DNA of 28,607 bases from an archaeon (GTDB lineage: Archaea > Nanobdellota > Nanobdellia > Pacearchaeales > UBA284), in assembly GCA_030619955.1 (NCBI GenBank), contig JAUXAK010000001.1, forward strand, positions 1-28,607, read 5' to 3'. Positions 1-28,607 of this stretch are shown one piece after another. Numbering within the stretch: position 1 is the first letter of the stretch; each line of letters starts with the position of its first letter. Both the position numbers and the translations under genes were made by a program. The notes under the pieces were generated by a model, which ran no database searches, was not told the origin of the DNA, and saw only the letters and a program-made list of their open reading frames with translations.

Positions 1-59
1 CTTCAAAGTAGTAAACTAAACCAAGGATTTATAAAGGAGTTATTATTTTATAGATTAAA

Positions 60-1244
60 ATGACAGTTCAATTAGATACTTTACTGGAAAATTTACATTC
101 AGATGAAAATAGATTAAGATTTCTAAGAAGCATATATACCCCTGGGAATACCAAAGTTGCAGATAGAATTCTTGTTTTGAGTGAAGATTCTTCAGTTATT
201 GAGCGAGAAGTAACACATGCAAAAAAAGCTGGAGATACAGATAGATTTAGAGATATGGGAAGAGAATATATTGATTATTGTGTTACACATGGCTTTGATA
301 TTCAATTAAGAAATATTGTAATTAGATGGCAAGATCCAGAGTTAGCTGATTATGCTATTGCTCAAATGACTTCCAAATCTGAAACTGACCGAAAACTAGA
401 GGATTCATTTAAGTATAGTGCTGAGATTGCACGAGCATTTGGTAAAGAAGATGTTGCAAGAGCAAATCTTGAGAGATTGTTAGCTCTACAAGAAAGAGAT
501 TCTAAATACAAATTTCCAGCAGCTCAAACATTAAAGAAACTTGGAAGATTCGATGAAGCAATTGATAGATATTTGGCTTGTGGTGGATATGGTGAGTTAG
601 GTAATGCAATGGATTTAGCAAGAGAACATTCTTCAAACAGAGTATCAAAAGTTGCCCAAAGAGGATTTGATTCATTTGATGTTAAAAATGGCTTTGCAGA
701 ATTTTATGTTGGGTGTGCTGAAGTTTTGGGAAAAACAAAAGATGCAGAGAAAGTTTTAGTTAAGTACGCAAAGAAAGTGAAAGTTGAAAGATCACCAAGA
801 TTCTATAATGATGTTGTGAAAGCTCTTGTTTCATTAGGACAAGAAAAGGTAGCTAGAAAGCTTGTTGAAAGAGTCGCGCAACATGGAGAACAAGTAAAAG
901 CAAGCGAGAAATATCATAAATTTGATAGATCTGAAGAGATGGCTCAATTGTATCACACAATTGGTGAAACTGATGCTGTAAGAAATATTTATACAAAAAG
1001 AATTGAGACAAGAATAAGAGAAGGACATCATCCATCAAATACTATAAATGATATAAACAAAGCAATTGAACTTACAGGAGACAGAATAACTTTCATGAAA
1101 AAAAGACTTCTGTTGCATGAAAAACAAGAAGAATATGAACAAGCTTCAAAATTAGCTACAGAATTAGGTAAGCCAGAACTTGCAGAAAATTATATGCTTA
1201 TGCATCAAATGGTCCAATCAGTTCAAGCCCAGCCTAGTAAATAA
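60..1244 (+). CDS. Hypothetical alpha-helical repeat (TPR-like) protein, 394 aa
   Basis: Long ORF with TATA-like TTTATAAA at 28-35. Recurring helical-repeat-like segments (FPAAQTLKKLGRFDEAIDRY; EMAQLYHTIGETDAV; YEQASKLATELGKPELAENY). No catalytic motif recognised. Confidence 0.6.
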   Translation: MTVQLDTLLENLHSDENRLRFLRSIYTPGNTKVADRILVLSEDSSVIEREVTHAKKAGDTDRFRDMGREYIDYCVTHGFDIQLRNIVIRWQDPELADYAIAQMTSKSETDRKLEDSFKYSAEIARAFGKEDVARANLERLLALQERDSKYKFPAAQTLKKLGRFDEAIDRYLACGGYGELGNAMDLAREHSSNRVSKVAQRGFDSFDVKNGFAEFYVGCAEVLGKTKDAEKVLVKYAKKVKVERSPRFYNDVVKALVSLGQEKVARKLVERVAQHGEQVKASEKYHKFDRSEEMAQLYHTIGETDAVRNIYTKRIETRIREGHHPSNTINDINKAIELTGDRITFMKKRLLLHEKQEEYEQASKLATELGKPELAENYMLMHQMVQSVQAQPSK

Positions 1245-1389
1245 AGTCATTAAAAAGATTTTTTTCTTTCTATTTTTTTAGGAAACCCATTTTTCTCGTT
1301 GTAAAAAGTAAGAATTTTATTGAATATAAAACACCTATTTAGCGAATAATCATTTCACTAAATAATAAATATTTAAAAGAATAAAATTT

Positions 1390-1974
1390 TTACTTCCCTT
1401 TTCTTTTCCAAGCTCTCAAGCTTGGCCTGACTTTAATTGCTCTTTTGCCTTTTTTTCTCAATCCTCTTGATTTTCTTGCTGCAGATGTTAAGCCTCTAAA
1501 AACTCTTCTTTTATTTTTTTTGCTGGCTATCCAGCTTATTTTTTTATCTGCAAGAATTTCTGGCCTGCTTGTATCAACTAAAATAACTTCATAAAAATAA
1601 TGCATTCCATCTTTAGCTAACCAATAAGAGTTTAGAACTTCAAGATTTGGAAATTTTCTTGCTACTCTTTGTTCTGCAACCCACTGATAATTCATTTTTA
1701 ATGTTTTCCTTATTGTTTGTCTTTTGCTTCTTCTGCCGCCTTTTGGTTTTGGTCTTTTTCTGCCTCCTCTTTTTATCCTGATTCTTGCTATAACAAAACC
1801 AGGTTTTGCTTTATAGCCTAAAGCTCTAGCTTTATCAAGCCTTGTTGGTTTTTCAACTCTTTCAACAACTTTGCTCCTTCTCCATTTTATAAGACGCTGA
1901 CGCCACAGCTCACCAAGATTTTCTTTAGGCTTTTTCCATGCTTCTCTAATATAATGATACATCCCTTTTACCAT
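1390..1974 (-). CDS. rpl15e: 50S ribosomal protein L15e
   Basis: Family signature: [71 protein letters not shown]. Confidence 0.98.
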
Positions 1975-2121
1975 TTTCTATTCTCACTAAAAAGCACTTG
2001 TTTTTAAATTTTCTTATTTTTTGTTTTGCAATTTTTTCTTTGTTATGGTGATTAGAAAACTTTTTAAAAAGAAAATCATATAAATATGATAATATAATAA
2101 AAAGATGGAGAAAAAGAAAAA

Positions 2122-2313
2122 ATGAATAAATGGCTTGAATTGTTAATTGGCATAATTCTTGTAGTTATACCAATTCTTGCTGCTGTTTTTGACTGGTTTA
2201 GCATTAATTTAGGACAAGCAACTCTTGATTTCATTAAAGGCGGGATAGTAATTGTGGTAATATTAATAGGAATATTATTAGTGGTGCTTGGAATTAGTGA
2301 TATAAAGGGCTGA
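2122..2313 (+). CDS. Small two-TM membrane protein, 63 aa
   Basis: Two hydrophobic stretches (LLIGIILVVIPILAAVF; GGIVIVVILIGILLVVLGI). Purine-rich ggagaaaa element upstream. Confidence 0.7.
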   Translation: MNKWLELLIGIILVVIPILAAVFDWFSINLGQATLDFIKGGIVIVVILIGILLVVLGISDIKG

Positions 2314-2393
2314 ACAAACTAAGGAAAAGAAGACTAAAAAAGCAAAGATTGCAGGATAATAAAAAATATTAATGGGTTTTATCTTAATTATTT

Positions 2394-3635
2394 ATGCAAT
2401 CTCAATCACTTTGTATAAGATGTAAGGGCAGAGGCTGGTGTGGAAAGCCATGTAAAATTCTTTTGAGATTGAAAAAGTTTCAGCCAAAAATTTCTTTGGA
2501 ATTTTCAGGAAGTTCGCCTCCTGAGATTTTTGTTGGCAAATATAATTATCCAAATGTATTTACAGGAATTCTTGCTCCTGCAGAATATGGCAGTACAGAA
2601 AAATTAAGTATGCCTGAATCATGGCATGCTGAACAAGCTTCAATTCAAGATATTCTAACATATCGTTCCAGAATGATTTATTCAAGATTCACTTCAAATA
2701 TAAAAAATAAAAAAAAAACACAAAGACAATCAAGTCAACAAAAAAAGCTCTTAGATTTAATGCAAGAAATTTCTTTAGCTAGTAAGTCAGTTGATATAAA
2801 TTTTCAGCTAAAGAAAAAACCAGTTATGAAGTTTTCACTTGATTCTCATATGCCTATAATTGGGAATCCTGCCCCATTAAAATCAGCAAAACTTGAATCA
2901 AATCCTAAAATAGAAAAGAAAGTTGATTATCTTACAAATGATATTGATGCTAAAGCAACCACAGCAATTAATGAACTTTATAAGTCAAAAATTGCTATTA
3001 GCAATATTATTAAAATTCTAAGTGCAGGCATGCTTGGCTTAAAGATTCAGAGAAAACTTGTTCCAACAAGATGGGCTGTAAGTGCAACAGATGATTTAAT
3101 ATCAAAAAAGTTACTTGAAAAAATTAAATACTATCAACAAGTTTCATCATATCTTTTGTTTAGTGCAGATTATCTTGGAAATTATTATAACATCATTTTG
3201 ATTCCAGGATGCTGGAGTTTTGAGGTTATTGAAGCTTCTGCTAAAGGTTATTTTGGGCAGGGCAGTATTGCAACATGGAATGATTATGAATTTTTTTATG
3301 GAAGAAAAAAATATGCAAATAGTGTAACAGGAGCTTATTATGCTAATCGTCTTTCAGTTTGTGAATATCTTGAAAAAATCAAGAGACAAGCTTCTGTTCT
3401 TGTGCTAAGAGAGGTTCGGGAAGAATATTTTGCTCCTTGTGGAGTCGGCATCTTAAGAGAAGTTACAAGAAAAGCCATGTCAAAGAAGCCAGAAAAATTT
3501 GATACAATAGAACAAACATTAAAAAGAATTCAAACACAATTCAAATTACCTTTAGAAATTTTCACAAACAAAAGCAAGTTGTTGAGTAATTTAAAAAAAC
3601 AAACACGGCTTGAGAGATTTTTACAAAAATCTTAA
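2394..3635 (+). CDS. nreA: Nre family PCNA-interacting DNA repair protein
   Basis: N-terminal CxxCKGRxxCGKxxC, GSSPPEIFVG, LVPTRWAVSATDD, GAYYANRL, APCGVGILRE. C-terminal PIP-like QTRLERFL. Confidence 0.93.
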   Translation: MQSQSLCIRCKGRGWCGKPCKILLRLKKFQPKISLEFSGSSPPEIFVGKYNYPNVFTGILAPAEYGSTEKLSMPESWHAEQASIQDILTYRSRMIYSRFTSNIKNKKKTQRQSSQQKKLLDLMQEISLASKSVDINFQLKKKPVMKFSLDSHMPIIGNPAPLKSAKLESNPKIEKKVDYLTNDIDAKATTAINELYKSKIAISNIIKILSAGMLGLKIQRKLVPTRWAVSATDDLISKKLLEKIKYYQQVSSYLLFSADYLGNYYNIILIPGCWSFEVIEASAKGYFGQGSIATWNDYEFFYGRKKYANSVTGAYYANRLSVCEYLEKIKRQASVLVLREVREEYFAPCGVGILREVTRKAMSKKPEKFDTIEQTLKRIQTQFKLPLEIFTNKSKLLSNLKKQTRLERFLQKS

Positions 3636-4340
3636 AGACCACATTAAACCTAAACCAATAAGGATAAAAATAAACTGCAGAACTGATTCTGAAACCTTGA
3701 TTCTCTTATGAAGCTCGGGAATCAAGTCAGTTGATGCTATATAAATGAAGCCGCCAGCTGCAAAGGGCAGGAGAAAAGTTACATCTAAACTGCGACTTAA
3801 AAAATAACCAACTATTGCTCCAAGAATTGCTGTCAGGGCACTTAAGAAATTATAAAATAAAGCCTTACCTTTACTAAAACCACCATAAACTAAAACCCCA
3901 AAATCACCAATTTCTTGAGGAATTTCATGCAAGATTATTGCAATTGTTGTTGTGATTCCAAGGCTAATGTTAATTAGATAAGCTGCTGCAATAATCAAGC
4001 CGTCAATAAAATTATGTAAACCATCTCCTAGAAGAATAATCTGGCTAAAAGTGTGTTCAGGGCATTTGCCTTTATGGCAATGTCTCCAATGAAGAAATTT
4101 TTCCAGCACAAAGAAAACAAGAATTCCTGAAATGATGAACAAAGAAGTTTTTTCTATGCCCAAATCAAGGGACTCTGGCAAAAGATGAAAAAAAGCTCCT
4201 CCGAGCAAGGCTCCTGAAGCTAAAGCAACTAAAAGAATCAAAATTTTGTTAAGAAATTTTTTTTTAAGAGCAAGAAAGAAAATTCCAATAAAAGATATGA
4301 AGCTTACTATAACCACAGAAATTAAAATCCAAAGCAACAT
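3621..4340 (-). CDS. ZIP (ZupT/GufA-like) divalent metal transporter
   Basis: Multiple TM helices, GAFFHLLPE, HWRHCH loop, GDGLHNFIDG, HEIPQEIGDF. Overlaps the nre stop convergently by 15 bp. Confidence 0.93.
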   Translation of the reverse strand: MLLWILISVVIVSFISFIGIFFLALKKKFLNKILILLVALASGALLGGAFFHLLPESLDLGIEKTSLFIISGILVFFVLEKFLHWRHCHKGKCPEHTFSQIILLGDGLHNFIDGLIIAAAYLINISLGITTTIAIILHEIPQEIGDFGVLVYGGFSKGKALFYNFLSALTAILGAIVGYFLSRSLDVTFLLPFAAGGFIYIASTDLIPELHKRIKVSESVLQFIFILIGLGLMWSLRFL

Positions 4341-4346
4341 CTTTTT

Positions 4347-4928
4347 TTATCTTGATTTGAAAGCTTTTTCAAAAATTTTTTTATTTTCCTTTAAAAATTT
4401 TTTATTTATTCTTTCTTCAATTGCTTGCCAAACAAGTTTTTTCTTTAATGGCAAGAGTCTTTTTTTAATTGCATAGCCTAGCATAAACATATTAACCATT
4501 GTAATGTCTTTTGTTTCTTTTTTAACTATAGAATCTGCATCCACTAAATGTAAATTTTTAGTGAATTTTTTTATCTTGCTAAGAACTTGTTTTAATTTTG
4601 AAGAGGATCTGAATATTTTTGAATTTGTTAAAACTTTTGTTTTTTTATTTGCCCAATAACAAGCACGTAATGCTTCAGAAGCATCAAGAGCAATTATTAA
4701 ATCTGCCCTGCCTCGCGTGACAAGAGGTGAATAAATGCTTTTACCAAATCTTATATGGCATTCTAAAGAACCGCTTCTTTGGGCAAGTCCATGTAATTCA
4801 GCTTCTTTAACATCATATCTTTGTTTTAAAGCTGCTTTAGCAATTATATCAGCAAGAGTTAAGATTCCTTGGCCTCCATAACCTGTTACAATTAAATTAA
4901 ATGGTTTCATTTTTGTTTCTTTTTTCAT
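4347..4928 (-). CDS. iorB: Indolepyruvate:ferredoxin oxidoreductase beta subunit
   Basis: GYGGQGILTLA, ELHGLAQRSGS, HIRFG, NMFMLG. Start placed at the ATG at 4928, which overlaps the methyltransferase stop (ATGA), instead of 4952. Confidence 0.9.
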   Translation of the reverse strand: MKKETKMKPFNLIVTGYGGQGILTLADIIAKAALKQRYDVKEAELHGLAQRSGSLECHIRFGKSIYSPLVTRGRADLIIALDASEALRACYWANKKTKVLTNSKIFRSSSKLKQVLSKIKKFTKNLHLVDADSIVKKETKDITMVNMFMLGYAIKKRLLPLKKKLVWQAIEERINKKFLKENKKIFEKAFKSR

Positions 4929-5665
4929 TTTACCTTTACCTTCCAAGTGCAAAAATAAGGCATGTTAGTCCATAATTTGTAATCTTTTGGAAATAGCTTT
5001 TTTGCTTTTTTTAAAGGATATGCATCTTCATAATCTATGAGCTCGAAACCAGATTTCACAATTGTTTTAATTATTGTGCCATAGGTTTTATGATAAAAAC
5101 TCATAGTTATCTTTTTTCCTGATCCAATGAACCACTTTTCCTTTAACAAACATTCTTTGAAATAATCCTCTACAATCCTAAACTTTTTTCCTTTATACAT
5201 TCTTTTTTTAATAACTTCGATAACTGGATTACTTGTAGAAAATACAAACATCCCTTTATTTTTTAAGACTCTTCTGACTTCTTTAAATACACCATACCAC
5301 TCCTTTAGATAGTTTATTGATAGAGCAGCAAGAATAATGTCGAATTCTTTGTTTTTATATGGCAGATTATCCATATTTCCAACTTTAAACTCCACTTTTG
5401 GATTTTCTTTTTTAGCTATCTTTATCATTTCTTCTGATATATCTATACCTTTAATTTTTGCTCCCTTTTTTGTAAGTATTTTAGCATAAATTCCTGTTCC
5501 ACAGCCGAGATCAAGTATTTTCTTTCCTTTTACATTTCCAAGAAGTTTTAGAGTAGTTGGCATTTCTAACATTTCATTATAAAACCATCCTTGCCCTCTT
5601 GTTCTGAGTTTATGATACCTCTTAGCTATTATGTTGTACTTTTTTCTTACTTCAATTTCTTTCAT
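4925..5665 (-). CDS. Class I SAM-dependent methyltransferase
   Basis: Motif I ILDLGCGTG, GIDIS, LPYKNKEFDII, EVRRVLKNKGMFVFS. Confidence 0.93.
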   Translation of the reverse strand: MKEIEVRKKYNIIAKRYHKLRTRGQGWFYNEMLEMPTTLKLLGNVKGKKILDLGCGTGIYAKILTKKGAKIKGIDISEEMIKIAKKENPKVEFKVGNMDNLPYKNKEFDIILAALSINYLKEWYGVFKEVRRVLKNKGMFVFSTSNPVIEVIKKRMYKGKKFRIVEDYFKECLLKEKWFIGSGKKITMSFYHKTYGTIIKTIVKSGFELIDYEDAYPLKKAKKLFPKDYKLWTNMPYFCTWKVKVK

Positions 5666-7482
5666 TTTTTCTTAACTTTAATATAATCAGGAAAAAGCTG
5701 CTTGCAAATTGTGCAGCCCCAGCATAAATTTTTATCTATGATCCATTTGCCTTTTTCTTTTTTTATTGCAGGGCATTGAAATCCAGCAAGCTCATTTAAT
5801 TTTGGATTTTGCTTTATTATTTCAAATCTTGGCCAGTCTCTGCCTGCTTTTGCTAATTGTTTTACTGCAAAAAGCCTGCATTCTCCCTTGGCTATAAGAA
5901 CTGAAACACCTTTAGAGTTATAAGCTTCTTTCACATCTTTACAAAGTTGATTGAAATTCCAAACATTGGATATTTTAACAAAATTAACTTTGCAAGCTTT
6001 AGCAATATTTTCAATAGCTATGATTTTTGTCAGTTCCCCTGTTCCTGTCCAGCCAGTTCCTGGATGTGGTTGCTGGCCTGTCATTGCTGTTAATCTGTTG
6101 TCAAGAATAACAACCAAGGCATTAGATTTATTATAAACTAAATTAAGCAGGGCTGGAATTCCTGCATGGAAAAAAGTGCTGTCACCTATAAAAATTACTG
6201 GCTTTTCATTGCTAGATTTTGCTATTCCATGGCTTACACCTATTGAAGCACCCATTGAAACAACAAAGTCATACATTTCATAAGGGGGAAAAGCTCCTAA
6301 CATATAACATCCTATATCACCACCAAAAATCTTTTTTTTGCCAAGCACTTTTTTTATAGCATAAAAAGTGCTGCGATGGGGACAGCCAGCACAAAACAAA
6401 GGTAATCTTGCTGGAATTTCAGATGATTTAAATTTTTTAATGTTTTCAACAAGTTCATCAGGCAAAGATTTTTTTAATATTGTTGAAATGCTTGCTAAAA
6501 CATATTCAGGTTTTAACTCTTCTGTTTCTGGAAATAAATTTTTACCATAAATCTTTATATTTTTATCAGCCAGCTTTTTTACTTCATTTTCAATCACAGG
6601 ATCAAGCTCTTCTACAACTATAACTGATTTCAATTTCAGATTTTTTAAAAAAGTTTTAACTTTTTTTTCAGGAAAAGGATATGAAAATCCTATTTTTAAT
6701 AAAGGTAGCTTTATCTTCAGCTCTTGCTCTGTTTCCTTGACATAGTTATAAGCTGGGCCTGTTGTAATAATCCCTATATTGCCTTTACCTTTCTCAATAA
6801 AGTTGAGTGTAGAATTTTCAGCCAGTTGTTTTATTTTATTTATTTTTTTAAGCAGCTTTTTATGTCTTTCAACTGTTTGATAACTTCCTAATTTAAACCA
6901 GCTTTTTTTGAATTTTCCTTTTGTTTTTCCTTTAATAGTCTTATTAAAATTAACTAGTGATTTTGAATAACAAACTCTTGTAGTTAATCTTACAATCACT
7001 GGTATTTTATATTTATAAGCAAGCTGAAAAGCAAACTTAGTCATGTCTTTTGTTTCTTGACTGTCACTTGGCTCTAAAGTTGGAATATGCCCTAATTTTG
7101 AAAACCATCTTGAGTCTTGTTCTGTTTGTACTGAACTAAAACAGCTAGGGTCATCTGCTACTGCAACAACAAGAGGACACTCAAGATAAACAATAGGCAG
7201 TAAACTGTCAAGAGCTACATTTAAACCATAATGTTTGAAAGAAACCAAAGCTTTAACATTTGAAAAAGCAGCTCCTGCAGCTGCTTCCAGCGCAACTTTT
7301 TCATTTGTTGAATATTCAAAATAAATTTTTTCTGTTTTAGATATTTTTGCAAAAGTATCTCCTATCTCACTTGCAGGAGTTCCAGGATATGCTGAAGCAA
7401 AGCCTATTCCTGATTCAAGAGCACCTCTAACAATAGCTTCATTTCCAAATAAAAAACCTCTTTTTTTATTTAAAAGTTCCAT
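5662..7482 (-). CDS. iorA: Indolepyruvate:ferredoxin oxidoreductase alpha subunit
   Basis: GNEAIVRGALE, YPGTPASEI, NEKVALE, KHYGLNVA, FCAGCPHR, GDIGCY, TPP-binding GDSTFFHAG...DNRLTAMTG, partial C-terminal ferredoxin domain. Confidence 0.95.
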   Translation of the reverse strand: MELLNKKRGFLFGNEAIVRGALESGIGFASAYPGTPASEIGDTFAKISKTEKIYFEYSTNEKVALEAAAGAAFSNVKALVSFKHYGLNVALDSLLPIVYLECPLVVAVADDPSCFSSVQTEQDSRWFSKLGHIPTLEPSDSQETKDMTKFAFQLAYKYKIPVIVRLTTRVCYSKSLVNFNKTIKGKTKGKFKKSWFKLGSYQTVERHKKLLKKINKIKQLAENSTLNFIEKGKGNIGIITTGPAYNYVKETEQELKIKLPLLKIGFSYPFPEKKVKTFLKNLKLKSVIVVEELDPVIENEVKKLADKNIKIYGKNLFPETEELKPEYVLASISTILKKSLPDELVENIKKFKSSEIPARLPLFCAGCPHRSTFYAIKKVLGKKKIFGGDIGCYMLGAFPPYEMYDFVVSMGASIGVSHGIAKSSNEKPVIFIGDSTFFHAGIPALLNLVYNKSNALVVILDNRLTAMTGQQPHPGTGWTGTGELTKIIAIENIAKACKVNFVKISNVWNFNQLCKDVKEAYNSKGVSVLIAKGECRLFAVKQLAKAGRDWPRFEIIKQNPKLNELAGFQCPAIKKEKGKWIIDKNLCWGCTICKQLFPDYIKVKKK

Positions 7483-7516
7483 CTTTTTCTATATCTTTTT
7501 TTATTTATTAAACTTT

Positions 7517-7867
7517 TTATTCAATTCTGCTTCCAAGCTCAATGTCTTTTTCTGGTATAAGGAGAATAACTTTTTCTTCCTTGCCTTGTTTATTTCTTTT
7601 TACTGCCGCAAGTATCATGCCTTCACTTTTAATTCCTCGAATTGTTGCTGGTTCAAGATTTGTAAAAACAACACATAACTTGTTTTTTAGCTCTTCTGGC
7701 TTATAATATTCTTTAAGTCCTGCAACAAGCTGCTTTTTTTCTTTTCCTAAATCAACAGTAAACAAATAAAGCTTGTCTGCATTTGGATGAGGTTTTACTT
7801 CAGTAATCTTTGCAATTCTCAAGTCAAGCTTTTGCCATTCTTTAAATGGAATTGTTTCTTTTGCCAT
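7517..7867 (-). CDS. Stand-alone tRNA-binding OB-fold (MetRS C-terminal domain / Trbp111 / CsaA family)
   Basis: KLDLRIAKI, HPNADKLY, VAGL, NLEPATIRGIKSEGMILAA. Starts 18 bp downstream of the metG stop. Confidence 0.93.
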   Translation of the reverse strand: MAKETIPFKEWQKLDLRIAKITEVKPHPNADKLYLFTVDLGKEKKQLVAGLKEYYKPEELKNKLCVVFTNLEPATIRGIKSEGMILAAVKRNKQGKEEKVILLIPEKDIELGSRIE

Positions 7868-7885
7868 TTTTATTTTGTTCCTTTT

Positions 7886-9445
7886 TTATAATCCCTTTCT
7901 AAGGCCTTTTTTCAATTCTCCACTTTTCGTTGCCTTCTTTAATCCATCTTCTAGCCCAATCTTCTTAAATAAAATTGGGGCTTTTTTAATTTTACTTAGT
8001 TTGAGCAAACTAGGCTTGCAGTCATCAAAGCTTTTAATTTCAAATTCAAATTGTTTTGCAATTTTTTCAGCTGTTTCTGGAATAAAAGGCCATAATAAAA
8101 TTGCTATGATTCTGGTTGAATCACTGACACTATATAAGATATTATTTAATTTTTCTTTGTCTTTTTCTTGCCATGGTTTTTTTTCTTGAATATAAGCATT
8201 ACAGTCATCAATAAAATCAAAAATTTTATGCAATGCTTTATCAAGCTCATAATCTTGCATGTGTTTCTGAATTTCCTTTAGCTTTAGTTTTTTGAAAAGT
8301 GTTTTATTTGCTTGACCTTGTTTAACTTGTTTTACCTTGGTATTTTGTTTTTCAGTTAAGCCTGCTGTTCTGCTGACAAGATTTCCTAGCTTGTCTGCAA
8401 GTTCATTGTTGTGTCTTGCTACAAGGGCTTTTTCATTAAAATCACCATCCTGGCCGAAAGGAATTTCTCTAAGCAAAAAATATCTGAAGCTATCAACACC
8501 ATAGCTTTCAGTAATAGAAAAAGGATCTATAACTAATCCAGTTGTCTTGCTTATTTTTTCACCTTTAATATTTATAAAACCATGCACAAGAATTGTCTTT
8601 GGAATCTCTATATCTGCTGCAATCAACAATGAAGGCCATATTACACTATGAAACCAATTTATATCCTTGCCTATAACATGAACATCAGCTGGCCAATATT
8701 TTTTATACTTTCCCTTAGGATATTCTAAAGCTGAAATATAATTTGTTAAAGCATCTATCCAAACATAAATTGTATGTTCTTTGTCAAAAGGAACAGGAAT
8801 TCCCCACTTTAGGTTTTTTCTAGAAACACACAAGTCTTTCAAGCCTTGTTCTTTTATTCTGCTGAGCATTTCTTTTCTTTTTGCTTCTGGTACGACAAAG
8901 TACTTTTTCTCCAAAAGCTGTGTAATTCTATCTTGATATAAACTTAGCTTAAAGAAATAAGCTTCTTCTTTTAATAGCTCAAGTTGAAGATTAGGATGTT
9001 CTGGACATTTGCCAGTTACAAGTTCTTTCTCAGTTTTGAAAGCTTCGCAACCAGTACAGTAAAGACCTTCATAATTTCCTTTGTAGATCAAATCTTTTTT
9101 ATGCAGAAGTTCAAAAATTTGTTGAGCAACTTTTTTATGTCTTTCTTCTATTGTTCTAATAAAATCATCATTGCTTATTTGAAGCTTTTTACAAAGCTTA
9201 ATAAATAGCTTGGCATTACTATCAACAAACTGCTTTATAGCAATTTTAGCTTTTTTTGCAGCTTTAACATTTTTTTGTGCATTTTCATCAGTTCCAGTCA
9301 AAAAGAAAACATCTTCTCCAAGAAGTTTATGCCATCTTGCAATACAATCAGCTGCTATTTTTTCATATGCATGACCCAGATGAGGACTTGCATTTACATA
9401 ATCTATTGCAGTTGTAATATAAAACTTCTTTTTTTTGTCTGCCAT
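7886..9445 (-). CDS. metG: Methionine--tRNA ligase (catalytic and anticodon-binding domains, no C-terminal OB fold)
   Basis: FYITTAIDYVN, HIGH-type HLGH, LTGTDENAQK, CxxC..CxxH knuckle, WGIPVP, YVWIDAL, IGKDI, KMSKS-equivalent KISKT, LGNLVSR. Confidence 0.96.
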   Translation of the reverse strand: MADKKKKFYITTAIDYVNASPHLGHAYEKIAADCIARWHKLLGEDVFFLTGTDENAQKNVKAAKKAKIAIKQFVDSNAKLFIKLCKKLQISNDDFIRTIEERHKKVAQQIFELLHKKDLIYKGNYEGLYCTGCEAFKTEKELVTGKCPEHPNLQLELLKEEAYFFKLSLYQDRITQLLEKKYFVVPEAKRKEMLSRIKEQGLKDLCVSRKNLKWGIPVPFDKEHTIYVWIDALTNYISALEYPKGKYKKYWPADVHVIGKDINWFHSVIWPSLLIAADIEIPKTILVHGFINIKGEKISKTTGLVIDPFSITESYGVDSFRYFLLREIPFGQDGDFNEKALVARHNNELADKLGNLVSRTAGLTEKQNTKVKQVKQGQANKTLFKKLKLKEIQKHMQDYELDKALHKIFDFIDDCNAYIQEKKPWQEKDKEKLNNILYSVSDSTRIIAILLWPFIPETAEKIAKQFEFEIKSFDDCKPSLLKLSKIKKAPILFKKIGLEDGLKKATKSGELKKGLRKGL

Positions 9446-9478
9446 AAAAATTTAAAAGCCGGAGTGCTTAAAAAACTT
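9446..9478. promoter_or_regulatory. Compact divergent promoter region between metG and the P-loop kinase gene
   Basis: 33-bp gap. TTTAAAAG at 9451-9458 (+) lies 28-21 nt before ATG 9479. TTTTTAAG at 9474-9467 (-) lies 29-22 nt before ATG 9445. Confidence 0.5.
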
Positions 9479-10051
9479 ATGTTAATTATTGGCTTGACAG
9501 GAACAAAAGCAGGTGGAAAAGGTGAGATTGCAAATTACTTGAAAGAAAAAGGTTTTGTGTATTTCTCTCTGTCAAATATTGTTAGAGAAGAAGCAGCAAG
9601 AAGGGGCTTAAAAAATTACACTATCAAAGATTTACAAGATATTGGAAATGATTTAAGACAGAAACATGGTTTAGGTGTTCTTGCTGAAATGGCTATCAAG
9701 AAGATAGAACAAGAAAAAAAGAGAAAAAAAGAAAAATTTGTTATTGATGGTATTAGAAATCCAGGTGAAATAATTGCTTTTTGCAAATTAAAAAATTTTT
9801 ATCTTATTGCAGCTGATGCTCCACAAGAACAAAGGTTTAAATGGCTTGTTGCTCGAAGCCGTGAAAGTGACCCAAAAACTTGGCTTGAGTTTTTAAAGAT
9901 GGATGCCAGAGATCAAGGAAATGAAGAGCAGAAAGTTGGCCAGCAGGTTAAAGCATGCATGAAGATGGCTGATTTTCACATTGAAAATGATTCAACAATT
10001 GGAGCATTGCATAAGAAGGTTGATATAATTTTAAAAACAATAGAGAAATAA
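9479..10051 (+). CDS. P-loop nucleotide kinase, dephospho-CoA kinase-like / UPF0200 family
   Basis: IIGLTGTKAGGKG P-loop, SLSNIVREEA, VIDGIRNPGE, ADFHIEND. True start is 9479; the track's 9275 start runs antisense into metG. Confidence 0.8.
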   Translation: MLIIGLTGTKAGGKGEIANYLKEKGFVYFSLSNIVREEAARRGLKNYTIKDLQDIGNDLRQKHGLGVLAEMAIKKIEQEKKRKKEKFVIDGIRNPGEIIAFCKLKNFYLIAADAPQEQRFKWLVARSRESDPKTWLEFLKMDARDQGNEEQKVGQQVKACMKMADFHIENDSTIGALHKKVDIILKTIEK

Positions 10052-10089
10052 TAAAAATATCAGCTTTGCATAGAAAAAATATAAAAGAT

Positions 10090-10587
10090 TTAATATTTAA
10101 TTTCTGTTTCTGTTAAACCTTTTAATTCTTCAAGTTTTTTAGATTGTGGTTTAAGCAATCCATAATAAAATAGTGCTACTTGCTCTTTTGGCAAGTTTGT
10201 AACATTTGTAACAAGATTTATATAAAATTCATCTGGAAAATCTCTCCTTTCTTTTAATCCATAAGCTAATATTGTTTTTGTTCTTCCAAGTCTTCTCTCT
10301 TTCATTTTTTCTTGTAAAGGCAAACTTTCTTTTGGATATTCTTCAATAAACCAGTTAACAGCTTGATTCATTGGTATTTTTCCTGCCCTTCCTTTTTTTG
10401 AGGTTATCATAATTATAGCAGGACTTTTTTTACTTATTTCTTCACCTGTTTTTAATCTAGAATAAATTTCAGTTGTATTTTCTTGTTCAGCATGAGTTAA
10501 ATAAGCACCCATACTTGCTATAGATCTTCCTTCTCTTGCACATGCTACTGTAAATTCTACAAGGTCTGTTAACTCTTTTGATGCCAT
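10090..10587 (-). CDS. Hypothetical protein, 165 aa
   Basis: Open ORF with TATA-like TTTATATA about 25 nt upstream. No family recognised. Confidence 0.65.
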   Translation of the reverse strand: MASKELTDLVEFTVACAREGRSIASMGAYLTHAEQENTTEIYSRLKTGEEISKKSPAIIMITSKKGRAGKIPMNQAVNWFIEEYPKESLPLQEKMKERRLGRTKTILAYGLKERRDFPDEFYINLVTNVTNLPKEQVALFYYGLLKPQSKKLEELKGLTETEIKY

Positions 10588-10669
10588 AATAACATCTAGA
10601 AAGAATAGTATATAAAATTTTATTAATTCGAAAATATATATTAGAATGTTTAAAACATAACTTGCTTTT

Positions 10670-10740
10670 GCGCCAGTAGTCTAGTGGTACGACGCGAGCT
10701 TCCCAAGCTTGCAATGCGGGTTCGATTCCCGCTTGGCGCA
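10670..10740 (+). tRNA. tRNA-Gly(CCC)
   Basis: Acceptor GCGCCAG/TTGGCGC plus A73. Anticodon arm CGAGC-TTCCCAA-GCTTG. T-arm GCGGG-TTCGATT-CCCGC. No intron, CCA not encoded. Confidence 0.97.
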
Positions 10741-10777
10741 TCAAAAAATATTTAAAAGCTTTTTACTAGAAAGAAAT

Positions 10778-11356
10778 ATGAAGGTTGGAATAAAAGTTGG
10801 TGATATAATAACAAGGAAATTTGTATCAGTAGATCCAAATATAACTATAATGGAATGTGCAAAATTAATGACTAAAAAAGGAGTTGGTTCTCTTGTAGTT
10901 AAAAAAGACCAGAAAATTAAGGGCATAGCTACTGAAGGTGACATAATTAAGGCTGTAGCTAAAGGTTTAAACATAAGCAAAACAAAGGTAGATAAAATCA
11001 TGACAAAAAAAATTATAGGAATTTCTCCAAGTAAGGATATTTATGATGCTCTTGTTATGATGAAAAAAAAGAAGGTGAGATGGCTGCCAGCTCTTATTAA
11101 TAAAAATATTATTGGTCTGCTTACTGAAAAAGATATTCTTAAGATTCAGCCAGATTTATTTGACATTGCAATTCAAAATATGAGAATTGCAGAAGAAAAA
11201 GAAAAATTTAAACGCATTAGGGCTGTTGATGAATATCGTTGGGTTAGAGAAGGCCCTTGTCAGGAATGTGGTGCTTTTGACCTTCTTTACAAAGTAGGCA
11301 ATCGTTATTTATGTGCTACCTGCCGCAAACATGATGAAGGCCCCTGGGAAGAATAA
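10778..11356 (+). CDS. CBS-pair protein with C-terminal Zn-ribbon (TA0289-like architecture)
   Basis: Two CBS repeats (VGDIITRKFVSV..GSLVV..GIATEGDI; IMTKKIIGI..GLLTEKDIL) followed by CQECG...LCATC. Start moved to 10778 because the track's start lies inside tRNA-Gly. Confidence 0.88.
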   Translation: MKVGIKVGDIITRKFVSVDPNITIMECAKLMTKKGVGSLVVKKDQKIKGIATEGDIIKAVAKGLNISKTKVDKIMTKKIIGISPSKDIYDALVMMKKKKVRWLPALINKNIIGLLTEKDILKIQPDLFDIAIQNMRIAEEKEKFKRIRAVDEYRWVREGPCQECGAFDLLYKVGNRYLCATCRKHDEGPWEE

Positions 11357-11385
11357 AACTTATTAAATAAATAAAGAAAAACATA

Positions 11386-11787
11386 TTAAAGAAATTCTCT
11401 CTTTCTTTTTCTGTGTTGTCTGCTGTCATGCTTTGTCATTAGGTGTTGTATGAATGTTGCTAATCCTTCTACATGACTAATTTTTTCTTTTATTAAAGCA
11501 ATTCTCAGCCTATCATTTACTTTAATTCCCTTTCTAACAAGATTTTTTTTAATTAAATAATAAAATTGTTTTCCTTTTTTATCAAAATCAGTTAAAATAA
11601 TGCATTCTCGCTTTTTATTTATTATTTCAGAAATTTTATCTAACTTTGAGTACAAGGGCTTGCCGCTTAATATAAAAATATTATTAAACCCAAGTTCTTT
11701 AAGAGCAGCTTTGTCTTTTTTATCTTCCACTATGACAAGAGAAGAAGATTCTTTAGCTCTATTGATTTCTTCTATCAAATCTTTCAT
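11386..11787 (-). CDS. Small stand-alone TOPRIM domain protein (UPF0292-like)
   Basis: VIVE(D)KKD..AL and IILTDFDKKG (DxD). C-terminal ISHVEGL. Confidence 0.85.
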   Translation of the reverse strand: MKDLIEEINRAKESSSLVIVEDKKDKAALKELGFNNIFILSGKPLYSKLDKISEIINKKRECIILTDFDKKGKQFYYLIKKNLVRKGIKVNDRLRIALIKEKISHVEGLATFIQHLMTKHDSRQHRKRKREFL

Positions 11788-11821
11788 GTTAATATTAATC
11801 AGATAGGATTGTGGAGCCTCC

Positions 11822-12469
11822 TTAGAGAAATTTATTCAATTCATTTAGAGATTTAATTTTATTTGGATAATTTAGGTATTTATTTTTTCTATCAATAAGA
11901 ATTGCTTTGATTCCAAACTTTTTAGCTGGTTCAATATCATCTTTTAAAGAATCTCCTATCATCAAAACTTCATTTCTTTTTACCTTTAACTTCTCTAACA
12001 TTATTTTAAAAACTCTAGAATTTGGTTTTAAAATTCCAATTTCATAAGATTTTAGAATAACATCAAATAATTTTGTTATATTAAATCTTTTATTTAGTTG
12101 CTGAAAACTATAATAAAAAGTATTTGTTATTAAACTTAATTTATAACCTCCTTTTTTTAATTCACCTAAAATTTTCAATGTTTCTGGATACGGTTTCTTT
12201 TGTGATGTCCTTCTTCTTTCTAATAATTTAATTAATCCTAAAATCAATTTTTTATTATAGCTAATTCCTAACTCTTTTAACAAATTTTCAATAGGAATTT
12301 TCAAATTATAATGTTTTTCTAACATTAAATATTTCTCAAAAATTTTTAGAAATTCATAATCATCAAAATTTTGATTAATTTTTTTTGCAAATTTTCTGAA
12401 TGGATGCTCGCCTCTAACTTCATCATAAAACAAAGTTCCCCACAAATCAAAAATAACTGCCTTAATCAT
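11822..12469 (-). CDS. HAD superfamily hydrolase (subfamily IA)
   Basis: IKAVIFDLWGTL, LITN, ILKP, MIGDSLKDDI. Confidence 0.92.
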   Translation of the reverse strand: MIKAVIFDLWGTLFYDEVRGEHPFRKFAKKINQNFDDYEFLKIFEKYLMLEKHYNLKIPIENLLKELGISYNKKLILGLIKLLERRRTSQKKPYPETLKILGELKKGGYKLSLITNTFYYSFQQLNKRFNITKLFDVILKSYEIGILKPNSRVFKIMLEKLKVKRNEVLMIGDSLKDDIEPAKKFGIKAILIDRKNKYLNYPNKIKSLNELNKFL

Positions 12470-12516
12470 ATAAATATGTTTTAATTAATTTTATTTAAAC
12501 CTATCGGGGGTTCAGG

Positions 12517-12963
12517 CTAGATTTCTTCATGTCCGAATTTTTTAATCTTCTTTTTCATAGAAAGTGGCATTTCCCAAATATTCTTAATCATATCAATTGA
12601 AATTCTTGATGCTTCCTTTCTTGCTTTTTTAATTTCCTTTTTATTTAAATATGGATACAATGGACATTTTATGATTTCATAAAATCTTTTCCCTTTTTTA
12701 TAATAAGGTATAATTGGCCATGCCAAACATAATCTTGGTTTAACCTTTTGAATTTCACAAGAATAATCTTTTTTCAAATATGGGCATACCTGTTGTTTTG
12801 TTTTGACATCATATAATCCTTTACCAATTTTAATAAAGTAATCTTTAAATCCTGCCTTTAAAATTTTATTTTTCTCTTTTTCTGTTAATGTTGGCCCGTC
12901 TAATTTACAACAAAATGCTTTACACTTTTTGCAGACCTCAAGGAACTTATAAAATTTGGGCAT
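12517..12963 (-). CDS. YkgJ-family cysteine cluster (CxxCxxCC) protein
   Basis: CKKCKAFCC, CPYL, CEIQKVKPRLCLAWP, CPL. Confidence 0.88.
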   Translation of the reverse strand: MPKFYKFLEVCKKCKAFCCKLDGPTLTEKEKNKILKAGFKDYFIKIGKGLYDVKTKQQVCPYLKKDYSCEIQKVKPRLCLAWPIIPYYKKGKRFYEIIKCPLYPYLNKKEIKKARKEASRISIDMIKNIWEMPLSMKKKIKKFGHEEI

Positions 12964-13047
12964 TATCTTAGCAATAATTTAGATGTTTATAAAAATTACT
13001 AAATGCTCAACTTTTCTTAATACTTTTCTCATTTTCTTTTGAGAGCA

Positions 13048-13121
13048 TGGGCCCGACGCGATTCGAACGCGCGACACCCTGGTTAAGAGCCAGGTGCTCT
13101 AACCAACTGAGCTACGGGCCC
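13048..13121 (-). tRNA. tRNA-Lys(CTT)
   Basis: Minus strand GGGCCCGTAGCTCAGTTGGTTAGAGCA CCTGG-CTCTTAA-CCAGG GTGTC GCGCG-TTCGAAT-CGCGT CGGGCCC A. CCA not encoded. Confidence 0.98.
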
Positions 13122-13247
13122 ATTTTATATTAATGTTAAATTTGTTTATAAATTTTTATAAAAAATTGAGAAGAAGAATTTCTAAGCGATTACTATGATA
13201 TATCTTATACTTATTATTAAAGAATCAGATTTTAGATTCAGGTAGTT

Positions 13248-13556
13248 TCATGTATATTCGCGCCATGAGTGTTTGCATTTCACACATTTAAAGAACCTTG
13301 TTTCAGCTTCATCTCCAGCACGAGTTTGAGCAGTAAAATAATAAGCCTTGCAATGGCCACATTTTGGGCAAGTTTCAGAAACAACAGGCCACACATTTGA
13401 TTCTTTTTCATGCAGAACATCTATTTTTATTTTTTTTGCAACTTTTTCACTAGAAACAAGCTTTACTTTTTCTTTACTAACATATCTGCATTTAGGACAT
13501 GCAAATCTCTTTTTTTTCTGCACAAGAACTGAACCGCACTTAGGACAAAATTTCAT
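13248..13556 (-). CDS. tfs: Transcription elongation/cleavage factor TFS (RpoM/TFIIS family)
   Basis: MKFCPKCGS..CPKC first Zn ribbon. CPKCG..QTRAGDEAETRFFKCVKC second ribbon with the acidic DE hairpin. Start at 13556 preferred. Confidence 0.95.
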   Translation of the reverse strand: MKFCPKCGSVLVQKKKRFACPKCRYVSKEKVKLVSSEKVAKKIKIDVLHEKESNVWPVVSETCPKCGHCKAYYFTAQTRAGDEAETRFFKCVKCKHSWREYT

Positions 13557-13646
13557 TGTATTTACTTTGTTTTTGACTTTAAAAACCTTACGTTTAAGCA
13601 AGCTTGATTTCGAAAGTTTTTTAATCTTATTACCTTTTTAATTATA

Positions 13647-13952
13647 ATGAAAATTATAAATAAGGTTTTTATTGTCATGGCTCTTTTTATTTTGTTAGTA
13701 GCAGTTTCTGGTCAGCAGGGATGTTATGGGGAATGCTCTTCTAATTCTGATTGTGTAAAAACACAAGTAACATGCTGTCCTTGTAATATGGGCGGCAGGG
13801 AGCAGTGTATCCCTTTCATGCTATCTTCTTTATATCGAGACAAATTAAAAAAATGTCCTTCTGAAGACCAGCTTGTTTGTGCTGCTATTTATAATTGTGA
13901 AATCAAAAACTGTTCATGTGTAAATGGCAATTGTGTTGAAGTAAAAAAATAA
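13647..13952 (+). CDS. Small exported cysteine-rich protein (possible lipoprotein)
   Basis: Basic N-terminus, hydrophobic helix ending SGQQGC, 13 Cys in 101 aa. Confidence 0.75.
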   Translation: MKIINKVFIVMALFILLVAVSGQQGCYGECSSNSDCVKTQVTCCPCNMGGREQCIPFMLSSLYRDKLKKCPSEDQLVCAAIYNCEIKNCSCVNGNCVEVKK

Positions 13953-13961
13953 AAAATAAAA

Positions 13962-14360
13962 ATGAAGAAAAAAAATATTAAAGATAATAAAGAAAAAGAA
14001 GAAAAACAAAAATTAGAGAAATTAAAAAAGCTAAAACTACTTCCTAGTTTGCGTGAAAAAAGACATTATCTCGTTTTAATTATAAATGATAAAAAGTTAA
14101 ATAATAAAAAAATCAAGGAGATTATTAATAAAGCTATTCTTAATTTTATTGGAGTGTTGGGTTATGCAAAAGCAGGCCCTTTGTTTGTTGAGATGGGACA
14201 GACAGGAAAAAGAAAAACTGATGAAAATTTTTATGTCATTTTAAGTGTTACAACAAAACATGTTGATGTTGTTAGAGCATCTCTTGCTTTGACAAATGTA
14301 AAATGCATTGGTGTTAGTGGCACAATAAAAAAAGCAAAGGAAAAGTTTTTGAGAATTTAG
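13962..14360 (+). CDS. rnp2: Ribonuclease P protein component Pop5/Rpp14
   Basis: LPSLREKRHYL and GVSGTIKKAKEKFL signatures. Lys-rich N-terminal extension. Confidence 0.88.
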   Translation: MKKKNIKDNKEKEEKQKLEKLKKLKLLPSLREKRHYLVLIINDKKLNNKKIKEIINKAILNFIGVLGYAKAGPLFVEMGQTGKRKTDENFYVILSVTTKHVDVVRASLALTNVKCIGVSGTIKKAKEKFLRI

Positions 14361-14366
14361 AGATCT

Positions 14367-14828
14367 CTAAAAATAATATTTATTGGGAAAATTCAATGTT
14401 TCTTTTATTTCTTCAAAATTTAAACCGCCTTCATTGTAACATTCGCTTAGTTCCTGTTTGAATGAATCTAAAAAATCTCTGTCTTTAAATAAAGAATCAA
14501 GAAAATTTTTATCATATCTATCATAATTTAATTTGATTCCTAAAACACTTAGAGAGTTAATAATTGAAACTATTTTATCTAAATATTCAAAATCAAAATA
14601 GTCTTTTGTTTCAAGTTTTTGAAAAATTTTTTCTTTTAAAGCCCTTTCTAAATCACTCTTAAAAGAGTTGGTAGGATCTTTATAGAGACATTCTCGAAAT
14701 TTTTCTTCTGCTAAATTTACAGTGAAAAAAGGATCATAATCTCTATGTTCTTTGTCAAACTTATTCAGACTATTTAAAGAGAGATTATAGTTATCTTTTA
14801 CTTCTAGCCTTCTTGAACCTCGTGCCAT
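14367..14828 (-). CDS. Hypothetical acidic protein, 153 aa
   Basis: Open ORF filling the gap between Pop5 and rfcL, with its own TATA-like element. No motif recognised. Confidence 0.55.
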   Translation of the reverse strand: MARGSRRLEVKDNYNLSLNSLNKFDKEHRDYDPFFTVNLAEEKFRECLYKDPTNSFKSDLERALKEKIFQKLETKDYFDFEYLDKIVSIINSLSVLGIKLNYDRYDKNFLDSLFKDRDFLDSFKQELSECYNEGGLNFEEIKETLNFPNKYYF

Positions 14829-14912
14829 TTTCTTTTTATATATTCATTGCATATTTTATAAAGATTATTGTATTAAAAAATATTTAATAGAATATTTAAC
14901 AAAAAATTGAAT

Positions 14913-16133
14913 TTATCTTGTTAGCCATTCAATTTCTTCAGGTTCAAGTTTTAATTCTGATGCAAATTTTTCTCTTTCTTTTGTTTTTGTATTTTTAAAA
15001 GCTATTTGCAAAAAAGAAAGTTCTTGATAAGCTTTTTTCTTTGATATATGTGTTTTTTTTGCAAGTTTTTTAGCTATTGAATGTTTTTTTGCTTGTTTTT
15101 GTTTAACTAACCATATTTTTAAGATACGTGATGGTGGTTTATAAGATGTAAAGCCATCTTTTGATTCTTTTTTTACACAAGCAATGCCTTGTGCAAGTAA
15201 TTGCATAATATAAGATAAAAAACGCCAATGCTGCTGCCTTCGAATCCTGCCGCGAAAAACATCTGCTTTGCTCAGCATTTTATATGCTTTAGCTAGTTCA
15301 TTTCCATGATATTCGATAGGAATATTTTCATCTAACCATAAGAAAAAATCATCATAGCTCATGTTTTTTACTTGGTCAAAAACATTTAGTGCATTTTTTG
15401 ATTTGAAAATTAAACGCAATGCACTAAAAATATTCTCATCTTTTTCCCTGCCTATGCTGTATAATTCTGTTACATGTTTTTTTGTTATCTCTTTGTTAGG
15501 TTTGTTAGAAGCTAAAAATGAAAGAGTCTGCAAATCATTTATTGCTGCTCTAGCATCTCCCTGAACCATTGAAGCAAGAATTTCAATAGCATCTTTAGAA
15601 ATTTTTAATTTTTCTTTTTTAGATATTTTTGATAAAACAAAAACAAGATTTTTTTTATCAAGAGCTTTAAGTTCCAGAAGCTGAACTTTTGATCTTAATG
15701 GCCTTAACTTGGTTTGCCAGGCATCATTTGCTGTAAGCAGAATAGGATATGCTGTTCCTTGTATTAATCTAATAAGTTCTTGCAAGCCGCCTCTATCTTT
15801 TGTTCCTGAAACACCCTCAAGCTCATCAACAAGAATGATTTTACTTTTTCTAAACAAACTTTGCTGTTTTGCTGCCTGCCCCATAACATCCTGAATTTGT
15901 TTTTTGTTTCTAAGGTCAGATGCATTCAGTTCAATAATCTCAAAACTTAGTTCAGAAGCAAATACATGAGCTAAAGTTGTTTTGCCACTTCCAGCAGGAC
16001 CATAAATTAATAATGCTCTTTTTTTTTGGCTTTTGAAATTTTTTATAAAATCAAGAGCTTTTTGCTTAGCTTCAAAATGGCCAGCAAGCTCATTCAAATT
16101 TCTAGGTCTGTATTTTTCTGTCCAAGGAATCAT
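14913..16133 (-). CDS. rfcL: Replication factor C large subunit
   Basis: PWTEKYRP, Walker A GPAGSGKTT, ELNASD, Walker B ILVDE, GDARAAINDLQ, WLDENIP, SKADVFRGRI. Confidence 0.96.
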   Translation of the reverse strand: MIPWTEKYRPRNLNELAGHFEAKQKALDFIKNFKSQKKRALLIYGPAGSGKTTLAHVFASELSFEIIELNASDLRNKKQIQDVMGQAAKQQSLFRKSKIILVDELEGVSGTKDRGGLQELIRLIQGTAYPILLTANDAWQTKLRPLRSKVQLLELKALDKKNLVFVLSKISKKEKLKISKDAIEILASMVQGDARAAINDLQTLSFLASNKPNKEITKKHVTELYSIGREKDENIFSALRLIFKSKNALNVFDQVKNMSYDDFFLWLDENIPIEYHGNELAKAYKMLSKADVFRGRIRRQQHWRFLSYIMQLLAQGIACVKKESKDGFTSYKPPSRILKIWLVKQKQAKKHSIAKKLAKKTHISKKKAYQELSFLQIAFKNTKTKEREKFASELKLEPEEIEWLTR

Positions 16134-16144
16134 TTTTTTAAAAT

Positions 16145-17155
16145 TTATTTATTTTTTCCAGCAAGAACAAAACTTGCAAGTAAACTCTCGAGTTGAATAA
16201 ATTCATCACTTCCTTCTACAAGATGAAACTCAGTTTCACCGCATTTTTCAATCATAGACATTTTTTGTTCTTCTCCCAACTTTAGATTCCAGATTTCTTT
16301 TTGTATTGCTTTGATAATATCAAGACCACCAAGTCCTTGCTTTAACATTGTATCAAGAAGCAGATTTCTTGCTACAATAAATTCTCCATTCAAAGCTTTT
16401 TCTAATATCTTTTTAATATCTTCTGGTTTAGCTTCTGATATAATTTCAGCAATTATGTTTTCATCTATGTTCTTTGTAATGCTTGCACTTGCCTGCAACA
16501 AATTAATAACCCGGCGCAAATCACCTTTGCTTTTATTATAAATTACTTCAATTGCTTTATCATTAATTTTTAATTTTTCTTCTCTGGAAATTTTTTCTAT
16601 TATTTTTGCTATGTCTTTTTTATCTAGGAGCTTAAATCTAAAAATGCTGCATCTGCTTTGTATTGGTTCTATAATTTTGCTACTAGCATTACAACTTAAA
16701 ATAAAACGGCAGGTTCCAGTAAATAGCTCCATTGTTCTTCTTAGAGCATTTTGAGCTTCTTTTGTTAAAGCATCGCTTTCATCAAGAAAAATAATTTTAA
16801 AAGGAACATCTCCTAAAGCTTTCGTTCTTGCAAAACTCTTAACTTGCTGTCTTACAACATCTATGCCTCTCGTATCACTTGCATTAAGCTCAAGAAAATT
16901 TTCATGCCAACTCTCATCAAAAAGTTTTTTTGCTATAATTAATGAAAGAGTTGTTTTGCCGCTTCCAGGAGGGCCTGCAAAAAGCAGATGAGGCATGTTT
17001 CTTGACTGAACAAAAGCCCTTGTTCTATTAACAATTTCAACATGTCCAATTACATCATTAAAATCATGAGGCCTGTATTTTTCTGTCCAAATCACTGAAT
17101 CAAATTCCTTGCCTTCCTTACCTTTGTTTTTGTCCTTAGCTTTTTTCATTCTCAA
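16145..17155 (-). CDS. rfcS: Replication factor C small subunit (no intein)
   Basis: WTEKYRP, PHLLFAGPPGSGKTT, ELNASDTRGIDVVR, LDESDALT, AQNALRRTME, IQSRC, GDLRRVINLLQ. Confidence 0.97.
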   Translation of the reverse strand: MRMKKAKDKNKGKEGKEFDSVIWTEKYRPHDFNDVIGHVEIVNRTRAFVQSRNMPHLLFAGPPGSGKTTLSLIIAKKLFDESWHENFLELNASDTRGIDVVRQQVKSFARTKALGDVPFKIIFLDESDALTKEAQNALRRTMELFTGTCRFILSCNASSKIIEPIQSRCSIFRFKLLDKKDIAKIIEKISREEKLKINDKAIEVIYNKSKGDLRRVINLLQASASITKNIDENIIAEIISEAKPEDIKKILEKALNGEFIVARNLLLDTMLKQGLGGLDIIKAIQKEIWNLKLGEEQKMSMIEKCGETEFHLVEGSDEFIQLESLLASFVLAGKNK

Positions 17156-17317
17156 ATTATATTTATATTCTTTAAAAAACTTTCTAAAAAATAATGCTTT
17201 TTTTGTATAATTTATCTTTTTTTCCTCAATATCTTAACAATAGCCAATGTTTTTTATTAATTTAATAAGGATAACATAACGAAAGATTTAAAAACTAAAC
17301 TTTATTTTTAGAAAAAA

Positions 17318-17719
17318 ATGAGTTTAGATGAAGAAATTCCAAATGTACTCTGGCCTAATGAAACTGGAGAATATAAGATTATACAAATTTGTAATAATAT
17401 AAACCAACCATATTTAAGGTTTAGTGAAAAACTAAAAGACAGAGCTACTGATGAGTTCCATAGAGAGATTCTTGAAAGATTTGCAAAAGAGATTAATATT
17501 TCATGCGGAAAGAAAAAAAGTTGTGATGGAGATTGGATGGTTCCAATTTTGCCAGAATCATCAAATTATAGAATACTTGGAATGGGTAAGTGTTTTTTTA
17601 ATGCAGAAAAAAAAGAGGCGGAATTCTATGGTAAGAGCAGGGATTATGGAGTTAGGGTTGATGAAGAACATTTAAAATTAATCAAGTCTTTTTTTACAGA
17701 CATAAACATAAAGAAATAG
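17318..17719 (+). CDS. Putative Janus/Ocnus (PHPT1-like) phosphohistidine phosphatase homolog
   Basis: Collinear motif match to human PHPT1 as I recall it: IPNV..GEYK vs IPDV..GVFK; YLR vs IVR; EFHREI vs EYHADI; ILGMGK vs CLGGGR; FYGKSRDYG vs VYGYSMAYG. TATA TTTAAAAA at 17287-17294. Confidence 0.7.
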   Translation: MSLDEEIPNVLWPNETGEYKIIQICNNINQPYLRFSEKLKDRATDEFHREILERFAKEINISCGKKKSCDGDWMVPILPESSNYRILGMGKCFFNAEKKEAEFYGKSRDYGVRVDEEHLKLIKSFFTDINIKK

Positions 17720-17722
17720 AAT

Positions 17723-18493
17723 TTAAATTTTTGAAATAAAAAACTTATAACCAGTGAAAGCAGAAATAACAGCAGTTATGCTTAGATTACTGACAGTTGC
17801 TCTGAAAATTGGCTCTGTTAATGCAAGACCTGCTCTGTCACCAAATTTTTTTATTATAGCTTTAATTTCATCTTCACTTAATATACTGTCTGTTTCTTGT
17901 ATTGTGCCTTCTTTTGTTATTTTAATTTTTTTATTAGCACCATCACATTGTATTAATTTTACAGAGGGATCTGCAATAAAAGGATTAAGCTTACCAAGGT
18001 CAAGAGCAACCATTGCTGGAGGTTTTTCTTCTTTTGGTGATGAGGGTGCTGCTGGCGGGGCAGGTGCTGGAGTTAACTCTGGTACCATTGGAGCTGCTTC
18101 AGCTTCTTCTTCAGGTGGTCTTGCTGGAGGTCTTGGAGGAGGAAGTGGCCATTCTTCAGTAACCTTGGGTGGTTTAGGTAAAGAAGGTAATTTTCTTTTG
18201 TAAATAGGTGCTTCTGCTTCAACTTCTGATACTTTTTTTATTTTAGGTTTTTCTTTTACTTTTTCAGCTTCTATTGTTAAAGGAGCAAGTTCTTTTCTTA
18301 TGCGTGCTTTTTCAGGCTTCATTATTGATGGTCTTAATTTCTTGCCTAATCTTGCTATTTTTTCCTCTGCTTTTAATTCTCTCTTTTTTCTTACTTTTTC
18401 TTCCACAATTTTTTCTTTAGCAATAGCTAATTGCTGCATAAAACTTTGAAGAAATTCTTTTTCAACTTTTTTTGCTTTTCCTTTTTCAGCCAT
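17723..18493 (-). CDS. Coiled-coil + Pro-rich linker + domain resembling the N-terminal domain of VirB11/TadA/FlaI ATPases (no ATPase domain)
   Basis: C-terminal DLGKLNPFIADPSVKLIQCDG..TDSILSEDEIKAIIKKF resembles GLGPLxPLLxDPxVxEIxxNG..TxxxFxxEEL. No Walker motifs. Start at MAEKGK (18493). Confidence 0.6.
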   Translation of the reverse strand: MAEKGKAKKVEKEFLQSFMQQLAIAKEKIVEEKVRKKRELKAEEKIARLGKKLRPSIMKPEKARIRKELAPLTIEAEKVKEKPKIKKVSEVEAEAPIYKRKLPSLPKPPKVTEEWPLPPPRPPARPPEEEAEAAPMVPELTPAPAPPAAPSSPKEEKPPAMVALDLGKLNPFIADPSVKLIQCDGANKKIKITKEGTIQETDSILSEDEIKAIIKKFGDRAGLALTEPIFRATVSNLSITAVISAFTGYKFFISKI

Positions 18494-18512
18494 CTTACAT
18501 CCAAGAAAATAA

Positions 18513-19010
18513 TTAGAAAGTAAATTCAGGCAAAGGTTCTGGTTTATACTCTTCTTCTGCTTCTTCCTCTGCTTCCTCTTCTGTAGCTTCTTCAGTTTCT
18601 TCTTCAGGTTCTTCAACTAATCGATGCCTTCTCTTTGTTAATGGCTTTGTTAGTCTTACTGGTCTTGCAGGCATTACACCAGCATGAGCTTCTTCTTTTT
18701 CTCTCATTGCTTTTTCCAACAAAAGCAAACCTCTTGCAATTGTCTTGTTTTGTTTAACAAGTGCATCAACCTTATCTATTAACTCTTTTGGTATTTCAGC
18801 TTTAGCTGCAGGCCCTTTTCCTTTTATTTTTGCCCCTTTAAAAGCTGTGCTTGCTTCTTCAAAAAGTTTTAACAAAGAAGAAATTTTCTTGTTGAGGGTT
18901 TTTAAGTCAGTAGCAAGACCTGTAAGCATTTTTTGCAGTGCAATAGAATTTTCTAAAAGCATTTCTAATGCTTTATTTTTTTTAGCAGCTTTAGGATTTT
19001 TAGCTTTCAT
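18513..19010 (-). CDS. Hypothetical coiled-coil protein with Glu-rich tail
   Basis: Heptad-like segments (LLENSIALQKMLTGLATDLKTLNKKISSLL; LVKQNKTIARGLLLLE), acidic low-complexity tail, SD-like AGAGGT upstream. Ends 19 bp before the next gene. Confidence 0.7.
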   Translation of the reverse strand: MKAKNPKAAKKNKALEMLLENSIALQKMLTGLATDLKTLNKKISSLLKLFEEASTAFKGAKIKGKGPAAKAEIPKELIDKVDALVKQNKTIARGLLLLEKAMREKEEAHAGVMPARPVRLTKPLTKRRHRLVEEPEEETEEATEEEAEEEAEEEYKPEPLPEFTF

Positions 19011-19163
19011 TATCTAACCTCTTTTTCTTTTACTTTTTTATGCTTTTTTAAGCATTAGAATGTTTAAAAATTTTTGCTTGTTTAAGGTTCACACAAATTT
19101 GGAATAAAAAAGAAAGATTTTGAATAATAAAATTTATAAGGTTTCTTAGTTTTTAATGTTCAT

Positions 19164-19247
19164 GCGGGAGTGTCGGAGTGGTCAAACGAGCAGGACTTAA
19201 GATCCTGTGGCTTAGTGCCTGCGCAGGTTCGAATCCTGTCTCCCGCA
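19164..19247 (+). tRNA. tRNA-Leu(TAA)
   Basis: Acceptor GCGGGAG/CTCCCGC plus A73. Anticodon arm CAGGA-CTTAAGA-TCCTG. Long variable arm, T-loop TTCGAAT. TATA TTTATAAG at 19133-19140. Confidence 0.98.
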
Positions 19248-19261
19248 TTAAAGCTTTGAAA

Positions 19262-19756
19262 ATGGTTAAGATACTTGTGGTTAATGAGGAAGATAATATT
19301 ATTAATTCCAAGGAGAGGGGAACATTAAATCAAGAGGAGATTTATCGTGTTTCAGCATTATGGATCAAGGATAGTAAGGAACAAATTCTTTTAGCTAGAA
19401 GAGCATATGCTAAGAAAAAAGATCCAGGAATGTGGGAGCCTGCTGTTGCAGGCACAGTTGAAGAAGGTGAAACTTATGAGTCTAATATTATAAAAAAAGC
19501 TGAGGAAGAGCTTGGTTTAGATAATATAAAATTAGAAAAAGGACCTAAACACAGAGTAAAGGGAAAACATAATCATTTTACACAATGGTTTATCTTATGT
19601 GTTGATAAAGACATAAATGATTTTAAAGTTAAAGAAGATGAAGTAGCCGAAATCAGATGGTTTAGTAAGGATAAAATATTGAAACTTATTAAGAACAATC
19701 CTAAAGAGGTTATTGAGGCTCTTAAAAAGAATATTAATTTATTATTGGAAATATGA
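19262..19756 (+). CDS. Nudix hydrolase (Idi/YfcD-like)
   Basis: YRVSALWI, ILLARRA..K..PGMWE.AVAGTVEEGET..EEELGL, VAEIRWF. Start moved to 19262 because the track's start lies inside tRNA-Leu. Confidence 0.88.
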   Translation: MVKILVVNEEDNIINSKERGTLNQEEIYRVSALWIKDSKEQILLARRAYAKKKDPGMWEPAVAGTVEEGETYESNIIKKAEEELGLDNIKLEKGPKHRVKGKHNHFTQWFILCVDKDINDFKVKEDEVAEIRWFSKDKILKLIKNNPKEVIEALKKNINLLLEI

Positions 19757-20751
19757 ACAAAAAAATTTACCTTTATTTTCATGATGATTTTGATGGAATT
19801 GTTTCTTGTGTTTTAGCTTTTTATTTATTAAAAGAACTAAGTTTTAAACCAATAATTGGAAAGCCTGTTTACTCAGAAGAAATTCTTTCTTGGAGAAAAC
19901 TGAAAATTAAAGTAAAGAAACCTTTTGCTTCTTTGGATTTACCTTATAGAAAAGATGCTTTGGTTTATTTTGATCATCATAGTTCAAATAAACCTTCTAA
20001 AATCAGCAAAATCACAAAGTACTGGAAATTTAAGCAAGCAGATTCATGTGCCCAAGTTATTTTTGATTATATTAAAGACAAAAATTTGTTAGGTAAAAAA
20101 TCAATATTTAGAGAGCTTGTCAAGAAAGCAAATATCGGCGATGCTGCTTTGTTTTCTAAGTTTGGAATTCCTCCCCTAGAAACAATAAAACCAAAAAGAG
20201 CAGCAGGAAAAATTGCTGTTTTACTTGGAAATTTCAAATATGATAAAGGGCTGAGAAAAAAGATAATAAATGATTTAATAAAAGAACTGGATTTAGAAAA
20301 AATAGCTAAGAAAAATTATATAAAAGAAAGATATAAAAAAATTTGGCCAAACATCAAAGTTTCTTTAAAAAAATTTAAAGAAAATAGTGGTTATGCCTCC
20401 CAGTTACATAAAAAATTTGGCTTAGTGACTTATAAAACTCTTTCTTATAGGTTTATGAGATTTGCTCCAGCTGTCTTTTATCCAAAATCTCTGGTGTGGA
20501 TAGGGTTAGTAAAGCAAAAAAAAATTTATTCTATAAAAATTTCAAAAAATCCATGGAATCACAAGTCAGACATTCTTTTTAAAAAAGGATTGCATATTGG
20601 CAATATCTTAAAAAAATTTGGTGGGGGAGGGCATGCAAGTGTTGGTGCTGCCCAATTTACATCTTATAAAAAAACCAAAGAAAGTATGAAAATTGTAGTT
20701 AAGGAAATAGAAAAGAATCTTCTGAAATTGAAATCCAAGAGCAAAGAGTAA
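19753..20751 (+). CDS. DHH/DHHA1 family phosphoesterase (NrnA-like)
   Basis: HDDFDG, FDHH, DSCA, C-terminal GGGGHASVGAA. ATGA overlap with the Nudix gene. Confidence 0.9.
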   Translation: MNKKIYLYFHDDFDGIVSCVLAFYLLKELSFKPIIGKPVYSEEILSWRKLKIKVKKPFASLDLPYRKDALVYFDHHSSNKPSKISKITKYWKFKQADSCAQVIFDYIKDKNLLGKKSIFRELVKKANIGDAALFSKFGIPPLETIKPKRAAGKIAVLLGNFKYDKGLRKKIINDLIKELDLEKIAKKNYIKERYKKIWPNIKVSLKKFKENSGYASQLHKKFGLVTYKTLSYRFMRFAPAVFYPKSLVWIGLVKQKKIYSIKISKNPWNHKSDILFKKGLHIGNILKKFGGGGHASVGAAQFTSYKKTKESMKIVVKEIEKNLLKLKSKSKE

Positions 20752-20782
20752 TGTTTAAAAATTCTTTTTTCTTTTATATGAT

Positions 20783-21046
20783 GGGTAGGTTAGGCTGGCA
20801 CGCTAGCCCTGTGCCGTTTGCAAATGGGCTTTATGGCAAGCTGCAAGAGAAGGAGTTATATATTTGTTAGTAAGTCCTGACTTGGACGTTGAGGTCTTGT
20901 CCTGCTTGATCTTGCCCTAGCAAACTGGGTCAGTTCCGGAAGGAGGCAGCCCTAAGTTAGAGTTAAGATGCTTGTAGGGTTGCAGGACTGAGGAAGAGCC
21001 AGGGTAGCTTTCTGATAAGTATAGAAGCAAATTCTCGAACCTGCCT
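20783..21046 (+). ncRNA. ffs: Archaeal SRP RNA (7S), short form of about 264 nt
   Basis: Helix 8 GGGTCAGTTCC-GGAA-GGAGGCAGCCC. Terminal helix GGGTAGGTT/AACCTGCCT. Helix 5 GTCCTGC(20899-905)/GCAGGAC(20982-988). Alu-like 5' region. TATA TTTAAAAA at 20754-20761. Ends are approximate. Confidence 0.93.
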
Positions 21047-21056
21047 GCTTTAGAAA

Positions 21057-21629
21057 ATGAAAAAAAGAGGACAATTTTTTATAATTGGTGCAGTTATTCT
21101 TGGAATACTAATCTTGGGCTTAGCTACGACTTTTAATATTACATTAAAAAAAGATGAAATTTCCCAGGAAAAGTTTAATGCAATGTGTCAAAACTATGAA
21201 AAAGAGGTTTTTGAAATAAGTAAATATACAATAAACACTCAAAACAAGAGTAATGAGCCAGAATTAATAAAAAATTTTACAATAAAATTCTTAAATTATT
21301 CAAGAACTGTTGATCCAAATTTTAGACTTTTGTATGTTTATGGAAATAATAAAAATGTCACAATTTTCAATTATATTAATCATACCCTCAACATCGATAT
21401 AACAAATGGCACTGAAAATTATCCTATAGAACAATTACAAAGTTGTGATGTCCATGATATTTATATTAATGATATAAGTTTATGTATAAATAGCATTGCT
21501 AATGATAGTATAAAATGGATTAATATCACAAATGGAAAAATTAATAAAAAGTATTCTATTGCTGATGATGAATGCTTTTATTTTATAGCAAGAACAACGA
21601 AAGAGGGTGAAGAATATTTTTGCGAATAA
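21057..21629 (+). CDS. Type IV pilin-like protein (class III signal peptide)
   Basis: MKKRG|QFFIIGAVILGILILGLATTF, then a polar Asn/Cys-containing domain. Confidence 0.75.
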   Translation: MKKRGQFFIIGAVILGILILGLATTFNITLKKDEISQEKFNAMCQNYEKEVFEISKYTINTQNKSNEPELIKNFTIKFLNYSRTVDPNFRLLYVYGNNKNVTIFNYINHTLNIDITNGTENYPIEQLQSCDVHDIYINDISLCINSIANDSIKWINITNGKINKKYSIADDECFYFIARTTKEGEEYFCE

Positions 21630-21655
21630 AAAACAAAAATAAAATAAATAAAAAA

Positions 21656-22147
21656 ATGCAAAAAACAAAAAAACTAACAAATAAAAAAGGAATAAGTGTG
21701 CTTATATCTTATGTTTTACTTATTAGTTTAGCATTAGCAATGGCAGCTGCTGCTTATATATTTCTTAAACCCTTTGCTGAAAAACCCTTGCCAGAAGAAG
21801 CCTGTCCTGCAGGTGTAAATATTGTGCTTGAAGATTATAATTGTTATGATGACGATGGCCAGAAAAAAATAGATATAACTTTAAAAAATCGAGGCTTATT
21901 TAATGTAACTGGGGTGACAATTAGAATGATAAATGAAACAGGTGAATATCCTTTTCTGGAAGGAGGAAAAATCAACCCTTCTTTATCAGGGGAAGATGTT
22001 TTACCAGTCGGCACAACAAAAGAAGCATATTTAATTTATGCTAGTGCTATTTCACATATAAAGATAATGCCATTTAGAAAAGATTCTAAAGGATATCAAT
22101 CATATTGCACAGATGCAATTGTTATCATACCTGTAGAAGGCTGTTGA
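21656..22147 (+). CDS. Archaeal type IV pilin-like protein
   Basis: NKKG|ISVLISYVLLISLALAMAAAAYIFL, with Cys pairs. ATG at 21656 preferred over TTG at 21620. Confidence 0.85.
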   Translation: MQKTKKLTNKKGISVLISYVLLISLALAMAAAAYIFLKPFAEKPLPEEACPAGVNIVLEDYNCYDDDGQKKIDITLKNRGLFNVTGVTIRMINETGEYPFLEGGKINPSLSGEDVLPVGTTKEAYLIYASAISHIKIMPFRKDSKGYQSYCTDAIVIIPVEGC

Positions 22148-22192
22148 TAAAAAGATATTTAAATTTAATAAAATATATAAAATAAATAAAAG

Positions 22193-22660
22193 ATGGAAAA
22201 AAACAGAGAAAGAAAAAAGAAGAAAAAAGGAGTTTCACCTTTAATTGCTACTGTGTTGCTTATTGTTGTAGCAATTTCTCTTTTTACAATTATATTTCTA
22301 TGGATTAGAGGATTTCAACGTGAATCTATTCTTAAATTTGGCACACCAATTGAAACAACTTGCATGAGCTTAAATTATGAAATAAAATTTCATCCAGATA
22401 AAACTCTAGAAATAATTAATAATGGAAATTTTCAAATTTTCAGAGCAGATGTTTATATTACAGACCAAGAGGGTTCAACAAAAAAACTTGGAGTTACGGA
22501 TGGAGATCTTTTAGAAAACATTCTTCCAGCAAGCAGTGCAAGAATATCAGTCAGTGATTGTGAAAAAATAAAAGTAATTCCAGTCTTGCTTGGCACAACT
22601 CAGGCAGGTGCTGAAAAAGAACATGCTTGTGAAAACCAGGCTAAAACTATTTTATGTTAA
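22193..22660 (+). CDS. Archaeal type IV pilin (archaellin/pilin N-terminal motif)
   Basis: KKKG|VSPLIATVLLIVVAISLFTIIFLWI is a canonical archaeal pilin N-terminus. Confidence 0.9.
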   Translation: MEKNRERKKKKKGVSPLIATVLLIVVAISLFTIIFLWIRGFQRESILKFGTPIETTCMSLNYEIKFHPDKTLEIINNGNFQIFRADVYITDQEGSTKKLGVTDGDLLENILPASSARISVSDCEKIKVIPVLLGTTQAGAEKEHACENQAKTILC

Positions 22661-22725
22661 TAGAAAGATTTTTTAATGTCTTTCTCTTAAAAAAGAAATA
22701 AAAAATAAAGATAAAATAAATAAAA

Positions 22726-23223
22726 ATGAAACAAAATAAAAGAGGTATTGCACCAATAATTGCTACTGTACTATTAATTGTTATAGTGCTTGCAAGTATA
22801 GCCTTGATTATTGGTTTTGTAGTGCCATTTATGCAGGAACGAATGGGAACAGCAGAATTATGTTACAAAGCACAAGGAATACAAATTGACTCGCAAGCAA
22901 CATGTTATGAGGATGAGAATTTAATATTAAAAATAGTGTGGAGTGGCAATGAACAACTTGATTTAACAAAAATCAGATTGTCAGTTAGTACAGCAACAGA
23001 AACAAAATCAATAGAAATTCCTGGAGATGTAGATGGTGAATTACCACAACATCCTGGAGAAGCAAGAACCTACACATTAGGATATGGTGGGGGTAGTTTA
23101 GGATTTGAAGATAATTTCAAAACAACTCCTTTAACTGCAGTTTCAATTGCACCTGTGATAAAACCAGAAAAAGGAAATGAAATAACTTGTGATATTAAAG
23201 AGATAGCTATAGAACACTGTTAA
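22726..23223 (+). CDS. Archaeal type IV pilin (archaellin/pilin N-terminal motif)
   Basis: NKRG|IAPIIATVLLIVIVLASIALIIGFV. Confidence 0.9.
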   Translation: MKQNKRGIAPIIATVLLIVIVLASIALIIGFVVPFMQERMGTAELCYKAQGIQIDSQATCYEDENLILKIVWSGNEQLDLTKIRLSVSTATETKSIEIPGDVDGELPQHPGEARTYTLGYGGGSLGFEDNFKTTPLTAVSIAPVIKPEKGNEITCDIKEIAIEHC

Positions 23224-23233
23224 TCTTTTAAAG

Positions 23234-23758
23234 ATGAAAAGAAAAGAAGGAGTAATATGGGTTTCTACTGTTCTTTATATTATGATTAGTCTTGCTATTA
23301 TTAGCATTGTGCTTGTTGCTGTCAAACCAAGAATTGATTCTGCTCAAGACAAAGCAACTATTGAGCAGACAATTATATTATTAAATGAGATAGATTCAAC
23401 AATCACAAGAGCTGATATAACCCAAGGTACAGTACTTAAACAGGAATTTAAAATGTCCAGGGGCTTGCTTACAATAGACTCAAAAGAGGATTTGATAGAA
23501 TGGCAGTTTTCAAGCAGTTATCAATACAGTGAAACTGGCATGCCAATTAAAATCGGAAAAATAAAAGTGCTAACACAAAAAGCAGCTCCTTGGAATGTCA
23601 CATTAACTTTAAATTATGCAAACATGAATTTAACTTATCTGGGTGAGGATGAAAATTATATACTTCAGCCAGCTGAAATCCCTTATAAATTGTTTATGGA
23701 AAATAAAGGGCCAACTGTAGCTGAGGATAAAAACCAGATTGATATTTATGGAATTTAA
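23234..23758 (+). CDS. Pilin-like protein (atypical class III signal peptide)
   Basis: MKRKEG|VIWVSTVLYIMISLAIISIVLVAVKP. Same operon as the other pilins. Confidence 0.7.
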   Translation: MKRKEGVIWVSTVLYIMISLAIISIVLVAVKPRIDSAQDKATIEQTIILLNEIDSTITRADITQGTVLKQEFKMSRGLLTIDSKEDLIEWQFSSSYQYSETGMPIKIGKIKVLTQKAAPWNVTLTLNYANMNLTYLGEDENYILQPAEIPYKLFMENKGPTVAEDKNQIDIYGI

Positions 23759-23940
23759 TTTACTTATTTTTATAACTTTAGTGCGTTGTTAACTAAAGAG
23801 GACTTGCCCTTGTCAAATTCTTTATACATTTAGAAATATCTCTATCAACAATAACAATATACCCTACGTTTCTTACATCCTTATACTTAACAATATATCA
23901 CTTTAGAAAATTTTAAATAAACACTTGAATAGGTAATTTT

Positions 23941-25188
23941 ATGTTAGATCCAAAATTAATAAGGCAAAAGCCTGCTTTTGTAAGAGAAAATTTAAAAAAG
24001 AGGCAGCTTGATACTACTCTTGTTGATAAATGGCTTGTTCTTGATAAAAAATATAGGGAATTGAAACAGAAAGTTGATGCTCTTAGGCACAAGCGTAATG
24101 AGATTTCTGAAGAAATTAATAGACTGAATAAATCAGGTAAGAAAAAAGAAATGAAAAAGAAAATAATCGAAGCTAAAACAACAGTTAAAAAAACAAAAGA
24201 ACTTGAAGAGCAGATTAGAAAAATTGAGTATAAGCTTAAAGAACTAACATTAACTTTTCCTAATCTTGTGGCTTCACTTCCTAAGAAAGAAAAAATAATA
24301 TTAAGTCATGGAAAAGGAAAAAAAGAGAAATGGCAAAAAGATTATTTGCAGATTGGTAAAGAATTAAATTTAATTGATTTTGATTCTGCTATTAAGATGG
24401 CTGGAGAGGGTTTTTATAGTTTAAAAGGTGAAGGAGTTAGGTTATTAAGGGCATTAATAAATTTTTGTCTTGATATAGCAAGAAAAAATAATTATAAAGA
24501 GATTTATATCCCTATTTTAATAAACCAAAAAGCTGCAACTTATTCTGGGCACTTACCAAGATTTAAAGAAGGCATGTATATAACACAAGATGGTTTTTAT
24601 TTAAGTCCAACTGAAGAGGTTAGTTTACTTAGTTTATATGCTGACCAGACTCTAAGAAAACAAGAATTACCTATTAATGTTGTAGCATATGCCCCAAGTT
24701 TTAGAACAGAAAAAGGAGCAACAAAAGGGATTATTAGAACACATCAATTTGATGAAGTTGAGTTGTTCAAATTTGTAAAACCAAGTGAAAGCAATAAAGA
24801 ATTACAAAAAATGATCAAAGATGCTGCACAACCATTAGAATTATTAAAATTACCTTTTAGAATAAAATTATTACCAGCTCTTGATATAGCTTCACAAAGC
24901 AGTATAACTTATGATATTGATGTCTTTTCACCAAGAAGCAACTGGTTAGAAGTTAGTTCATGTTCTAATTGTTTGGATTACCAAGCTAGAAGAGCAAGAA
25001 TTTATTATACTGAGAAAGATAAAAGAAACTTTGTTCATACACTAAATGGTACTAGTTTAGGTATAAACCGCTTGTTTGTTGCAATTCTTGAAAATTATCA
25101 GCAAAAAGATGGAAGTATAAAAATTCCAGCTGTTCTGCAAAAATATATTGGACTGAAAAAGATTGAAAGAAAAAAGACAAAGAAATAA
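23941..25188 (+). CDS. serS: Serine--tRNA ligase (bacterial-type SerRS)
   Basis: MLDPKLIR, N-terminal coiled coil, LSPTEEV, motif 2 FRTE..GIIRTHQF, LEVSSCSNCLDYQARR, motif 3 HTLNGT.LG..R..AILENYQ. Confidence 0.95.
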   Translation: MLDPKLIRQKPAFVRENLKKRQLDTTLVDKWLVLDKKYRELKQKVDALRHKRNEISEEINRLNKSGKKKEMKKKIIEAKTTVKKTKELEEQIRKIEYKLKELTLTFPNLVASLPKKEKIILSHGKGKKEKWQKDYLQIGKELNLIDFDSAIKMAGEGFYSLKGEGVRLLRALINFCLDIARKNNYKEIYIPILINQKAATYSGHLPRFKEGMYITQDGFYLSPTEEVSLLSLYADQTLRKQELPINVVAYAPSFRTEKGATKGIIRTHQFDEVELFKFVKPSESNKELQKMIKDAAQPLELLKLPFRIKLLPALDIASQSSITYDIDVFSPRSNWLEVSSCSNCLDYQARRARIYYTEKDKRNFVHTLNGTSLGINRLFVAILENYQQKDGSIKIPAVLQKYIGLKKIERKKTKK

Positions 25189-25224
25189 AAAAAATAAAAA
25201 ATTAAATCATTTCTTCTAAAGGAT

Positions 25225-25563
25225 TTATTTTCCTGCTGCAACTAATCCAAGAATTCCGCCAATTATAGCAAGTATATTAACGCCGCCAAGTATACCAAAT
25301 ATTAGTGCAAAAAGTCCGCCTTTCTTGCATGTCCTTTTATCTCTCATCCATAATCCGCCAAAGATCATTAACACACTAAAGATGATGTATAAAATTCCTA
25401 GTACAATCCAAAGTGCAGTCACTGCTCCAGTAATTGCCGAGATACCCATGGCTTCATACATGGTTACCATAAAACCGCCACCAGCTGCTAATATTATCCC
25501 GCTGATGATTCCTAGGATTCCACCAATTAGTGCCAGAATAAATCCTGCTTCTGATTTAGTCAT
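25225..25563 (-). CDS. Small Gly-rich three-TM membrane protein (DUF4064-like)
   Basis: AGFILALIGGILGII, three hydrophobic helices, C-terminal ILAIIGGILGLV. Strong SD GGGAGGT upstream. Confidence 0.75.
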   Translation of the reverse strand: MTKSEAGFILALIGGILGIISGIILAAGGGFMVTMYEAMGISAITGAVTALWIVLGILYIIFSVLMIFGGLWMRDKRTCKKGGLFALIFGILGGVNILAIIGGILGLVAAGK

Positions 25564-25781
25564 TTTTTAACCTCCCTTAAGTTTATTATATTTGATTATG
25601 TATTTATTCTGCTATCTTTTTTATAAAAAAAGAACTATTCAGTATAAAAAGTTTTCTGAAGACAAAAAATAGTAACTTAATTTGTTTTTTTCTTTATTGC
25701 TATCTTTACTATTTCAAAATGACTTAAATAGAAACTTTTAAATATAATTGTATCTTATTTTGAAATGTGATAAACTGAAAA

Positions 25782-26720
25782 ATGCAAACTGAAATTTTAA
25801 ATGTAAAGGAACAAAAATTATATGACAGGTTGAAATGTCAATTCGTATGGTCTTATCATCATAAAAATCAAACTAAGGAAAAAAATAAAAAAAGCAAAAA
25901 AACATTATTGGTTAAGACTATTTTATTAATTCTTGGAGGATTATTTTTTATAACACCCAGTTATGTTTATACAAAAAAAATTAAAGAAATAGAAAAAGAA
26001 ATTGCTGGGAGAGAAAAATCATTTATAGAAGAAAAAGCAAGAAGTTTAAGTAATGCTGTTGTTTATAAAAAAAATCTGGAAGAACAATTTGGATTTTCAC
26101 CAACAGCAAAAAAAATAAGACTTGGTGATATTATAAATAGTGAATGCAATGAATATGCTTTCTTAGATTCAATTGAAATTGAAATAAAAGATAAAGAAGA
26201 ACCAAGTTTTATTTATCCAATAGAGAATTGGCATATCAGCTCACGATTTGGTAGGAGAAAGATAAAAGTCATGGGTGGTTTTCACAAAGGTTTTCATACT
26301 GGAATTGATTTAACAAAGTTAAGGGGTAATACCGATGGTTCAGATGTTTATGCTGTTGCAGATGGAATAGTCAAAGAAATTGTAAGAAATTATAAAAAAA
26401 ATAAAGGATTTGGACGTTATGTTTTGATTGACCATCCTAATTATGAGAATGATGCAATGAAAATAGAAACAATATATGCACATTTAAGTAAAATTTTAGC
26501 TGAGGTTGGGGATACAGTAAAAGCAGGCGATGTTATTGGAAAAGTAGGAACTACAGGTTTTAGCAGTGGCTCTCATTTACATTTTGAAGTTCAAATAGAT
26601 GGTAAACCTGAAGATCCACGAATATTTTTAGAAGAAAATAGAGAAAAATTTTTGCAAAAAAGCCGTGAAGAAAAGATGAATATGCATAAATTAAAGGTAA
26701 TTGAGTATTTAGCTTCTTAA
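25782..26720 (+). CDS. Membrane-anchored M23 family (LytM) metallopeptidase
   Basis: N-terminal TM (ILLILGGLFFITPSYVY) and coiled coil, then ISSRFG, FHTGIDL (HxxxD), VYAVADG, GRYVLIDH, TIYAHLS, VKAGDVIG.VG.TG, GSHLHFEV (HxH). Confidence 0.95.
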   Translation: MQTEILNVKEQKLYDRLKCQFVWSYHHKNQTKEKNKKSKKTLLVKTILLILGGLFFITPSYVYTKKIKEIEKEIAGREKSFIEEKARSLSNAVVYKKNLEEQFGFSPTAKKIRLGDIINSECNEYAFLDSIEIEIKDKEEPSFIYPIENWHISSRFGRRKIKVMGGFHKGFHTGIDLTKLRGNTDGSDVYAVADGIVKEIVRNYKKNKGFGRYVLIDHPNYENDAMKIETIYAHLSKILAEVGDTVKAGDVIGKVGTTGFSSGSHLHFEVQIDGKPEDPRIFLEENREKFLQKSREEKMNMHKLKVIEYLAS

Positions 26721-26839
26721 TTGGCTTTTTAATTTGATTTTTTTAAAATTTTATATTTTTTATATCTCTTTCTAATGTCTTCTTGGTTTTAGGAAAAAGA
26801 GCAGGGTATGACAGCAATGATAAAATCAAGCATGTATTT

Positions 26840-27193
26840 TTATAGCTTTTCCACCACCTTTACTTTTTCTCGTTGTTCTAATCCAAGCCTTTTATGAATA
26901 ATAGATTTGGCTATTAACCATTGCAGTCTTGATAGTTCTTGTGCAATTGGATTTTTTTCATTCAAGCGAAACATTTTTGCTTTTCCTACTACTCTTGTTT
27001 GTTTAACTAAATTTGTTTCCAACAATTTTGGCCATATAAGCATTAAATTTGAATAACTCACTTTTGCATTTCTCGCTATGTCTGTTAAACTATAGTCAAA
27101 TTTTTGAAAAGTTAATAAAAAATCTAAGATCCTTAATTTAGGTGTGTCCCCTACAACTTGCAAAAATATTGATATTTCATTATTCTTTTTCAT
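26840..27193 (-). CDS. Winged helix-turn-helix DNA-binding protein
   Basis: GDTPKLRILDFL..DYSLTDIARNAKVSYSNL..LVKQTRVVGKAKMFRLN. Confidence 0.82.
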   Translation of the reverse strand: MKKNNEISIFLQVVGDTPKLRILDFLLTFQKFDYSLTDIARNAKVSYSNLMLIWPKLLETNLVKQTRVVGKAKMFRLNEKNPIAQELSRLQWLIAKSIIHKRLGLEQREKVKVVEKL

Positions 27194-27207
27194 GTTATTA
27201 TTACAAG

Positions 27208-27279
27208 TAGCTAATATTAACTAATATTTAAACCTTTCGTTTTTGTAGTATATTATCCAAAAATAGAAATATTACAAAA
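27208..27279. promoter_or_regulatory. Divergent promoters with two imperfect inverted repeats (candidate operators)
   Basis: TAGCTAATATTAACTA (27208-27223, 14/16 palindromic) next to the minus-strand TATA TTTAAATA (27232-27225). TTTTGTAGTAT-N17-ATATTACAAAA (27241-27279) abuts the plus-strand TATA TTTATAAA (27280-27287). Confidence 0.5.
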
Positions 27280-27308
27280 TTTATAAATAACAGATTATAA
27301 CAGGATTT

Positions 27309-27602
27309 ATGACTTTGTCAGAAAAAGAGATAATTGCAACAATTTTTAGAAAAATGTTTTTAATGGGAAAAATAGGGCATTCTCATACTTCTTTTGATAA
27401 TTTACAAAAAAGCTTTCCTTCTGAAATCAGAAAAGAAGTCAAAAAAGTAGATAAAAAACTAATCAGCCAAGGTTATCTTTTAGCTGGCAAGCATGGCTAT
27501 GGACTTGGAGTTTCTCTTAATTATAAAAGGCTCTTAGAAATTGAGAAAATAATTGTTGATGTTTTTCCTGAACTTAAAGAAAGATTTAAATTTATAACCT
27601 AA
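27309..27602 (+). CDS. Hypothetical small basic protein, possibly winged-helix
   Basis: GKIGHSHTSFDNLQKSFP..LISQGYL..YGLGVSLN. Properly spaced TATA. Confidence 0.65.
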   Translation: MTLSEKEIIATIFRKMFLMGKIGHSHTSFDNLQKSFPSEIRKEVKKVDKKLISQGYLLAGKHGYGLGVSLNYKRLLEIEKIIVDVFPELKERFKFIT

Positions 27603-27662
27603 ATGTTTTCATAAAAATAAAAAACTAAGAAACTTTTTAAATTCAATTATCCTCTTATTATT

Positions 27663-28355
27663 ATGGTTAAAAAAACAAGAAAAACAAGAAAAGCAAAAAA
27701 GAAAATAAAGAAAAAAGTTAAGAAATTAAAACCAAAAACAAAACATCTTAAGATTTTAGCTGTAGGTGACTTGCATGGTGACTCTCGTCGAGCATCAAAA
27801 CTTGCTGAAAAAGCTAAAAAACAAAAAGTTGACCTTGTTGTTTTAAGTGGAGACTTAACTTTTGCTGAATCTAATTTAGATTATCTTGTAGGACCTTTTG
27901 CCAAACGTAAGTTGGATGTTTTTATTATTCCTGGAAATCATGAGACACTTGCTACTGCAAATTTTTTAGAAAAACTTTACTCGCCCCAGGTAAAAAATAT
28001 TCATGGTAAAGGTTTTAAAGAAGCTAATATTGGCATATTTGGTGCTGGTGGTGCTAATATTGGTCCTTTTCTAATTAGTGAAAAAGAAATCTATGGTGCT
28101 TTAAAAAAAGGTTTTGAAAAGATTAAAAATGTAAGAAAAAAAATTATGATAACCCATGTTCACCCTTCAAAAACTTTGATGTCTAAACTCACTGCTTTTG
28201 TGCCAGGCTCAGAGAGCGTAAGAAAAGCTATTGAGACATTTAAACCAGATATTGCTATATGCTCTCATGTTCATGAAGCTGAAGGCATAGAGGAAAAAAT
28301 TGGAAAAACAAAAGTAATAAATGTTGGCAGTAAAGGCAAGATAATTGTGATTTAA
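27663..28355 (+). CDS. Calcineurin-like metallophosphoesterase with Lys-rich N-terminus
   Basis: GDLHG, SGDLT, PGNHE, THVHP, SHVHE: all five family motifs are present. Confidence 0.93.
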   Translation: MVKKTRKTRKAKKKIKKKVKKLKPKTKHLKILAVGDLHGDSRRASKLAEKAKKQKVDLVVLSGDLTFAESNLDYLVGPFAKRKLDVFIIPGNHETLATANFLEKLYSPQVKNIHGKGFKEANIGIFGAGGANIGPFLISEKEIYGALKKGFEKIKNVRKKIMITHVHPSKTLMSKLTAFVPGSESVRKAIETFKPDIAICSHVHEAEGIEEKIGKTKVINVGSKGKIIVI

Positions 28356-28376
28356 AATAGCCAACAATTTTTTATC

Positions 28377-28607
28377 ATGGCAGAAAATATTATTATATCA
28401 AATAAAGAAAAGTTAGAAAAAATAAAATATAAGATATTCAAAGCAGGAGTTAGCAAGTTTCATGTAATAACTGATTTTGACAGAACCTTAACAAAAGTTT
28501 TTGTTGATGACAAAGAAGTTCCATCTCTTATTTCAATTTTGCGTGATGGAAATTATTTAACTTCAGATTATGCTAAAAAAGCTCATGCATTATTTGAAAA
28601 ATATCAC
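28377..28607 (+). CDS. Pyrimidine 5'-nucleotidase cN-III/NT5C3 (UMPH-1)-like HAD protein, 3'-truncated by the window edge
   Basis: My translation: MAENIIISNKEKLEKIKYKIFKAGVSKFHVITDFDRTLTKVFVDDKEVPSLISILRDGNYLTSDYAKKAHALFEKYH. The G.SK.HVITDFD.TL segment matches cN-III [16 protein letters not shown]. Not in the ORF track. Confidence 0.8.
   Translation, partial: MAENIIISNKEKLEKIKYKIFKAGVSKFHVITDFDRTLTKVFVDDKEVPSLISILRDGNYLTSDYAKKAHALFEKYH

Follow-up and report, generated by a model that had tools for sequence, protein, structure and literature searches.

Does an archaeal SRP RNA need helix 6, and what kind of particle would it build without it? The question is raised by an SRP (7S) RNA gene within a 28,607-nt stretch of DNA from a Pacearchaeales archaeon (GCA_030619955.1, contig JAUXAK010000001.1), referred to here as the window. 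The helix-6 tetraloop is the main docking site of SRP19, and in canonical particles SRP19 covers helix 8's GGAA tetraloop. An earlier note, made from the sequence alone, had proposed that the RNA, about 264 nt long, retains helix 1 and the Alu domain, lacks helix 6 and belongs to an SRP19-independent particle. It regarded this as an independent reduction comparable to one described for Thermoproteales. The structural part of this proposal was confirmed by our analysis, and its reading of the particle was supported as the best one available. The evolutionary part had to be replaced.

The gene was identified with cmscan against Rfam, applied to the window and to the whole assembly, as a match to the Archaea_SRP model (Table 1). 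Among the overlapping SRP-clan matches, Archaea_SRP was the best one, rather than the bacterial model. Everything outside helix 6 aligned to RF01857 end to end, comprising helix 1, helices 3 and 4, helix 5, and helix 8 with its GGAA tetraloop. Helix 6, to which the model gives 40 positions after the 5′ strand of helix 5 and before helix 8, had no counterpart base at all in the window RNA; the gap that the earlier note expected in such an alignment is thus there. The score lies about 9 bits above the gathering score of 96.5 bits, and it is this low because those 40 positions are missing. By score, by helix 1 with the Alu domain and by helix 8, the RNA conforms to its Rfam family; the helix-6/GNAR three-way junction is the family feature that it does not have. 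The minimum-free-energy (MFE) fold of the 264 nt was a single rod, in which the two strands of helix 1 pair with each other.

Table 1. Features of the SRP RNA locus (positions in the window)
Feature	Position	Strand	Evidence
SRP (7S) RNA gene, 264 nt	20783..21046	+	RF01857, 105.2 bits, full model (positions 1-317)
Helix 1, 5′ strand (partner 21038-21046)	20783..20791	+	cmscan structure line; MFE fold
Helix 1, 3′ strand	21038..21046	+	cmscan; MFE fold
Alu (small) domain, helices 2-4, somewhat reduced	20792..20846	+	cmscan alignment; comparison with other archaea
S (large) domain, 104 nt, single unbranched hairpin	20888..20991	+	alignment A1 (60 homologues); covariation
Helix 5e/5f, 5′ strand GUCUUG-U-CCUGC (partner 20974-20988, GUAGG-GUUG-CAGGAC)	20894..20905	+	MFE fold, covariation, Rfam consensus
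Connector helix, 5′ strand (partner 20956-20971); sits where the helix 5/6/8 three-way junction would be	20908..20921	+	A1 covariation
Connector helix, 3′ strand	20956..20971	+	RNAalifold consensus; covariation
Helix 8 core: AAAC asymmetric loop 20922-25, symmetric-loop motifs GGGUCAG / GCAGCCC, GGAA tetraloop 20938-41	20922..20955	+	A1 columns; cmscan
TATA-like box GTTTAAAAAT (putative promoter), 21-30 nt upstream of the SRP RNA 5′ end	20753..20762	+	conserved in relatives

The S domain was examined in an alignment of 60 homologues from relatives across the order and the class (alignment A1). Its length was 102-106 nt in all 60 extracted relatives, and the RNAalifold consensus was one unbranched hairpin with compensatory changes in 26 of its 29 pairs. 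In the pairing statistics, which are somewhat favoured by the derivation of the structure from the very alignment that was tested, 95.4% of the cells were paired, versus 37-52% with slid partners, and the covariation score was 0.788, versus at most 0.164 (none of 500 shuffles scored as high). The connector helices (A1 columns 21-25/85-90 and 29-35/75-81) vary freely yet stay paired, with compensatory changes in all 11 of the variable pairs. Across the 60 sequences the motifs of helix 8 that bind protein show little or no variation. The S domain, with its helix-8 motifs intact, is under purifying selection. Helix 6 is gone without a remnant, and only a short connector, whose pairs covary, stands between helix 5 and helix 8.

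The pairings of the S domain drawn by hand in the earlier note agree in most parts with this structure, namely TCTTG (20910-14) with TAAGA (20964-68), CTAGC (20917-21) with GTTAG (20956-60), the AAAC loop and the GGAA hairpin. Its helix-5 pairing of GTCCTGC with GCAGGAC does not: the two segments are complementary, but they are not partners. According to the Rfam consensus, the MFE fold and the covariation, GUCUUG (20894-99) pairs with CAGGAC (20983-88) and CCUGC (20901-05) with GUAGG (20974-78), an arrangement that leaves the usual 5e-type loop. At the other end of the molecule the Alu domain is trimmed, which accounts for the 264 nt of the window RNA versus about 273 nt in other orders. The UGUAAC (UGUNR) motif of the Alu domain is replaced in the family of the window RNA, and helix 4 is about 8 nt shorter than in the other orders of the class. 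Complementarity between the loops of helices 3 and 4 (AGCCC / GGGCU) is still present.

The deletion of helix 6 recurs in the relatives. Across 41 genomes (40 from the same family or order, plus the window's own) an SRP RNA match was obtained in 33, all 262-272 nt long. An even sample of the class gave matches in 109 of 151 genomes, with lengths of 260-279 nt, except for two longer RNAs and one fragment at a contig end. Among the 33 matches of the order-level set only 17 reached the gathering score. These are genuine SRP RNAs that score low because 40 model positions are missing, and standard annotation will therefore miss those that fall below the threshold.

The methionyl-tRNA synthetase of the window is most similar (at most 62% identity) to proteins under the NCBI name Candidatus Pacearchaeota archaeon, with Woesearchaeota and Nanoarchaeia entries next, which makes the organism a Pacearchaeota-type member of the Nanoarchaeota-type DPANN phylum. 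Three further DPANN-type lineages gave the same picture (the first and the last are labelled here as in their NCBI record titles). In the phylum of a Micrarchaeota-labelled MAG, the SRP RNA measured 266-278 nt in 29 of 31 genomes, and SRP19 was found in none of the 31. The closed genome CP070801.1 (record title Candidatus Aenigmatarchaeota) has an SRP RNA of 272 nt and no SRP19 that we could find; in its phylum, four of the five genomes checked for the RNA carry one of 273-276 nt, and SRP19 was found in 0 of 61. The fifth has an SRP RNA of 310 nt (G307:C4:15939-16248). A Candidatus Iainarchaeum MAG carries an SRP RNA of 275 nt, and SRP19 was not found in it. For comparison, a pattern scan followed by cmscan yielded eight non-DPANN archaea with helix 6 (Methanospirillum, a Hydrothermarchaeales MAG, a Thermoplasmatota MAG, a Poseidoniales MAG, BMS3Abin16, SCG-AAA382B04 and two uncultured archaea), whose SRP RNAs are 311-332 nt long. 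Joint alignment placed a block of 42-44 nt with a GNAR-type loop (GGAG or GAAG) between helices 5 and 8 in all eight. This block is missing at the exact same spot in four RNAs, those of the window, of another class member, of the Micrarchaeota-labelled MAG and of the Candidatus Iainarchaeum MAG. The SRP without helix 6 is thus a lineage-wide variant found across at least three DPANN-type groups and in one Iainarchaeum genome. The reduction pictured by the earlier note as an isolated event is in fact common to the whole sampled phylum and to at least two other such groups, besides the Iainarchaeum genome.

The two long SRP RNAs of the class were considered as possible holders of helix 6 and rejected: their inserts lie within helix 8 and not at the junction, and SRP19 was found in neither genome. 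In one of these (G168, 99% complete; 320 nt, L068:1030-1349 (-), contig C97) an insert of about 45 nt follows AACCUGGUCA in the 5′ strand of helix 8, and a UGAC loop replaces GGAA; cmscan wrongly assigned this insert to helix 6. The other (G095; 310 nt, L069:660-969 (+), on the 1.7-kb contig C137) is a second SRP RNA copy, also lacking helix 6, whose helix 8 has an insert of 37 nt in its apical loop, between repeats of GGCCCG(G)AA. This insert, located where the RNA of Thermoproteus is permuted, is a possible splicing-type intron. The MAG shows 2% contamination, and the 1.7-kb contig may come from another organism. In one family of the class sample (f30), RF01857 matched in none of 16 genomes of 90-95% completeness, several of which are single-contig (e.g. 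G066, G080, G091). Presumably the SRP RNA of this family either has diverged beyond the reach of the filtered search or is unusual in some other way.

On the protein side, the window's own genome is of little help. The assembly (480 kb in 62 contigs, 71% complete) gave no match to SRP19 (PF01922), to the SRP54 M domain (PF02978) or to the SRP54/FtsY GTPase domain (PF00448). The search for srp19, srp54 and ftsY suggested in the earlier note found none of the three; at this completeness even SRP54 and FtsY are missing from the assembly, which makes its gene content uninformative. The protein argument therefore rests on the relatives. No SRP19 was found by PF01922 above its cut-off in the 41 relatives, in the 151 class genomes (102 of them high-quality) or in 151 genomes of the phylum (150 of them high-quality); these order, class and phylum samples overlap, and several of their genomes are single-contig. 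Three weak PF01922 matches in relatives were discarded, two being ribosomal protein uS7 genes and one a 111-aa ORF with no Pfam match. The SRP54 M domain, by contrast with SRP19, was present in 38 of the 41 relatives and in all 11 of the high-quality ones.

The sensitivity of the PF01922 search is imperfect. It recovered SRP19 in five of the eight archaea with helix 6 (the three misses being MAGs or a single-cell genome of unknown completeness), and among the named controls it missed Sulfolobus acidocaldarius. For this reason a second profile (A2) was built from five SRP19 proteins recovered in this analysis. A2 found SRP19 in all five further archaea used as positive controls (Methanoculleus, Methanolapillus, Bathyarchaeia, Archaeoglobaceae and Thermoplasmata) at E-values of 1e-24 to 1e-28. 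With the same profile SRP19 was found in 0 of the 41 relatives and 0 of the 151 class genomes; the sole weak match among the relatives was a fragment with five in-frame stops, and it was rejected.

Upstream of the gene, a box of the form (C/G)TTTAAAA(A/G)T recurs at the same distance from the SRP RNA (21-30 nt) in nearly all of 30 order-level relatives. It fits an archaeal TATA box and is a putative promoter. Part of the stretch is present in seven metatranscriptome runs. The metatranscriptome contigs, from four runs of four studies, are confined to 20793-21044 and leave the neighbouring protein genes uncovered; their similarity is 95-99%, and the S domain runs through them without an insertion, deletion or joint. 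Being assembled contigs of close relatives and not raw reads of this strain, they document the presence of the RNA in RNA libraries, not its strand or exact ends. Several relatives have a tRNA upstream of the SRP RNA, its 3′ end (..CCCGCA) about 38 nt away. The window has a tRNA-Leu(UAA) 1.5 kb from the SRP RNA (19163-19248), and between the two is a 332-aa ORF (19753-20751) with weak, below-cut-off similarity to DHH/DHHA1. This arrangement suggests that the ORF was inserted into a conserved pair of tRNA and SRP RNA. Directly downstream of the SRP RNA are five small ORFs in tandem (21057-23758), the first of which (21057-21629) has no Pfam match.

The layout of the window RNA, an Alu domain with helix 5 continuous with helix 8 and with no helix 6, is that of the Bacillus-type 6S/scRNA, which likewise has no SRP19. 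In the Bacillus-type particle a single protein, SRP54/Ffh, sits on the S domain, and the same would hold for the particle of the window RNA. In Bacillus, HBsu is added on the Alu domain. The window RNA differs from the Bacillus type in having the archaeal helix 1 and in fitting the archaeal Rfam model best. Because of these two properties it is an archaeal SRP RNA by descent, while its S domain would work like that of a Bacillus-type SRP RNA. With the canonical archaeal 7S RNA (RF01857, e.g. that of Methanocaldococcus jannaschii; structures 1LNG and 2V3C, listed in PMC2905702) it shares helix 1, the Alu domain, a long helix 5 bearing a 5e-type loop, and a helix 8 that contains an AAC-type asymmetric loop, a symmetric loop and the GGAA tetraloop. 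It departs from that RNA in having no helix 6, no GNAR/GGAA "adenosine clamp" and no SRP19 site. It also differs in its length (264 nt instead of 311-332), in the UGUNR motif, which is not kept, and in helix 4, which is shortened in its family.

The permuted RNA of Thermoproteus tenax likewise departs, in one lineage, from the canonical gene for archaeal SRP RNA. There, however, only the gene order is permuted: SRP19 and the GNAR helix 6 to which it binds are both kept on the permuted, circularised RNA (Plagens et al. 2015, PMC4731332). T. tenax therefore offers no precedent for the loss of helix 6. According to the review of Zwieb and Bhuiyan (2010, PMC2905702), SRP19 genes have been identified in every archaeal subgroup, where they coexist with helix 6. 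The statement that the loss of helix 6 and SRP19 had been described for Thermoproteales is contradicted by both papers. Table 2 of that review has no DPANN row, and the SRP components listed in DPANN genome papers are only SRP54, FtsY and the RNA. Our searches of the full-text literature, by DPANN lineage names and by wording for a missing helix 6, returned no description of the state seen here; subscription papers lay outside these searches and a prior mention is possible. A functional parallel is Haloferax volcanii, which is viable without SRP19, archaeal SRP54 binding 7S RNA unaided (Yurist et al. 2007, to the extent that it is related in PMC2905702 and PMC6098224). The two cases share the point that an archaeal SRP is workable without SRP19. 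They differ in that the Haloferax strain is a laboratory knockout that retains helix 6, whereas in the DPANN groups described here the protein and its RNA site are both naturally missing, across whole phyla.

Taken together, we consider it highly probable that the window holds a functional SRP RNA of a Pacearchaeota-type DPANN archaeon which has no helix 6, in a lineage which has no SRP19. Since helix 6 is absent from the RNA and no SRP19 was detected in the lineage, the particle most likely consists of SRP54 and the RNA. By analogy with Ffh on 4.5S/6S RNA, the M domain of SRP54 would bind helix 8 directly, at its symmetric and asymmetric loops. The clamp between helices 6 and 8 would be dispensable, because archaeal SRP54 binds 7S RNA without SRP19 and Haloferax without SRP19 is viable. 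The uncovered GGAA tetraloop would be free for docking of the receptor (FtsY), as in bacteria, and the retained Alu domain may help to pause elongation, as it does in Bacillus and other archaea. Together with the 5e-type hinge, the Alu domain would preserve the elongated two-site geometry on the ribosome.

A different composition of the particle would follow if a divergent SRP19, or a small non-homologous protein, clamped helix 8 and had escaped detection. DPANN proteins evolve fast, the genomes hold many small unassigned ORFs (e.g. L031), and PF01922 missed Sulfolobus acidocaldarius and three of the eight archaeal genomes with helix-6 RNAs. Yet two independent profiles, one of them successful in five of five controls, gave zero credible matches in more than 300 genomes from dozens of families. 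Moreover, the primary docking site of such a protein, the GNAR loop of helix 6, is absent from the RNA, and SRP19 is dispensable in Haloferax, going by what PMC2905702 and PMC6098224 relate of that work. We judge a hidden clamp protein to be improbable, and the particle of SRP54 and RNA remains our preferred reading.

Two other explanations concern the RNA itself. Helix 6 might be supplied otherwise: a separate RNA could provide it in trans, the same transcript could fold in another way, or it could be rearranged after transcription, as the permuted RNA of Thermoproteus is. Archaeal SRP RNAs can indeed be permuted and circularised (PMC4731332), and two class members have inserts of 37-45 nt in helix 8. 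Against this, the gene of the window follows the order of the entire Rfam model, from one strand of helix 1 to the other, its unbranched fold is backed by covariation, and the same contiguous sequence appears without joints in the contigs from RNA libraries; the rare inserts lie inside helix 8, and at the position of helix 6 there is no GNAR hairpin. This explanation is very improbable. Even less credit is due to the idea of an artefact or a decaying pseudogene, in which an incomplete MAG would contain an SRP RNA that is degenerate or wrongly assembled. An assembly of 62 contigs that is 71% complete, and an Rfam score just 9 bits over the threshold, would be in keeping with it, but over 130 independent assemblies, single-contig genomes among them, show the same architecture. 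The invariant functional motifs, the covarying stems, the conserved promoter box and the presence in metatranscriptomes speak against it as well, and make it barely conceivable.

The absence of helix 6 and SRP19 in these archaea may be an ancient loss or a primitive state. If DPANN are basal, the two-component SRP could be the ancestral archaeal state. Bacteria also have neither helix 6 nor SRP19, so that a primitive absence requires one gain, as against a gain plus a loss. We regard the primitive reading as rather unlikely. If it is true, helix 6 and SRP19 would be an innovation of the remaining Archaea that was later inherited by eukaryotes.

Reviews treat SRP19 and helix 6 as a universal trait of archaea and eukaryotes that separates their particles from the bacterial ones. 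The lineages described here are a natural exception, a very large and diverse part of the Archaea that has neither and whose SRP is built like that of Bacillus. They would provide a natural test of what SRP19 and the clamp between helices 6 and 8 are for. Annotation is affected as well: roughly half of these RNAs do not reach the Rfam gathering score, and PF01922 is unsuitable as a marker gene in these lineages. The architecture of the SRP also offers a new character for the debate on the branching position of DPANN and on the time at which SRP19 originated.

Follow-up and report, generated by a model that had tools for sequence, protein, structure and literature searches.

Csd1 and Csd2, ShyA and the NMB0315-type enzymes, the bacterial M23 peptidases nearest to the archaeal protein described here, carry an N-terminal membrane anchor, and in ShyA and Csd3 an N-terminal domain, LysM or other, is autoinhibitory. 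Among archaea, Woldo, an M23 peptidoglycan hydrolase of the haloarchaeon Halogranum salarium, has been shown to kill bacteria (Strock et al. 2025, PMC12352652); the same source catalogues archaeal peptidoglycan hydrolases, with M23 in four Nanoarchaeia genomes, and finds DPANN archaea ('Nanoarchaeota') rich in them. An extracellular M23B peptidase has been described in the DPANN MAG LFW-144_1 (PMC8561730). Pacearchaeota and Woesearchaeota encode giant murein-like lytic transglycosylase proteins, fam00969 (Castelle et al. 2021, PMC8204110; PMC9723730), and small-genome Pacearchaeota have been proposed as possible episymbionts of bacteria (Castelle et al. 2021, PMC8204110). Murein transglycosylases of both groups and their possible bacterial hosts have been discussed further (PMC9723730, PMC8204110, PMC10936187). 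The cultivated DPANN archaea all depend on archaeal hosts (PMC11291902).

That DPANN have extracellular M23 enzymes and other murein hydrolases, and that Pacearchaeota may have bacterial hosts, has been published before. An earlier note on this DNA recognized that DPANN peptidoglycan hydrolases are not a new class, in agreement with the reports just cited (PMC8561730, PMC12352652); its statement that the implication for the host is open overlooks the episymbiont proposal already in print (PMC8204110). What is new here is that the signal-anchored M23 enzymes of one Pacearchaeota family form an orthologous group, which evolves fast and keeps its position in the genome. The gain is incremental, consisting of a defined orthologous group, a conserved locus and an architecture; similar genes are common in DPANN genomes.

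A conserved locus in the Pacearchaeota family

The window, i.e., the whole stretch of 28,607 nucleotides that was analysed, comes from a genome (G000) of 480 kb in 62 contigs, 71% complete; 480 kb is a typical size for DPANN. The contig is archaeal, since the window encodes an archaeal SRP RNA, Nre_N/Nre_C, and the small and large subunits of RFC. The M23 gene is an open reading frame with an ATG start two codons past a stop, according to the list of reading frames and their translation; its product is P0001 (Table 1). The candidate TATA box TTTAAATATA is by itself weak evidence of a promoter in a window with 30% G+C, and the box together with the T-runs found 3' of the stop codon is only suggestive.

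Table 1. Coordinates of the M23 gene, its protein regions and neighbours in the window, and of giant proteins in genomes of the family
Feature	Coordinates	Strand	Basis or remark
Archaeal SRP RNA	20783-21046		105 bits
Five tandem pilin-like genes	21057..23758	+	ORFs, weak Pilin_N match; orthologs in L022-L024, L026, L041, L042
Seryl-tRNA synthetase (SerRS), conserved 5' neighbour of M23	23941..25188	+	Pfam, synteny
Candidate archaeal TATA box TTTAAATATA	25737..25746	+	~36 nt 5' of M23 ATG; read from sequence
Complete CDS, membrane-anchored M23 metallopeptidase P0001, 312 aa	25782..26720	+	Stop codon included; ORF list, translation, Pfam
Residues 1-40, short Lys-rich cytoplasmic N-terminus	25782..25901	+	Alignment of orthologs; charge
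Residues 41-63, single transmembrane signal-anchor	25902..25970	+	Hydropathy; part of AlphaFold helix 39-87
Residues 64-137, stalk helix (64-87), then a small linker module (93-136) that is conserved	25971..26192	+	AlphaFold secondary structure
Residues 138-286, M23/LytM catalytic domain with H172, D176, H234, H265, H267	26193..26639	+	Pfam, alignment, AlphaFold
HTGID motif, codons of H172 and D176	26295-26297, 26307-26309	+	
YAHL motif, codon of third catalytic His, H234	26481-26483	+	
HLH motif, codons of H265 and H267	26574-26576, 26580-26582	+	
Residues 287-312, C-terminal helical tail, poorly conserved	26640..26717	+	AlphaFold helices 284-298, 303-311
Metallophosphoesterase, conserved 3' neighbour of M23	27663..28355	+	Pfam, synteny; 69-84% identical in relatives
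Giant M23+SLT protein, G048	L038:1765-10200	+	
Giant M23 protein, G011	L039:190-7551	+	
Giant-protein fragment, G000 contig C45	L002:3-1973	-	M23-like domain without HxH motif

The order of five pilin-like genes, SerRS, M23 and metallophosphoesterase recurs in the genomes G056, G036, G003 and G023. A shorter contig of G054 has SerRS, M23 and the phosphoesterase, and M23 followed by the phosphoesterase is found also in a named Pacearchaeota MAG, in G044 and in G011. Altogether, at least seven further genomes of this family share the gene order at the M23 locus, and the full order from pilins to phosphoesterase recurs in at least five genera; positional orthologs of the M23 gene are found in genera g1, g2, g4 and g9 and in the named MAG. 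One ortholog, P0154, is listed at NCBI as an M23 family metallopeptidase of Candidatus Pacearchaeota (MCX8194072.1). In G011, the positional ortholog (L043:1701-3122, plus strand) is longer within the M23 domain by about 80 residues, which are inserted between HxxxD and the catalytic His and leave the motifs intact.

As other genomes of the family have the same SerRS-M23-phosphoesterase junctions, the contig is not chimeric at the M23 gene, and this objection, foreseen in the earlier note, falls away. More generally, the relatives of P0001 outside the lineage look bacterial, the best of them 36-54% identical over the M23 domain, as would be expected of contaminating bacterial DNA, a chimeric join, or a gene transferred recently and without function. 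Such an origin is next to impossible: it is refuted by the same gene order in at least seven other family genomes, and disagrees with the G+C content (0.28 in the gene versus 0.30 in the window), the archaeal flanking genes, the genome contamination of 0.5%, and the preservation of the catalytic residues across 10 orthologs. Judging from gene order, the M23 gene has long been present in the family.

Two small genes separate M23 from the phosphoesterase in this genome only (26840-27193, minus strand, and 27309-27602, plus strand), one of them with a weak ArnR1-like winged-helix match; in relatives, M23 and the phosphoesterase are directly adjacent. Divergent to the M23 gene is a gene for a small, DUF4064-like polytopic membrane protein (25225-25563, minus strand), a 50%-identical copy of which occupies the same place on the plus strand in G056.

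The presence of pilins about 2 kb upstream of M23 had been noted before, correctly, as the last of the five pilin-like genes ends 2.0 kb 5' of it. The cooperation of pilins and M23 that was built on this adjacency is not supported, since two genera, g3 and g7, keep pilins, SerRS and phosphoesterase with another gene in the M23 slot. With the pilin cluster, SerRS and phosphoesterase in place, the slot is taken in the single-contig genome G046 by a methyltransferase (L041:1878-2522, minus strand) and in G017 by a 151-aa polytopic membrane protein (L042:1621-2073, minus strand). The adjacency of pilins and M23 looks like shared descent rather than coupling. M23 domains are found in 19 of the 23 other genomes of the family, as against 19 of 156 in the largest sister family (f9). 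The enzyme is dispensable, because it is missing from four family genomes, including the single-contig G046 with the methyltransferase in its slot.

The syntenic proteins follow a common plan, in which a variable cytoplasmic domain, a basic stretch, one transmembrane helix, a stalk, a conserved linker, the M23 domain and a tail succeed each other. Their sequences diverge fast: overall identity of the orthologs to P0001 is 25-31%, and identity of the M23 protein is 27-36% between genera in which the neighbouring genes reach 41-84%. Mean pairwise identity is 35% in the M23 core, 24% in the linker, and 15-18% in the tail (16%), transmembrane helix and N-terminus. The neighbours are better conserved, with 76-84% identity for the phosphoesterase, 70-76% for RFC-S, 41-65% for SerRS and 38-56% for the pilins. 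Fast divergence with fixed catalytic residues, against such neighbours, would suit an exposed interaction protein.

Fast divergence, combined with the patchy distribution in the order (seen in f9), also recalls weaponised hydrolases, and some archaeal M23 hydrolases do kill bacteria (PMC12352652). P0001 might then be a competitive, bacteriocin-like weapon or a defence against bacteria, in the role of Woldo, instead of serving stable contact with a host or prey. We find this quite improbable, as P0001 is anchored in the membrane and not released, is missing a wall-targeting domain, and within its own family behaves as a stable positional ortholog, not as a mobile cassette.

Trees of the M23 domain (128-132 columns) have poorly resolved branching and allow no donor to be named. 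Monophyly of 8 orthologs is not rejected by the AU test (p 0.635, run without P0269, a near copy of one ortholog), the constrained tree being better by 10.4 log-likelihood units. A profile search of the protein database retrieved mostly bacterial M23 proteins and gained only two orthologs, P0268 and P0269; the search for related loci with P0001 retrieved only five, all bacterial. The top matches of an exhaustive search, P0121, P0124, P0131 and P0138, were rejected as orthologs: they are polytopic, and two tandem M23 domains inflate their score. We read them, from this layout, as bacterial proteins of the BlaR1/M56 type. A phage origin was also rejected, since the M23 domains of phages reach no more than about 40% identity and are no closer than the bacterial ones. 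Genus g6 and family f9, both within this order, have small M23 proteins with all catalytic motifs (L015, L017, L018 and L019; ORFs of 145-180 aa), which have neither a transmembrane segment nor a signal peptide and are apparently cytoplasmic. Sequencing runs searched for the locus gave two runs with only 6-9% of the sampled words, none of them RNA.

Fold, active site and orientation of P0001

By all sequence and fold criteria applied, P0001 is a member of family M23. The Peptidase_M23 profile (PF01551) matches with an E-value of 2e-25 and 89.2 bits against a cut-off of 28.7, over residues 171-279 and essentially the full length of the profile (positions 2-96 of 96). An intact enzyme with complete zinc ligands had been proposed from the HTGID and HLH motifs, and this is borne out, with all five residues present. 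The zinc ligands, as assigned by motif, are H172 and D176 (HxxxD) and H267 (second His of HxH); the catalytic histidines, H265 (first His of HxH) and H234 (YxHL motif), align with the same residues of Csd1. All five are invariant in 8 aligned orthologs and kept in two further positional orthologs. Zinc binding and endopeptidase activity may be expected from this conservation.

The AlphaFold model of P0001, built with an alignment of 56 rows, has a mean pLDDT of 80.9, rising to about 95 over the M23 core. Murein DD-endopeptidases are the top PDB matches by phmmer, Foldseek and VIA-align alike. In phmmer, the best match is Csd1 of Helicobacter pylori (5j1l_A, E 5.8e-18), followed by NMB0315, 6muk and ShyA. 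In VIA-align, the M23 core is superimposed on ShyA, NMB0315, 6muk and 2gu1 with Z of 18-20, rmsd of about 2 A and 35-41% identity; the values are Z 20.4 and rmsd 1.9 A over 130 residues for ShyA (6ue4_A), and 40-41% identity for NMB0315 and 6muk. Lysostaphin and LytM score slightly below the DD-endopeptidases, and LasA-type proteases reach a Z of only about 12. The alignments with Csd1 and Csd2 extend over model residues 92-312, including the linker, which is a small alpha/beta element of 45 residues (93-136), and the C-terminal helix; the two tail helices (284-298 and 303-311) are modelled with pLDDT of 50-65. No LysM, OapA, SH3b or PG_binding module was found in any of the 8 orthologs at Pfam E-values up to 1, and a permissive Pfam scan found no credible family for the N-terminal, stalk and linker parts.

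P0001 has one hydrophobic segment, residues 41-63, with a mean Kyte-Doolittle value of 1.98 over 19 residues, which follows a Lys-rich stretch. The 20 residues on its N-side have a net charge of +6, and in 8 of 8 aligned orthologs the 20-residue flanks carry +3 to +12 on the N-side and -1 to +2 on the C-side. The positive-inside rule puts the N-terminus in the cytoplasm, so an outward-facing enzyme is predicted for each of the 8 aligned orthologs; a cytoplasm-facing domain, which the earlier note held to be fatal to its proposal, is contrary to this prediction. In the orthologs, roughly 80-270 residues precede the transmembrane helix, compared with 40 in P0001. Starting so far from the N-terminus, this helix serves as a signal anchor, not as a signal peptide that is cleaved off or as a prepilin signal. 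A pilin-type protein was rejected on the same grounds: a class III (prepilin) signal, with K/R-G before a hydrophobic helix at the very N-terminus, is absent from P0001, whose transmembrane segment starts at residue 41, and at about 80 to 270 in the orthologs.

The model has residues 39-87 as one continuous helix, of which only about 25 residues project past the membrane. Of the transmembrane segment plus coiled-coil stalk proposed earlier, the single anchor and its helical extension stand, but the stalk is short. With such a tether, the M23 domain may not reach beyond an S-layer. On diderm bacteria, where the outer membrane is a barrier, P0001 could not reach murein without help.

The short tether, keeping the M23 domain near the cell's own membrane, raises the question of whether proteins, rather than murein, might be the substrate, such as pilins, S-layer or giant proteins of the same cell or surface proteins of a partner, cut at Gly- or Ala-rich sites in the way LasA, beta-lytic protease and pseudoalterin act on elastin. 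No wall-binding domain was found, the gene lies beside a conserved pilin cluster, and M23 enzymes with protein substrates are among the fold matches, if at the lower Z of about 12. We nevertheless hold an extracellular protease of this kind to be rather unlikely. The nearest relatives in sequence and structure are murein DD-endopeptidases (Z 18-20), the family co-encodes SLT domains, whose sole known substrate class is murein glycan, and the pilins persist in genera that have no M23 gene.

Wall-cutting genes and the proposed function

We searched 24 genomes of the family, five of them at least 90% complete and G000 itself 71%, for genes of wall synthesis. Neither the Mur-ligase middle domain (Mur_ligase_M) nor SEDS polymerases were found in any of the 24, in searches that were positive in control genomes. 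The lineage thus appears to make neither murein nor pseudomurein, in line with the earlier statement that it is not known to make peptidoglycan. For this reason, peptidoglycan of bacteria is the most likely target of P0001.

Other genes of the family point the same way. SLT (GH23) lytic transglycosylase domains are encoded in 15 of 24 family genomes. In G000, contig C23 has a gene (L037:2267-3403, minus strand) for a 378-aa protein, in which a prepilin-like N-terminus (MKNKRG, then a hydrophobic helix) is joined to an SLT/GH23 domain with the E-S motif. Around this gene lie four or five others with pilin-like N-termini; the polytopic protein beside it gave no Pfam match when pilus-assembly genes were sought. 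From its sequence and setting, the pilin-like SLT protein would be more likely than the product of the M23 gene to act as a wall hydrolase linked to pili. Relatives also encode giant proteins of 2400-2800 aa, conserved in the family, with an M23 domain, followed in G048 by SLT; the giant M23+SLT proteins probably correspond to fam00969 (Castelle et al. 2021, PMC8204110). Since SLT enzymes act on murein glycan, the combined M23 and SLT toolkit indicates bacterial murein as the target.

The co-encoded SLT domains bear also on the notion that the enzyme acts on pseudomurein or some other archaeal wall polymer of an archaeal host, e.g., a methanogen. This would agree with the archaeal hosts of all cultivated DPANN (PMC11291902). 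It is very improbable, as the SLT domains point to murein. The known pseudomurein endoisopeptidases are cysteine peptidases and do not belong to M23, and no SLT-type enzyme is known to cut the beta-1,3 talosaminuronic linkage.

Our preferred reading, which we consider probable, is that P0001 is a membrane-held, outward-facing M23 endopeptidase that, together with the SLT proteins, cleaves cross-links in the murein of a bacterium in contact with the cell. One transmembrane helix at the N-terminus would hold the zinc endopeptidase in the archaeal membrane with its catalytic domain outside, and the anchored enzyme would cut peptide cross-links in the peptidoglycan of bacteria touched by the cell; bacterial murein is the most likely substrate, and action would take place at cell-cell contact. 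P0001 may be the part closest to the membrane in a small wall-cutting set that is conserved in the lineage and would further include the SLT proteins, one of them pilin-like in G000, and the giant surface proteins with M23 and SLT domains.

The contact-dependent model of the earlier note had a second half, the scavenging of wall material, and this gains no support: neither the muropeptide-recycling kinase AnmK nor Amidase_2 was found in the 24 family genomes. Their absence seems to fit breaching or attachment better than scavenging of wall sugars. We suggest, much more tentatively, that the family lives attached to bacteria, most plausibly monoderm or CPR-type bacteria with exposed murein, and not to archaea. 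It might open their walls with a conserved three-part apparatus, made of the pilin-like SLT protein, the giant M23+SLT surface protein, and the anchored M23 enzyme at the closest apposition of the membranes. On this view, the cytoplasmic N-terminal domain of the anchored enzyme, which is variable, could couple it to intracellular partners. The ecological question touched upon is whether large uncultured groups such as Pacearchaeota live on bacteria instead of archaea. For this question P0001, with 312 aa and an ectodomain of about 250 aa, is a concrete and easily expressed test object.

P0001 and the known M23 and murein-cutting proteins

P0001 shares the LytM core, with HxxxD, catalytic His and HxH, with Csd1/Csd2 (PDB structure 5J1L, deposited as 'TagE'), ShyA of Vibrio cholerae (6UE4, 6U2A) and Neisseria NMB0315 / 6MUK, to which it is 37-41% identical. 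The likeness to Csd1/Csd2 goes further, in that the segment preceding the domain and the C-terminal helix are aligned as well. The bacterial DD-endopeptidases of the ShyA / MepM / Csd1-3 type remodel the sacculus of the cell that produces them, whereas P0001 belongs to a lineage without wall-synthesis genes. P0001 and its orthologs also differ in having no detectable LysM, OapA or other N-terminal regulatory or wall-binding domain, and the orthologs have a cytoplasmic N-terminal domain, of the variable length given above, with no Pfam match.

Like Woldo and the M23B peptidase of LFW-144_1, P0001 is an archaeal enzyme that has no wall of its own to act on and is read as aimed at bacteria. Woldo, however, is secreted and modular, with two PG_binding_1 domains, while P0001 is anchored and has no binding module. 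PF01551 is the only domain found on P0001, which is therefore without the pair of catalytic and recognised cell-wall-binding domain sought by Strock et al. 2025 (PMC12352652). Proteins of this type lie outside that census, since only those with a wall-binding domain were counted (PMC12352652), and the Csd1-like architecture of the P0001 group would escape domain-pair censuses in general. The fam00969 giants come from the same lineage as P0001 and have the same inferred target, bacterial murein. P0001 is distinct from them in its length of 312 aa, its peptidase domain alone, its one transmembrane helix, and its different conserved locus.
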